The position numbers and the translations under genes were made by a program. This document shows, one piece after another, positions 1-64,000 of a stretch of DNA of 64,000 nt; the first letter of the stretch is position 1, and each line of letters begins with the position of its first letter. The stretch spans positions 1,216,001 through 1,280,000 of the forward strand of contig CBDBBI010000010.1 in the NCBI GenBank assembly GCA_965202625.1, given 5' to 3'. The notes below the pieces were generated by a model. The model had not been told where the DNA came from. It worked only from the letters and a program-made list of their open reading frames with translations, and searched no databases. This stretch comes from a bacterium (GTDB taxonomy: Bacteria > UBA8248).

Positions 1-486
1 TTTGAGGCGACGCTTGATGAGGTCTCGCTTCGTCTTATTTAGGTGATCCAGGATGAGCCTGCCGTCGAGATGGTCGATCTCGTGCTGAAGAGCAAAGGAG
101 AGAACCCCGCGCGCGTGGAGGAGCACCTCCTCGCCCTTCATGTTCATCCCCCGAACCCGCACCATCTCATGGCGGCGGATTTTCTCGCTCACGCCCGGCA
201 GCGACAGACAACCCTCCTCCACCATACGCTCACCCTCGGCGTTTTCGATTTCAGGGTTGAGGAACACGTGGACTTGCTCGGTGTCCTTTCCAATCGAGAC
301 GTCCACCACGATCATCCTGACGTTCTCCCCTACCTGGGGAGCGGCAAGACCAACGCCAGGCGCGTCATGCAGTGTGTCGAGCATTCCCCGCGCCAACCCC
401 TCTATCCGCGCCGTGATGGACTCGACACGACGACACCTCTGCCGAAGAGCGGGTGCAGGGTACTTGAGAATTTCCAACACGGCCAT
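1..486 (-). CDS. def: Peptide deformylase (3' end runs off the window)
   Basis: Not in the ORF track. My minus-strand translation from ATG 486 gives MAVLEILKYPAPALR...GVGLAAPQVG...EEGCLSLPG...QHEIDHLDG, the three PDF motifs. Confidence 0.95.
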   Translation of the reverse strand, partial: MAVLEILKYPAPALRQRCRRVESITARIEGLARGMLDTLHDAPGVGLAAPQVGENVRMIVVDVSIGKDTEQVHVFLNPEIENAEGERMVEEGCLSLPGVSEKIRRHEMVRVRGMNMKGEEVLLHARGVLSFALQHEIDHLDGRLILDHLNKTKRDLIKRRLK

Positions 487-768
487 AAAAGGTTCCTAAA
501 TGGGACAAATTTCAAACGCGCGCGTGGCACCGAACCGCCCGCCAAACGAATTTCCACCATTAACCCATCCGCCGTGCAGAAGCAAATTTGTGGAGAAAAT
601 CCTCCTTTTCAAAATAGGAGTTCGCCCCACCTCATCCTGAACGAGCTTCCCCGTTTTTCCTGAACCCAAAGCACAGATGGAGGAATGCGAAGAAAAGGAA
701 GGGCTAATGAGCTCGAGATATGTTTTCTCTCACAAAGGGAGTGTGCAACGAAAAAGCGACGAGGCCAA

Positions 769-1514
769 TCAATCCCTCATCGTCGTCTCGATGATTTCAA
801 CGATATCCTTGTTGTGAGAGGGGCTGAGCATTCCAAATATCTTTATCATTTCAACGATGACTCTATGGTTCTTGCTGTCAAATAAGAATTTCCCACGTTC
901 ATTTTTTTCAGAAAGCCTGCCGATTAAATCAGTCCTTGCCTGAATCTCAATTATTGGAACACAGAGATAGAGCATCGGTTGAACACCGACTGCTCTTTGC
1001 TTTTCTCTTATCGTAATCTCAATCGCATATTTACCATACCTATAGAGAAGCTGTGGATACTCTAATGTCAATCCAAAAAATTGTAGGTTGTTGATTCTTT
1101 TCTCAACAGGATGAGTTCTTTTTATTTCACAATCCTCGTGGTTCGATATCAAGTCCTCCTCCCTTAGATCAGACAGAAACTCGAAAATGCTCTTTAATTC
1201 GGTGTTGGTCACAAAACTCCACGAATGAAAATAATACAAATATTCTGACAGTTCATAGAACGCTTTCTTCTTGCCATTAGCCGCAACAAATAACTTCTCG
1301 GGTAAAGTAGTATCCTTGAATCCTTCATTTTTAATCTCTACATCATAACTAATCTGCCATTCCACATAATTATGTTGGGTAAAAGGCTTTTGTCTGACGG
1401 CATAAGGAACGCCATATTCGTAGAATGACCTTCTTGATTTAACTCTTATTTTCCTGTTGGTTTTGTAAGAGGAACATCTATAAGAATTCGTTCATTCTCC
1501 TCATCAACCAACAT
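769..1514 (-). pseudogene. PabI/HpyAXII-family restriction DNA glycosylase (HALFPIPE fold), frameshifted near 1450
   Basis: ATG 1514 gives MLVDEENERILIDVPLTKPTGK* and the shifted frame continues IRVKSRRSFYEYGVPYAVRQKPFTQHNYVEWQISYD. It also has EKQRAVGVQPMLY and FGMLSPSH, as in the PabI family. One extra A in the A4 run (plus-strand T 1449-1452) restores GKIRVK. Confidence 0.8.
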
Positions 1515-2661
1515 GATGTCCCCCTAACAAAGTCCGAAAGTACGCATCAATCCCATTTTCGACTTCCCCTTTCGGAGTATCTATCTTTCCGATGTACCGC
1601 TCCAAGAACGGATGACGTTCAACCGCATCCTTGAGAAAAGACATCCGATACCGCTTGAACAATTCATCGTCTATCATCACGTCGCAGTTGCCGAAATAAA
1701 AGGGCAGCCGATAGACGTTTCTCTTGAAAACGTCCACGTAGGCGTAGTAATCCAGCTTCTTCCTGTCTATCGCAATCGCGTTGGTGCTGCGATTTATGAG
1801 GAAAGTGCGGTTTCTTTTCAAGGCGTTGATATCCCTCATCGTCCAAAAAAACAGCAGGTCCGCATCCTGCACCGCAGGATTTTTCTTGCTGGGGTATTTG
1901 TCCACGTAGCGGGGAATATAATCGAAATCATCCAGGCGGAAACAAGCCTCACCCTTCGTCTTGAAGCGAAACGACCGGATGAGGTCATAACCCATGCCCC
2001 CAGTATATCTGCCATAAAGAGCGATCAGAATCGGAAAAGGCGTCGACTTTGAGGAATCGGAGAATTCACCGCTGCTGAGCAGAAGCCCATCAAGTAACCT
2101 GTAATTTGCGGTGAAATTTCCCAACAACTTAAAATTCGCTGGCTTGATGAGGTAGGAGAGGGGATGCAAGACGCAAACCCAATCCGCCTTGAGTTTGTCA
2201 TAGGAAAGCAGAAACGATAAACCCAAATCCCGGCGGAGAACATCCTCATCGACGACAAAAGGAACGTCTTTGATCTTGCGCCGAATCATGGACGTCTTGT
2301 CGTTATATGGGGGGTTTCCGACTAAAGCCAATTTGGATTTCTCAGGAATCTTGAATTTCGACCTGCGAACGTCGTGGAGCGCATTCGTCCGAAAGAATCG
2401 AGCCCGCCCATTGTTTTTTCTAGCAACCTCGATTGCCGCCTCGTCCAAGTCACATCCAATGACGGTCCGCTGGTCGGCGTTCCTAAGAAAATTGCCGTAT
2501 CCACACGCGCTGTCCATGACGATCGTGCCGGCATCTATATGGGGCTGGAGCATATTCCACGCTAAATCGACGCAATCAGGGGGAGTATAATAGCTCCCCA
2601 GATTCACCCTAGCCTTATATCCTAAATGTTTTTGATTCGTCGGGGCTTTCGGCATTCCCAT
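1504..2661 (-). CDS. N6-adenine DNA methyltransferase, partner of the PabI-family gene (GTAC specificity inferred)
   Basis: LGSYYTP, DSACGYGNFL (motif I) and GNPPY (motif IV). Its stop overlaps the start of the R gene. Start codon uncertain. Confidence 0.88.
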   Translation of the reverse strand: MGMPKAPTNQKHLGYKARVNLGSYYTPPDCVDLAWNMLQPHIDAGTIVMDSACGYGNFLRNADQRTVIGCDLDEAAIEVARKNNGRARFFRTNALHDVRRSKFKIPEKSKLALVGNPPYNDKTSMIRRKIKDVPFVVDEDVLRRDLGLSFLLSYDKLKADWVCVLHPLSYLIKPANFKLLGNFTANYRLLDGLLLSSGEFSDSSKSTPFPILIALYGRYTGGMGYDLIRSFRFKTKGEACFRLDDFDYIPRYVDKYPSKKNPAVQDADLLFFWTMRDINALKRNRTFLINRSTNAIAIDRKKLDYYAYVDVFKRNVYRLPFYFGNCDVMIDDELFKRYRMSFLKDAVERHPFLERYIGKIDTPKGEVENGIDAYFRTLLGGHHVG

Positions 2662-2750
2662 CAGATTCCCCGCGCGATTTCCCGAGAAAGACGCAAGGGA
2701 AAACACCATGTGATTCACCCCAGGGTCAAAAGAACGTTTGTTGGATCGCG

Positions 2751-3845
2751 TTATTTAGGGGTCGCCGCCCGGGGAGTCGCCTCCGCCTGTGAGGCCGTTT
2801 CGGGTCCGCTGATTCCGAGGGCACCACGCACCCGCCTTTCCATCTCGGCGAAAACGTCGGGATTTTCTCTCAAGAACCGCTTTACGTTCTCGCGTCCCTG
2901 GCCAATGCGCTCATCGCCGAAGGAATACCACGCCCCTGTCTTGGCAACCACGCCGTTCTCCACCCCTAAATCAAGCACGTCCCCTTCCTTCGAGACGCCG
3001 CGCCCGAACATGATGTCGAACTCCGCCGTGCGAAACGGGGGCGCGAGTTTGTTCTTCACCACGCGCACCCGCGTTCTGTTACCCACGTTGTTCTCGCCTT
3101 CCTTGATCGATGCGATCCGCCGTATGTCGAGGCGAACGGACGAATAGAATTTCAGCGCGTTTCCGCCGGAGGTGGTCTCCGGGTTTCCGAACATCACGCC
3201 GATTTTCATGCGAATCTGATTGATGAAGATGAAGCAGGTGTTGCTACGATGCACCACTCCGGTGAGTTTGCGAAGCGCCTGGCTCATGAGCCGCGCCTGA
3301 AGTCCCACGTGGTGATCCCCCATATCGCCTTCGAGTTCCGCCTTGGGCACTAGGGCGGCCACGGAGTCGATGACGACCACGTCAAGCGATCCGCTGCTAG
3401 TAAGTATCTCGGCTATCTCCAAGGCCTGCTCGCCCGTGTCGGGCTGGGAGACGATGAGGTTGTCCGTCTGCACGCCGAGGGCCTTGGCGTAGAGCGGATC
3501 GAGGGCGTGCTCCGCGTCCACGAAGGCGGCCATTCCCCCTTTACGCTGCACCTCGGCAATGATCTGAAGCGCGATGGTCGTCTTGCCCGAGGATTCAGGG
3601 CCGAATATCTCCACGATGCGCCCGCGCGGCACACCCCCGCAGCCGAGCGCGCCGTCGAGCGAGACAGCGCCCGTGGAGATCGCCGGTATCGGCTCCATTC
3701 CGGGGCCCTCGCCCAGACGCATGATGGAACCCTTGCCGAACTGGCGGTTGATCTGGTTGAAGGCCATGTCGAGTGCCTTGTCGCGGCGCTCGCGCTCTTT
3801 GGGGTACTCGGACTTCGAGGCGGGGGATCCGTTCTTGCGATTCAT
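2751..3845 (-). CDS. recA: Recombinase RecA
   Basis: GPESSGKTT Walker [41 protein letters not shown]. Confidence 0.99.
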
Positions 3846-4211
3846 CAGAAGACTCCATTGGACAAAGGAACGCGCGCCAGTTCACAGATGACGGACATCA
3901 ACGGAATGTAGGGGATTCTTCCTCCCTCCACAACACGAAAGACGCCAAGGAAGCGCCCTCATTCCCCAAAGAATTTCGCGCGGTTCAGGCTCTCATCCCC
4001 ATGCTATCACTATCTCAAGAGGCGCGTGATTCATTTTCGCTAAAAATACGTGAAAAGCAAAGCAAGGACAAGTATAGAAAGCAAAAATTAGTGTAAAACC
4101 AGATTTTTTATGGGTGAAGAGAAATGACCGAACCTAATAGAATGAGTTCTCTATAAAGGAGATTCCCTTGATCCCGATTTCGCCCATTCGCCAGTCAATA
4201 TCGCATCCGCC

Positions 4212-4867
4212 TCATTCACTCTCCAGATTCTCCGACACCGACCAACCATAATAAAAATAAGCCCATCGACCATAAGACTCGCAAACCGGTGCCCTCAACA
4301 CAGCCTCACCCCCTCCAGGGCCGTGTCGCGCGCCTGCGGGGTTGAAATCGCTACGGAACAGAACGGCCTCGCGCGCGTGGGCAATGGGCGGGGGCGTCAG
4401 CCATCGGCGTTCGGCAACCTGTAGTTCTCCCTTGAGTCCCGCAGGCGGACGATCCGGAGAGCGGTGCCGCGCCAGCGTCAAATGCGAACGGAAGGGTCTA
4501 TCCTCGGAGGAGAATCCCGACTCGGTGAGATGACGCGAAAGACGCCTCTCCAAGGCGGTGAGAGGGGGCGGCGTTTTCGTCGGCCCCACCCAGAGCACGC
4601 CCGGGTGCTTAAGATGTGGAAAAACGCCGAAGCGATCGAGTGAGAGTCGAAGGCGACTATGCCTTCTCCAGCGCGACGAAGCGCGTTTGCAGAGTCCTCA
4701 ACCTGCGCTTCCTCGATATCGCCCAGAAAGCGCAGAGTGAGGTGAACCTTCCGAGAGCTGACCCACCGGAAACCACGCAAGGCCGGCATGTTGGCGAACG
4801 CGCCTTGAAGCGATTCGAGAATTTCGCGTTCCTCCCCACCAAACGGAATCGCCAGAAACGCGCGCAT
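4212..4867 (-). pseudogene. thpR: RNA 2',3'-cyclic phosphodiesterase (2H family), frameshifted near 4645
   Basis: MRAFLAI...HLTLRFLG in one frame and FGVFP...VLWVG...RPFRSHLTLAR in another, so the two HxT motifs are split. Usual position between cinA and recA. Confidence 0.85.
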
Positions 4868-5274
4868 GGAAAACCCTTTCATCTTTCACAGTCCCACAGT
4901 ATAGCTCCTTCCGGTCCTTGGGAGCCACCGGACGGTTCCCACTGCAGATCTCAGGCCTGGCAACGCGTCATTTCGTAACCACTAAATAGAACCAGCAAAA
5001 CGCCTTTGGGAAACAAACGTCCCATGCCAAACGTCTTTTCGGTTCCTGTGCTCCAGTTTTGGGCGATGACGAGCAAAAACCGAAGGCCGGACGATGCGTA
5101 CCAAGCGCATAGTTTCGATACCCATCAAAATCCGTCGGCATCCTCAGCTCTAAAGCACGCCCAATGCTGGACGTCATACCCTGCCTCCCTCCATGCCGTT
5201 CAACCGAAGACCTCCAGAACGTAGCACCGTCCGCCTCATGCGGGATACAACTATTCTCACGTCTTGAAATGCTC

Positions 5275-5805
5275 TCAAAGCGTGGAAGCGTCCCCCTCAT
5301 TTGGAGCCTCATCCCTCTCAGGCTCCATCAAAACCTCGCGCGCCAATTCGAGCGCGCTTTGCGCCGTTTGGGCCTTGACCTCCAGACGAGAGCCTTTGAA
5401 CAAGCGGCGCCGACAAACGGTGCCGTAAGGCAGAGCGACGGCCATGCACACCGTGCCTACTGGTTTCTCGGGGCTTCCGCCTGTCGGGCCGGCGATTCCG
5501 GTGACGGACAGACCGACCTCGCTGCCCGCTGCTACCCGGACTCCCTCCGCCATTGCGCGCGCACACGCCTCGCTCACTGCGCCCGGGCCGCCCTCGGGCG
5601 CCAAGATATCCCTGGACACTCCCAGAAGCGCCATTTTCGCCTCGTTGCTGTAAGTGATGAAGCCTCGCTCGAAATACGCCGAGCTGCCCGACACGTCCGT
5701 GATGCGGCTCGCTATCAGGCCGCCCGTGCAACTCTCCGCCGTGGCAATGCACCAGCATTTCTTGAGCAGGCGCGCACCGATCCATTCCTCTACAGATTTC
5801 GCCAT
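5275..5805 (-). CDS. cinA: CinA C-terminal domain protein / NMN deamidase (PncC-like)
   Basis: TAESCTGG, GSSAYF, YSNEAK, GAVSE, TGIAGPTGG. Confidence 0.92.
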   Translation of the reverse strand: MAKSVEEWIGARLLKKCWCIATAESCTGGLIASRITDVSGSSAYFERGFITYSNEAKMALLGVSRDILAPEGGPGAVSEACARAMAEGVRVAAGSEVGLSVTGIAGPTGGSPEKPVGTVCMAVALPYGTVCRRRLFKGSRLEVKAQTAQSALELAREVLMEPERDEAPNEGDASTL

Positions 5806-5824
5806 CCTCCCGCTCCCCATGAGA

Positions 5825-6289
5825 TCAAACGACACCGAAATATGACAAAGCGAATAGAAACGCCCGGCCGAGGAGCCCGGCACCGACGTCGTCCGCCACG
5901 ACACCCATTCCGCCGGGTAACCTCTCCAGGCGCCGAACTGGCACTATCTTGATGATGTCAAAAACACGAAAAAGGAGAAAGCCGGCCAGCAGGGCGCCCA
6001 GGCTCGGCGCGACGCCGATGAGGCAGACGAGCTGCCCCACCCATTCGTCCACGACGATCTCCGGGGGGTCTCGTTGACTTGTGAGGGTTTCATATTTTTC
6101 AGAACTCCACACGGCGAGAGGAACCAGGCACAGCAAGAACAAGAAAGGAATATAAGGGCTTATCCCATAGAGCAAGCAATGCAATGCGACGGCAAGGAGA
6201 GAAGCCACCGTGCCCGGAGCTCGTGGAAACCTCCCGAGTCCGCCTAGCGTGGCGACGAGACACAGCAGAGACTCGCTCCCATAACTCAT
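5825..6289 (-). CDS. pgpA: Phosphatidylglycerophosphatase A
   Basis: APGTVAS, DPPEIVVDEWVGQ, FRVFDIIK, GVVADD. Confidence 0.95.
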   Translation of the reverse strand: MSYGSESLLCLVATLGGLGRFPRAPGTVASLLAVALHCLLYGISPYIPFLFLLCLVPLAVWSSEKYETLTSQRDPPEIVVDEWVGQLVCLIGVAPSLGALLAGFLLFRVFDIIKIVPVRRLERLPGGMGVVADDVGAGLLGRAFLFALSYFGVV

Positions 6290-6292
6290 GAT

Positions 6293-7471
6293 TCATGGAT
6301 TTCGTTTGCTTGCGGTGGCTCCGTTCAGCCGAGCGGCGACGTACTCCCGCGCCCAGCGATCCGCCTCTAGAATCGTCCCCAGCGCGTCCGCCCCCCTGCC
6401 CTCATGCGCGTCGAGCGCAGCGCCCACCACTCCCGGAATGTCCATGAACTTCGACGCCCCAGACAAAAAAGAGGAGACGGCCACCTCGTTCGCCGCGTTG
6501 AGGACGGCGGGCGCAGTTCCCCCCGATCGCATCGCGCTTCTCGCATGGAGGAGGCAGGGAAACCGATCGAGGTCCGGCTCCTCGAACGTCAGGGAGCCGA
6601 CCTCCGCCAAATCAAGCCTCGGCGCGGCGATGGGCAGCCGCTCTGGAGACAAAATGGCCTGCGCGATCGGAATCCGCATGTCAGGCACGCTCATCTGCGC
6701 TACGAAACTCCCATCTACAAACTCCACCATGGCGTGCACGATGCTCTGTGGATGAACCAGCACGTCTATTTGCGCAAATCCCAGCCCGAAGAGCCACCGC
6801 GCCTCAATGATTTCAAATCCCTTGTTCATCATCGACGCGGAGTCAATCGCAATCTTAGGTCCCATCTTCCAGTTGGGGTGATGCAGCGCCTCTTGGGGAG
6901 AAACAACCCGCATCGCCTCCAGCGAATGATTCCAAAAAGGACCGCCTGAAGCCGTGAGCACGACTCGCTCCACCTGCGAGCGGGGTCTGTCCGCCAAAAT
7001 CTGGGCCAAGCCCGCGTGCTCGCTGTCCACCGGAAGAAGAGCGACGCCCTTCTCTCGCGCCCGGGAGGTGATAAACTCTCCCGCTATGACGAGCACTTCC
7101 TTGTTCGCCAGCGCGATGGAAGCACCCGCCTCAATGGCAGCCAGCGTTGGCGAAAGACCGGCGGCGCCCACCAGAGCGGAGACTACAACGTCCGCTCCGG
7201 CCCCGGCCGCCACCTCTCGCAGACCCTCATCTCCCGAAAGCGTCCTGACGCCGGAAGAGAGCGTCTCCCTGACGCGCGCGCCGCCCGCTTCATCCGCCAG
7301 GGATACGACTTGAGGCCGAAAACGCCTCGCCTGCTCCACGAGTCGCTTCCAATTTCTTCCGGCAGCGAGCGCCACTACCTCGAATCGTTCTGGGAATTGG
7401 GCGACGACGTCAAGGGCGTTCTCCCCAACGCTGCCCGTGGATCCTAATATGGCCACTTTTCGCCGCTTCAT
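6293..7471 (-). CDS. dxr: 1-deoxy-D-xylulose-5-phosphate reductoisomerase
   Basis: LGSTGSVG, LANKE, PVDSEH, TASGGPF, HPNWKMGPKI, NAANE. Confidence 0.98.
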   Translation of the reverse strand: MKRRKVAILGSTGSVGENALDVVAQFPERFEVVALAAGRNWKRLVEQARRFRPQVVSLADEAGGARVRETLSSGVRTLSGDEGLREVAAGAGADVVVSALVGAAGLSPTLAAIEAGASIALANKEVLVIAGEFITSRAREKGVALLPVDSEHAGLAQILADRPRSQVERVVLTASGGPFWNHSLEAMRVVSPQEALHHPNWKMGPKIAIDSASMMNKGFEIIEARWLFGLGFAQIDVLVHPQSIVHAMVEFVDGSFVAQMSVPDMRIPIAQAILSPERLPIAAPRLDLAEVGSLTFEEPDLDRFPCLLHARSAMRSGGTAPAVLNAANEVAVSSFLSGASKFMDIPGVVGAALDAHEGRGADALGTILEADRWAREYVAARLNGATASKRNP

Positions 7472-7500
7472 GTTTCGACCCACTCCGGATGAGCGATGAC

Positions 7501-8292
7501 TCAAGACCCTGACAAATATAGATAGTAGTAAAACGCAGGCCCCGCGACAAGCAAACCATCCACCCTGTCGAGTACCCCTCCGTGGCCGGGGATGATGGCG
7601 GATGCGTCTTTTTCTCTGGCCGCGCGCTTGAGTGCCGATTCAGCCAAATCTCCCACCAGCGCGAACAATCCGATAAATATCGACAAGGGAATCGCGCGCC
7701 ATGGGCCGACGCCGGGAACCTCCACGCAGAGCACCGCCACGACGCCGGCGAGTGCACCGGCGAGGATTCCCCCAATCGCGCCCTCCACCGTCTTCCCAGG
7801 GCTGATTGTCGGCGCCAACTTTCTTTTCCCCCACGCCTTGCCACTGAACATCGCCGCGATGTCGCTCGCCCAGACGACGACGAACAAAAAGAAAACGGCT
7901 TCCCTGCCGCCTAGAAAGGTCCTGATAAGCGCGATCAACCCGCCGGCGCCGCCCACCCATATCACACCGAGAAGGGAGATTCCGGCCAAGGAGACGCTCC
8001 CTCGAGACATCCCGTCCCGAAGCACCGTTATGAGAACGCGAAGCAAAACGACGGTCAGAACCAAAGTCGGCAGAACGCCGCCCACCCACACGGCGAGGGC
8101 GAAAGCGCAGGCGTCCAGGGCACCCCCCCATATCCTGACACGCCAGCCGGCGAGATGGAGAAGAGTTTGAAACTCCCAACCCGCGCGAAAGACGAGGGCG
8201 ACCACGACGCAGAGAAAAACGAGGGAGGGGGCGAAAAACAGAACGAGAAGAATAGGCGCGGCGAGCACCAAGGCGCTAAGGAAGCGCGTCAA
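7501..8292 (-). CDS. cdsA: Phosphatidate cytidylyltransferase
   Basis: Polytopic membrane protein with SPGKTVEG and GDLAESALKR...KD...IPGHGGVLDRVD. Confidence 0.96.
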   Translation of the reverse strand: MTRFLSALVLAAPILLVLFFAPSLVFLCVVVALVFRAGWEFQTLLHLAGWRVRIWGGALDACAFALAVWVGGVLPTLVLTVVLLRVLITVLRDGMSRGSVSLAGISLLGVIWVGGAGGLIALIRTFLGGREAVFFLFVVVWASDIAAMFSGKAWGKRKLAPTISPGKTVEGAIGGILAGALAGVVAVLCVEVPGVGPWRAIPLSIFIGLFALVGDLAESALKRAAREKDASAIIPGHGGVLDRVDGLLVAGPAFYYYLYLSGS

Positions 8293-8295
8293 AGC

Positions 8296-9048
8296 CTAGT
8301 TTCTCCGAGTCGTGAACTGCTCCTCGGTAAGACCAAATTTTCGCACTCGGGACTGATAGGAGAGAATGGCGTCCTCAAGTTCGCGCTCTCCGAACGCAGG
8401 CCATTTGATGTCCGTGAAATACAGCTCCGCATACGCGGCCTGCCAAAGAAGGTAGTTGGAAAGCCTCAGTTCACCGCTCGTCCGAATCAACAAGTCGAGC
8501 GTGGGCAGATCCGCAGTATACAGATGCCGCTCGACGTCGCTCTCCTCAATATCCTCGGGGTGAAGCGTTCCTCTCCGCACCTCCTCAGATATGGACCTCG
8601 CCGCGTCGGCGATCTCCTGGCGTGCGCCGTAGCTCAGCGCCAGAGTCAGAACCATTCCGTCCTGGCCCGAGGTACGCTCCTTGACACGCTGAATGATTCC
8701 CCGCGCGAATAAGGGGAGATCCCTATCGTGTCCGATGGTGTTGAAACGGATTCCCTCCCGAAGCATTCTCCCCAGCTCGCGTTCGAGATAATCCGCCAAA
8801 ATGCCCATGAGCGCGTCCACCTCGCCCTTCGGGCGGTTCCAGTTTTCCAAAGAGAAGCTATAGAGCGTGAGAGCCTCCACTCCGAGGCGGCGGGCGTGTG
8901 CCACCACCTTGTCGACCGACTTCACGCCCTCTCGGTGCCCAGCGATTCTGGGCAGAGAGCGTTCCTGTGCCCAGCGACCATTCCCGTCCATGATGACGCC
9001 GATGTGCCGGGGAAGACGCTCCGGATCGATGCGAGGCTCCGCGTCCAC
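8296..9048 (-). CDS. uppS: Undecaprenyl diphosphate synthase
   Basis: HIGVIMDGNGRWA, FSLENWNRP, RTSGELRLSNYLLWQ. Confidence 0.97.
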   Translation of the reverse strand: MDAEPRIDPERLPRHIGVIMDGNGRWAQERSLPRIAGHREGVKSVDKVVAHARRLGVEALTLYSFSLENWNRPKGEVDALMGILADYLERELGRMLREGIRFNTIGHDRDLPLFARGIIQRVKERTSGQDGMVLTLALSYGARQEIADAARSISEEVRRGTLHPEDIEESDVERHLYTADLPTLDLLIRTSGELRLSNYLLWQAAYAELYFTDIKWPAFGERELEDAILSYQSRVRKFGLTEEQFTTRRN

Positions 9049-9059
9049 TTTACTAACCC

Positions 9060-9614
9060 CTAAACCTCAAGTATCTCTTTCTCTTTCGCAGTGAACAATT
9101 CGTCCAGTTCGGAGACGAACTGGTCGGTCAGCCTTTGGACGTCTACCTGCCCTCTTCTAAGGTCATCCTCCGTAATCTCCTTTTTTTTCTCCAGGTTTTT
9201 CATCCCATCATTGCCGTCGCGCCGGATGTTGCGAAGCGCGACCTTGTGCTCTTCGGTCATCTTCTTGAGCAGCTTCACCATCTCTTTGCGGCGCTCCCCC
9301 GTGAGCGGCGGCACCGGCACGCGAATAATCTTGCCGTCATTCGTGGGATTCAGACCCAGCTCCGCCGATTGAATCGCCTTTTCAATGTCGCCCAAGGAAT
9401 TGGCGTCGAAAGGCTGCACAACGATGAGCTGGGATTCCGGCACGCTCAGGGTAGCGAGCCGGTTCAGAGGGGTGGGTGCTCCATAGTAATCAACCATCAC
9501 TCCGCTAACGAGGTGCGCAGACGCGCGCCCGGTGCGAAGGCGAGCAGTCTCAGTCTTGTATGACTCCAGTGTGGAGCGCATTCTTTCTCTCAACGCGTCG
9601 AGCATCTCATCCAT
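9060..9614 (-). CDS. frr: Ribosome recycling factor
   Basis: LRTGRAS, VDYYG, LGLNP, PPLTGERRKE, RNIRRD; 184 aa from ATG 9614. Confidence 0.97.
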   Translation of the reverse strand: MDEMLDALRERMRSTLESYKTETARLRTGRASAHLVSGVMVDYYGAPTPLNRLATLSVPESQLIVVQPFDANSLGDIEKAIQSAELGLNPTNDGKIIRVPVPPLTGERRKEMVKLLKKMTEEHKVALRNIRRDGNDGMKNLEKKKEITEDDLRRGQVDVQRLTDQFVSELDELFTAKEKEILEV

Positions 9615-9704
9615 CGTCCATCTCCTTTTTGGACACTCGAAACGAATGCTTCGTTCTCCTGCCCGCGCCACCGTATCTCGCGCCCGCTGCGCGACCCATG
9701 AGAT

Positions 9705-10433
9705 CTAGGCCCCGCTCACCAAAGTCCCGACCTGCTCGCCTTCCACGACGCGGCGGATGTTCCCGGGCTTGAGAAGGTTGAATACGATGATGGGTAAATT
9801 GTTGTCCATGCACAAGCTGACGGCGGTGACGTCCATGACGGCGAGCTGGCGATTGAGAACCTCGATATAGGTCAGCGCGTCGATGAACTCGGCCGTATCG
9901 TCCTGATTCGGATCGGCGGAGAAGACGCCGTCCACATCCGTGGCCTTGAGGATGCACTCAGCACCTACCTCAATGGCTCTGAGACTTGCGGTGGTGTCCG
10001 TCGTGAAGTAGGGATTTCCCGTGCCGCCGGCGAAAATGACCACCCGTTGTTTTTCCAGGTGACGGACCGCGCGCCTTCTGATGTAGGGCTCGCACAGCTC
10101 TGCCATGTGGATGGCGCTTTGGACGCGAGTGGCAAGGTTCGCTTTCTCGAGCGCGTGCTGAAGCGCCAAGGCATTGATGACCGTGCCGAGCATCCCCATG
10201 TAGTCGGCGTTGGTGCGCTCCATGCCGGCGGCGGCGGCAGCAGCACCCCGAAATATATTCCCGCCGCCCACGACAACCGCGATTTCAACCCCCATCCCGT
10301 GAATCTCGCTGATCTCCTGCGCGATATCGTCAACGACATTATGTTCGATGCCGTACCTGAGGTCCCCACCCAACGCCTCGCCAGAGAGCTTGAGCAAAAT
10401 CCTTTTGAAGCGTAGGGCACCGCTCATAAACAT
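9705..10433 (-). CDS. pyrH: UMP kinase
   Basis: [28 protein letters not shown]. Confidence 0.98.
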
Positions 10434-10504
10434 CCCCAGAAATGGCGCGCCAACGACAACGGGGCGATACGGAACAAACGATCCGACAGAAAAAGGAACT
10501 TGTT

Positions 10505-11374
10505 TTACCCCTCACCCTCTGTAGAAAGCTCGCCGAGTTGAAAACGCGACCAAGAGGAAACACGGATTTCCTCGCCCACCTCCGCGCTCCTGTCTTTCAA
10601 ATACGTCTGAACCGTTCTGTCGGTGTCTTTGACGAAAGGCTGATGGAGCAGGCAAATCTCCTTTTTGTATTTGTTGATGCGCCCCTCGACTATTTTCTCC
10701 AGAATATGCACCGGCTTTCCCGAATCCTTCTGCTGGGCGAGAAGGATATCACGCTCGCTTTGAAGAACCACCTCCGGTATCTGATCCTCAGAAAGGAACT
10801 GGGGGCTGCTCGCCGCGATGTGCATCGCCAGATCGCGCGCGGTTTCCAAAAAAGCAAAACCACCCGCCCCCTCCGCCGTCTTACACCTCAAGCCAAGCAG
10901 GACGCCAACCCGTCCGCCGGGATGAACATAGGAAGCCACCTTTCCCGAATCGCTATCGTCCAGCGCAAGGCGCTCCCCTCGGGCGAGGACGATATTCTCC
11001 CCCAGTTTCGCGATCGCCTCCATCGTCGTCTCCCGGAGCGCCTCGGCGAGGCCATCTCCGCCGTGGTCCTTTACGTGACGCGCGACGGCATCAAGAAGAG
11101 ACTGAAAATCCTCGGTGCGGGCTACGAAATCGGTCTCGCAGTTCACCTCGACGATGGCACCCATACGTCCGTCCTCCCCTAGGGAGGCGTATACCTGTCC
11201 CTCGCTCGCAGCGCGTCCTGCCTTATTGGCAGCGCTAGAAAGCCCCTTTTCTCTCAAATAGCGCGACGCCCCCTCAAAGTCGCCGGCATTCTCCCTGAGA
11301 GCCTCCTTGCAATCCATGATGCCCGCCCCCGTGCGGGTTCTCAGTTCCTTCACCATCTGAGCCGTCACTTCCAT
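10505..11374 (-). CDS. tsf: Elongation factor Ts
   Basis: [32 protein letters not shown]. Confidence 0.98.
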
Positions 11375-11430
11375 GCCCTAAACTCTCCTCAATCGAAATC
11401 AAACCAGGCCGCAGCCTGAAAGGTGATGGA

Positions 11431-12213
11431 TTATTCTTTCGCCTTCTCGGCGGCCACCCTCATCATCTCCGCCGCCACCGCGTCGCCCGAGGCGACGACG
11501 GCCTCCACGTCCTCCGCCCCCGTCTCCTCGCGCAACGTGAGACCTTCGGCGACAGCCTCCGCCACCCGGGACACGAAGAAGCGAATCGAGCGAAGGGCGT
11601 CGTCGTTGCCCGGCAAGACGTAATCCACCCCATCGGGGGCCGAATTCGTGTCCACTAACGCGATGACGGGCATGCCCACTTTCCTAGCCTCTCGAATCGC
11701 GTTGGACTCATGGCCGGTGTCAATGACGAACATGGCTTGGGGCAGCTTGTCCATGTGCTTGATACCGCCCAGAAACTTCTCGAGTCGATCCAGATCTTTC
11801 CCGCGCCGGACCGCCTCTTTTTTCGCCAGAAGATCGAAGGTGCCATCGTTCTTCATGCCCTCAAGGTCAAGGAGGCGCGCGATGGAATTCTTTATAGTCT
11901 CGAAATTGGTGAGAGTGCCGCCGAGCCAGCGCTGGGTTACGTAGGGCATTCCGACTCTTCGGGCCCCTTCCGCGACGATTTCCTGGGCTTGCTGCTTCGT
12001 TCCCACGAAGAGGATTTTGCCGCCCCTTGCGGCAATGTCCCGAATCGCCTCCCGAGCGGCGTTGAGCAGCTTGAGGGTCTTTTGAAGGTCGATGATGTAA
12101 ATCCCCTTTCGCGCACCGAAGATGTAGGGGCGCATCTTGGGATTCCATCGGGTGGTCTGGTGTCCGAAATGCGCGCCGGACTCCAGCAACGCGCGTAATG
12201 TAATAGGGTTCAC
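11431..12213 (-). CDS. rpsB: 30S ribosomal protein S2
   Basis: GAHFGHQ, WNPKM, RWLGGTLTNF, PGNDDA. GTG start at 12213 follows an AAAGGAG Shine-Dalgarno. Confidence 0.98.
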   Translation of the reverse strand: MNPITLRALLESGAHFGHQTTRWNPKMRPYIFGARKGIYIIDLQKTLKLLNAAREAIRDIAARGGKILFVGTKQQAQEIVAEGARRVGMPYVTQRWLGGTLTNFETIKNSIARLLDLEGMKNDGTFDLLAKKEAVRRGKDLDRLEKFLGGIKHMDKLPQAMFVIDTGHESNAIREARKVGMPVIALVDTNSAPDGVDYVLPGNDDALRSIRFFVSRVAEAVAEGLTLREETGAEDVEAVVASGDAVAAEMMRVAAEKAKE

Positions 12214-12478
12214 GAGAACGCTCCTTTCGCTCCGCCTTTCATCGAGGGGAGCCCTGCCGGCCTCTAGGCGGACGAGACCGAATTTCCAAGCATTTGACTT
12301 TATTTGAGTAATTCGCCAACCGGCTTCATCGCCACGATGTCCGCCACCGCTCAGCACACGGAATGTCTCACAAGAGCGAAGGCGATTCAAGTCGCTCAAT
12401 CAAAAGCGTTTTCCGGTTCGCGTTGAACGGAAGGAGATCGCCAGATTTCGGGCGCCGAGCGGATGCTAACCCCCTGGC

Positions 12479-13693
12479 TCAAGTCTTGTAATCCGCATTG
12501 AACCTGACGTATTCCGCGCTCAAATCGGTCGTCCAGAAAACAGCCTCCGCCTCACCTGCCCCCAGACCCAGTTCGAGGCCGTATTCGGGCTTCTTGAGGA
12601 CTGGCGCCAGTGCTTCGGCCCAGCCTGACACAGGCGCACCATCACGCATCACCTGCACGTCCTCGACCCGCAGCGACATCCTCTCGGGCGTCACATCCGC
12701 GCCGCTGTAGCCCGCGGCGGCGAACATTCGACCCCAGTTGGGCATCTCGCCGTGAATCGCCGTCTTCACGAGAACGCTCTCTGAGACGGACTTGGCGGCC
12801 AGGCGCGCCTCGGCCTCGCTGGCGGCGCCCGTAACTCTCACCTCCACCACCTTGCTCACCCCCTCGCCGTCCCGAACGATGGACATGGAGAGTTCCTTGC
12901 ACACCCGGTGAAGTCCCGCCTTGAACCGCTCGAGGTCTTCCGCCGACTCTACGCCTACGCCGGATGCCCCCGTGGCGGCGAGGAGCACCGTGTCGTTCGT
13001 CGAGGTGTCGCCGTCAATGGTCACGCAGTTGAAAGTCTTGCGCGTGACGACACCCAAGAGGCTCGCGAGACTCGCTTGCGAGAGGGCGGCGTCCGTGGCG
13101 ACATAGGCGAGCATGGTCGCCATGTCGGGGGCAATCATGCCGGCGCCCTTCGCCATGCCGCCGATGGCGAAAGAACCCCCGGACGCGCTTACCCGAACGG
13201 CGAACTCTTTAGGGCGCGTATCGGTCGTCATGATGCCTTCCGCCGCCTCGCCGCCGCCTTCAGACGAAAGGCCAGAAAGCAGATTTCCGATTCGAGACTT
13301 CATCGCGCAGAGCGGAAGCGGAACACCGATGATTCCCGTCGAGGACATGGCGACCTGCTCCTCCGGACAATCGAGCGCATCGGAGACCTCGGCGCACAAG
13401 TTCACGGCATCCTCATAACCCTTGAGGCCAGTGCAGGCGTTCGCGTTACCGCTGTTGATGAGAAACGCGCTCAAAGGGGATTTACCTATTCGCTCCCGAC
13501 AGAGCGCGACGGGAGCGGCGCACATCCTGTTTCGCGTATAAACGCCGGCGGCCGTCGCCGGTGGGTCGAAGGCGAGCAACACCATATCAGGCTTGCCCGA
13601 CGCCTTGACCCCCGCCCTCACCGAGGCGGCGCGCACGCCTTGCGCCGCGCAAACGCCGCCATCGACCACCCAAATGAATTCTTGATCGCTCAC
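12479..13693 (-). CDS. argJ: Bifunctional ornithine acetyltransferase / N-acetylglutamate synthase
   Basis: NSGNANACTG, IMTTDT, KGAGMIAPDMATML, DGDTSTND. Confidence 0.97.
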   Translation of the reverse strand: MSDQEFIWVVDGGVCAAQGVRAASVRAGVKASGKPDMVLLAFDPPATAAGVYTRNRMCAAPVALCRERIGKSPLSAFLINSGNANACTGLKGYEDAVNLCAEVSDALDCPEEQVAMSSTGIIGVPLPLCAMKSRIGNLLSGLSSEGGGEAAEGIMTTDTRPKEFAVRVSASGGSFAIGGMAKGAGMIAPDMATMLAYVATDAALSQASLASLLGVVTRKTFNCVTIDGDTSTNDTVLLAATGASGVGVESAEDLERFKAGLHRVCKELSMSIVRDGEGVSKVVEVRVTGAASEAEARLAAKSVSESVLVKTAIHGEMPNWGRMFAAAGYSGADVTPERMSLRVEDVQVMRDGAPVSGWAEALAPVLKKPEYGLELGLGAGEAEAVFWTTDLSAEYVRFNADYKT

Positions 13694-14730
13694 ATCCAGA
13701 ACCCTGGTTGAAGAAGCCCTTGCGTCTCGGGAAGCCCCAGCATGAGGTTCATGTTCTGAACCGCCGCTCCCGAGGCGCCTTTTACTAGATTGTCTATCGC
13801 CGCCACAACGACGAAGCGCCCCGTCCGCTCATCGTGCACAAGCCCGACGTCCACATAGTTTGAGCCGGCCACCTGCATCACACCGGGCAGTGCGCCATCG
13901 GGCATCAAGCGAACGAACGGCTCATCCACATAGGAGTCCCGCAGTACCGCTCGGGCCGCTGCAGCGTCGGCAGCACCCTCACCCTCGGCGTAGATGGTCG
14001 AGAGAATACCCCGGGTCATGGGCACCAAATGCGGGGTGAACGAAACCCGCACGGCCTCTCCCAGGACAGCGGACAACTCCTGCTCAATCTCCGGCGTGTG
14101 GCGGTGATTCCCCACCCCATAGGCTCTCAAGCCCTCGTTCACCTCGCAGAACTGAAGCGCCAGGGCTGCCTTTCTACCCGCCCCTGAAACACCGGACTTC
14201 GCGTCCACGACAATGGAGTGCGGCTTGACGATCCCTCCTCTAAGAAGCGGGGCGAGGGCCAAAATCGCCCCCGTGGGATAGCACCCCGGATTCGCCACGA
14301 GGCGCGCCTTTTCGATAGCCTCGCGGTAGAGCTCGGGCATCCCGTAGACGGCGTCCGCTATCCTCTCAGGCGAGGTATGCGTCGTCCTGTACCAGGTCTC
14401 ATAGATTCCAGCGTCCCTCAAGCGGTAATCGGCAGAAAAATCCACCACCCGGTGGCCAGCCTCCAGCAACGAGGGCACGGTGTTCATCGCCACCCGATGG
14501 GGCAGGCAGCAAAACACGAGGTCGGCACCCTCGCATGCGGAGAGGCTGAACTTCACGAGTGCGCCGTCTAAGACGGAGGCGAGGGCGGGAAACACCTCCT
14601 CCACCCTCTCGCCCGCATAGGTCTCCGACGTGAGCGCAGCGACCTCTACGTCCCCGTGTGCGGCCAGAAGCCTCAACAACTCAAAGCCCGTGTAACCCGT
14701 GGCGCCCACCACAGCGATCTTGGGCATCAT
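13690..14730 (-). CDS. argC: N-acetyl-gamma-glutamyl-phosphate reductase
   Basis: GATGYTG, ANPGCYPT, SGVSGAGR, HRHTPEI, DNLVKGASG. Confidence 0.98.
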   Translation of the reverse strand: MMPKIAVVGATGYTGFELLRLLAAHGDVEVAALTSETYAGERVEEVFPALASVLDGALVKFSLSACEGADLVFCCLPHRVAMNTVPSLLEAGHRVVDFSADYRLRDAGIYETWYRTTHTSPERIADAVYGMPELYREAIEKARLVANPGCYPTGAILALAPLLRGGIVKPHSIVVDAKSGVSGAGRKAALALQFCEVNEGLRAYGVGNHRHTPEIEQELSAVLGEAVRVSFTPHLVPMTRGILSTIYAEGEGAADAAAARAVLRDSYVDEPFVRLMPDGALPGVMQVAGSNYVDVGLVHDERTGRFVVVAAIDNLVKGASGAAVQNMNLMLGLPETQGLLQPGFWM

Positions 14731-15135
14731 TCCTCCTCAACTCTCCCTTTACCCCTTTTTCATCTTACCGAACAAATGCAGAAATAAACTCTTATATCTA
14801 ACAAAGTTTCGACTCTCCACATAAGGATATCGGATGTGCGTCGTCATTTTCCATAGCGGCAACGTTTATTATCGGCACTTTCGTATATAATTCGCATTTT
14901 TTATTGTTTAACATGCCAAAAGCGCCGTTCGCCAAATTACGGCTTTGTCGCCAATCAAAGCGTTAAGTCTATAGTCCAATACGCTAGACATATAACATGG
15001 CGCGTGGGTGGGAACCGATTCGAGTGATTTCCCCATTATCGTTATCCAATTGATACGACGGCTAGACAAAAGCAGGATTTTCAGTCGAAACTGCGCCCTT
15101 TTAGGCTACCATTTTATGCCATCGGGGGAAAAGTA

Positions 15136-15888
15136 TTGATAAAGGGAGCGGCAAAAAGATTATTACACCTTGCGGAAGTAGTCGCGCGCATTTTGAACAA
15201 AGAAGCAGACTACTGCGTTATAAACAAAAAATTCTGGCCGGCTTGTGATACAGAAAATAAAAATGTGCTTCTATACAAAACAGCTCTAGAAAAAGTCGAT
15301 AGGAATTCGAGGGATACTATTAGTGGACAATTGCGATTCTATAGCCTTATCCAAATGGCTCGTCACGTACTTTCCAAAAATATCAAAGGGGATTTTGTGG
15401 AATGTGGAGTGTGGAAAGGGCATTCCGCATGTATTGTCGCTACCTTGATAAAAGAATATTGTGGTTCGAGACCTTTTCACATTTTTGATTCTTTTGAGGG
15501 GTTGTCGGCATACGGGCCGCAGGATGGGAGGAGATTCTCGCAACCAATAGAAGAGCCCGCACCGTATGCTTGCGACGAGGATACCGTCCGGAAAAATTTA
15601 GACGAATTTGATTTTTTGCATTTTTATAAGGGGTGGATTCCAAGTCGTTTTGATGAAGTGGCGGACAGGAAATTCGCTTTCGCGCACATTGACGTCGATT
15701 TGTATCAGCCAACGATCGATTCGTTGGGTTTCTTTTTTCCTCGGCTGAACGACGGTGGAGTGATTGTCGTGGATGATTACGGCACCCATTTTGAGGGGTG
15801 CGGCAAGGCGGTGCGGGAGTTTCTCGATAAACGGGACATTGAGATGTTCTACGAAATCCCGACGGGCGGCGCGTTTATAATAAAATAA
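15136..15888 (+). CDS. TylF/MycF (macrocin O-methyltransferase-like) SAM-dependent O-methyltransferase
   Basis: GDFVECGVWKG, FDSFEGL, KGW, AHIDVDLY, GGVIVVDDYG. AT-richer than its flanks. Confidence 0.88.
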   Translation: MIKGAAKRLLHLAEVVARILNKEADYCVINKKFWPACDTENKNVLLYKTALEKVDRNSRDTISGQLRFYSLIQMARHVLSKNIKGDFVECGVWKGHSACIVATLIKEYCGSRPFHIFDSFEGLSAYGPQDGRRFSQPIEEPAPYACDEDTVRKNLDEFDFLHFYKGWIPSRFDEVADRKFAFAHIDVDLYQPTIDSLGFFFPRLNDGGVIVVDDYGTHFEGCGKAVREFLDKRDIEMFYEIPTGGAFIIK

Positions 15889-16101
15889 CGCCCAATCACG
15901 AGAACGTGAAATCCGCCAGCCAAGGTGGTATGGGAAAAGAAACAAACGCCCTCGTATCGTATTTTGGCGAGGCGCGCATCCAGGCACTGAGCAACCGACG
16001 CGGGAGGAGGTTTTCGCCAGCCTCTTTTTTCGCCGGAAGAATCAGGACATGCGCATATTATTTTGGAGGGGGTTATTTCGCTTTATGGGAAGCCATGTCG
16101 T

Positions 16102-16497
16102 TTAACGTTTAGAGAACTGGAAGCTCTTGCGCGCGCCCTTGAGGCCGTACTTTTTCCGCTCCTTGACGCGGGAGTCGCGCGTGATGAGGCCCGCTTTTTT
16201 CAGAATCGCCCGAAACGAGGGGTCCACGCCCAAAAGCGCCTTTGATATGCCGTGGCGAAGGGCGCCTGCCTGGCCGGTGAGTCCCCCGCCATTCACGGTG
16301 GCGCGAACGTCGTAGCTTCCCCAGGTCTCGGTCAATTCGAAAGGCTGCTTGATCACCATGAGCGAGGTGTCACGGAGAAAATACTCATCCGCGGGCGTGT
16401 TGTTGACAAGAATCCTTCCATCGCCCGGCTTTATCCAGACGCGCGCGACGGACGTTTTCCGCTTTCCAGTGGCGTAGTGTTGCAGTATCGTGGCCAT
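16102..16497 (-). CDS. rpsI: 30S ribosomal protein S9
   Basis: [43 protein letters not shown] terminus. Confidence 0.99.
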
Positions 16498-16523
16498 GTG
16501 GACGTCAAAAACCTCCCGGAGTT

Positions 16524-16976
16524 CTAGTCAAACCGAATCGCCTCGGGGCATTGCGCCTCGTGCGGATGCTTCTCGCCCGCATACACTTTCAGTTTTCGAA
16601 GCAGGGCGCGCCCGAGCTTGTTTTTGGGCAACATACCCCGCACGGCGTGTTGTATCACGCGATCGGGGTGCGTTTCCAACATCCGCGCCGCGCTCACCTG
16701 CTTGAGATGGCCCGGGTAGCCAGAATGGCGGTAGTATTTTTTCGCCGCAAGCTTGCGGCCCGTGAGCACGACGCGCTCAGCGTTGACGACGACGACGTAC
16801 TCGCCGTTGTCAACGTGCGGTGCCCACTCGGGCTTGTGCTTTCCACGCAACAGCGTCGCTACGCGCGTGGAGAGGCGGCCCAAGGTTTGGTCCTTTGCGT
16901 CCACCAGCACCCAGCCGCGCTCGGCGTTGGCCTTCTCTTTCGTAAGGGTGGGCGTAGCCCGGTACATTCTCATCAA
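16524..16976 (-). CDS. rplM: 50S ribosomal protein L13
   Basis: [36 protein letters not shown]. Confidence 0.99.
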
Positions 16977-17165
16977 TTCTCTTCCGTGATTCGGTGGCTA
17001 CCTTCTTATGCGAAGGCGGAGAAACACATAAAGCCCATATCTCCAGAAGATGTCAACCCCTGGGACGGAATTTTGGGAGCGGGGGAAAACGCGCGGGCGC
17101 GTTTCGCATCCCTTTGTTCTCTCATTCCGCGTGTCTGGGGGAAAGCGCCGGCGAACGAGACGCCG

Positions 17166-18467
17166 CTACAGCTTGAACAAACGATCGTTTTGCTCGAAAT
17201 CCGCAAAGGCGTTCCGGGTGTCCACGATGCACCCCGCATGATCGTAGATGCACTTTCGATCCAGTCGTTTGTGGTTCGCCAGCACTACCACGCAGTCGTA
17301 TTCACCAAGCGAATCCGCGCTGATGGGCCGGGATTGCGCTTGTATAAAGTCGAAGTCGAGCTCCGGAACGTGGGGGTCCGAATAATGAACGCGCACACCC
17401 CGCCTCTGAAGGTGGTGCCAGACGTCCAGAGCGGGGCTCTCCCGAATGTCGCTCACGTCCGCTTTGTAGGTTACCCCTACCAGCAGTGCGCTAGAGCCTT
17501 TCAGCGCCTTGCCTCTCTCGTTCAGTGCCCTGACAATGAGCTCCACGACGAACGAAGGCATCGAGCTGTTTATCTGATCAGCCAACTCAATGAACCTCGC
17601 GTCGAATCCCGCCTGCCGCACCTTCCAAGACAGGTACATGGGGTCCACGGGAATGCAATGCCCGCCGAGACCCGGACCGGGATAAAACGGCATGAAGCCA
17701 AACGGCTTCGTTTTCGCCGCCTCGATCACCTCCCAAATATCCACTTCGAGGGCGTGGCACATTTTCGCCATCTCGTTCACCATGCCGATGTTGACGCTGC
17801 GAAACGTATTTTCCAGCAATTTCACCATTTCGGCGATTCGGGGAGAGGTGACCCGCACGACGCGGTCAACGCCTCTCTCATAAAAGGCACAGGCGCAATC
17901 CGCGCAGTTTCGCGTCACGCCGCCCACGATTTTAGGGATATTTCTGATGTTGTATCGCTCGCTTCCCGGATCAACGCGCTCAGGGGAGAACGCCAGATAA
18001 AAATCATCGCCCACCTTCCATCCGTTCGCCGACAGAGAAGGCAAGATGATCTCCTCGGTCGTTCCCGGGTAGGTGGTGCTCTCGAGCACGTAAAGCTGCC
18101 CCCGCCTCCTGTGCCGCAGTATGCTCTCCAGGGCGGACTGAACGAAGGACAAGTCCGGCTCCCCCGTCTTTCCGAGCGGCGTGGGAACGCAAATGCTGAT
18201 GGCGTCCGCCTCCGCAAGCACTCGCGGATCGGAGGTGAACTCCAACCGATTCGCCTCAGACAAGCCCTCGGCCAAGCTCTCTGAGGGAACGTCCGTAATA
18301 TAGCTTCTCCCCTCTTGCAAAGCGCAGACGCGAGCGGGGTTTACTTCCAGGCCAACGACCCGATAGCCGGCGCGCACGAACTCCAGGGTGAGCGGGAGAC
18401 CGACATACCCCAAGCCCATCACACACACGCGAATCTGTTTTTTCCGTATCTTCTCAATGAGCCGCAC
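17166..18467 (-). CDS. Nucleotide-sugar dehydrogenase (UDP-GlcNAc/ManNAc 6-dehydrogenase, WbpA/WecC-like)
   Basis: GLGYVGLP, CVPTP, ESTTYPGTT, FSPER, GPGLGGHCIPVDP, YKADVSDIRESP. Confidence 0.92.
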   Translation of the reverse strand: MRLIEKIRKKQIRVCVMGLGYVGLPLTLEFVRAGYRVVGLEVNPARVCALQEGRSYITDVPSESLAEGLSEANRLEFTSDPRVLAEADAISICVPTPLGKTGEPDLSFVQSALESILRHRRRGQLYVLESTTYPGTTEEIILPSLSANGWKVGDDFYLAFSPERVDPGSERYNIRNIPKIVGGVTRNCADCACAFYERGVDRVVRVTSPRIAEMVKLLENTFRSVNIGMVNEMAKMCHALEVDIWEVIEAAKTKPFGFMPFYPGPGLGGHCIPVDPMYLSWKVRQAGFDARFIELADQINSSMPSFVVELIVRALNERGKALKGSSALLVGVTYKADVSDIRESPALDVWHHLQRRGVRVHYSDPHVPELDFDFIQAQSRPISADSLGEYDCVVVLANHKRLDRKCIYDHAGCIVDTRNAFADFEQNDRLFKL

Positions 18468-18911
18468 AGTTTCTCCACGACACGAAAAAGACGGGGGAAT
18501 TCATTCGGAAAGAATCGTTACCCCTCGCAATGCGCAGTGCCCCTTGTTACACCATCCCCCGAAAGATGCCAAGGAAAGGAGTGGAACAATCTGGAACCAG
18601 TCGACGCGCGCCTTCCATTCCGGTAATGAACGGAAAGTCGAAAACCTCCTCGCTCCAAGCACGCGGGGTTCACGTCGCATTCAAGGACGGCGGCAAACGC
18701 ACGCCCGGCGTCTCAGGATAAATGCGGAATTTCGGCCAAAAAACGAAGGGGTAGAGAGGCGCGCCAGTTTCTTGGGAGAGGCTCATTTCGCGCAGATCGC
18801 ATAGGAGAGCCAAAGGCGGATGAGGGCGCGAGCGTATGGCGGGGAGGGCTCCGCGCCCTCGGCACTCTCGATGTCGGGATGCGCAGCCGATAGCGCGCGA
18901 CACGCTCAACG

Positions 18912-19592
18912 TCAAACGTTCATGGCGCGGACAAGGGGCGCGCCCTCGTGATAATCGATCACGTTCAGCGCCGCGAAGTCCTGCTCCAGCCTGAAAAAGC
19001 TATCGAGCGGAGCGCTTAAGGCGTCGCACAAAATCACCCGGTTCACCGCCGCGTGCGCGCTGATGATGAGGTTCTTCTCCTTCTCCCTGGCGCACATCTC
19101 GGAAAACGCGGGAAGAACCCGCCCGGCGAGCATCGCCAGGGACTCCCCGCCGCCGGGAGGCCTGGAATGAACAAAATTCTCATAATGCGCGGCCAACCGT
19201 CGGGGCTCCTTTCTTCTGAGAGCAGAATGCGTCTCCCCCTCCCAATCGCCCAGGTGAAGCTCAGCGATGCAGGCGACGATTCGGGGCCGCAGCCCCAGGC
19301 CCATCTCCTCGGAGAGAATCTCCGCCGTCCTCACGGAGCGGACGAGGGGGCTGGCGTAAAGTGCCGTCTCGCCCTCCATCAGCCATTCATGGACGCGCTC
19401 CGCCGAGGCCCGAACCTGCGCCTCGCCCTCCGCCAGGAGCGGTGCGTCCGTGCTGCCGTGAAAGCGCCCTTCTTTCGACCCTTCAGCCGCGCCATGCCTC
19501 AGCAAGAGAACGCGCGTGGCAGCTCCCGCCTTGTTCGGCATGGAAACCGTAGAATCGGCTCGCCTGCGCCTCACGCTTTTCTCTCCACTCAT
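18912..19592 (-). CDS. Histidine phosphatase family protein (CobC/GpmB-like)
   Basis: LLRHG, SPLVR, ELHLGDWEG, PGGGES. Start uncertain (19541 or 19592). Confidence 0.85.
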   Translation of the reverse strand: MSGEKSVRRRRADSTVSMPNKAGAATRVLLLRHGAAEGSKEGRFHGSTDAPLLAEGEAQVRASAERVHEWLMEGETALYASPLVRSVRTAEILSEEMGLGLRPRIVACIAELHLGDWEGETHSALRRKEPRRLAAHYENFVHSRPPGGGESLAMLAGRVLPAFSEMCAREKEKNLIISAHAAVNRVILCDALSAPLDSFFRLEQDFAALNVIDYHEGAPLVRAMNV

Positions 19593-19707
19593 CCTCCACA
19601 GAAGGAGGCTCCGTTTTCCGCGCCCACAACGCGCCCCAAGGGCACACCTCAAAGAAGGCTAAGAGTCAATCCTCGTCATCCATAGCGGCGAAGTAGTCAG
19701 TAAACAG

Positions 19708-19950
19708 TCATTCGGTCACGCATTTATAAACGCTGATACAATGAGACGGGCAGTCACTCCTTATAGTCGCCACTTGCTTACCTCTGGCGGCGCAATATTC
19801 CTGCGCTCCTTTAAACGCATCCATCACCCTAGCGGTTCCATGTTCTGTTGATAAGTTATCGCCAGAAATCATTTGTGGTGGGATGGTGCCGCAAGCAGAA
19901 GCTGTAACCGCTACTATACCCATAAAGCAAATATTCCTAATTATTTTAAT
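19708..19950 (-). CDS. Small Cys-containing lipoprotein, unknown function (apparent ATT start)
   Basis: AAGGAG, then 8 nt, then ATT and KIIRNICFMGIVAVTASAC (lipobox). The mature part has AQEYCAARGK and further Cys residues. AT-rich. Confidence 0.55.
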   Translation of the reverse strand: MKIIRNICFMGIVAVTASACGTIPPQMISGDNLSTEHGTARVMDAFKGAQEYCAARGKQVATIRSDCPSHCISVYKCVTE

Positions 19951-20079
19951 GTGTTTAACTCCTTTTCGATCATAAGGTCGCCAACAGACACCCACCAGAA
20001 ATTATACGAATAATTGAAAATGTATTGTAGGCAAAAAAATATGTGGTGAAAATATGGGAGCGCCGGCACTTGTCTTGCG

Positions 20080-20481
20080 CTATTTCGTGGCCAGGGAGAC
20101 GTCCTGTATCCCCGCTTGAGAGACGACGCCCATCACCCTCACCACGTAGCCGTAACCGAGGCGCTTATCCGCCTTGATCGTCAGAGAGGGCTTGAACTTC
20201 CCCTCTTTGACGCCCGCCTTGAGCGCGCCCGCAAGGTCATCAAGCGCCACCGGCGCGCCGTTCAGGGAAATACGCCGCTCCACTCCCACCTCAAGGAGAA
20301 ACGATTTTTTCTCCACCACCTCCGTGCTCGACTTCGACTCGGGCAGTTCGATATCCATCCGGCGGGTGAAATCCACGAAAGAGGTGGACACCATGAAAAA
20401 GATCAAGAGCAGGAAAACGACGTCTATCAACGACGTGAGCTGGAGGCTGTAATCTTCCTCCTCGCCACTGCGAAAGCGCAT
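20080..20481 (-). CDS. exbD: Biopolymer transport protein ExbD/TolR
   Basis: LTSLIDVVFLLLIFFMV, IELP, IKADK. Confidence 0.92.
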   Translation of the reverse strand: MRFRSGEEEDYSLQLTSLIDVVFLLLIFFMVSTSFVDFTRRMDIELPESKSSTEVVEKKSFLLEVGVERRISLNGAPVALDDLAGALKAGVKEGKFKPSLTIKADKRLGYGYVVRVMGVVSQAGIQDVSLATK

Positions 20482-21279
20482 TCACGGCTCCTTCGAAACC
20501 GCCCGCACCGCCTCGTCATGGGGCGGCGCATCCGGACCCGCTTCGGGTTTTCCCGCGTGTGCCGCCACCTTCTGCAGGAGCGAGAGGGCGATAGACTCGA
20601 TCTCGAACAGGAAGCGATCCCCGCGCGCGCGGAAAAAGTGATACGCCGCCAGCGCCGGAATGCCGATCAAAAGGCCCGCCGCCGTGGTGAGGAGCGCCTC
20701 TGAAATCCCCTCCGCCACCAGGTTCGGGTTGCCCGTCCCCGCGCGGCTGATGACGTCGAAAGCGCGAATCATGCCGATGACGGTGCCGAACAGGCCCAGC
20801 ATCGGCGCCAGATTCGCGATGACGCCCAAGGTGCGAAGATTGCGTGAGAGAGCGGTGGACTCGTGCTCGCCCGCGCCGATCATGCCGCGCTCCATCTCGC
20901 CGATTCCCAGACGCCGCCTCGCCAGCCCCGCTTGCAGCACGCGCGCGAGTGGGGCGTCGAACCGCCCACAGATCTGAGCGGCGCCCTCCAGATTGCCGCG
21001 ATTCCAATACACCTCGGAGGCGGTCACAAGCCCGGCGGGCAGAATCTTCTTTCGTCTGAGAGAGACAAGCCGCTCGAGGGCCACCATGAGCGCGACGACC
21101 GAGCAGCACCCCAGGGGGATCATCGTATAGCCCCCCTTCTTCAGCAGCTCCCACGCCCTGGGCGTGAAGCCCCACCAGGAAGCGGCCGGGGCGGCGAATG
21201 CGGGTGCGTCGGCGAGCAGCAGAAAAGCAACCGCCAGACCTGCGGCGATGCCCCACGTTCTGGTGCTCTCATCTTTCAT
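20482..21279 (-). CDS. exbB: MotA/TolQ/ExbB proton channel protein
   Basis: APMLGLFGTVIGMIRAF, GISEALLTTAAGL; adjacent to exbD. Confidence 0.9.
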   Translation of the reverse strand: MKDESTRTWGIAAGLAVAFLLLADAPAFAAPAASWWGFTPRAWELLKKGGYTMIPLGCCSVVALMVALERLVSLRRKKILPAGLVTASEVYWNRGNLEGAAQICGRFDAPLARVLQAGLARRRLGIGEMERGMIGAGEHESTALSRNLRTLGVIANLAPMLGLFGTVIGMIRAFDVISRAGTGNPNLVAEGISEALLTTAAGLLIGIPALAAYHFFRARGDRFLFEIESIALSLLQKVAAHAGKPEAGPDAPPHDEAVRAVSKEP

Positions 21280-21280
21280 G

Positions 21281-21979
21281 CTAGAGGGCATTTGCGAGCG
21301 CTCCCAGAAACCGGGCCGGGTCGGCTTCCATGATGACCCGCGCACCGAACACCTCCGCGCAAAAGGGAATGAGCTCGCGCGCAAGTTCCGGAAGCGGCGG
21401 TGCGCTCCCCAGAAGCCTCTCCACCGAAGTCGCGCGGCCGCCCACCTCGCCGCAGGGGTGCATCATCTCGAAGCATCTCAGATCGGGAGCCACGTTGAAC
21501 GAAACGCCGTGCATCGTCACCCAGCGTCTCGCGCCCACGCCCAGAGAGAGAATTTTCTCATCGCGCACCCAAAGACCCGGACTCCCCTCCCGCCTATTCG
21601 CGCGGAGTCCCCTTTTTTCAAGATAGCACAGAAAAATCTCCTCCAGCCGCCGGCAATGGAGATGCACGTCGCGCTCCCGATCTCTCAGGTCGCATATGGC
21701 GTAGAACATCAACTGGCCCGGGCCGTGAAAGGTCACCTCGCCGCCTCGGTTGATCCGGATGAGGGGAACCCGCGCGCCATCCACGGGCGAATGCCTCTGG
21801 AGCACGTTTTCCTCATCCCCGCCCTTGCCCAGCGTCATGACGGGCTCATGCTCAAGCAGGAGAAAAACGTCCTCTCGCAGGCGGCCTCCGGCGCGCTCCT
21901 CCCAAAGGCGCTTTTGCAACTCCCACGCCTCCTCAAACGCCACCCGCCCCAGGAAGGCGGCACTGATCGCCCTATTCAA
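21281..21979 (-). CDS. lipB: Lipoyl(octanoyl) transferase
   Basis: LEHEPVMTLG, RGGEVTFHGPGQL, HGVSFNV, HPCG. Confidence 0.93.
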   Translation of the reverse strand: MNRAISAAFLGRVAFEEAWELQKRLWEERAGGRLREDVFLLLEHEPVMTLGKGGDEENVLQRHSPVDGARVPLIRINRGGEVTFHGPGQLMFYAICDLRDRERDVHLHCRRLEEIFLCYLEKRGLRANRREGSPGLWVRDEKILSLGVGARRWVTMHGVSFNVAPDLRCFEMMHPCGEVGGRATSVERLLGSAPPLPELARELIPFCAEVFGARVIMEADPARFLGALANAL

Positions 21980-24900
21980 AATGGACGGCTCCGGCGCCTA
22001 GCAACTCTCCGAGCTCCGCAGTCAGCTCCGAGGTCGGGGCCACCACGTATTCCGGGCCCGCCTCAATGCGCACCTCACGACCGGGAAATCGCAGCGTGAG
22101 GAGCACGGCGCAATTCCCCGGATGCCGGCTCAAGGCATCACGCAGACATTCGAGGCGATTGGGCGCGCAGCGCTCCGGCCCCAAATCGACCAACACCCTG
22201 CTCGCGCGCTTCAATTCCACGCCGGATAAAGGCTCGATGGCGCGCACCACCACCTGCACTCCGTCCTCGGCGGCCTCGGCGACGCCCTCGACGAGGACGG
22301 GCGCCTCGCTCTCCAGGATTTCGTGGCAATTCTCGAACACATCCGGAAACAAGGTCATCTCCGCCGTGCCCACCTGATCCTCGAGCACGAAATTCGCCAT
22401 GCGCCGGCCCGCGCGCGTCGTGCGCAGCCGCGAGGATCGGATGAGTCCCGCCATCTTGAGCTTGCGTCCGTTCGAGGCGTCGGCGAGCCCCAAGGTGTCG
22501 ACGTTGGCGAAGCGGCCGATGACCTCCGCGTGATCGTCAAGCGGATGGCCCGAGACGTAAAAGCCCAGCACCTCGCGCTCGTTGGCGAGACGCTCGCCGT
22601 CCTCCCACTCCGCCACCTCCGGGAAGTGAAGCGCGGCTTTGGGCGCGTCCTCCCCCTTGAACAGGGAACCCTGCCCCACGGCGACGCTTTTTTGCTCCCG
22701 CACCGCAGCTTCAAGCACGATGTCCAGAGAAGCCATCGCCTGCGCGCGCCCCACCCCCAGGGAATCAAATGCGGCCGCCTTGATGAGGCTCTCCATCGCC
22801 CGCCTGTTCAGGTTTCGATACTCCACCCGCCTGCAAAAATCCTCCAGATTCTCGAACGGCTCCTCCTCGCTTCGGCTGGCGAGAACGGCGTCCACCAGCG
22901 CCTCGCCCACGTTTTTCACCGCCGCCAGGCCAAAGCGGATGGCGTCCTCCTCCACCGTAAAATCCTTCTGGCTGGCGTTCACGTCCGGAGGGAGCATGGA
23001 AATCCCCATGCTCCGGCACTCGGCGATGTCCTTGATCACCTTGTCGGCACTCTCCCTGTCGCACGTGAGAAGCGCCGACATGAACTCGCGCGGGTGGTGC
23101 GCTTTCATATAGGCCGTGCGGTAGGCCACCAGGGCGTAGGCCGCGCTGTGGCTCTTGTTGAACCCGTAGCCGGCGAACTGCTGAATCTGATCCCACAGGC
23201 GCTCGACCTTCCCCCGCTCATGCCCTCGCGCGACGGCCCCCTCGACGAAGTCGGAGCGCTGCTCCGCCATGAGCTCCGGGCTTTTCTTGCCCATCGCCTT
23301 GCGCAGCACGTCCGCCCGCCCCAGAGAGAAGCCGGAGAGCGCGCTCGAGATCTGCATGACCTGCTCCTGATACACCATGACGCCGTAGGTACTCTCGAGT
23401 ATGGGACGCAGCGCGTCAAAGAAATAATCAATTTCGGCGCGCCCGTGCTTCCTGTTGATGAAAGCGTCCACCATGCCGCTCTCCAACGGGCCGGGCCGGT
23501 AGAGTGCGACCATGGCGATCAAGTCCTCAAACGTGGAGGGGAGGAGCTTTCGGAGGTACTCGCGAATCCCCCGGCTCTCCAGCTGAAAGATGCCGGTCGT
23601 CTTGCCTTCGGCGATCAGACGATAGGTCGTCTCGTCACTGAGGTCCAGCGTCTCCAGGTCAAGGTCCACGCCCGTCTCGCACACGAGGTTCACCGCGCGC
23701 TCGAGCACCGTCAGCGTCTTGAGACCCAGAAAATCCATCTTGAGAATGCCGAGTTCCTCGATGTCCTTCATGTCGAACTGGGTCATCACCTCGCCGCCCG
23801 ACGCCCGGTAGAGCGGCACGAAGTCTGTGAGCTTCGAGGGCGCGATGACCACGCCCGCCGCGTGCGTTCCCGCGTGGCGGATGTTGCCCTCCAGCTTTCT
23901 GGCCGTGTCCATCAACTTGCGCACATTGGGGTCGCGCGCCACGGTGTCGTTCAGACGCGGCTCCTTCCGCATCGCGTCGTCCAGGGTGATCTTGAGTTCG
24001 TTGGGCACCAGTTTGGCGATGCGGTCCACCTCGCCGTAGGGTATGTCCATGACCCGGCCAACGTCGCGCAAGACGCCCTTCGCCAACATGCTTCCGAAGG
24101 TGATGATCTGGCACACGTTCTCGCGCCCGTATTTATCCTGCACGTAGCGGATGACCTCGTCGCGCCGCTCCATGCAGAAATCAATGTCCACGTCCGGCGG
24201 GCTGATGCGATCGGGATTCAGGAAGCGCTCGAAGAGGAGGGAGTATTTCAGGGGGTCAATGCCTGTGATGCCCAGCGCGTAGGCGGCCAAGCTCCCCGCC
24301 GCTGAACCCCGGCCCGGCCCTACGGGAATGCCCTGCTCCTTGGCGTAGCGGATGAAGTCCGACACGATGAGGAAATAGCCCTCGTAATTCTGACCGCTGA
24401 TGACGTCGAGCTCCATCCGCAGCCGCTCCCGGTAGAGTGCGGCCTCGGCGCCCTCGACGCCCCCGCGCGCGAGCCTGCGCGCGAGCCCTTCCTCGGCGGT
24501 GCGCCTGAGGTATTCCTTCTTGTCGGCGCCGTCTGGAGTCTTGAAGTCTGGATAATGCGCCGCCCCGAAATCAAACTCGAAATCGCACTGCTCGGCGATG
24601 GCGAGCGTGTTGGCAAGCGCCCCGGGCGCCTCGCCGAGGAGCGCTTCCATCTCCCCGGTGTCCTTCATGTAGAATTCCTCGCTCTTGATCGACATGCGCT
24701 TGGGGTCGTTCAGGGTCTTGCCCGTCTGAATGCAGATGAGCACCTCCTGCGCGCTGTGATCTCCCTTGTCCAGGTAATGCACGTCGTTGGTGGCGACGAG
24801 GGGCAGATCCATCTCCTTGGCCAAGGCGATGACCTGGGGGATGACCCGCTTGTCCTCCTCCATGCCGTGATCCTGGAGCTCGAGGTAATAGCGTTCCGGA

Positions 24901-25403
24901 AAAAGCTCCTTGTAGAACCCGGCCGCCTCGCGCGCCGCCGCCTCCCGACCGTGCAGGAGATGGTCGTTCACCTCGCCGCGCAGACAGGCGGAGGTGCAGA
25001 TGAGGCCCTCGGCGTGCGAAACGAGAAGCTCCCGGTCAATTCTCGGAAAGTAATACATACCCTCGGTGAAGCCCCGCGTGACGAGCTCGCACAGATTGTT
25101 GTAGCCCGTCTGGTTCTGGGCGAGCAGCAGCATGTGATAGGCCCGTCCCCCGCCGTTCGTCCCGCCCTTGTCGAAGCGGCTGCCGGGGGCGACGTATACC
25201 TCGCAGCCGATGATGGGCTTGACGCCGGCTTTTCTCGCCGCCTCGTAGAACTTCACCGCGCCAAACATGTTTCCATGGTCGGTGAGCGCGACGGCGGGCT
25301 GCCCGAATTCGGCGGCCCGCCTCACCAGATCGTCAATTCGCGTGGCGCCGTCGAGAAGGCTGTATTGAGAGTGCAGGTGCAGATGAACGAATTCGGCCGG
25401 CAT
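21972..25403 (-). CDS. dnaE: DNA polymerase III alpha subunit
   Basis: PHP domain HLHLHSQYSLLDG, GRGSAAGS, PDVDIDF, KMDFLGL, FNKSHS, C-terminal OB fold. No intein. Confidence 0.99.
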   Translation of the reverse strand: MPAEFVHLHLHSQYSLLDGATRIDDLVRRAAEFGQPAVALTDHGNMFGAVKFYEAARKAGVKPIIGCEVYVAPGSRFDKGGTNGGGRAYHMLLLAQNQTGYNNLCELVTRGFTEGMYYFPRIDRELLVSHAEGLICTSACLRGEVNDHLLHGREAAAREAAGFYKELFPERYYLELQDHGMEEDKRVIPQVIALAKEMDLPLVATNDVHYLDKGDHSAQEVLICIQTGKTLNDPKRMSIKSEEFYMKDTGEMEALLGEAPGALANTLAIAEQCDFEFDFGAAHYPDFKTPDGADKKEYLRRTAEEGLARRLARGGVEGAEAALYRERLRMELDVISGQNYEGYFLIVSDFIRYAKEQGIPVGPGRGSAAGSLAAYALGITGIDPLKYSLLFERFLNPDRISPPDVDIDFCMERRDEVIRYVQDKYGRENVCQIITFGSMLAKGVLRDVGRVMDIPYGEVDRIAKLVPNELKITLDDAMRKEPRLNDTVARDPNVRKLMDTARKLEGNIRHAGTHAAGVVIAPSKLTDFVPLYRASGGEVMTQFDMKDIEELGILKMDFLGLKTLTVLERAVNLVCETGVDLDLETLDLSDETTYRLIAEGKTTGIFQLESRGIREYLRKLLPSTFEDLIAMVALYRPGPLESGMVDAFINRKHGRAEIDYFFDALRPILESTYGVMVYQEQVMQISSALSGFSLGRADVLRKAMGKKSPELMAEQRSDFVEGAVARGHERGKVERLWDQIQQFAGYGFNKSHSAAYALVAYRTAYMKAHHPREFMSALLTCDRESADKVIKDIAECRSMGISMLPPDVNASQKDFTVEEDAIRFGLAAVKNVGEALVDAVLASRSEEEPFENLEDFCRRVEYRNLNRRAMESLIKAAAFDSLGVGRAQAMASLDIVLEAAVREQKSVAVGQGSLFKGEDAPKAALHFPEVAEWEDGERLANEREVLGFYVSGHPLDDHAEVIGRFANVDTLGLADASNGRKLKMAGLIRSSRLRTTRAGRRMANFVLEDQVGTAEMTLFPDVFENCHEILESEAPVLVEGVAEAAEDGVQVVVRAIEPLSGVELKRASRVLVDLGPERCAPNRLECLRDALSRHPGNCAVLLTLRFPGREVRIEAGPEYVVAPTSELTAELGELLGAGAVHFE

Positions 25404-25553
25404 GACGACTCCTGTTCCCTGGGCTTGGTATTTTATGGCTTCACCGCTTTATAAACTGGCAATGCGAGGAGTTGCGCTCCATGCCCTCTCCGCACATCCT
25501 ACAAGAACGAGAAGGGCGATGAGAAATGGACAGGGACGCGCGCATCATGCAAT

Positions 25554-25607
25554 TCACTCTCGCTCAATCGCGGGCGGCGTCCTGGAGAAGACGTCATACG
25601 CCGCGCG
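25554..25607 (-). repeat. Degenerate displaced copy of the guaA 3' end (attR-like island boundary)
   Basis: Ungapped hand alignment to 29642-29695 gives 42/54 identical nt. Translates RAAYDVFSRTPPAIERE* versus Gua[18 protein letters not shown]. Confidence 0.85.
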
Positions 25608-25608
25608 C

Positions 25609-26130
25609 CTAGTTGTGGAAACCCCTGAATTCCACGACGTCTTGAACGAGATTTCCCCTGTAGCGCAAGTTCTCATGCAAATTCGTATTCAGCACGACCC
25701 TTATCTTCAGATTTCCCTTTGGCAAGTTATCCATAAAATGCGAACTGCCATAGAGTCTCGTTATCTTCTTCCCGTTGACGTAGAGGTGCGCGTGTCCCTC
25801 CTTGATCCTGGAAGTCTTGTTGACCTCCTCGGGCGCGAATCGGAAATTTTCCAGATCGAGAAACAAATTGAGCGCACCTCTGGAGTGGGCGTCTCTCTCC
25901 AGGCGTATCTTCACGCTCGGCGGGTTCTCGTAGTCGGCGGGAATCACCTTCACGGTATGCTTCATCCCGCCGGCGCGGGGCTCGTGCATCCCATGCCCAT
26001 GTTCTTTCTTGTCGCGGTTCTGGGCGAACAGCGCATCACCACGGGGACTCGCTACCAGAAGAAGCGAGGCCAGGAAAAAGGACGAAACCACGATGATCCA
26101 GGGCTTCCCCGCGCGATATATCTTCTTCAT
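25609..26130 (-). CDS. Exported His/Met-rich hypothetical protein (possible metal-binding)
   Basis: Signal peptide, EHGHGMHE, GHAHLYVNGKKITRLYG, NTNLHE. Confidence 0.7.
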   Translation of the reverse strand: MKKIYRAGKPWIIVVSSFFLASLLLVASPRGDALFAQNRDKKEHGHGMHEPRAGGMKHTVKVIPADYENPPSVKIRLERDAHSRGALNLFLDLENFRFAPEEVNKTSRIKEGHAHLYVNGKKITRLYGSSHFMDNLPKGNLKIRVVLNTNLHENLRYRGNLVQDVVEFRGFHN

Positions 26131-26351
26131 CGTTCATCTCCCCCATCGCTCTTCAGACGCGGCGGCGCGCCTCGGAGCCAAAATTCCGCGCAACGCGCTG
26201 TTTTCAAGCATCAAGCCTGTGCCCGCGCAACAACTTTTTGCTTTCGTCTCTTAACGGAGTTCGCAACCTCTTCGTCGCCCTATCGTCTTTCCCTGTCATT
26301 TGGGAATGGACGTTTTCGCTCCCGCTGCCTTGTGAAAACCGGAGAGAAAAG

Positions 26352-27053
26352 ATGCGCAAATTTCCGCTCCTCATTATTATCGCCTTCCTCTGGGGATGTA
26401 AAACTTCATCCGTCACGTTCTTCGATACGGGCAATAGAGCGACCTATAAAGACGAGGACTGGAACACGGCGTTCTACGAGAACTGCGACGTTCCGAAATC
26501 CTCCATCAAATGGGTGCAAGAAGGCGATGAGAGGTTCTTGCGCTTCACGCTCAAAAACAAACAAATCGGAGGATGTCGCTCCGACGCTGCGGCCAGGCAT
26601 CGCGCGCCATACTGGGAACGCGCAGAGATAAAGCAGGCGAGCACCCTGAAAGACGATGCAGATTACGGGCTGACCTTCAGGATGAGGCTCGTAAAAGGAT
26701 TCACCCACGAGAGAGAAGCCTTTTTTCAAATGCACCAAAGCGTGAAAGGCTGCAGGGCGGGGCCTCCGCTCATGTTCAAGTTTCAAAACGGGCGTTTCAA
26801 GGGGAGCGTCCACGTCAATGACGTTATCGGGAAATGGGTGGATGTGAGAATGGAGTTCAACATCAAGAAATCGCGTTACGACCTGTATTTTGACGGCGGG
26901 AAAATCGTGGCCGATGGATACTTTTCCGTTGCGTCATGCGGAGAGCCGCATTTCAAATTCGGAATATATCGCCCCGGAGACAGGGGGGAGGTGGGAGAAA
27001 GGATATCCGTATTGGATATCGATAAAATCCAGCTGGTGGAAATGAAGAAATAA
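26352..27053 (+). CDS. Lipoprotein, polysaccharide lyase / heparin lyase I-like jelly-roll family
   Basis: MRKFPLLIIIAFLWGC lipobox; ERAEI, FFQMHQ and HFKFGIYR motifs typical of beta-jelly-roll lyases. Confidence 0.72.
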   Translation: MRKFPLLIIIAFLWGCKTSSVTFFDTGNRATYKDEDWNTAFYENCDVPKSSIKWVQEGDERFLRFTLKNKQIGGCRSDAAARHRAPYWERAEIKQASTLKDDADYGLTFRMRLVKGFTHEREAFFQMHQSVKGCRAGPPLMFKFQNGRFKGSVHVNDVIGKWVDVRMEFNIKKSRYDLYFDGGKIVADGYFSVASCGEPHFKFGIYRPGDRGEVGERISVLDIDKIQLVEMKK

Positions 27054-27259
27054 AAGTCTTCGCGCAAGCGATGAGTTTCGTCCGCCGCTTACTCCCACGC
27101 AATGGCAACGTTGATTTTTCTCGCTTATCATCCATTCGTCATGGAACGCCCTCCGCACTGCCTTCCGCTCTGCTTCTCGCCGCGCAATCGGCCACATGGC
27201 AATCGTGTTATGAGGCCGTTCACGCCAAACAGAATAAGAAGTTCAAAATTTCTTACACA

Positions 27260-28609
27260 TCATTGATGGAAAAAACATAAACAGTACCAAAGAGATCTTT
27301 CATAAATATTGGGTTCGCGCACGAAGCGGAGGTGACTACCTATTTCAGCGTTTTTCCAGTGCGCATATCTTGGTCCCCTCAAAAGCCTATGCAGCAGGTT
27401 ATGCTCAAGGGTGATTTGCAAATATTTCGAGGAGAAGGGGATGAACGAATCATCTTCTGCGTCCATAAACCTGGGAGGTTTTTCTATTCCCATTGAAAAG
27501 CGTATATCGGGAGTCTGAATAACAACATCCGTATGCGTCCTGTAGCGAAGTTCGTTCGCTTTATCTCTGAAGCGCTCCCACGCAGAGGAAACCAGGGCTT
27601 CAAGCGCGCTATCGTCCCACCTGTCTTCGTCAAATATAAAGTCTTTACTTTCGATGTATTCGACATACTCTTCGTAACTTACATCACGCTTCTTGTCGCT
27701 CCCTAATTTTGCATGCGCATTGACGTCGTAAACGTCCAGCTGCTCAAGAAGCACTCCCTCTGCACCAGATTCGGTGTTTTCCGCGATATAGTCTATCGCG
27801 TATTGCATCGACGGAATTCCTAGATACTTCGTCAACCCGGAGAGCCTCGACCCTAGAATATATATGCCGGCAAAAGGTATGAAGGTTTTCGGTTTCAGGA
27901 GGTCAAGATACCTTAGAGCTTCTTCCAGAAACTGTTTTTCTTTCGCTTTCGCCGCCTCCAGTTTGTCCTGTTCCGTTGGAAACGTGAAACATTGGGGATA
28001 TGGCCCAGCACCAGCATAGGCCACCAGCAAAACATCAATTGCTTTTTGAACGATTCCATTCTCTCTCAACGTTGTCTCAGCGAGGTCCAATGGACAATCA
28101 TTCGTGTTGAGAATGGTCCGATCGTTACATTGAAACAACGCCAGCGTATCTATCTGCGTGGACCCGAATTTTTTCTCCAAAACGCCGCATCCGAAAAACT
28201 TTCCGCAGAGTTCCGGATTGCAATTGTCCGCCGCGTATATTGTGATTGATGCGCCATTTTCAAAAATATAAGGGGCTGCGTTATCGCATTCGACAACTTC
28301 AAAGCCGAGATTTTCAATGTTGCGTTTCAAGAACTTGGAATCGTAATTATGGATCAAAACCGGCACTTTTCTAGGCAATACCTTAAAAGTGTCCTCACTC
28401 AAATGGTCCGGATGGATGTGGCTCACATAGATATAGTCATAGTCAAGGCGCGAAATTTCATCAAACTCGAAGGGTGGATAATGATACCAGCTCCCGTAAT
28501 ATTCTCCCTCGGTTAACCACGGGTCGGTAAGAATTTTTACATCCCCGAGACGAATTATTTGAGTTGCGCTTTGGAGATGCGTTATCGTTACGCTGTCTTT
28601 TAGTCTCAT
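27260..28609 (-). CDS. Metallo-beta-lactamase-fold protein (UlaG / CMP-Neu5Ac-hydroxylase-like, no Rieske domain)
   Basis: ILTDPWL, YYGSW, YVSHIHPDH, NTNDC. AT-richer. Confidence 0.82.
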   Translation of the reverse strand: MRLKDSVTITHLQSATQIIRLGDVKILTDPWLTEGEYYGSWYHYPPFEFDEISRLDYDYIYVSHIHPDHLSEDTFKVLPRKVPVLIHNYDSKFLKRNIENLGFEVVECDNAAPYIFENGASITIYAADNCNPELCGKFFGCGVLEKKFGSTQIDTLALFQCNDRTILNTNDCPLDLAETTLRENGIVQKAIDVLLVAYAGAGPYPQCFTFPTEQDKLEAAKAKEKQFLEEALRYLDLLKPKTFIPFAGIYILGSRLSGLTKYLGIPSMQYAIDYIAENTESGAEGVLLEQLDVYDVNAHAKLGSDKKRDVSYEEYVEYIESKDFIFDEDRWDDSALEALVSSAWERFRDKANELRYRTHTDVVIQTPDIRFSMGIEKPPRFMDAEDDSFIPFSSKYLQITLEHNLLHRLLRGPRYAHWKNAEIGSHLRFVREPNIYERSLWYCLCFFHQ

Positions 28610-28761
28610 AAGGAGTTCGGAGTTCGGAGTTCGGAGTTCGGAGTTCGGAGTTCGGAGTTCGGAGTTCGGAGTTCGGAGTTCGGAGTTCGGAGTTCGGAGT
28701 TCGGAGTTCGGAATGATAATTTAGCATCTTTGTTCGAATATTTCAACATGAATGATTTCAT
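28606..28761 (-). CDS. Putative leader ORF running through the heptamer tract; stop overlaps the MBL start (ATGA)
   Basis: GAGGAG at 28764-28769, in-frame ATGs at 28761 and 28749, TGA at 28606-28608 overlapping ATG at 28607-28609. SD spacing is suboptimal. Confidence 0.45.
   Translation of the reverse strand: MKSFMLKYSNKDAKLSFRTPNSELRTPNSELRTPNSELRTPNSELRTPNSL
28612..28712. repeat. Perfect heptanucleotide tandem repeat (GGAGTTC)14+GGA, i.e. (GAACTCC)n on the coding strand
   Basis: Counted directly: 14 perfect units at 28612-28709 plus 3 nt. The tract ends 2 nt before the MBL ATG. Confidence 0.98.
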
Positions 28762-28803
28762 ATCTCCTCGCTTCAGCCGCTTTTGTGCTGCGGACAAGAG
28801 AAC

Positions 28804-29466
28804 TCAGCAATCAAAGGTTCCCGCTACCTCCACCCTTCCAGAACCATCCGGGAATTTCTGAAAAAAACCTTCCACCAACTCATCAATCACCTGGTTCATC
28901 TGCGAGCAAGGCCCCGAACTGCGCAGGCGCCCCTCATACACCTTTTTTCGTGTTTTTCTCTCCACAATATCTATGGCGATATTTCGCCCGAATATTTCGG
29001 AAGTTACGGTGCTCGTTCTGCTGCCGACGACGCCGAACGTCGGCATTGAATAGCTTGTCCCACTATAACGCCCATAACCACGGCCGTAAACAGTTCCGGA
29101 ATGATACGTCGTGCCGCCGCCCGTAGAACCGTAAACAGGCATGCTAACGATATCCTTTGCAATTTTTCCGCCATCCACCCCGTAGGAAACAAACGCCACG
29201 TAGTCTGCGGAATCATCAATCGTCGCCACTGTGAAACCCGCCTTCCTGAAGCCGTTTTCAAACTTTGGTCGATAAGATTTCCATTCGAGAGTCTTGTTTT
29301 TTTCTTCGGGATGTGCCAGAAGGTGAATTGTCTTTCCAGCAAATTTCTTGGGAAGTTCAGAAAACGACGAAACATTCGCCGCCACACTCGGTCCCGCTAT
29401 ATCCGTCACTCCCTGACACCCGGCGGTGCCCACCGCTATCATTGCCAGCATCATGAATTTTTTCAT
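28804..29466 (-). CDS. Lipoprotein, DUF4136-like
   Basis: MKKFMMLAMIAVGTAGC lipobox, ADYVAFVSYG, Gly/Tyr/Thr-rich middle, IDIVERK..KVYEG. Confidence 0.7.
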   Translation of the reverse strand: MKKFMMLAMIAVGTAGCQGVTDIAGPSVAANVSSFSELPKKFAGKTIHLLAHPEEKNKTLEWKSYRPKFENGFRKAGFTVATIDDSADYVAFVSYGVDGGKIAKDIVSMPVYGSTGGGTTYHSGTVYGRGYGRYSGTSYSMPTFGVVGSRTSTVTSEIFGRNIAIDIVERKTRKKVYEGRLRSSGPCSQMNQVIDELVEGFFQKFPDGSGRVEVAGTFDC

Positions 29467-29641
29467 CTTTCCCTCACCGTTCATTGCGCAAAGCTGAAGC
29501 ATTTCAGGCACGCCTCACTATGCTGGTCTCTCGTTCTCCCAATCAGAATACACAAAGAGCATAAAACCGCGCACTGCGCGATACAAACTCTCATTCCGAT
29601 CGTGGGTTGGCGTTGCCCTGCGCAATGATTTACACAAAAAA

Positions 29642-31174
29642 CTACTCCCACTCAATCGTGCCCGGCGGCTTGGAGGAGACGTCATACACCACGCGGTTCA
29701 CGCCGCGCACCTCATTGATGATGCGCGATGAGGTTTCTGCGAGCAAATCCGGCGGAAGCCTGGCCCAGTCCGCCGTCATTCCGTCCTCGCTGGTGACCGC
29801 ACGCAGGGCGAGGGCGTTCTCATAAGTTCTCGCGTCGCCCATCACGCCCACGGTGCGGACGGGCAGCAAGACGGCGAACGCCTGCCAGACTTTGTCGTAG
29901 TAATCATGTCTTTTAAGCGTCTCGATGAAGATGGCGTCCGCCTCCTGAAGGGTCGCCACCCGACCTTCCGTCACCTCGCCCAGAATGCGCACGGCGAGGC
30001 CGGGCCCCGGAAACGGATGCCGCCAGAGCATCTCCCGGGGCAGACCAAGGGCCGCTCCCGCCGCGCGCACCTCGTCCTTGAACAACTCGCGCAAGGGTTC
30101 GACGAGGGCGAGACGCATCCGCTCGGGAAGGCCGCCCACGTTGTGGTGGCTTTTTATCGTCGCCGAAGGTCCCTTGAACGAGACGCTCTCGATAACGTCG
30201 GGATACAGGGTTCCCTGGGCGAGGAACCCCACGTCGCCCAGCTTCCCCGCCTCGCGCTCGAAAACGCGGATGAAGGTCGCGCCGATGCGCTTTCTCTTCT
30301 CCTCGGGATCGACGACGCCGCGCAGAGCGTCCAGAAATTCCGCCCGCGCGTCCAGGTGCGCGAGGCGAAGCCTACCGCCAAAAATCGCCGCCACCTCCTC
30401 AGCCTCGTTTTTCCTGAGCAGTCCGTTGTCCACGAAGATGCAGGTGAGCCGCTCACCCACCGCCCGCTCGATGAGAATCGCCGCCACCGCAGAATCCACG
30501 CCGCCCGAGAGGCCGCACACCACGCGCCCCTCCCCGACCTGGCACCTGATGCGCTCCACCGCCTCCTCAACGAAAGAGCGCATCGTCCAGCCGCCCGCGC
30601 ATCCACAAACCGCGTGCACGAAATTGCCCAGAATCTCCTTCCCCCTCGGGGTGTGAGCGACTTCGGGGTGAAACTGGATGCCGTATCGTCGCTCATCGTC
30701 CGAGACCATGGCCGCCACCGGAGAGCCGTTGGAATGCGCGAGCGGCCTGTAGCCGGGCGGCGGCGACTCGATGGCGTCTCCGTGGCTCATCCAGACCGTC
30801 TCGACGCCCGGCGAGTCGGCGAAAACGCCCACCGCCTCGTCCACCACCAGCTCCGCGCGCCCGTATTCGCGCTTGCGATGGGGACCGACGCATCCGCCCA
30901 GAAGGTGGGTCATGAGCTGCATTCCGTAGCAGATGCCCAAGAGGGGGACGTCCAGGGCGAACAGGGCGGGGTCGAGCGTGGGCGCACCCTCCTCATAGAC
31001 GCTCATCGGTCCTCCCGAGAGGATGACGCCCCTGGTGTTCGCATCCACGAGCGCGCGCCAGTCGCAGACGCACGGGTGAATCTCACAATACACGCCGAGC
31101 TCGCGCACCCGCCGGGCGATGAGCTGCGTATATTGTGAGCCGAAATCAAGTATGAGTATCTGCTCGCGCGTCAT
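29642..31174 (-). CDS. guaA: GMP synthase (glutamine-hydrolysing)
   Basis: [51 protein letters not shown]. Confidence 0.99.
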
Positions 31175-31434
31175 CTTTGGACGAGGCGAAAAGAATCGCC
31201 TCCCCTCCCCTGAAGCCGTCCCGTCGGCATCCTGCATTCCTCAACGCCTCGGGGCAATCCTGGGCGGAGAATCAGAAAACCCCGTCATTCCGCATCACCT
31301 GAGCGGAACCATCCAGCGCGCCTCTATGCAGGCCGAAACGATAGAATAGAGAAACTCCTCTCGCCAGCATCAGACGGCGAGGGGGCAGGACTGGCGAGCG
31401 CGGCGGACGGACCCCCTGCGAACGCGCGCCTCGG

Positions 31435-33078
<1,644 letters not shown>

Positions 33079-33182
33079 TCATCGGCGGCCGATGGCGTTC
33101 GCAAGAAGTGGAAAGGAAAAGGCGCCTCTCAAGGGATGGGCATGAGAAGCCCGCCTTGATGGACCATTCTTCTCGCCTCTCC

Positions 33183-33211
33183 AGTATCCTGCGCGCGCCC
33201 GAAGGCGTCAA
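33183..33211 (-). promoter_or_regulatory. Putative sigma70 promoter of guaBA
   Basis: TTGACG-17 nt-GATACT, overlapping a GCGCGCGCCC/GGGCGCGCGC inverted repeat. Confidence 0.55.
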
Positions 33212-33246
33212 GGGCGCGCGCGCCTCCGGCCCGGGCGGAAACCGGC

Positions 33247-35067
33247 TCAGGTTCGCAAAAAGCGGCTTCTCACGAGGCCGGCGCCCAGCACCAGCATGAC
33301 GGGACGCCCATGCGGGCAAGTCCACCTGCCCGGCGCTCTTTCCAGCTCCTCGACCAGGGCGGCCGCCTCTTCTGGACGCATGGGCCGAGCGGCCTTCACG
33401 GCGCCCCGACAGCTCATGCGCGCGATGATGCCGTCAATCAGGTCGGCGAAGCTCACGGGACGCTCCAGGTCCACCAGTCCCTCGACGATCTGGCGCGCCG
33501 CTCCCGCAGGGTCCCTGTCCGCCAGAAGCGCCGGCACGGCCCGAACCTCGTATTCCCCCGGACCGGCGCTCTCCAGCTCGAAACCGGCGCGCAGCAGATC
33601 CCCGCGATGCGCCTCAAGGCTCAGCGCTTCCTCGGGCCGCAGGCGGACGACTTCGGGCACGAGGCACGCCTGGCTCTCCACGCTCCCCTTCCGGAACTGA
33701 TCGCGAAACCGGTTGTAGAGCACCCGCTCATGGGCGGCGTGCTGATCCACGAGCACCAGCCCCTGCGGGGAGGCGAACAGCAGAAAGCACCCCTCCCATT
33801 GGCCGAGGTAGCGACACTCGGAGAGAACGACGGGGTCGGCCGGATGGGGCGGCTCGAGGAGGCGCTCAAGCGGCGCGCCCCGCGCTTCGGCGGGGACGTG
33901 GACAGACGGCTCAGGTGCGGACGCAGCCTGCTCTGGGCAGCCATCGCCCCCGAAGTATCCGCCTCCGCCCACAAGGGAGGGGCCCGATGGCCGGAGCGCG
34001 GCGATGCGCGCCGCCTCTCGCATCGGTGCGGTGCCCTGAGCGACGAAAGCCCGCCGCCTTTCCGGAGGTCTGGCGCCCAGAACGGCGGAGACGCTATCGC
34101 GCACCAGATCATATACGCTGGAGGCGAAGCGGAAGCGCACCTCCTGCTTGGCGGGATGGACGTTCACGTCCACGTCCTCGGGCGGCATCTCCAGAAACAG
34201 GATGAACACGGGGTGGCGCTTCACCGGCATGAAGCTGCGGTAGGCCGCATACACCGCGTGGACGAAGAGGCGGTCCCGAATAGGACGTCCGTTCACGAAG
34301 AGATACTGCGCGTCTCGGGTGGAACGGTTCAGGCTGGGAGCACCCGCCCAGCCGCTGAACGTCATCCTCCCCGATGCGGCGGGCGGAATCTCTATCAAAT
34401 GAGAGACCGCCGCCTCGCCCACGAGCTGCGACGCGCGGACGAGCCTCTCTCCAGAGACGTCGAGGTCGAGCAGCACCTTTTTCCCGTGGCGCATGACGAA
34501 CGCGACGCTCGGGTTCGCCATGGCCGCCTGGTTCGCCACCTCCAGACAACGGGCGAGCTCGGTCTCCCTCCTCTTGAGGAACTTTCGCCGCGCCGGCAGG
34601 TTGTAGAACATCGCGCGCGCCTCGACTCTGGTGCCGAGTGCCGTGCCCATCTCGGTGACGCGCTGCAGTTTTCCGCCCTCGATGCGCACCTCCGTCCCCA
34701 GGGCGTCATCCGGCCTTCTGGTGGTGATCGCCATCTTGGATACCGCGGCGATGCTCGGCAGCGCCTCCCCCCTGAAGCCCAGAGTGGAGACGCGGGCCAG
34801 GTCCGCATTCGTCGTGATTTTGCTCGTCGCGTGGCGCTCAAGACACAAAAGCGCATCGTCCTCGCCCATGCCGTGCCCGTCGTCGACCACCTGAATCCGC
34901 GCGGCGCCCCCCGATTCGAGGTCGATCGCCACCCGCGTGGCGCCCGCGTCGATGCTGTTCTCCACCAACTCCTTGAGGGCGGAGGCGGGACGCTGCACCA
35001 CCTCGCCCGCGGCGATCTGGTTTGCGAGCGACTCCGGCAGGATGCGTATGCGGGATTGTTCTCTCAT
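33247..35067 (-). CDS. mutL: DNA mismatch repair endonuclease MutL
   Basis: NQIAAGEVV, KELVENSIDAGA, GFRGEAL, DVNVHPAK, DQHAAHER, CPHGRP. Confidence 0.98.
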   Translation of the reverse strand: MREQSRIRILPESLANQIAAGEVVQRPASALKELVENSIDAGATRVAIDLESGGAARIQVVDDGHGMGEDDALLCLERHATSKITTNADLARVSTLGFRGEALPSIAAVSKMAITTRRPDDALGTEVRIEGGKLQRVTEMGTALGTRVEARAMFYNLPARRKFLKRRETELARCLEVANQAAMANPSVAFVMRHGKKVLLDLDVSGERLVRASQLVGEAAVSHLIEIPPAASGRMTFSGWAGAPSLNRSTRDAQYLFVNGRPIRDRLFVHAVYAAYRSFMPVKRHPVFILFLEMPPEDVDVNVHPAKQEVRFRFASSVYDLVRDSVSAVLGARPPERRRAFVAQGTAPMREAARIAALRPSGPSLVGGGGYFGGDGCPEQAASAPEPSVHVPAEARGAPLERLLEPPHPADPVVLSECRYLGQWEGCFLLFASPQGLVLVDQHAAHERVLYNRFRDQFRKGSVESQACLVPEVVRLRPEEALSLEAHRGDLLRAGFELESAGPGEYEVRAVPALLADRDPAGAARQIVEGLVDLERPVSFADLIDGIIARMSCRGAVKAARPMRPEEAAALVEELERAPGRWTCPHGRPVMLVLGAGLVRSRFLRT

Positions 35068-35254
35068 GGAATTTCCTCGCGTATGGGCCCAAGGGCGCAC
35101 TTTCTCCCCTATCGAGGGGCATGTCAAGAGAAAACACAACATATTGCGCCCTTGATCGCCTGATTACTCCATATCATGCAATATTTTCTCTGCTCCGCCT
35201 CTCTTCAGAATGCGGACGACAGGACGCAGGAGGCGCCCCGATATCAGGGCGGCT

Positions 35255-36013
35255 TTATGGTTGTTTTTTCGGGTCGCGCCAGACGGGAAGAAACAGCTTG
35301 TGGATGTGCTTGGTCAGCCGGTGACACTCGGGCAGGCCGAGATGTTCTTCCTGTTCCTTCAGGGCTTCGTCCCAACCGGCTTCCGACTGTGGGCAATCCT
35401 TCTCCTGCCAGGGCCAGGCGTCGCCGCAGAAATAGATGAGGAGGAGACGCGCTTTCACGTCGTTCTTATCAAGGTGATGCAAAACGGCGAGACGGTTGGC
35501 GTATTGATAGTATTTCGTCAGCCAATCGGCCGTTTGCTGAACTTTCAGATCGCCCTTGACCTTCTCAAAAACGTTTTTGATCTGTTTGATCGAGTCTGAA
35601 TCCCTCGCTCCGCAATTGGACTTGAGTTCCCCGGTGTGGCTCTTCGCCTCGACCAGTAGCCATTCCCACTCTCCACCAACCTGAATCTGGCCGACCGCGT
35701 CCCAGTTCATCACGCCGCTTCCGTGCGGCCAGCGCTTCTTCCAGGCATCCAAGACGTCGCGGTGTTTCTCGGGTGGAGTGCTGGGTTTCTCAAGCAGGAA
35801 ATCAAGGCTCTCCCACTCCGCGTCGGGCCAGCGGCCTTTACGGTGAGAACTTGCAAAAGGGAAATCGAGCCAACGCACATCACTCGCCGATGCCACCTTA
35901 CAACGGATCAAGCAATCACGGATCAAGCAATCGAGACGCTCTCGATGCCTTCCGAGATAACGCAGGAGATGACACTCGCTGCCGTAGCCGTTTCCAAATT
36001 TCGCGTTCGCCAT
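35255..36013 (-). CDS. Hypothetical PD-(D/E)xK-fold nuclease
   Basis: Real start is probably ATG 36013 after GGGGGAG; the upstream extension in the ORF track is the mazG antisense shadow. Has NWDAVG...LLVEAKSH and YYQYANRL. Confidence 0.65.
   Translation of the reverse strand: MANAKFGNGYGSECHLLRYLGRHRERLDCLIRDCLIRCKVASASDVRWLDFPFASSHRKGRWPDAEWESLDFLLEKPSTPPEKHRDVLDAWKKRWPHGSGVMNWDAVGQIQVGGEWEWLLVEAKSHTGELKSNCGARDSDSIKQIKNVFEKVKGDLKVQQTADWLTKYYQYANRLAVLHHLDKNDVKARLLLIYFCGDAWPWQEKDCPQSEAGWDEALKEQEEHLGLPECHRLTKHIHKLFLPVWRDPKKQP
35903..35932. repeat. 15-bp in-frame tandem duplication (DCLIR x2)
   Basis: ACGGATCAAGCAATC occurs twice, at 35903-35917 and 35918-35932. Confidence 0.9.
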
Positions 36014-36196
36014 CTCGTCTCCCCCGAACCAATTCCCGCGTTCGCTCCGCCGCCAAGAGCAGTTCATATCATATCTCCGGCCCGTTCGCATTTCATCACT
36101 CCGCATCACGCGGCTCTCCTCCAGAGGATCGTTGCCCGCTCTGGGGCGTTGCGCATATACTGCGCGGATAGTGATTCCCGAAGCGTGAGGCCCGCC

Positions 36197-37006
36197 TTGA
36201 GTGATGAGAAAAGCGGTTTTGAGCGCGCGGTGGAGGTCATGGCCCGCCTGAGAGCACCCGACGGCTGCCCCTGGGACAGAGAGCAGGATCACCACGCCCT
36301 GAAGCCCTACCTCATCGAGGAAGCCTACGAGGTGATGGAGGCGATAGAGACGGGCGACCCCGAAACGCTCAAGGAGGAATTGGGCGACCTTCTGCTCCAG
36401 GTGCTCTTCCACTGCCAGCTGGCGAAGGAGAGGGGACTCTTCGACGCGGAGGAGACTGCCCACGCTCTCGCGCGAAAGATGATCGCCCGCCACCCCCACG
36501 TATTCCAGAACGCCCGTGCTGAGAACAGCCGCGAGGTGCTCCGCAACTGGGAGATCAGCAAGAGAGACGCCCGCACGCAGGAGGAGAGCGGCGACGCGTC
36601 CATTCTCGACGGCGTGCCCTCGGCCATGCCCGCCCTCCAGCGCGCCCAGAGACTTCAGGGGAAGGCGTCGCGCGTGGGCTTCGACTGGCCGGACGCGGCC
36701 GGGGCGGCGGAGAAGGTGGAGGAGGAATGGAGGGAACTCCAAGGAGCGATGCGAAAGGGGGATTCAAGGGCGGTGGAGGATGAGATGGGCGATTTTCTTT
36801 TCGCGGCGGTGAACCTCTCCCGAAAGCTGGGCGTGAACGCCGAGGGGGCGACGCGCGCCTGCATCGCCCGCTTCATCGCGCGCTTCCACTATATGGAGAA
36901 ATCACTGCGCACCCAGGGACTCTCTCCGGAAGACGCGCCGCTCGACGCCCTTGAGACGCTCTGGAGCGAAGCGAAAAACGCCGAGACGGACGGGAGCGGC
37001 CCATGA
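36197..37006 (+). CDS. mazG: Nucleoside triphosphate pyrophosphohydrolase (two-domain MazG)
   Basis: LRAPDGCPWDREQ, EEAYEV, EELGDLLLQ, RHPHVF, GFDW, EMGDFLF. TTG start inferred. Confidence 0.95.
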   Translation: MSDEKSGFERAVEVMARLRAPDGCPWDREQDHHALKPYLIEEAYEVMEAIETGDPETLKEELGDLLLQVLFHCQLAKERGLFDAEETAHALARKMIARHPHVFQNARAENSREVLRNWEISKRDARTQEESGDASILDGVPSAMPALQRAQRLQGKASRVGFDWPDAAGAAEKVEEEWRELQGAMRKGDSRAVEDEMGDFLFAAVNLSRKLGVNAEGATRACIARFIARFHYMEKSLRTQGLSPEDAPLDALETLWSEAKNAETDGSGP

Positions 37007-37082
37007 TTCTCGCCAGAACGCGAATATACCCCCGCCCGATGCGCCATTCTTCCGCCTCCGCACAGACGCCCGAAGTCGCCCC

Positions 37083-39560
37083 ATGACGCGCAAGCCCGGC
37101 GCGCATCGCCCCAGAAAAGCCCCCCCCCGTGCGGGGTTGTTTCAGTATGACGGCGGCGAGCTGACCGGGGCGGTGGAGCGCATCCGCTTTCGCGCGGAGG
37201 ACACGGGCTACAGCGTCTTGCTCGTCCAGCCGGACAACGCGGATTTCCCGCGCGTGGCCGTGGTGGGACCTCTCTCGTCCATTCGGGAGGGGGAGCGCGT
37301 GCGGTTCCAGGGCCGCTGGCGGGATCATCCCCGGTTCGGTCGCCAGTTCCACGCGGAGCGCGCAAGCCCCTTGCCGCCCACGACGGTCGAGGGAATCGAA
37401 AAATACCTGGCCTCCGGCATAGTCAAGAACATCGGCCCCGTCCTCGCAAAGCGCATCGTGGCGCGCTTCGGCGATAAAGCACTCGACGTGCTCGACAACC
37501 ACCCCGAACGCCTCACGCAAGTGAGCGGCCTGAGCGAGAAGAAGCTGGCGGCGATCGTCGAAAGCTGGAAGAGCCAGAGCGAGGTCAAGGAGCTCATGCT
37601 CTTCCTTCAGCAATACGACGTCCCCCTCCACATGTCGGAGAAGATTCTCAGAACCTATGGCGACGCCTCCATCCAGGTTCTGCGCGAGGACCCCTACCGC
37701 CTGGCGGCGGACATTCACGGGGTGGGCTTTCGCAGCGCAGACGACATCGCCCAGAGGCTGGGGATTCCCGCGGACTCGCCCAAGCGGCTGGCGGCGGGCG
37801 CGGTCTATGTTCTCAACCAGTGCGCCGAGCGCGAAGGCCACGTATTCCTGCCCTATGGGGATCTCCTCGACACCGCAGCCGAAATGCTCGAGGCGGAGCG
37901 GGAGGCCCTTCTCCCCGCCCTGGATGATCTGGGAAAGGGCGGTTCCGTGATGATCGAATCGGCGAACAAGACGGAAAACCTCTCCTCGACCGCGCACAAG
38001 CGCGTCTATACGCACCCCCTGTATGCCGCGGAATGCGAGGTCGCCCGCCGCCTCGCCGCCCTCGTTCAGGTCCCGCGCGACGAGGCGCGCCTGGAGGCCG
38101 CCATACGGGGCCAGGCCGCGCGCGGAGCCACGACGAAGGAGCGTCTGGGCCACCTCGCCCGCCGCTCCCTCAAGGGCGGAATGGCCACCCGGGATCAGAG
38201 CGCGGCCATTGAGGGTGCGCTCACGCAAAAAGTGCTCATCGTGACGGGAGGCCCCGGTACCGGAAAGACGACCATCGTGCGTGCCGTCACCAGCCTCTAC
38301 CAGAAGATCGGCCTGGAGGTCGTCCTGGGTGCGCCCACCGGCCGGGCGGCCAAACGCCTCTCGGAGGTCACCGGCCACGAGGCGGCCACCATCCACCGCC
38401 TGCTGGAGTTCAGCTGGCATTCGGGCGGATTTCTGCGCGACGCGCAAAACCCGCTGACGGGAGACGTCGTGATCATCGACGAGGCCTCCATGCTCGACCT
38501 GCAGCTGACGGCTCACCTCCTGCTCGCGGTGCCGGACGCGGCGACCTTCATCTTGGTGGGCGACGTGGATCAGCTCCCCTCGGTGGGACCGGGAAACGTC
38601 CTGAGCGACGCCATCGCGTCAGAAACCCTGCCCGTGGCGCGGCTCACGGAAGTCTTTCGCCAAGGTGAGGACAGCCTGATCGTCGAAAACGCCCACCGCG
38701 TGAACCGGGGCGAGATGCCAAGGGAGGGAAAATACGAGAGGGAGGGCGCGCCGCTCGACTATTATTTCATCGAGGAAACCGAGGCGGAGCAATGCGCGGA
38801 CCTCATCGTCGAACTCTGTCGAGAGCGCATTCCCGAGCGCTTCGGAATCGACCCCATCGCCGACATTCAAGTCATCTCCCCCATGCAGCGCGGCGCGCTG
38901 GGCGTGCAGAGCCTGAACGCGCGCCTACAAGAAGCCCTCAACCCCGCAGGGAGCGCCCCCGCCCTGCAGAGCGGGGGACGGACGTTTCGGGCAGGCGACA
39001 AGCTCATTCAGGTGAAAAACAACTATGAGAAGGACGTGTTCAACGGCGACATCGGCGTCGCCCGAAGCGTGGCGCCCGAGGCCGGAAGCATTCGCGTGGC
39101 GTTCGATTCCAGCGTCGTCGAATACGCGCGCGGCGCCCTGGACGAGGTGATGCACGCCTACGCCATCACCGTCCACAAGAGCCAGGGGAGCGAATATCCC
39201 GCCGTCGTCATACCGCTTCACACCCAGCATTACCCCATGCTGCAAAGAAATCTGGTCTATACCGCGCTCACGCGGGCGAAGCGCCTCGTGGTGCTGGTCG
39301 GCGCGAAAAAAGCCTTGGGGATGGCGATAGGAAACGCCCGCGTGCGGAGGCGATGGAGCGGCTTGCCCGAGAGAATCCGCCGCGAGGCACACCTCGCCCC
39401 TCTCGTCACGAAGGCGCCCGCCTCTCCGCAGGAAGCGGAGGATGAGGCGCAATTCACGGAAGAAGCCCCGCCGGATTCGCTCTACGAGGCCGAATCATCC
39501 GAGTACGTTGACGACGCCCCGCCCTCAAAAGAACTCACCTACCACCCGGTGGAGGAGTAG
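37083..39560 (+). CDS. recD2: ATP-dependent RecD2-like SF1B helicase
   Basis: N-terminal OB/HhH region (HPRFGRQF, YLASG), GGPGTGKT, APTGRAAKR, DEASM, GDVDQLPSVG, HKSQGSE; acidic tail. Confidence 0.93.
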   Translation: MTRKPGAHRPRKAPPRAGLFQYDGGELTGAVERIRFRAEDTGYSVLLVQPDNADFPRVAVVGPLSSIREGERVRFQGRWRDHPRFGRQFHAERASPLPPTTVEGIEKYLASGIVKNIGPVLAKRIVARFGDKALDVLDNHPERLTQVSGLSEKKLAAIVESWKSQSEVKELMLFLQQYDVPLHMSEKILRTYGDASIQVLREDPYRLAADIHGVGFRSADDIAQRLGIPADSPKRLAAGAVYVLNQCAEREGHVFLPYGDLLDTAAEMLEAEREALLPALDDLGKGGSVMIESANKTENLSSTAHKRVYTHPLYAAECEVARRLAALVQVPRDEARLEAAIRGQAARGATTKERLGHLARRSLKGGMATRDQSAAIEGALTQKVLIVTGGPGTGKTTIVRAVTSLYQKIGLEVVLGAPTGRAAKRLSEVTGHEAATIHRLLEFSWHSGGFLRDAQNPLTGDVVIIDEASMLDLQLTAHLLLAVPDAATFILVGDVDQLPSVGPGNVLSDAIASETLPVARLTEVFRQGEDSLIVENAHRVNRGEMPREGKYEREGAPLDYYFIEETEAEQCADLIVELCRERIPERFGIDPIADIQVISPMQRGALGVQSLNARLQEALNPAGSAPALQSGGRTFRAGDKLIQVKNNYEKDVFNGDIGVARSVAPEAGSIRVAFDSSVVEYARGALDEVMHAYAITVHKSQGSEYPAVVIPLHTQHYPMLQRNLVYTALTRAKRLVVLVGAKKALGMAIGNARVRRRWSGLPERIRREAHLAPLVTKAPASPQEAEDEAQFTEEAPPDSLYEAESSEYVDDAPPSKELTYHPVEE

Positions 39561-39821
39561 AGGCGAGGGCCGCTTGCGGATTATCGTCCCGCCTGCGCGT
39601 TGGAAGGAAAACCAGAATCGCCTCTTTGCGGGCGCGATAGCCCTTTTTCCTCCTTCAATCAACCCCTTCTTCCGGTTGGAGATTTTCCCAAACTATTTCT
39701 CCGCCCGTTCCGGCGCGCGTTTTGGAATTTCACCCATGAAACGAAGGCTTGGGCAAAAGCGAAAAATCACCACGCGGTGCTTCTCGCCTTCATGAAAAAC
39801 GGCGCGCGAGGGGCAGACGCC

Positions 39822-40859
39822 CTATGGCGTCAACACCACCTTCAGGGACTCCCCCGCCTGGGCGACGAGGCGAAAGCCCTCTTGCGCCTCCTCCAGCGGG
39901 AGTCTGTGGGTGATCATCTCCACTGTCTTGACCCGCCGGGCGCGAAGGAGGGCCATCGCTTCCCGCAGATCGAGCGGGGCCGCGCCATAGGTGGCGACGA
40001 CTCCGATCTGCTCGCTCCAGATTCTGTTCAAGTCCACCCGTGGGTGATAGTTCGGCGGCGTGGGAGCGAAAACCTGCAAGATTCCGCATGGTGCCACGCA
40101 CGCAAGTGCCGTCTCCAAAGCCTTTGGCGCACCCGCGCACAGGATGACGCGATCCGCCAGGCGGCCGTCGTTCGCCTCCCGCAACGCCTCCGCCGTCTCC
40201 TCGCATGAGGGCAGCGCGCGCGCCCCGAACCTCTCGGCGGCCTGGAGACGATAGGGATGGACGTCCGCAGCGAATACGGGTCCGGCGCCCAGGGCGGCGG
40301 CCGCCTGAACGTGCAGCAAACCGGACACCCCACTCCCTACCACGAGGACGGAGAGGCCCGGCGTCATCCTCAAACGCCGCCAGCCGCGCAGGACGCAGCC
40401 GAGCGGCTCGATGAACACGCCCTCATCGTCCGACGTCTCATCGGGCAGGCGAAACGTCCCGTTCCTCACGTTGATCGCGGGAATTCGAATGAATTCGGCA
40501 AAACCGCCCGGGTCGAAATTCGTGTGCTTGAGCGTCGCACAGGCCGTGTGCTCTCCGCGCACGCAAAGCGCACAGCGGTTGCACGGGACGTGATGGGTGA
40601 CGAAAACGCGATCCCCCGCCTGAAAATCCCCAGCCCCCTCGCCCGCCTCGGCGACCACGCCGACCACCTCATGGCCGAGCACGCGCGGCGCGCCCCGCAC
40701 CCGGTACCACTCCATGACGTCGCTGCCGCAGACGCCGCACGCACTGGTCTCGATCAGCAGCTCGCCGGACCGAGGCCGGGGTTTCGCCATCTCCTCTATG
40801 CGCACGTCGTCGTTTCGATAATAGACCGCCGCGCGCATGATCTCTCGCGTCTCCACCAT
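39822..40859 (-). CDS. Zinc-dependent dehydrogenase (MDR family, sorbitol/threonine dehydrogenase-like)
   Basis: GVCGSD, LGHE, CNRCALC...C, EPLGC, GSGVSG. Confidence 0.9.
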   Translation of the reverse strand: MVETREIMRAAVYYRNDDVRIEEMAKPRPRSGELLIETSACGVCGSDVMEWYRVRGAPRVLGHEVVGVVAEAGEGAGDFQAGDRVFVTHHVPCNRCALCVRGEHTACATLKHTNFDPGGFAEFIRIPAINVRNGTFRLPDETSDDEGVFIEPLGCVLRGWRRLRMTPGLSVLVVGSGVSGLLHVQAAAALGAGPVFAADVHPYRLQAAERFGARALPSCEETAEALREANDGRLADRVILCAGAPKALETALACVAPCGILQVFAPTPPNYHPRVDLNRIWSEQIGVVATYGAAPLDLREAMALLRARRVKTVEMITHRLPLEEAQEGFRLVAQAGESLKVVLTP

Positions 40860-40906
40860 CCTTCAGCATTTTCTCAAGGGGGAGCGAACGCCGCACCCGC
40901 CAGAGA

Positions 40907-41812
40907 TCACTCCGCCGCGCGCGGGACCGCGCTCAAATCCTGGAACATCTCGTAGGCCGCCTCAGCCTCCAGGTCATCATGCACGACGCCGCGCACCGCC
41001 CGAATCATCTCGGCGGGATGCGCGCTCTGAAAGATGTTTCTGCCCATGTCCACGCCGGCCGCTCCGGCGTCCATCGCGCGGCGGCAAAACGAGAGCGCCT
41101 CGCGCTCGGGAACCTTTCTGCCTCCGGCGATTACGATGGGGACGAAGCAGCCGCGAACCACTTCCTCAAACCCCTCGCAAAAATAGGTCTTCACGACGTC
41201 CGCCCCATGTTCCGCCGCGATACGGGAGGCCAGCCCCAGGTAGCGCGCGTCGCGCTTCATCTCGCGCCCCACCGCCGTGATGCCCAAAACGAGCAGGCCC
41301 GCCCCCCTCCCCTCATCACTCAAGCGCGCCAGGTTCAGGATGGATTCCTTCTGATAGCGCGCCCCCACGTAGATGGAGGCGGAGACGCCCGCGACGCCCA
41401 GACGCTTCGCCTCCGTCGCCGATACGGTGACACCCTCGTTCGAGAGCTCTCGGTTCACGATTTCATCGGCGATGCGCTCGCGCAAGGCGTCCAGGGCCGC
41501 GACGTCCCCCATCCCCGCGCCCCGAACGCGCAGCTCGCGCTCGACCTCCACCGGATCGGAATAGACGATGGCGTTGCCGCCCGTGGCCCTCAGAATGACC
41601 GGCGTCTGGCTCTCAGGCGAAACGCAGTGGAGAAAACCGCCCTTCGTCGGGCTGATGGCGTCGCAGTAAGGGAGCAGGGGCTCCAGGGTTTTTCGGGGTT
41701 CTTCAAGGCCCGAGGCGGGACCCTGAAAATAGCCGTGGTCGACGGCCAGCATGACGACCCGCCTCGTCCGCGCGTTCAGAATCGCCTCAACGGCTTCAGG
41801 CATCGCTCGCAT
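40907..41812 (-). CDS. lsrF: LsrF-like class I aldolase/thiolase with an internal insertion
   Basis: MLAVDHGYFQGP, ELSNE, RIAAEHGADVVKTY, IVIAGG, GVDMGRNIFQ. Confidence 0.85.
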   Translation of the reverse strand: MRAMPEAVEAILNARTRRVVMLAVDHGYFQGPASGLEEPRKTLEPLLPYCDAISPTKGGFLHCVSPESQTPVILRATGGNAIVYSDPVEVERELRVRGAGMGDVAALDALRERIADEIVNRELSNEGVTVSATEAKRLGVAGVSASIYVGARYQKESILNLARLSDEGRGAGLLVLGITAVGREMKRDARYLGLASRIAAEHGADVVKTYFCEGFEEVVRGCFVPIVIAGGRKVPEREALSFCRRAMDAGAAGVDMGRNIFQSAHPAEMIRAVRGVVHDDLEAEAAYEMFQDLSAVPRAAE

Positions 41813-42785
41813 CCTCCGGCGGCAGGGACGCCCCGCCCTTGTAGAAGGCGCGCCTCATGGTGTGGTTCATCTCCGTGAAGTCCCCTTCTCCGCGCGACTC
41901 GTCCACCACGCGCTGCACCAGGCTGAACTTGGCGTCCATGTCGTCGGCGTAGTGGAGCAGGAGCGCCTCCTTCGACATGGGCGTTTTCACGGTTCCCCAC
42001 TCCGGCTGCCCCTGGTGCGAGAGGAGGAGGTGTTCGAGGTGAAGGAGAAAATCCTCGGGCAGCGTTTCGCCTTGGGGAAAGACGCCCGCGCGCCCCGCCC
42101 AGTCACGCGCGACGTCGCGCCCCATCGCCACGTGGCCGACGAGCCGACCCCTAGCGGTGTAGTGGACGCCGCCCTCGGTCGAGAGCTCCTCCATCTTTCC
42201 AACGTCGTGCAAAAGCGCGCCGGCGACGAGCAGATCTTTAGAGACTCCGTATTTGTCCGCGAGATAAAGACATGTTTTCGTGACGGACAGGGTGTGCTCC
42301 AGCAGGCCGCCGAGATAGGCATGATGAATGCGCTGCGAGGCGGGCCACTCGCGGAATTTTTCCTCATACCCGTTGAGTATCGCGGTGAGATACGCGGCCA
42401 CGAGCGGGTGGCAGCCGCCCGCTATGCGCTTCGTCTCCTCCCACATCACGTCGACGTCGTAGGGCGTTCGCCGCACGTAGTCCTCGCGCCGAAACCCGCT
42501 CTCATAGTCCTGATCGCTCACCCTGCGAACGCGCTCGACTTTCAGCTGCAACTGGCCCTTGTAGCTCTCCGCAACGGCGCGCACCTTGATGAAATCCCCC
42601 GCCCCCACGATGCCCTCCACCTGGGTCGAGGGCTCCCAGACTTTAGCGGAAATCTCGCCCGTAGCGTCCTCGAGCCACAAATCGAGATACTCCCTGCCCG
42701 CCCTGCTCAGGCGCGCCTCGTATTCCTTGACCCTGAAAAACGAATCGAATCGCTCGCCCTCTTTCAACGCCGCCACCTGCGCCAC
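41796..42785 (-). CDS. OB-fold + HD-domain 3'-5' exoribonuclease (YhaM/Cbf1 family)
   Basis: L.DATGEISAKVW OB fold, HHAYLGGLLEHT, LLHDVGK, SHQG, HYADDMDA. GTG start after GGAGGAG. Confidence 0.9.
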   Translation of the reverse strand: MAQVAALKEGERFDSFFRVKEYEARLSRAGREYLDLWLEDATGEISAKVWEPSTQVEGIVGAGDFIKVRAVAESYKGQLQLKVERVRRVSDQDYESGFRREDYVRRTPYDVDVMWEETKRIAGGCHPLVAAYLTAILNGYEEKFREWPASQRIHHAYLGGLLEHTLSVTKTCLYLADKYGVSKDLLVAGALLHDVGKMEELSTEGGVHYTARGRLVGHVAMGRDVARDWAGRAGVFPQGETLPEDFLLHLEHLLLSHQGQPEWGTVKTPMSKEALLLHYADDMDAKFSLVQRVVDESRGEGDFTEMNHTMRRAFYKGGASLPPEDASDA

Positions 42786-43002
42786 GCGCCCGCTCCTCCC
42801 AAACGCCCGCTTCCGCTTTTTCATTCGGAGACGGCATTGTAGGGGCAACAAGTCCACATTCTCAATGATAGATACTTGGCCCTATTCCTATTTTTAAGAT
42901 TAGTGTATGTTTCCTCTTTACGCAGCCCAAAGACTGTAATCAAAACAAAAAAACTCCGTATAATTATTTTGTCTCTTATATTCAAAGCGTAGAAACAAAA
43001 TA

Positions 43003-44877
43003 ATGACTCATCAACCAAAAGAATTATCTCCTCAATCACTCGCCTCCTACTATTGCCTCGCTCACGATGAGATGCGGGGCATCGACGGACTTCAGCCTTC
43101 GGATGCGCTGGACGAACTCTTAAAATACTTACTTTACAAGACGATGGATGAGGAGTGCGACATTCCGGTTGAACGAATCGAAGCCTTCACGCCCCAAGAG
43201 ACCACTAAGGACATCGTTGCCAAGATCAAGCACCGTCTTCGCCATTATTTGAACGCACAGAATGCATCCGTTCGAGAACTATTCCAGTCCGATGATTTCC
43301 GCATGTCCGACCATTGTCTGGCCAAAATCCATGAAATACTTGGAAACATCACCTTCAAGACCCTTTCCTTCGATATAAGGAGCACCGCCCTCCGCTCGTT
43401 CCTGAGTGCTGACCTTCGGAAGGGGCTGGGCATATTCTTGACGCCGGATGAGGTCGTGGAAGAGACAGTGAGTTTTTTTCAGTTTTCAGATCGCGCGACG
43501 ATCCTCGATCCGGCATGTGGCTCAGGAACTTTTCTGCTATCTGCGATGTGCCATGCTAGGAATCGCGTATCCCTCGTGGGAATGGATAAGAGCCCGCGCA
43601 TGATGCTCCTCGCCCATCTGAACATGGCGAGCGCATCTTGGCGGTGGAGAGTTTGCGACGCCCTGCGACATTCCGAGTATGAGGAATGGATGCCCTCATC
43701 GAACGTCGATTACATCCTGACGAATCCCCCATTTGGCGTAATCGTCGATCATCGGAATTATCCTTTGATAGATTTCCAGACTGCTCGCAACGGAAACGGT
43801 TTTTTCGCCAAACGCCAATCAAGCGAACTTCTATTCCTTGAGCAAAGCGTCAAACTCCTCAAACCCGATGGATGGATAGGCATCGTCCTTCCTAGAAGCG
43901 TCGTTAACACCGTCAGCAATGCGCCCGGGCGATCCACCCTAGGGAATATGGCCGCGGTCCGGGCGATCATCATCCTTCCGCCGGAGACATTTGGAGCGAC
44001 TGGCACAATGACCAACACGGTCGTCTTGTTCGCCCAGAAATTTGGGACTACTCTCTCCCCTAGGGACACCATCTCGCCTTGCGTCGCTCAAATTGAGAAC
44101 GTGGGATTTGATTTAACGGGACGTGCGAGAGAGGGGAATCAACTGCCGGGGCTCGGCACCGCCTTGCGTTCCGCAGTTCTATCGCGCTTGACGGATCCCC
44201 GAATCGCGATCCTGGATGACATGCCCGCCGGTTCGACTTTTGAAGCACTCCCCCAAATGGTGAAAAATGACCCCTCAAGGAAGATTGCGAGTAAAGCACT
44301 CGACGAAATGGCACATTGCGTCTCCATTGGCAAGACCCCCTCTCGAAGCGCATACTCGGATGGGGGCCTCTTCCTGATTAAGGTTGGGAATCTAACAGGC
44401 GCGGGCATCCAATGGATACCCCGCGATAGAAACTATACGGCCCCCCATCCGCGATACGACAAAGACCACATGAGACTCCAACCAAACGACATACTGCTCA
44501 CTTCTTCTGCCCACAATCCAAAGTACATCGCAAAGAAAATTGACATCATCACTGAATTTCCCAAGTGGGTTGGCGAGACGGCATCCTACGTTGGAGAGGT
44601 CATGCTCGTTCGCCCCAACCCCGATCTCATCGACCCCTTCACGCTCCTAGCCTATCTTCGTCTGCCGTCGGTCATATCTCAAATACACCGCATGATACGC
44701 GGCCAAACCGCTCATCTTTATCCTAGGGATCTACTCGAACTTCCGATTGATATGGAGATACTGACTGCGAGTCCAAAAATCAAGGAACTAGCATCACTTG
44801 CAAGGAAAGAAGCCGAGATGAGCACAGTCATGAATCAGTTGGCGTGGGAGCAACTATGTCTCTCTCGTGTTGTTTAG
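43003..44877 (+). CDS. N6-adenine DNA methyltransferase (HsdM-like) fused to one target-recognition domain
   Basis: GIFLTPDEVV, LDPACGSGTFL, NPPFG, IVLP. C-terminal GKTPSR..IKVGNL..NDILL..GQT.HLY resembles a single HsdS TRD. Confidence 0.85.
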   Translation: MTHQPKELSPQSLASYYCLAHDEMRGIDGLQPSDALDELLKYLLYKTMDEECDIPVERIEAFTPQETTKDIVAKIKHRLRHYLNAQNASVRELFQSDDFRMSDHCLAKIHEILGNITFKTLSFDIRSTALRSFLSADLRKGLGIFLTPDEVVEETVSFFQFSDRATILDPACGSGTFLLSAMCHARNRVSLVGMDKSPRMMLLAHLNMASASWRWRVCDALRHSEYEEWMPSSNVDYILTNPPFGVIVDHRNYPLIDFQTARNGNGFFAKRQSSELLFLEQSVKLLKPDGWIGIVLPRSVVNTVSNAPGRSTLGNMAAVRAIIILPPETFGATGTMTNTVVLFAQKFGTTLSPRDTISPCVAQIENVGFDLTGRAREGNQLPGLGTALRSAVLSRLTDPRIAILDDMPAGSTFEALPQMVKNDPSRKIASKALDEMAHCVSIGKTPSRSAYSDGGLFLIKVGNLTGAGIQWIPRDRNYTAPHPRYDKDHMRLQPNDILLTSSAHNPKYIAKKIDIITEFPKWVGETASYVGEVMLVRPNPDLIDPFTLLAYLRLPSVISQIHRMIRGQTAHLYPRDLLELPIDMEILTASPKIKELASLARKEAEMSTVMNQLAWEQLCLSRVV

Positions 44878-45842
44878 GCAAGACCACTATCCATTAGAGA
44901 CTTAATCAAATTTTCAGGCAACGCTCTAATTCTCTCTCGAATACCTGACCAATAAACTGATATCGCCAGCGTGTGAAGAACTCTTTTGGTATTAACTTTA
45001 TCACTCTCAATAAGCATATTAAGTCTGTCAAGCCCCTCTCGAACATTATTAAATACAATATCACCATAACCAAGACGCTTACCAAAATCTTTTATCTTGT
45101 AAATATCGAGATTCCGGGACCTCGAATATAATGTAAGGTTGATTTTTGTTTGATGCTGGGACATATCTCGACTTGGGAATATCTCCGTGTCGATTGAATC
45201 ATCACTTAAAATATATGACCGATATACGAGTTTTGGATTCATTAAGTCAAATTTCATTTGAAATGGCCAAAGATTAAAAGGGGCTTTAGAGCGAGACTGT
45301 GCGCGAATGTTCTCAAAATAATCAATTATGCAATAAGCAAAGCCGGGCGAACGAGGATTTACTTCCCAAATCGATACTCGAATTGTATGGGGACTATTAA
45401 GGTCAGTAAAATCAAATAACACAAAATAGTAATATTTCGGTTCAAGAATCTTTGCATACTCTTCTTCATGCCGAATTGAGATAAGCCATTTCGAATCATC
45501 GTTTCGTTTCAAATTAGATGAATCACACTCAGAGCATTTTCGCTCAATAGAAGCGACAACAGCACCACATGAATTACACTTACCAAGTTGGTCAACACGA
45601 TAGCAGGTCTTTATTTCCCCGTATTCTCTTGACGAAATTACTAGATCACGTCCACGAGCACCAGAACGTCCTCCTGGATATCCGGTAACGACAGATACTA
45701 GATGTTGTCCCACATAACCCATACGTGCCTGAGTAGTTTGTTTCGTAATGGACGCCCACTTATTGACCCGATGGCGAAGATCGATGTAAAGCTCTCTAAT
45801 CAGTTCTTCCGAAGCTTCAATGCTTCCGAGCATATCAGGCAT
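44874..45842 (-). CDS. MamI-family restriction endonuclease
   Basis: QARMGYVGQHLVSVVTG, GARGRDL, EIKTCYRVDQLGKC, CxxC/CxxC zinc ribbon, DDSKWL. AT-rich and convergent with the MTase. Confidence 0.78.
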   Translation of the reverse strand: MPDMLGSIEASEELIRELYIDLRHRVNKWASITKQTTQARMGYVGQHLVSVVTGYPGGRSGARGRDLVISSREYGEIKTCYRVDQLGKCNSCGAVVASIERKCSECDSSNLKRNDDSKWLISIRHEEEYAKILEPKYYYFVLFDFTDLNSPHTIRVSIWEVNPRSPGFAYCIIDYFENIRAQSRSKAPFNLWPFQMKFDLMNPKLVYRSYILSDDSIDTEIFPSRDMSQHQTKINLTLYSRSRNLDIYKIKDFGKRLGYGDIVFNNVREGLDRLNMLIESDKVNTKRVLHTLAISVYWSGIRERIRALPENLIKSLMDSGLA

Positions 45843-45846
45843 GTTT

Positions 45847-46068
45847 TTAATCTCGTGATATTAACTCGGTGACTTCACACCCAAACGCATCAGCAATCTT
45901 TTGCAGTGTGCCAACAGTTATGTTTCGCTCACCACGTTCTATTGCACCTATGTAAGTACGATGAAGACCACATAACTCAGCAAATGTTTCTTGCGACAGA
46001 CCGACGGATTCACGGCGGCGGCGAATTTCATTAGCAAGTTTTATTTTCAGAAGTTCTGAGCGACTCAT
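45847..46068 (-). CDS. R-M controller (C) protein, XRE-HTH
   Basis: LSQE..AE..GLHRTYIGAIERGERNIT, immediately upstream of the REase in the same direction. Confidence 0.9.
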   Translation of the reverse strand: MSRSELLKIKLANEIRRRRESVGLSQETFAELCGLHRTYIGAIERGERNITVGTLQKIADAFGCEVTELISRD

Positions 46069-46091
46069 TCGGCCAAGATCGTCTAGGAAAT

Positions 46092-46117
46092 GACTTTGTA
46101 TCTACAGACTAAACATA
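46092..46117 (-). promoter_or_regulatory. C-box double operator (PvuII/BamHI-type)
   Basis: Minus strand reads TATG-ttt-AGTC-TGTA-GATA-caa-AGTC, versus consensus GACTnnnAGTC-TGTA-GACTnnnAGTC. It lies 23 nt before the C-gene ATG. Confidence 0.75.
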
Positions 46118-46345
46118 GCATCACCTTGAAAAACTAATAAGATCAATCTATTTTCCAATTGCCCATTTCTCAAACCATATCGGCGAATGACCGCTTCTCG
46201 AAGATATGATATGATGAATGTGCAAGCGGGCGGATGAGGTTTGTCGTGTGGATGCCCTGGCGGCGGTGGCGTCAGCCTTCTTTTCTCCTCATCCCCATGA
46301 AGACGCCCGCATGAACGCCGCCCCCAGGACCGCATGAGGCGATCG

Positions 46346-46852
46346 ATGAGAAAAACGTCTCTCCTCATTCCCGCGCTGGCCCTTGCCATCCTCCTGAACG
46401 CGCCCGTCTTCGCCCAGGAGGACGCACGGCCGCAAAGACGCCTCACCGCGCGCGTCTCCAAGGTGTATGACGGGGTGAGTTTCCAGCTCGCCGGCGGCTT
46501 GCGCTCCTCCCTGATCGGGGTGTCTCCCCCCTCTCCGGGAGCACCGGGCAGCGCCCAGGCGCACGCAACGCTCAAGCGCCTGCTCGAGAACAGGACCGTG
46601 CTCCTCGAAATCGACGAGCGGCCGGTCGACGGCTACGGACAGCTCCAATACTACGTCTTCCTCCAGGACGGGGCGCACGTGAACGTGCTCATGGTGCTTA
46701 GGGGGCTGGGCCGCGCGCTCGTCAAGCACCCCAACGTGCGCTATCGCAAGGAGCTGATAGAGGCGGAGAACATCGCAAAAAACTACCGACGGGGCATCTG
46801 GGGAGACGAATTCGACCCGCGCGACCGGACAAGCCGCCCCTTTCGCCATTGA
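46346..46852 (+). CDS. Exported thermonuclease (SNase)-fold protein with a degenerate active site
   Basis: Signal peptide; VSKVYDG, DGYGQLQYYV, VNVLMVLRGLG, AE..AK...RGIW. Confidence 0.8.
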   Translation: MRKTSLLIPALALAILLNAPVFAQEDARPQRRLTARVSKVYDGVSFQLAGGLRSSLIGVSPPSPGAPGSAQAHATLKRLLENRTVLLEIDERPVDGYGQLQYYVFLQDGAHVNVLMVLRGLGRALVKHPNVRYRKELIEAENIAKNYRRGIWGDEFDPRDRTSRPFRH

Positions 46853-47295
46853 TTTGATACGGACGAATCCGGCAAAACTATCAAACCACAAACCACTCGC
46901 AACCTTTCATACGGGCGAAACCGGTAGAAGCATCCGCTCATGAGGGGCGGACCATCATGCCGACCCACTGAAGACGTAGCCCGCCTTTACAGCCAAACAA
47001 AAATAATTGCGAACGGGCTGAAAAACAGCCGTTTTTCGGGGCGTAAACGGCTTGTAAAAAGGCCATGCAAGGGCGTTGCAAAAGCCGCACAAAACAGACC
47101 GCCGAGCGTGATGGCGGCGAGGGGACACCCAAACGTTGCCTTCGGGAGAGTTCCCGTAAAAGGAACGAACGGAAAAAAAGCGGACGTTGGAATTTCAGCA
47201 GCGGATGGCTGGTCGTCCAAGGCCGGGTGCGGTGGTTCGCCTGATTTTTTGCGCCTTCATTCCTTGTGCTCGCCGCATTCGCGCAAGTTCATCTT

Positions 47296-48090
47296 CTATG
47301 CACCCTCGGCTTCAGCCGATCCCTTCGTGGGCGCGCCGCCTCCTGAGTGCTCACCCATGAACGGGCGCAGCAGATCCAGAGGGAGGGGGAAGACGATAGT
47401 GGAGTTGTTCTCGGTAGCGACCTCCGAGAGAGTTTGCAGGAACCGAAGCTGAAGCGCGCCCGGGGCCGTGGCGATGGTGGCGGCGGCCTCGGAGAGACGC
47501 GCGCTCGCCTGGTATTCGCCCTCCGCGTGAATGACCTTGGCGCGGCGCTCGCGCTCCGCCTCGGCTTGGCGGGCGATGGCGCGCTGCATCTCGCTGGGAA
47601 GGTCCACGTGCTTGAGCTCCACGTTGGTGACCTTGATGCCCCACGGGTCCGTGGCGTGGTCGAGAAGCTCCTGAAGCTGGCCGTTGATCTTCTCCCGTTC
47701 GGAGAGCAGGTCGTCCAGGTCCATCTGGCCCAGCACGCTCCTGAGCGTGGTCTGGCTCAACTGGCCCGTGGCGTAGAGAAAATCCTCCACCTCAATGATC
47801 GCGCGCTCGGGGTTCAGAACGCGAAAATAGACCACGGCGTTCACCTTCACCGACACGTTGTCCTTCGTGACGATGTCCTGGGGCGGCACGTCCATCGTCA
47901 CCAGCCGCAGGCCCACGCGCGTCATGCGGTCGATCACCGGAAGAACGATGATGAGACCCGGGCCCTTCGTGGAGTGGAACCGGCCCAGGCGGAAGATAAC
48001 GCCGCGCTCATATTCGTTCAGGACGCGGATGGCGCTAACGAAGAACAGCAACACGATGAGGACGACGACGATGAGGCCGATCGGATTCAT
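47296..48090 (-). CDS. SPFH/stomatin (slipin) family protein
   Basis: [44 protein letters not shown]. Confidence 0.95.
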
Positions 48091-49419
48091 TTACCCACTC
48101 TCCTTCTCTACGCGGAGTCTAAGACCATCTACCGACATTACGCGGACCTTGTCGCCGACTTCGAGGCGATCGCGCGAATCCGCCAGCCATATCTCGCCGC
48201 GCACACGAATTTTGGCCGGCGCCTCCCCCTCGGGCGGTGCGCTGACGACTCCGCCCAGAGCGAGCATTCCCTCCGAACCCGATACCGGCTGCGACTGCTG
48301 GGCGCGAAAGCCCAGGCCCACGACCCAGACGAAGAACATGGCCGTTCCAGCCACCGCGGGGAGGATGACCTTGAGGCTGATCTGCAGATAGGGGTCCGGA
48401 GAGTCGATGAGCATGACCGAGCCGAGCGTCATCGCGATGATTCCGCCGATGGTGAGCCCCCCGTAGCTCACCACCTGAATCTCCAGAAGAAACATGATGA
48501 CGGCGAGCCCCAGCAAAAGAAGGCCCACGTAGTTCACCGGCAGAACCTTCAGGGCGTAGAGGGCGAGGAGGAGGCTGATGGCGCCCACAACACCGGGAAG
48601 GATGGCGCCAGGGTTCGAGAGCTCGAAGAACAGCCCATACATGCCCAGAAGCATCAGGATATAGGCGATGTTGGGGTCGCTCAGAAGGGTGAGCACCTTC
48701 TGGCGCCAGCTGCGGCCGAGACGGATCTCCTCAGCGCCTCTGGTCGCCAGGGTGACGGTGGCTCCGCCGGCGAGCTTTATCTTCTTGCCGTCAACCGCCA
48801 GCAGGAGGGATTTGACGTCCGTCGCCACGAGGTCAATGACCTTTTGCTTCAAGGCCTCCGACTCGTCCACGGATATCGCCTCTCGAACCGCGCTCTCCGC
48901 CCATTCGGTGTTGCGCCCCGTGCGGGAGGCCACCGCACGCGCGAAAGCGGCCACGTCGTTCATCACCTTTTTGCGCATGTCTCCCTGAATCTGCTTTCCG
49001 CCGCCTGCGACGGGAGAGGCGGCGCCGATGTTCGTGCCCGGCGCCATGGCGGCGATATGGGCCGACATCGTGATGAACGTGCCGGCGGAGGCCGCCTGCG
49101 CCCCTCCCGGAGCGACGTATACCGCCACGGGCACGTCCGAGCCGAAGATGGATTTCACGATGTCGCGCGTGCTGGACACCAGGCCGCCCGGAGTGTCAAG
49201 ACGGATGACGAGAAGCTGCGCCCCCCTTCGGGCGGCCTCCTCAATGCCGAAGGCGATGTATTCCGAAGTCCCTGGCGATATGGCGTCGGCGACGTCCAAC
49301 ACCAGGACGGGAGGCGTTTTCTGCGCCGAGGCGACGTGGTAGATGGCCAGCGCCGCACCCATCGCCACCCAAAAGCCCAAAACCGCCAGACGCGCCCTTC
49401 TGTGAAATCTCCTCGACAT
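48091..49419 (-). CDS. nfeD: NfeD long form (ClpP-like protease + membrane + OB domains)
   Basis: LDTPGG, AASAGTFI, APGTNIGAA, GEIW; upstream of the stomatin gene. Confidence 0.92.
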   Translation of the reverse strand: MSRRFHRRARLAVLGFWVAMGAALAIYHVASAQKTPPVLVLDVADAISPGTSEYIAFGIEEAARRGAQLLVIRLDTPGGLVSSTRDIVKSIFGSDVPVAVYVAPGGAQAASAGTFITMSAHIAAMAPGTNIGAASPVAGGGKQIQGDMRKKVMNDVAAFARAVASRTGRNTEWAESAVREAISVDESEALKQKVIDLVATDVKSLLLAVDGKKIKLAGGATVTLATRGAEEIRLGRSWRQKVLTLLSDPNIAYILMLLGMYGLFFELSNPGAILPGVVGAISLLLALYALKVLPVNYVGLLLLGLAVIMFLLEIQVVSYGGLTIGGIIAMTLGSVMLIDSPDPYLQISLKVILPAVAGTAMFFVWVVGLGFRAQQSQPVSGSEGMLALGGVVSAPPEGEAPAKIRVRGEIWLADSRDRLEVGDKVRVMSVDGLRLRVEKESG

Positions 49420-49500
49420 TCCATCCCTCAAAAGCGGCGACATCAACTCCCGCATCCTATCACAAAAGAGAACGTCTCATCGGCCGGCCCACCGCGCGCC

Positions 49501-50838
49501 TCAGACGTCCAGGGCAAGAAGCACCCCGTCCAGAATCTCGACGGCCACGTCGATTTGACGCTTCTCGACGATCAAGGGCGGCAAGAACGCCAGAACGTTT
49601 CCATGGTGTCCCCCGGGATAGAGGAGGAGTCCTTTTTTCAAGGCCATGTCGCTCGCCCTCTTGGCGACGCGCAAAGGCTCCCGCGTCCTCTGATCGGCGA
49701 CCAGCTCGACCGCTATCATCAGCCCGCGCCCTCGAACCTCGCCGATGATGGAATGCCGCCCGGAGAGTGCCTCCAGCCTTTTCAGAAAATACGCGCCCAT
49801 CTCCAGGGAACGCTCGGCGAGCCTCTCCTCCTCATACACCTCAATGGAAGCAAGACCAGCGGCGCACGCCATGACGTTTCCCGCATAGGTACCGCTTTCG
49901 GTTCCGGGGCCCGAGGCGTCGGCGATCTCTTTTTTCGCCACGCAGGCGGCAAGCGGCAGACCCCCTGAAATCGATTTTCCCATCACGATCAGATCCGGCT
50001 CCACGTCCTCATACTGGTAGGCGAACGTCTTTCCCGTCCGGCAAAATCCGCTCATCACCTCATCAACGATGAGCAACGCACCGTGCCGATCGCACACTTC
50101 TCGAAGCGCTTTCAAAAACTCCGGGGGAGCCGGAATCATGCCGCCGTTCCCCTGAACCGGCTCGATGATGACGGCCGCCACCTCGCCCCAGCCGCTCGCC
50201 GGATTCGTGAGAAACTCATTGATGTAGCGAATCGTCCCCTCCCTGCATTTTTCCGCACCCTCGCCAAACGGGTTTCGATAAGGGTATGGATAGGGGACGT
50301 GATGAATTCCGGGGACAAGCGCACCCAGCCCTTCTCGCTGGTTTTTTCTGCCCATCAGGGCCACGGCGCCCAGGGTTCTGCCGTGGAACGCGCCCGTAAA
50401 ACCAACGATTTCATCGCGTCGCGTCGCCCGGCGGGCCATCTTCAGGGCGATTTCAGCCGCCTCGCTGCCGGAGGAGCCGAGAATCACGCTCTTGGGGGTC
50501 GGGCCCAAATCCAGCGAGAGAACCTTTTCGAGAAACTGGTTCCTCACGCTTGAGCCCAGCGACATGGCCTGATGGACTTCTCCCGCCTGTTCTCTCATCG
50601 CCGAGACGACCCGGGGATGACAATGACCCGCATTGAGGGAGCCAAAACCGGCGACGAAATCCAAAAACAAGTTGCCGTCCACGTCCTCGACCACCGCCCC
50701 CCGGGCGCGCTCGACGACGAGAGTTTCCGGACTCATGCCGAAGCTGAGCCCCGCGCGACCCTCCATCCTCCTGAGACGCTCAAGCTCCCTTCGGGTTTTG
50801 GGGCCCGGATGGGGAACCCGAAATTTCGGCGCTTCCAT
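49501..50838 (-). CDS. Class III PLP aminotransferase (GabT-like)
   Basis: DVDGNLFLDF, GAFHGRT, EPVQGNGG, DEVMSGFCRTG, GKSISGG. Confidence 0.92.
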   Translation of the reverse strand: MEAPKFRVPHPGPKTRRELERLRRMEGRAGLSFGMSPETLVVERARGAVVEDVDGNLFLDFVAGFGSLNAGHCHPRVVSAMREQAGEVHQAMSLGSSVRNQFLEKVLSLDLGPTPKSVILGSSGSEAAEIALKMARRATRRDEIVGFTGAFHGRTLGAVALMGRKNQREGLGALVPGIHHVPYPYPYRNPFGEGAEKCREGTIRYINEFLTNPASGWGEVAAVIIEPVQGNGGMIPAPPEFLKALREVCDRHGALLIVDEVMSGFCRTGKTFAYQYEDVEPDLIVMGKSISGGLPLAACVAKKEIADASGPGTESGTYAGNVMACAAGLASIEVYEEERLAERSLEMGAYFLKRLEALSGRHSIIGEVRGRGLMIAVELVADQRTREPLRVAKRASDMALKKGLLLYPGGHHGNVLAFLPPLIVEKRQIDVAVEILDGVLLALDV

Positions 50839-51020
50839 GTGGAAATCTCCCTCGCCGTCCACTTCTATCTGTTGTTACCATACACCAAAAAGGGCGAGGA
50901 GCCGATCTGTTCGTTTCGCAAAAACGCACCCCGGATGCGTGTCATTCATCCACGAATGTTATAAGATGCGAGACAAGCTGAAAAACTACCCATATTTGAA
51001 CCACGCTCGAAAACGCTGAG

Positions 51021-52280
51021 GTGCCCGTGAGCCGAAACGCTTCTGCTGGAAAGATGTATTACGGTTGGTTCATTCTGGCCGGATGCTTCACGATGATGTT
51101 TCTGGGACTGGCGACCAGAAACTCCTTCGGCATCTTCCTCAAGCCGATGATTGAGGATTTCAACCTGAGCCGGGCCGCATTGTCCCTTCCGTTCTCCCTT
51201 TGCCTGATCCTCTATGGCGCGTCCCAACCCCTGGGCGGACTCATGATGCGCCGCTGGGGCCCCAAGACGGTCATCATCTGGGGGTCGATACTGACGACGA
51301 TCCCGATGCTGGGGATCAGCCAGGTGAACTCCATTTGGGGGGTGTATCTGTTCTTCGGCATTCTGCTGGGAATCGGAGGAATCGGCAACAGCGTGACCGC
51401 CTATACGCCGCTGGTGTCCAGCTGGTTCCCGAACAGGCGAGGGCTGGGCATGTCCATCGTCAGCGCCGGCTCGAGCATGGGTCAGCTCATCCTGCTCCCT
51501 CTCTTCGCGTATCTGATAGGCGCTCTCGACTGGAGGACGACTTCGCTCCTCATCGGCGTCCTCTTCTTGTTCACGCTGCTGCCCATTTCGTTTTTCGTGA
51601 TCAAAAACTCTCCAGGCATCGATGAGCTCCCCCTGAAGGAAGCGGGCGGCGGCAATAGCGTCAAAATGGTCGTTCCATACGATTTGCCCTGGGTGCAATG
51701 CCTCCACAAGAAGCCCTTCGTGCTTTTGCTGACGAGCTTTTTCACCTGCGGCTTCACCGTCACCGTGATTTCCGTCCACTGGGTGCCGTTCGCGACGGAC
51801 GTGGGGTTCTCCGCCGCCGTCGCGGCCACCTCGTTCGCCCTGGGCGGCGGTCTCAACACCGTCGGCGTTCTGGCCGTTGGCCCCTTGTCGGACAAAATCG
51901 GCAGGAAAGTCCCCCTGAGCATGATTTACGCCTTCAGGGGTCTCGGATTCATCCTGTTCATCTTCTTCAAAAACGACCTCACCGTATGGGCCACCCCCAT
52001 GATCATCGGTCTCTCCTGGATAGCGACCGTCCCCCTCACCTCGGCGCTGGCGGGAGACTTCTTCGGCTCCAGAAACGTGGCGATACTGTTCGGACTCATC
52101 ACGTTCAGCCACCAGCTCGGCTCAGGTCTGAGCGCCTGGCTGAGCGGATACATCTATGACGTGACCGGCAGCTACAACCTCGCCTTCGCCCTTGCCGCCT
52201 ACCTTTGCTTTCAGGCGGCCGTGATAGTCTCTTTCATCAACGAAAAAGAGGTCCGCATCCCCCAGCTCGCCACAACGTAA
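51021..52280 (+). CDS. MFS transporter (OFA/monocarboxylate-like)
   Basis: MYYGW, WFPNRRGL, GPLSDKIGRK; about 12 hydrophobic segments. Confidence 0.92.
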   Translation: MPVSRNASAGKMYYGWFILAGCFTMMFLGLATRNSFGIFLKPMIEDFNLSRAALSLPFSLCLILYGASQPLGGLMMRRWGPKTVIIWGSILTTIPMLGISQVNSIWGVYLFFGILLGIGGIGNSVTAYTPLVSSWFPNRRGLGMSIVSAGSSMGQLILLPLFAYLIGALDWRTTSLLIGVLFLFTLLPISFFVIKNSPGIDELPLKEAGGGNSVKMVVPYDLPWVQCLHKKPFVLLLTSFFTCGFTVTVISVHWVPFATDVGFSAAVAATSFALGGGLNTVGVLAVGPLSDKIGRKVPLSMIYAFRGLGFILFIFFKNDLTVWATPMIIGLSWIATVPLTSALAGDFFGSRNVAILFGLITFSHQLGSGLSAWLSGYIYDVTGSYNLAFALAAYLCFQAAVIVSFINEKEVRIPQLATT

Positions 52281-52332
52281 AACGTAATCCTGCGAAAAGG
52301 AAACGCGCGAAATGAAGCATGAATATGCTGAT

Positions 52333-52361
52333 TTGCCACCTTGACGCGCCTTTGCGATAAT
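52333..52361 (+). promoter_or_regulatory. Putative sigma70 promoter of thrC
   Basis: TTGCCA-17 nt-GATAAT with an extended -10 TG. Confidence 0.5.
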
Positions 52362-52412
52362 TTCCTCTCCCTCGCGCGGGGCGGGGCTCCCCCCTTCGTT
52401 TTTGGTGAAGAC

Positions 52413-53756
52413 ATGGACTGCAACTGCTGGCTCCAGTGCATCAACCCTGAGTGCGAGGCGACCTATTCGATTTTCGATTCCATCTATCAGTGCCGCGAAT
52501 GCGAGAGCCTTTTCGAGGTTACGCACGACCTGGAAACCCTGCGAATGCGAAGCGCGTCCGAGTGGCGTCATCTTTTCGACGATCGCTACCAGCGCAACAC
52601 GTGGCCTTACGGCAGCGGCGTCTGGGGAAAAAAGGAGTGGGTTTGCCCGCTGATAGAGGATGAGAACATCATCTCGTTCTACGAGGGCGGGACGAACCTC
52701 TTCTGGGCGAACCGCCTGGGTCGGGAACTCGGGATCGGAGAGTTGTGGATAAAGCAGTGCGGGAACAGTCACACGGGCTCCTTCAAGGATCTCGGCATGA
52801 CGGTCCTCGTATCCGTCGCCCAGCAAATGATGGCCGACGGAAAAAAGCTGCGCGCCCTCGCCTGTGCGTCGACGGGCGATACTTCCGCCGCACTGGCCGC
52901 ATACGCCGCGGCAGCCGACATTCCCGCACTCGTCTTTCTACCACGAGAGAAGGTGTCGGTGGCCCAACTCATCCAGCCCATTGCGAACGGCGCCATCGTG
53001 ATGGCCATCGACGCCGACTTCGACGGCTGCATGCGCATCGTGAGGCAAGTGTGCGAGGAACAGGGGATATATCTCGCCAACAGCATGAACTCGCTGCGCA
53101 TCGAAGGCCAAAAAACCATCAGCATCGAGCTCACCCAGCAGCTCGACTGGGAGGTTCCTGATTTAATCATCATTCCCGGTGGAAACCTCGGAAACGTGAG
53201 TGCCCTGGGCAAAGGCTTCATGCAGATGCGCGACCTGGGGCTGATCGAAAAGCTGCCCCGCATCGTTTGCGCCCAAGCGGAAAAGGCGAATCCCCTATAC
53301 AGAAGTTTTATGACGGGCTTCCAGGAATTTCAGCCCATAGACGCCGAGGCGACGCTGGCTACAGCGATTCAGATCGGGAACCCGGTAAGCCTTGAGAGAG
53401 CGATCAGAACCCTGAAGGCGTTCAATGGCTCCGTCGAGCAGGCGAGCGAGGAGGAATTGTCCAACGCCGCCGCGCGCGCGGACAGTACCGGAATGTATAA
53501 CTGCCCCCAAACGGGCGTGGCGTTGGCCGCTCTTGAGAAAATCATCGCCCGGGGAGAAGTGACGCCGCAAGACCGGGTCGTGGTCATCTCCACGGCGCAT
53601 GGGCTGAAGTTCACCGAATTCAAGGTCAAATACCACCAAAAGGAAATTCCGGGCATTGAGAGCCGGTTCGCCAACGCGCCCATCGAGCTTCCAGAGGATA
53701 TCAACGCGGTTCAAGACGCCATCGAGGAGAAGCTCGAGGCGTTGTCCGTGAAGTGA
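52413..53756 (+). CDS. thrC: Threonine synthase
   Basis: [47 protein letters not shown]. Confidence 0.95.
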
Positions 53757-53799
53757 CGGCTCTCATTCCCCCCATCCATGAAACGGGAGATGCGCCGCG

Positions 53800-54954
53800 T
53801 TGCCTAAAAACATGAGGAGAGACGAGCGACGGCAGGCGAAAAACGCGCTTGCACCGCCCATTTTCCAAACCGCAACTTTCACCTTTGACAGCACGGACGA
53901 TCTGGAAGCCTTTCACGCAGGGCAGAAGGACGCCTTTCTCTACTCGAGGTTTGGAAACCCAACAAACGAATCCGCCGAACGCCGACTCGCCCTCATGGAA
54001 GGCGCGCAAGCCTCTCTGCTGTATTCCAGCGGCATGGCGGCAATCGCCTCCGTGTTTCTCTCCCTCCTCGCACCGGGGGCGCGCATCGCCGTCGCTCGAG
54101 AATCCTATCGACACACGAGGGACGTCCTGGAGGGCCTCATTTCACGGTATGGCGTCCTCGTCGACGTTTCGCCGGACAACTCGGCAGAATCCCTGAAAGC
54201 ACTCCCCCACGAACGGGTGCGGGTGTTGTTCGCAGAAATTCCCTCCAACCCCACGCTGCGCATACCGGACGTCGAGAAAATGGCCGAATGGGCGCGAGAG
54301 AGAAAGGCCAGATTCGTCGTGGACGCCACCACCGCGTCTCCCGCGCTGTTTCGCCCGCTGGCACACGGGGCGGACTTGGCCATCCAAAGCGCGACGAAAT
54401 ACATCGGCGGGCACAACGACGTCGTCGCAGGCGCGGCGTCGGGCGGTTCCGACATGGTGGACGCGCTGCGCGAGCAACAGGTCTTGCTGGGCTCCATCCT
54501 CGGGCCGCAGGAGGCGTTTTTGGTTGAACGCGGCCTGAAAACGCTCGAGCTGCGCGTCCGGCGCATGAGCGACACCGCCCTCAAACTCGCTGAATTTCTA
54601 TCGGGGCACCGCAAAGTGTCCCGCGTCCACTACCCAGGTCTTGCATCTCATCCGGATCACGCGCAAGCCGTCAGATACATGGACGCTTTTGGCGGGCTGA
54701 TGAGTTTTGAACTCGATGGCGACCCTGAGAAGGCCGACAACCTCGTGAACTCTCTCCAAATTCCCGTATTCGCCGCCGGCTTCGGCGGCACGGAGAGCCA
54801 GATAGAGCATCACGTCAACATGGCGTATGCCGACATCGGGAGGGAGAGCGCGAGAGGTCGAGGCGTTTCAGCGGGATTGATTCGATACTCAACGGGGCTT
54901 GAGGACTTCGAGGTCTTAAGAGACGACCTCGCCGAGGGGTTGGAAAAGATATGA
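53800..54954 (+). CDS. Cys/Met-metabolism PLP enzyme (cystathionine gamma-synthase/lyase family)
   Basis: PPIFQT, YSRFGNPT, SSGMAAI, SATKYIGGHND, YPGL, RYSTGLED. Confidence 0.92.
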   Translation: MPKNMRRDERRQAKNALAPPIFQTATFTFDSTDDLEAFHAGQKDAFLYSRFGNPTNESAERRLALMEGAQASLLYSSGMAAIASVFLSLLAPGARIAVARESYRHTRDVLEGLISRYGVLVDVSPDNSAESLKALPHERVRVLFAEIPSNPTLRIPDVEKMAEWARERKARFVVDATTASPALFRPLAHGADLAIQSATKYIGGHNDVVAGAASGGSDMVDALREQQVLLGSILGPQEAFLVERGLKTLELRVRRMSDTALKLAEFLSGHRKVSRVHYPGLASHPDHAQAVRYMDAFGGLMSFELDGDPEKADNLVNSLQIPVFAAGFGGTESQIEHHVNMAYADIGRESARGRGVSAGLIRYSTGLEDFEVLRDDLAEGLEKI

Positions 54955-54974
54955 GGGCATGGATCAAATTTTGC

Positions 54975-55583
54975 CGCGCATACGCTCGGTTGCCTGATCC
55001 GTCAGCCAGCGGGTGCGTATCCACATTTCTTTCCCCTCCCAGCACCCCGATTTGCACCCGAACCCTGGTGAAGCCACCTCTGTCGCCGGAGATGACGGCG
55101 AGGCACGTGCCGGGCTTCAGCCTATACGGATAAAGAAAACCGCGCGGCTCCCTGTATCCGCCCGCATAATGGAGCGGCAACCCCCGATACGTGCGGCGCA
55201 CGCACATCGTCCCCGCGCGCGTTTTTTCTTTGTTGGCATCGGCGGGCTTGCTGGCCAACTTCTTCTCAGGAGCCTGCTTTTTAGCGAGGGGAGAGACTCC
55301 ATCGCTTTCGCCTTCCGTCTCCCTCTCTCTTCCCTATGGTTGCTATCATGTCTTGAATCTGCAATTTGAATTCGCTTAACGACCTGCCATGGTCGCCAGA
55401 ATCTGCGTGTGCGCGAGAAGCTGACTGCGAACGACGTGAATCTCCTTTTGGGTTCGCTCTCGCTCCCTCTCGTATTCCGCTTGCGTCACCACCAGGCCGC
55501 AACCGCAGAGCGACGCCATGCACCCACAATGTGGGGCGCGCTTCATGCAGCCGTTGGATCCGCAAGGCGCCTTTTCGGCTCAT
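54975..55583 (-). pseudogene. Multiply frameshifted lipoprotein (coiled coil + SH3-like C-terminus)
   Basis: Fragments in successive frames: LCGCGLVVTQAEYERERERTQKEI..., SLSEFKLQIQDMI..., RLKPGTCLAVISGDRGGFTRVRV..., GKEMWIRTRWL...*. Confidence 0.45.
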
Positions 55584-56416
55584 ACGGGATACCATCCCTC
55601 AATAGGTGGCATCACCACCAATTCGCTTTGCAATTCGACGACTCCGGCGTATCCCTCAGCGATCGATTCGGCCAACTCCTTCTCCTCATCGCTATTCACG
55701 CGCCCATGCAAAAGCAATTTGCCAGGCTGGAGACAATCCACGACGACGCCGCTCGCGTCAATGCGTTCATCCGTCATGATCGTCGCCTTGATCTTCTGCG
55801 CAAAAGCCAGATTCTGGAGTTTTTGGGATCGCGATGGTTGAAGTTGCGAGAAATCTTCATTTTTCAACGCCTTCACCAGCAAACGCACCACCATATCCTC
55901 ATCAAACAAGCCCGTGTTCAATATGACGTCGAAATAACTCGGGTCTCCCCATCGGACATCGAAAAAATGGCGCGTATACGCCATTCTCTGGTGATCGTTA
56001 TGCTGAATGAACTGCTCCGCCAGTGCGGAGGCGATGCCCTCGTTCCGCATGATCGCGCGCTTGCGATAATCCTGGGGTGCCACGATGCGCACTCGAAACA
56101 CGCCCTCAATTCCCTGCAAGAGGATATGGGAGCCTCGGCCCAGTATGACGAAGTTGCTCTTCAAGGCCGATTCATACACGATGGCGCGCATGATATCGAG
56201 ATATACGAGCTGCCTGTCCCGAAAAAAGCGATCTATCAAGCCGGGCTTTCTCTCGTCCACCTGCTCCAGCTCGGCCCGAACGTAGCCATAAGATTGCGCG
56301 GCGTCTGCGAATCCATCGTTGTCCAGGAGCGACCACCCCAACTCTTCGGCCACTCTCTTGCCAATCACATCACCACCGCTTCCCAGCTCCCTTGAGATCG
56401 TCAGAATGCCCATCAT
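55580..56416 (-). CDS. Cytidylate kinase-like (Cytidylate_kin2) protein with a C-terminal BON domain
   Basis: ILTISRELGSGG, VILGRG, RVRIVAP, FDVILNT; BON-like LLLHGRV...AESIA...GVVELQSEL. Confidence 0.85.
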   Translation of the reverse strand: MMGILTISRELGSGGDVIGKRVAEELGWSLLDNDGFADAAQSYGYVRAELEQVDERKPGLIDRFFRDRQLVYLDIMRAIVYESALKSNFVILGRGSHILLQGIEGVFRVRIVAPQDYRKRAIMRNEGIASALAEQFIQHNDHQRMAYTRHFFDVRWGDPSYFDVILNTGLFDEDMVVRLLVKALKNEDFSQLQPSRSQKLQNLAFAQKIKATIMTDERIDASGVVVDCLQPGKLLLHGRVNSDEEKELAESIAEGYAGVVELQSELVVMPPIEGWYPV

Positions 56417-56548
56417 CAGCCCTCCAGGCTAAGAGTGGCGACCACGAAGCGGGCGGGATGAGGCGCGGCGACTGCCACCTCCCTCCAGAACGCTCCTTCA
56501 CGACTATCACTCAGCGACTTTGCCACGCCGAACTACGGCTCACAACCA

Positions 56549-57002
56549 TCAGGACGACATCAGAACAGACGCCAACTCGATCGCCTCGGCCATCATTTGC
56601 GACGCGCCCTCCTGAGCCGTTCTCACCTCAAAATAGAGATTTTCGGGCTCCAATTCAATCGCCCTCTGCATCATGGGAACCGATTTCGCCCGTCCTCCGC
56701 TCCCGTGATGCAACCCGGCAAGGGCACCCCGATACGCCGGCGCATCTCGGCGTCGTTCGCGTCCCATTCACCCGCTCTTCGATAGAGGAGAATCGCCTCT
56801 TTGCCCAGGACCTTGGATTCGAGAAGCGCGCCAGTCCGTCTATAGCAGTCCGTCTATAGAAGGAGGAATACAACTGCGGGTGGAAAATACGCGCGTTTAT
56901 ATGGCACAGGGCTTTCTCCAGAAAAGCGTCAGCGACAAATCCTCAGCGAGACAGCCTCAGCCACATCCTATCAAAACGCTCAAAACCCAAGCCAATTCGC
57001 AT
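56549..57002 (-). pseudogene. Degraded TPR-containing protein
   Basis: EAILLYRRAGEWDANDAEMR and MQRAIELEPENLYF (TPR-like) lie in different frames; no continuous ORF. Confidence 0.45.
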
Positions 57003-57008
57003 TTCGCG

Positions 57009-58319
57009 TCAAGATCGCTCCGCCATCACGTGAAACCAGAAAACTTCCTGTCCCCACCCATCGCCGAGGATGAGACGATCCTGCCCGGCCGGTGCCAGCC
57101 ACGCTCTGCGGGGGGCACCCCGGGCCACGTCCTTGTGGGTGAGGGCAGGATTCTCGCCGCCTCGGAGAAGTCCGAGTCTCGTGTAGGCCGCCTTGATCGC
57201 CGTCTCGGCGGAAAAAGCCTTTGGGCGAGACACGAAATACACCCGATAGGTTTGTGATTCGCCTCGGAGTCTTATCGTGAAATAAGAGTTCGCATCGGGT
57301 CGCAACAAGGTCGCTCCCCCTCGCCTTGCGCTCGATCCCAGAACCTGAGAGACCCTCCCGCGTCTATCAATCGAAAACCCATATACATACAAAGGCGCGT
57401 GGACCCGCAACCTTCCGAGAACGAGCGCGTCCGGACGCAGCGTCTCCCCGCCGTAGAGTCTTCTTCTAGTCCCCTCCCTGTCCATTTCCTCGACGTAAGC
57501 CTCAAAAGAGGGATTTCCCCATGACTTTGGGCGCACGGGCTTTTTTCGGGGGCGGGGAGGCATCCTCTTCGTCAGCCATTTTCGGGGAATCGAGCGAACC
57601 GGCAACGCCCCTCTGGCGTAGGCGAGATATGGGCGAGACAATTTTTGGCGAATCGGCTCTCCGAAAATGTCCTCCGCCCCTCGCCTGTAATCCTCAGAGA
57701 AAGCGGGCGCGTTCTGCACGATTGAAGCCCATATCCGAATGCGATTCTCCCCCAGGGCGTACCCGCCATATATCGCCGCCTCCGCCCCCAGCATCGAGGC
57801 AGCATATACCGCCGAATCCTCCCCATATGGGCCTGCGCGCACCTTTGGCCACAAGCCCTCCAAAGGATGATCGGCGTCGAGTGCCCGCGCGGAGGAACGC
57901 CTCGTTTCAACGGCGTCATTCCGCCCCCCGAAACGCTGCGCTCCACGGGTGAAGAACGCCTCCTGCCACCGCACGCTCGTCTCCCGGTCAACGACGTGAA
58001 AAACGTCCGAAGCGCCCAGCAAGCGCCGGAGCACCCGTTCCAACCGAAGGCTCAAGTGCGTTCGCGCACCCGAGTGCGCCTCTGAGAACGTGGCAAGAAC
58101 CACGCGCAACGGTTCATCCTTCTCACCATATCTCGGAGGTTTTCGATATTCGCCGTCTTTCAGCGACACCGCCAGCGCGTCAATCAGCCCTTGCGCCGCC
58201 TTCTCCAGCACAGTATGACGCTCTCCGGCGTCGCGCCAGGGGATGGGTTCGTATCGGGGGGCGCAAGAGGTCACCAAAAGCACGGAGAGGAGGAGGAAAA
58301 ACCTGAGCGACCGATACAC
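57009..58319 (-). CDS. Hypothetical lipoprotein
   Basis: LLVTSC lipobox; N-terminal CsgG/FlgO-like alpha/beta region (FHVVDRE); follows kdsA on the same strand. Confidence 0.7.
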   Translation of the reverse strand: MYRSLRFFLLLSVLLVTSCAPRYEPIPWRDAGERHTVLEKAAQGLIDALAVSLKDGEYRKPPRYGEKDEPLRVVLATFSEAHSGARTHLSLRLERVLRRLLGASDVFHVVDRETSVRWQEAFFTRGAQRFGGRNDAVETRRSSARALDADHPLEGLWPKVRAGPYGEDSAVYAASMLGAEAAIYGGYALGENRIRIWASIVQNAPAFSEDYRRGAEDIFGEPIRQKLSRPYLAYARGALPVRSIPRKWLTKRMPPRPRKKPVRPKSWGNPSFEAYVEEMDREGTRRRLYGGETLRPDALVLGRLRVHAPLYVYGFSIDRRGRVSQVLGSSARRGGATLLRPDANSYFTIRLRGESQTYRVYFVSRPKAFSAETAIKAAYTRLGLLRGGENPALTHKDVARGAPRRAWLAPAGQDRLILGDGWGQEVFWFHVMAERS

Positions 58320-58330
58320 TTCCCAGAATC

Positions 58331-59161
58331 CTACCGGGAGTCGAGGCGCGCCGCGTTGATTGCGCGCAAAGAAGCGAGAAGGGAATCCAGCTCGGCGACG
58401 TCTATCATGTTGGGGCCATCGGAGAGCGCCTCATCGGGCTTGGGGTGGCATTCGAGAAAAAACCCGTCCACGCCCACGCCGGCCGCCGCGCGCGCGAGAT
58501 AGGGAACCATGCGCCTGTCCCCGCCTGAGCTTTCGCCAAGCCCACCCGGTGCCTGCACGCTGTGCGTCGCGTCGAAAACGACCGGATACCCAGCCTCGCG
58601 CATCTTCACGAGCGCGCGCATGTCGCTGACCAGGTTGTGATAGCCGAAACTCGTCCCTCTTTCAGTAAGAAGTATCTGCCGACAACCCGCGTCTTCGAGT
58701 TTTCCCACCACGTTTTTCATGTCCTCAGGCGCCATGAACTGCCCCTTTTTCACGTTGACGGGCTTTCCGGTTCGTCCCGCCGCGTGAAGGAGGTCTGTCT
58801 GGCGACATAAAAAAGCCGGAATCTGAACGGCGTCCAGCACGCAGGCCGCCCGTTCGGCCTCCTCCGGGCTATGGACGTCCGACATCACCGGAAGGCCGGT
58901 TTCCTCTCTCACCATCTCGAGCGTCCTCAAACCCTCATCAATGCCGGGTCCTCGGGGAGAACGCCCGGAGCTTCGGTTCGCCTTGTCATAGGAGGCCTTG
59001 AAAACCCCGCCCACGCCGCATTCGTCGGTCGCTTTTTTGACTGCCTCCGCACATTTTCTCGTCAACTCAGCGCTCTCGAGCAGACAAGGCCCCGCGATGA
59101 CGCATATCGCGCCTTCCTCCCCAAAGGCCACGTCTCCAATTTCCACTATTTTTCGCGACAT
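58331..59161 (-). CDS. kdsA: KDO8P synthase
   Basis: IAGPC, KASYDKANRSS, QIPAFLCRQT, KKGQF, FDATHSVQ. Confidence 0.98.
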   Translation of the reverse strand: MSRKIVEIGDVAFGEEGAICVIAGPCLLESAELTRKCAEAVKKATDECGVGGVFKASYDKANRSSGRSPRGPGIDEGLRTLEMVREETGLPVMSDVHSPEEAERAACVLDAVQIPAFLCRQTDLLHAAGRTGKPVNVKKGQFMAPEDMKNVVGKLEDAGCRQILLTERGTSFGYHNLVSDMRALVKMREAGYPVVFDATHSVQAPGGLGESSGGDRRMVPYLARAAAGVGVDGFFLECHPKPDEALSDGPNMIDVAELDSLLASLRAINAARLDSR

Positions 59162-59209
59162 ATCCGCATCTTTTTCCGGCGACGCTCCCTCAAACACGAG
59201 ACGAACACT

Positions 59210-60820
59210 CTAATCGAACAACTCCCCGTTCGCTTTCTTCGCGGCGGCGATGAACCCGCGAAACAAGGGATGCGGCGCGTAGGGCGTGCTCTTGAATTCA
59301 GGGTGAAACTGGCACCCGATGAAGTAAGGGTGTTCGGGCAACTCTATGACCTCGACGAGACGCTCATCCGGCGAGAGGCCGCTGAAGCGAAGTCCGTTCT
59401 CCTCCAAAGACTTCCGGTAGAGGTTGTTCAGCTCATACCTATGGCGGTGCCGCTCCTGGAAATGTGGTGCCCCATCATACATTTCCGAAGCTAGGGAGTT
59501 GGGCCGCAAAACCCCCGAATAGGCGCCCAGCCGCATCGTTCCCCCCATGTCCACCCCCTTCTGGTCCGACATGAGGGCCACGACAGGATGGGGTGTATCA
59601 TGCGCGAACTCCGCGCTGTTCGCAGCCCCCAGTCCACAGACGTTTCTCGAATACTCTACGATCGCGCATTGCATCCCCAAGCAAATGCCGAGGAAGGGAA
59701 CCAGCCGCTCCCGCGCATACTTCACGGCAGCGATCTTCCCCTCTATTCCCCGCTCGCCGAACCCTCCGGGTATGAGAATTCCATGCGCATGAGACAGCAG
59801 AGACGCACTCCCCCGCCGCTCTATCTCCTCGCTGTCCACGTAATGCAGATTCACCTGAACGTCGTTTCCAAAACCCGCGTGGGTCAAGGCTTCGGACAAC
59901 GATTTGTACGACTCCTTGAGGTCCACGTATTTCCCGACGATGGCAACGTTGCTATTGATTTTCGGTTCCTTCTCCTTGCGTACAATTTCCTCCCAAACGC
60001 GCAGGTTGGGTGCGCGCGCGTTCTCAAGTCCCAGCAAATCCACCAAAATCCCGTCCAGCCCCTCCTCGTTGAATTTTAAGGGCACCTCATAGACGCAATT
60101 CACGTCGATCGCCGTGATCACCGCACTGGGCGGCACGTTGCAAAACAGGGAAATTTTGCGCTTCACGTCCTCCGCCAGGGGCATCTGCGTTCTGCATAAG
60201 AGGATGTCTGGCTGAATCCCGATCTCCCGGAGCTTCATGACGGAGTGCTGGGTCGGCTTGGTTTTCAACTCCTCGGAGGTTTTGACATACGGCACGAGGG
60301 TTACGTGGACATGGATGACGCTCCCCGGCTCGTTGTCGAAGCGAAACTGGCGAATCGCCTCAAGGAAGGGGAGACTTTCGATGTCGCCCACCGTTCCTCC
60401 GATCTCGCAAATCACGACGTCCTCGCCATTGTCCACCTGGCGGATGCAGCGCTTGATCTCATCCGTGATATGGGGAATCACCTGGACGGTTCCGCCCAGG
60501 TAGCCGCCCACGCGCTCTTTCGTGATCACGTTGTAATAGATGCGGCCGGCAGTGTAGTTGTTTTCCTTCCTCATGCGCGCGTGGGTGAAACGCTCGTAGT
60601 GGCCCAAGTCGAGGTCCGTCTCGGCGCCGTCGTCGGTCACGAATACCTCCCCGTGCTGGAAGGGACTCATCGTTCCCGGATCGATGTTCAGATAGGGGTC
60701 TAGCTTCTGGAGGTTCACGCGTAAACCACGGGCCTCAAGGAGCGCGCCGATGGACGCGGAAGCAAGACCCTTTCCCAGAGAGCTCAGGACGCCTCCCGTC
60801 ACAAAGACATATTTGGCCAC
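59210..60820 (-). CDS. pyrG: CTP synthase
   Basis: [40 protein letters not shown]. Confidence 0.99.
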
Positions 60821-61638
60821 CTACCCTTCTCCTCCTCAAGCGCGCCGCGCGTCGCCCCATCTCTCAGAAGACGCTCCCGATCTCGGGGCGCGTCCACCCC
60901 TACCACGTCTCTCGCTATTTCCACGACGCAAATAGCAGTGCCGTCCTCGAGCGCGCGCAGCTGCTCCAAACGCTCCAACCTCTCCAGCGGAGTGGGCCGC
61001 AAACGCGCGAATCGCAACAGGCTCTCCTTTCTGTAAGCGTAGAACCCGACGTGCTTCAACGGCTTGGGAGAAACTTCCTCCCATTTTTCGGCGATTTTCT
61101 CATACGCCCTCCCCTCGCCCAAGAGAACGTCCCTCGGGTAGGGCACGGGGGCGCGAGAAAAATGCAACGCATCACCATCCCCGCCTCTGATCACCTTCAC
61201 CACGTTGGGGTCCAGAAATCCCTCCAGCGAGTCGAGCCTCACTGCCAGCGTCGACATCTCCAAGCGACCTTCCTTAACCAAAGGCCGAACGCCGGCGTCA
61301 ATGTCGTCCGGATGAATGAGGGGTTCGTCACCCTGGACGTTCACGATCACGTCCGCGTCTTCCTCGACGGCGACCTCGGCCACCCTGTCGGTACCGCTGG
61401 GGTGATCGCCGCGAGTCATCCTCACCCTTCCACCAAATCCGCGCACCGCATCCGCGATTCGCGCATCATCGGTGGCGACTAGGACGGAATCCACCAACGC
61501 CGCCCTTGAAGCGCGCCTATAGACGTATTCAACCATGGGACGCCCGCACAAAGAAGCTAGGGGCTTTCCCGGATACCGCGTGGAGGCCCACCGGGCGGGT
61601 ATGACGACGAGGACCCGACCGCCTCTCATTCTCGCCAC
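60799..61638 (-). CDS. kdsB: CMP-KDO synthetase
   Basis: [39 protein letters not shown]. Confidence 0.97.
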
Positions 61639-61650
61639 CCACGAGGCAGC

Positions 61651-62423
61651 CTAATACGCATTTTTGTTCATCAGCCCCTGCCAGATAGTGAGCCACAAGA
61701 TTTTGACGTCAAAGCCAAAAGACCAATTCTCGATATAATGCAAGTCAAACTCGACTCTTTTCTCTATTGGAGTGTTCCCACGCCACCCATTCACCTGCAC
61801 CCAAACCGTCATTCCGGCTTTCATCTTGTGGCACAGCATGCAGCCGGGCACGAATTCCCTGAACTGCTCGACGAAGACCGGGCGTTCGGGCGGGTACCCA
61901 CCAAGCTCATCTCACCGCGCAGCACGTTGAACAGTTGCGGCAATTCATCAAGGCCCGTCTTTCTGAGGAGTGCGCCAAACGCCGTGCGCCGCTCATCGTC
62001 CTCTCGCACCCAAACCGCTTCCGATTCCTCCGCCGCATCCTCCTTCATAGAGCGAAACTTGTACATTCGAAATCGAACGCCGTCCAGGCCCATTCTCTCC
62101 TGCCCATAAAGGACGGGACCCAGGCTCGTCCACTTCACGATGAGCGCGAGGGCTCCCAGAGACATATGATTTCCTGGACGCTCCTAAGACGGGACCGGTG
62201 ATAGTAGATAGTAGAGATGCGAGATTCTCGAACCGATGAGCCAGGCGATGAGAATCAAGGGAAGCAAAAAAAGATAAAGGCTAAAATAGGGATACCCGCG
62301 CAGAATAGGAATGACGCCCGAGTCGAAGCGCAGCCAGTATGCAGCGATCCATGCGAGGGTGAGCGCGACGATGTGCCCCAGAAAAAAAAGGAGCACGTTG
62401 AGATGTCCATATTTTCTCAGCAC
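61651..62423 (-). pseudogene. WcaJ-like undecaprenyl-phosphate sugar-1-phosphate transferase, internally deleted and frameshifted
   Basis: N-terminal TM part (AYWLRF) ends at 62184. The catalytic part (QERMG, KFRSM, DELPQLFNVLRGEMSLVG, QVNGWRG, DLHYIENWS) is split over two frames and the central region is missing. Confidence 0.85.
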
Positions 62424-62502
62424 GATTCCGCGCTCCTCATCACATCCGGCCAACGTGTCCAGTGAAAGACGCTCTCTGGTGGGCGCGTTTTCTCCGCATC
62501 GT

Positions 62503-63699
62503 TCAGTATCCCTCCTGAGATCTGGCCAGTCGCTCCTGGTGATTCTGCCAGCCGCATCGAAAACGCTCCTTCGCCGCTTTCTTGAAATTCTCGCGAGCGA
62601 ACCGCTCCGCTTGCCTGCGCGCGGCCTTCGGGGAAAACACGTGCTCGATTTTCTCGAACGCCAGGACCGCCTCCGCGATGTGGGTAGGATCCGATTCGGC
62701 GAAAAAAATTCCCGTGGGCTCCGCTTCCCCATCCCCTTCCCAGGGAGTAAAACCTGGCGGCGCCTGATATGCGTCGGCATTCACGCCCACGACGGTCTCG
62801 AGCGCGTAGCCCGCTCCTAAAGCGAGAACCGGGCGACCGCAAGCCTGCGCCTCGAGCGGGGCGATTCCAAAGTCCTCCTCTCCCGTAAAGACGAAGGCGC
62901 GGCACCCCTCATAAAGCTCCCGTATGGTTTCATCGTCCTGCCAGCCTAGGAATTCCACGTTGGACTCTCCCAACGCGCGCACGCGCTCAAAATCCTGGCC
63001 CGTTCCCACTACCTTGAGCGGACGACCAAGCCGGCCAAACGCCTCCACCGCCGCGGCCACGCGCTTGTAGGGCGCAAACGCAGTGACCATGAGATAATAG
63101 TCCGAGATGCGTTCCCCTTTCGACCGATAGAACTCGACGTCCACCGGCGGATAGAGCACGTCCGCCGCCCTCCCATAATATCGACGAATGCGCTCCGCCA
63201 CCGTATGACTATTAGCGATGAACTCGTGCACCCCCTTGTTCGCCTCGTTGTCCCACCTGCGCAGATATTCGACGAGGGGAGGAAAAAGCCATTTGGCCGC
63301 ACCATCGAGGCCTGCGCGATATTCCTCATACGCGCTCCAGGCGTAGCGCATCGGCGTATGACAATAGCTGAGGTGGCAGGTCTCGTGGCCTCCCCTCACC
63401 CCCTTCGCGACGCAATGCGAACTGGAGAGGATGAAATCGTACTCCCCAAGCGGGAGCATCCTCACAGCCGTCGGCATCAAGGGAAGCATGCGCCGATAGT
63501 GGCGCTCGACGCCGGGAATCCACTGCAAGGGACTGGCGTGGATACGATGTCGCTCAATGGTCTCCGAAACCGCGCCCGGCAGGTGAAGCAGGGTGAAAAT
63601 ATCGGCTTCTGGATATATTTCGCAAAACGCCTCAAGACATTTCTCCCCGCCTCTCATCCCCGTGAGCCAATCGTGCACGATCGCTATCCGCATGTGCAT
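62503..63699 (-). CDS. Glycosyltransferase family 4 (WbaZ-like)
   Basis: HDWLTGMRGGEK, YCHTPMRYAW, EDFGIAPLEAQACGRPV. Confidence 0.93.
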   Translation of the reverse strand: MHMRIAIVHDWLTGMRGGEKCLEAFCEIYPEADIFTLLHLPGAVSETIERHRIHASPLQWIPGVERHYRRMLPLMPTAVRMLPLGEYDFILSSSHCVAKGVRGGHETCHLSYCHTPMRYAWSAYEEYRAGLDGAAKWLFPPLVEYLRRWDNEANKGVHEFIANSHTVAERIRRYYGRAADVLYPPVDVEFYRSKGERISDYYLMVTAFAPYKRVAAAVEAFGRLGRPLKVVGTGQDFERVRALGESNVEFLGWQDDETIRELYEGCRAFVFTGEEDFGIAPLEAQACGRPVLALGAGYALETVVGVNADAYQAPPGFTPWEGDGEAEPTGIFFAESDPTHIAEAVLAFEKIEHVFSPKAARRQAERFARENFKKAAKERFRCGWQNHQERLARSQEGY

Positions 63700-63709
63700 C
63701 CTCTCGGTT

Positions 63710-64000
63710 TCATGGTTCTAGGACAGATGAGGAGGCGGGCACTCTCTCGGGCGAACATCCAAGGGCGTCTCGATAGGCGCGCCTCGTTTCGGCGGCGAGT
63801 TCCTCCCACCGAAAAAGGCGCGCGCGCTCCTTCGCCTTTCTACCGAGAACGTCTCTGAGTCCCCGCTCCTTGAGCACACGCAGCATCGCTTCCCGTAGAG
63901 CAGCCTTATCACCTCGGGGGACGATCAAGCCGGCGTCCCGGACCATCTCGGGCAAAGCGCCGGCGTCCGATACGATCGGCGGCGTGCCGCATGCCATGGC
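63710..64000 (-). CDS. Glycosyltransferase family 4, C-terminal part (5' end outside the window)
   Basis: AMACGTPPIVSD..ALPE, A..FRWE..A..T...Y. Confidence 0.85.
   Translation of the reverse strand, partial: AMACGTPPIVSDAGALPEMVRDAGLIVPRGDKAALREAMLRVLKERGLRDVLGRKAKERARLFRWEELAAETRRAYRDALGCSPERVPASSSVLEP

Follow-up and report, generated by a model that had tools for sequence, protein, structure and literature searches.

A perfect heptanucleotide repeat abutting the start codon of an acquired MBL-fold enzyme gene as a probable contingency locus

Within the 64,000-nucleotide stretch of bacterial DNA analyzed here (the window), fourteen perfect copies of the heptamer GAACTCC (28612..28709, reverse strand) run almost into the start codon of a gene encoding an MBL-fold enzyme. 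The question raised by this locus is whether, and through which wiring, the number of repeats (n) controls the gene. The tract is very probably a hypermutable heptanucleotide contingency locus that sets the expression of this acquired enzyme. Regarding the wiring, a translational frame switch of the neuO/lic2A type, operated from start codons in a short leader, and a promoter-abutting tract in the 5' leader are nearly tied, and we tentatively rank the frame switch first, narrowly.

A single array was reported by TRF (28612-28712, period 7, 14.4 copies, 100% matches, score 202), and a programmatic check returned the same 14 perfect units, the GAACTCC periodicity continuing for 3 nt past them, to 28712. 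This (GAACTCC)14 tract has no second copy in the 3.09-Mb genome; its 7-nt unit is not a multiple of 3, and it is free of stop codons in all frames, encoding RTPNSEL heptads in each of the three. Two nucleotides (TT) separate it from the ATG of the MBL gene at 28609, and the 20 nt preceding this ATG consist of repeat sequence without GGAG, GAGG, or AGGA. Both observations agree with the initial annotation, in which the 14 perfect heptamers were placed 2 nt before an ATG lacking an SD of its own. A whole-word search of the literature found no mention of the GAACTCC heptamer as a tandem repeat, the Rfam search returned two sub-threshold matches at chance level, neither at the tract, and complementarity between the repeat units and 16S rRNA was limited to chance 7-8-mers.

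An assembly artefact as the origin of the tract was rejected, since contigs of several runs enter it from its flanks. These contigs belong to two samples of the organism, a sponge metagenome, and an RNA library, and in all four public runs they were built at k=31 and end inside the tract. In run X1, the k-mer depth ratio (90 and 80 vs. 9.5 and 7.9) fits n ~14. Run X3 (23.3 vs. 4.0 and 2.8) gives a lower figure, but at a depth of 3-4, which puts the difference within noise, so that it is no evidence of variation; the repeat number itself rests on one genome per species. The right flank of the tract had no match in the scan of metagenome contigs. DNA of the organism was detected in runs from sponge metagenomes and marine metatranscriptomes.

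The gene downstream of the tract (27260..28609, reverse strand) is intact and encodes a 449-aa protein with the HxHxDH motif SHIHPDH. The N-terminal part of this protein, and only that part, matches PF13483 Lactamase_B_3 (25.6 bits vs. a cut-off of 24), and the protein has each of the 66 residues that are invariant in an alignment of 50 sequences, H64, H66, D68, and H69 among them. The AF2 model (pLDDT 90.7) adopts an MBL fold, its best Foldseek matches being a T. maritima MBL (1.8e-11) and the diiron hydroxylases CmlA and FrsH (~1e-10). As modeled, the product is thus a member of the MBL-fold metallo-hydrolase/oxygenase superfamily, either activity being possible; NCBIfam gave one far sub-threshold match for it and nothing for the other three proteins. 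Homologues indeed begin close to MRLKDSV, as judged from a 15-sequence alignment in which most of them begin 7 residues further in and no conserved N-terminal extension was found. No heptad repeats were found at the N-termini of five longer homologues either, and ATG 28609 agrees with the family N-terminus.

The MBL gene lies in a low-GC island (25500..29600, 45-55% GC vs. ~62-68% in the flanks) that adjoins guaA. Neither this gene nor the DUF4136 gene upstream was found in the 22 congeners searched, no tRNA gene was found beside the island, and the MBL gene was demonstrably acquired by horizontal transfer. Judging from the gene neighborhoods of its homologues (45 of 98 ORFs scanned), the family recurs in islands for nonulosonic acids and surface glycans in marine bacteria and archaea, NeuB together with a TylF-like methyltransferase being encoded at 3 of 9 homologue loci and other glycan genes at 4 more. 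The genome carries three NeuB genes, and the closest genomic homologue of the MBL gene is split at an intragenic G10 run. A search for the Maf family was uninformative, as the control genomes were equally without a match. The substrate of the enzyme is presumably glycan-related.

Upstream of the tract, a co-directional, lipoprotein-like DUF4136 gene (28804..29511, reverse strand) has its stop codon 42 nt before an ATG at 28761, and no terminator-like site was found in between. A first leader ORF (frame A, 28606..28761, reverse strand) begins at this ATG, with a second in-frame ATG at 28749, and reads MKSFMLKYSNKDAKLSF followed by RTPNSEL repeats. It comprises 17 codons, the tract, then L and the stop TGA (28608-28606), amounting to 51 aa at n = 14, and its stop codon overlaps the MBL start as ATGA (28606..28609, reverse strand). 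Thus, the leader ORF described in the initial annotation as crossing a stop-free tract and ending in such an overlap is indeed present in the sequence. A second ORF (frame B, 28461..28727, reverse strand) starts at an ATG at 28727 (MLNYHS...) without an SD and, at n = 14, encodes 88 aa out of frame with MBL. In the MBL frame itself, 37 upstream codons are open back to a TAA and contain no ATG, GTG, or TTG; the open stretch after this last in-frame stop is what would let a fusion work at this position.

The translation signals of the leader are poor. An SD-like GAGGAG (28764..28769, reverse strand) is separated by 2 nt from ATG 28761 and by 14 nt from ATG 28749, whereas the genome's own SD spacing peaks at 5-9 nt. 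Among 2483 long ORFs, GGAG was found 2 nt from the first ATG in 27 cases and 14 nt from it in 15, compared with 107 at 8 nt, which places both leader spacings in the background range, as had been cautioned beforehand. The 49-nt leader has a GC content of 26.9% vs. 45.3% in the MBL coding sequence and therefore looks non-coding, and chance alone would supply ATGs with open frames in an AT-rich stretch of 94 nt. The predicted fold of the 251-nt leader RNA is no more stable than those of its shuffles (z +1.52; 187 of 200 at least as stable), and the RNA of the tract is predicted to be unstructured. The earlier suggestion that the CUCC-rich tract might pair with GAGGAG found no counterpart in the centroid structure.

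The reading frames were computed in silico for n = 10-19. Over this series, gaining or losing a single unit is enough to open or break the full-length frame, which supports the earlier proposal that slippage in this simple sequence repeat (SSR) alters, through n mod 3, which upstream frame meets MBL. When n = 0 mod 3, ATG 28761 and ATG 28749 are both fused to MBL, yielding 495-509 aa. When n = 1 mod 3 (13, 16), ATG 28727 is in frame with MBL, yielding 486 and 493 aa. The assembled state, n = 2 mod 3, is the sole one without any upstream ATG in frame, the leader stopping at ATGA. The arithmetic of the initial annotation therefore stands for the ATGA at n = 14 and for the fusion at n = 12 or 15, but not for its view that n = 13 or 16 is "probably OFF", since this third upstream ATG makes n = 1 mod 3 not necessarily OFF.

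In the frame switch that we tentatively prefer, translation would begin at one of the start codons of the short leader (28761 and 28749 for frame A, 28727 for frame B), and ribosomes would cross the stop-free tract as RTPNSEL heptads. The enzyme would be reached only at n = 0 mod 3 from frame A or at n = 1 mod 3 from frame B. The assembled n = 14, having no upstream ATG in frame, would be OFF, with at best some leaky expression from ATG 28609 by re-initiation or by initiation without an SD, and slipped-strand mispairing would switch the state by the gain or loss of one unit. We infer both that the leader ATGs are used and that n varies in the population.

The other heptamer tracts of the genome and of the genus, which the initial annotation does not consider, bear on this reading. 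An exhaustive scan, which covered this genome, found exactly three heptamer tracts of at least 3 units, 14, 18, and 23 units long; all three are perfect, and short heptamer arrays are absent. The (AGAGAGC)18 tract interrupts a type III mod gene (N6_N4_Mtase, then ResIII) after 40 codons and leaves mod out of frame. The (GCACCTC)23 tract, which is certainly non-coding, lies 127 nt upstream of a gene encoding a 1463-aa Mrr-ResIII-helicase-N6_Mtase protein; neither of these two units was found in the 22 congeners. GAACTCC itself is used in one congener, G014, which has two loci with (GAACTCC)20 at the signal peptides of FN3/PPC surface proteins that remain open for >845 aa. On one side of these tracts lies a good SD (AAGGGAGG), 7 nt, and an ATG plus 16 codons, and on the other the signal peptide, with no start codon after the tract and with both other frames stopping within 2 codons; this is an unambiguous intragenic use of the heptamer, and both copies are one unit short of, or past, ON. 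Four other congeners have at least ten (CCTCAAG)n tracts upstream of surface-protein genes, and the products at the genus's other tracts include FN3, SWM_repeat, cadherin-like, autotransporter, and PAP2 proteins.

The frame switch is thus favored by the length, perfection, and uniqueness of the tract, by its being one of three in the genome, by the SD-less ATG of an intact enzyme gene, by the intragenic switch of G014 and the split mod gene, by the glycan-gene neighbors, and by the neuO and lic2A precedents. Contigs of the RNA library (X7), which cover the leader and both edges of the tract and continue from the tract across the leader into DUF4136, add a weak hint only, because DNA may be present in the library; their depth is unsuited to ranking the parts. 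The SD geometry of ATG 28761 and ATG 28749, ATG 28727 without an SD, the low GC content of the leader, and the lack of an N-terminal extension among the homologues found all count against it.

A reading almost as well placed, held like the frame switch with less than even confidence, is that of a promoter-abutting tract in the 5' leader, as in hmw1A/hmw2A or uspA2. A sigma-70-like element, TTGAAA-17 nt-TAAATT with a TG before the -10 (28718..28746, reverse strand), lies in the AT-rich leader between the leader ATGs and the tract and ends 8 nt before the latter; the initial annotation does not mention it. If it were the MBL promoter, transcription would start at about the first repeat unit, and the G-poor, unstructured (GAACUCC)14 would form the whole SD-less 5' UTR. 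The enzyme would always be made from ATG 28609, and n would alter its amount, through transcript level, stability, or ribosome loading, but not the frame. The leader ORFs would then be chance ORFs and, if this element is the main promoter, the leader ATGs would be absent from the mRNA, which counts against the frame switch; the non-coding look of the leader and the start of the enzyme at the family N-terminus also suit this alternative.

The element matches 9 of 12 hexamer positions, besides the extended -10, a score reached by 28 of 11,734 background windows (0.2%) but by 3.5% of composition-matched shuffles. Among the 14 genus tracts examined, the three intragenic ones all scored 0, whereas 9 of the 11 others scored at least 8 of 12, their hexamers being 17-18 nt apart and 2-8 nt separating the -10 from the tract, compared with 136 of 11,734 background windows (1.2%). 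The (GCACCTC)23 tract is preceded by TTGTCA-18-TAGAAT, which ends 2 nt before it, and the tract before MBL is one of 3 of the 14 that pass a stricter rule. Two further tracts also sit right before start codons: 10 nt separate L203 from the ATG that opens an ORF of >663 aa, and 5 nt separate L098, a (GAACTCC)15 locus from a metagenome, from the ATG of an SD-less RF-1-domain gene. Parallels were also found in published systems, namely hmw heptamer tracts that modulate expression (PMC2651432, PMC4235727) and TAACTGA heptamers that immediately precede RBS-less start codons (PMC4679880), as far as the available portions of these sources describe them.

The match is nevertheless weak in absolute terms, a promoter predictor calling 5 sites in 3 kb vs. 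3.3 ± 1.9 in shuffles. As tracts L197-L201 have one conserved upstream sequence in common, the 11 non-intragenic tracts amount to ~6 independent modules, and in L202 and L204 an ATG overlaps the "-10". The genes of the other promoter-abutting modules lie 100-300 nt downstream and carry a strong SD of their own, whereas no SD is present here; this reading offers no account of the 2-nt adjacency, and the RNA-library contigs, which may be DNA, reach upstream of the predicted TSS. At least 120 metagenome contigs have 5 or more GAACTCC units; in the 80 inspected, contexts were very mixed, many contigs being AT-rich with the tract after the stop codon of an opposite-strand gene. No general link to a canonical promoter was found at these loci (3 of 72 windows, all from one locus, vs. 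1 of 345 shifted windows), and their flanks had nothing in common with the MBL locus.

We consider it unlikely that the locus is a designed three-state switch in which n = 2 mod 3 is itself a selected state and the enzyme is made by re-initiation at AUGA after the 51-aa leader. The ATGA overlap, the SD-less and native-like ATG at the family N-terminus, an assembly in the n = 14 state, and the X1 depth ratio would all suit such a design. However, any ATG followed by A yields the overlap by chance, coupling needs a well-translated leader whereas the SD geometry here is poor, and the GAACTCC switch of G014 has no such start and stops in both off-frames. Designed translational coupling is possible arithmetically and is otherwise unsupported.

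Equally improbable in our estimation is a composite module, in which a promoter would fire into a C-rich, G-poor, SD-less heptamer array forming the whole leader of the native enzyme while n-mod-3 fusions would be made on transcripts reading through from the gene upstream. It is just as doubtful that, within such a module, n mod 3 selects between two leader-heptad-enzyme fusions and a re-initiated form of native length. If true, one tract would set both the amount and the isoform, with three protein outputs plus a length-dependent level, and the module may be typical of the genus.

A recently expanded neutral repeat, arising from replication or repair that favors heptamer expansion in this lineage and exerting no control over MBL, is very improbable, for although heptamer tracts are common in the genus and occur in mixed metagenomic contexts, and heptamers are the commonest long-SSR class in many genomes according to the accessible part of PMC4679880, the three tracts of the genome, all long and perfect without shorter arrays beside them, lie at the 5' ends of genes of phase-variable classes (two restriction-modification, one glycan-island), and those elsewhere in the genus lie at surface-protein genes.

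Taken together, the tract before MBL is most likely one of many heptamer switches in the genus, an ordinary slippage-driven on/off or volume switch. If n varies, the locus would provide a phase- or volume-variable enzyme of a glycan island. To our knowledge, work on contingency loci has been confined almost entirely to host-adapted pathogens, and this genus, which carries many long heptamer tracts at restriction-modification and large secreted-protein genes, would suit asking why 7-nt units are favored and how promoter-abutting tracts act. Gene callers would annotate the MBL gene without noticing its possible OFF state or repeat-dependent expression, and the split mod gene would conversely be annotated without its possible repeat-dependence being noticed.

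Four known systems can be compared with this locus. The TAACTGA repeats of marine Beggiatoaceae, Cyanobacteria, and Bacteroidetes (MacGregor 2015) are described, in the available text of that bioinformatic study, as lying a few nt upstream of start codons, in the place of the RBS, with most downstream ORFs lacking an SD; they usually have 2-6 copies at ~170 loci per genome and were put forward as a site bound by a post-transcriptional regulator rather than as a mutable switch (PMC4679880). The unit GAACTCC differs and forms one 14-copy tract, so that the resemblance is one of placement only. Upstream of hmw1A/hmw2A of H. influenzae and in the 5' UTR of M. catarrhalis uspA1/uspA2, tracts of 13-38 heptamer units separate promoter and start codon, and a change in their length modulates expression, not the frame, according to the sections available from the sources (PMC2651432, PMC4235727, PMC4679880). 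Those tracts lie ~70-100 bp upstream of the start of genes with their own translation signals, whereas the MBL tract abuts an ATG without an SD and its promoter is a predicted one.

The lic2A gene of H. influenzae, an LOS glycosyltransferase gene with a 5' SSR of CAAT units (PMC6625227), carries start codons in more than one frame ahead of its tract, giving more than two expression levels (PMC4235727), as stated in the parts of these papers that were available. Both loci have a 5' SSR with several upstream start codons in different frames, but the unit of lic2A is 4 nt in an LOS gene of a pathogen, whereas the unit here is 7 nt and the start codons are only predicted. Those of lic2A that are functional were reportedly mapped by experiment (Dixon 2007).

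Finally, the neuO gene of E. coli K1, which encodes the polysialic-acid O-acetyltransferase of the CUS-3 prophage, contains the poly-psi heptanucleotide VNTR (5'-AAGACTC-3'); the full-length protein is made only when n is divisible by 3, 42 of 64 genomes are OFF, and the extension is dispensable for activity, according to the excerpts available from PMC13001214 and PMC3046976. With its heptamer at the 5' end and its ON state at n divisible by 3, neuO is, together with the multiple start codons of lic2A, a precedent that argues against the "unusual design" attributed to the MBL locus in the initial annotation. No sequence relationship links the two enzymes, neuO encoding a left-handed beta-helix and the gene here an MBL fold. 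In neuO, 2 nt separate the start codon from the tract that follows it, whereas the MBL tract lies between a leader ATG of poor SD spacing, 52 nt upstream of its first unit, and a native-like ATG 2 nt past its last. Unlike neuO, the MBL locus also has a second ATG in another frame, which could provide a second ON state, and a promoter-like element between the leader ATGs and the tract. In both cases, however, a heptamer tract occupies the extreme 5' end of an acquired gene for a sugar-modifying enzyme, putatively so at the MBL locus, and three units encode one hydrophilic heptad, RLKTQDS in neuO and RTPNSEL here.

The tract is a perfect (GAACTCC)14 array on the minus strand (28709..28612; TRF period 7, 14.4 copies, 100% matches, score 202) and occurs once in the 3.09-Mb genome searched. 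Two nucleotides (TT) separate its end from ATG 28609 of MBL, an intact 449-aa MBL-fold ORF (27260..28609, minus strand). As the initial annotation had stated, MBL has no Shine-Dalgarno (SD) sequence of its own, the 20 nt before its ATG being all repeat sequence. An assembly artefact was rejected, as contigs reach into the tract from its flanks in two organism samples, in a sponge metagenome, and in an RNA library. The flank was not found among the metagenome contigs searched, and a literature search returned no paper naming the GAACTCC heptamer.

Two upstream ATGs on the minus strand (28761 and 28749) open a leader, frame A, which reads MKSFMLKYSNKDAKLSF, then RTPNSEL heptads, then L, and ends at a TGA (28608-28606) that overlaps the MBL start as ATGA. 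A second minus-strand leader, frame B, runs from ATG 28727 to a stop at 28461; it encodes MLNYHS, crosses the tract, and continues out of frame. The MBL frame itself is open for 37 codons upstream, back to a TAA, with no ATG, GTG, or TTG among them. When the repeat number (n) was varied by script, frame A was fused to MBL at n = 0 mod 3 (495-509 aa), frame B was fused to MBL at n = 1 mod 3 (479-500 aa), and no fusion was formed at n = 2 mod 3, the class of the assembled n = 14 and the sole one without any upstream ATG in frame. The frame arithmetic initially proposed for the n classes holds in this series, but n = 13 or 16, previously taken as OFF, would not necessarily be so, since ATG 28727 is in frame at n = 1 mod 3.

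An exhaustive scan of the same genome for heptamer arrays of at least three units found exactly three, all long (23, 18, and 14 units). The (AGAGAGC)18 array is outside the window (2646121-2646246 of the same contig, coding strand). It sits in a type III mod gene (N6_N4_Mtase), 40 codons from the start and with a ResIII helicase gene downstream, and disrupts the reading frame of mod in the assembled sequence; mod is likely a phase-variable methyltransferase gene in the OFF state. The (GCACCTC)23 array (1297681-1297841, about 17.7 kb past the window end) starts 2 nt after TTGTCA-18-TAGAAT, ends 127 nt upstream of a 1463-aa gene with Mrr_cat-ResIII-helicase-N6_Mtase/Eco57I-like domains, and is non-coding because stops close all three downstream frames before the ATG of that gene.

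Similar tracts were found in congeners, in a collection with one genome per species. The congener G014 carries two (GAACTCC)20 tracts (C1:235803-235942, L195, and C1:3224139-3224278, L194) at paralogous FN3/PPC surface-protein genes. At each, AAGGGAGG-7 nt-ATG and 16 codons precede the tract, and after it comes the signal peptide of the FN3/PPC protein, whose ORF is open for >845 aa. No start codon follows the tract at either locus, the remaining two frames stop within 2 codons, and both copies, at n = 20, are out of frame and one unit from ON. The reversed control pattern of the GAACTCC search brought up (CCTCAAG)n in four further congeners (G008, G022, G010, and G003), with at least 10 tracts (L196-L205) of 7-29 units. 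The ten fetched tracts precede, by 100-300 nt, genes with an SD that encode SWM_repeat, cadherin-like, autotransporter, FN3, and PAP2 proteins; most start 5 nt after a promoter-like TTGCGT-17-TATACT and have a conserved A(T/A)TAGATCG on their downstream side. The G014 tracts and (GCACCTC)23 likewise have a TAGAT after them, which is missing after the (GAACTCC)14 under study. Four metagenome contigs of one other locus (L097, L112, L114, and L119), one from a human gut metagenome, contain TTGACA-17-TACAAT-GCTCC-(GAACTCC)n with n = 6, 7, 8, and 10, which shows that (GAACTCC)n length changes in nature, at that other locus and not at the MBL tract.

Restriction-modification systems and surface proteins are classic contingency-locus targets. 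Because the tracts of the genus sit at these target classes, it is very probable that the MBL tract, a real and well-placed SSR, acts as a contingency switch of an established type. The main appeal of the locus lies in the genus-wide heptamer system and the promoter-abutting tracts.

MBL gave a marginal match to Pfam Lactamase_B_3, N-terminal only (25.6 bits, cut-off 24), and 1275 relatives at E <= 1e-3 (best 62% identical, most of 439 aa), several of them labelled 'UDP-MurNAc hydroxylase' by one source. The initial annotation had asked whether homologues begin at MRLKDSV; in a 15-sequence alignment, most begin near this start rather than at it, 7 residues further in (M-K-V/I-T-H-L-Q-S), and heptad repeats were absent from the N-termini of five longer homologues inspected. 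MBL retains each of the 66 positions that are invariant across 50 aligned sequences, among them H64, H66, D68, and H69, and its AF2 model has high confidence (pLDDT 90.7). In Foldseek, the neighbours of MBL are MBL hydrolases together with CmlA and FrsH, which are diiron hydroxylases of the MBL fold (about 1e-10 to 1e-11), and a profile search of PDB sequences returned FrsH alone (E = 0.0067).

Among nine homologue neighbourhoods, in which 45 of 98 ORFs were scanned, NeuB and a TylF-like methyltransferase flank the homologue in three, others have Maf, GT25, WbqC, MBOAT/DltD, Wzz, or FkbM-type genes, and two showed housekeeping neighbours only. The window's genome has three NeuB-family (nonulosonic acid synthase) genes within 18 kb (1390011-1408022 of the same contig), about 145 kb from MBL, suggestive of an elaborate locus for nonulosonic-acid glycans. 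MBL lies in a low-GC island (45-55% GC against about 62-68% in the flanks), a search of 22 congeners detected neither it nor the DUF4136 gene upstream of it, and no SSR was present in the 90 nt before the start at any of 34 homologue loci. We read MBL as an intact foreign enzyme of surface-glycan/nonulosonic-acid islands, with a putative substrate.

The island is directly downstream of guaA (window 29642-31237), and in Marinagarivorans algicola the glycan island of the MBL homologue is likewise directly downstream of guaB-guaA, which may reflect a shared insertion hotspot or coincidence. In the closest genomic homologue, from an Arenicellales MAG (its first 178 residues 70% identical to MBL), a G10 run (L026:6569-6578) divides the otherwise AT-rich gene into two ORFs, reflecting either a separate homopolymer switch within this enzyme family or misassembly of the homopolymer. 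Two G runs in the window's genome, both in frame in the assembly, may also be contingency loci. G13 (1380117-1380129) falls in the 5' portion of an NAD-dependent epimerase-like ORF roughly 10 kb away from the NeuB cluster, and G15 (2444893-2444907) falls within a short-chain dehydrogenase-like ORF; both ORFs were named by eye from N-terminal motifs.

As to how the tract would act, we tentatively place first a frame switch, in which translation from a leader ATG would pass through the tract and the repeat number would set whether MBL is in frame. G014 uses the same heptamer in this way, the mod gene is probably switched by its intragenic heptamer, the 2-nt distance satisfies the need for no in-frame stop between tract and MBL, and the lack of an SD at the MBL ATG and the analogy with neuO, a close precedent, point in the same direction. 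Against it, GGAG lies 2 nt from ATG 28761 and 14 nt from ATG 28749, a poor spacing already pointed out initially, whereas the genome prefers 5-9 nt (27 cases at 2 nt, 15 at 14 nt, and 107 at 8 nt among 2483 first ATGs), and the leader has 26.9% GC.

A shade less probable is that a promoter-like element drives an mRNA whose 5' leader is the tract. This element, TTGAAA-17-TAAATT with a TG preceding its -10, stops 8 nt short of the tract and scores 9 out of 12 (background 0.2% of windows) in a common scheme applied to 14 genus tracts. The three intragenic tracts all lack an abutting element, nine of the 11 others score at least 8, with 2-8 nt between the -10 and the tract (background 1.2% of windows), and three of the 14, including the MBL tract, pass a stricter rule. 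Partial parallels are the L203 tract, which ends 10 nt before an ATG, a metagenome contig (L098, 67% GC) where 5 nt separate the end of (GAACTCC)15 from the ATG of an SD-less RF-1-domain (ArfB-like) gene in a divergent intergenic region, and TAACTGA repeats, placed directly upstream of start codons in the relevant passages of PMC4679880. However, the 11 tracts represent about six independent modules, two of the '-10' elements share bases with an ATG, 3.5% of shuffles with local composition reach a score of at least 9, and the genes of the other modules are 100-300 nt off with a strong SD, whereas here the tract adjoins an SD-less ATG. The frame switch and the promoter-driven leader are ranked nearly level, the former narrowly ahead, because each fails to account for one coincidence of a few per cent, namely the promoter-like element for the former and the ATG adjacency for the latter. 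Designed translational coupling at the ATGA overlap is improbable, and neutral repeat expansion is even more so.

The unusual coupled three-state design first proposed for this locus is unsupported; known systems, namely neuO, lic2A, and hmw1A/2A, resemble the locus. By analogy, the closest is neuO, described in the sections consulted of PMC13001214 and PMC3046976 as an acquired gene for a sugar-modifying enzyme whose 5' end carries a heptamer tract that encodes heptads, the gene being ON at n divisible by 3. The several start codons in different frames would be covered by lic2A, to which the pertinent part of PMC4235727 ascribes the same arrangement, and the non-coding alternative by the non-coding heptamer tracts of hmw1A/2A, as outlined in parts of PMC2651432 and PMC4235727. 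None of these is homologous to the MBL locus, and the likeness is in the predicted way of working: the MBL locus would operate like neuO, lic2A, and hmw1A/2A, with putative variation of n and putative n-dependent expression.
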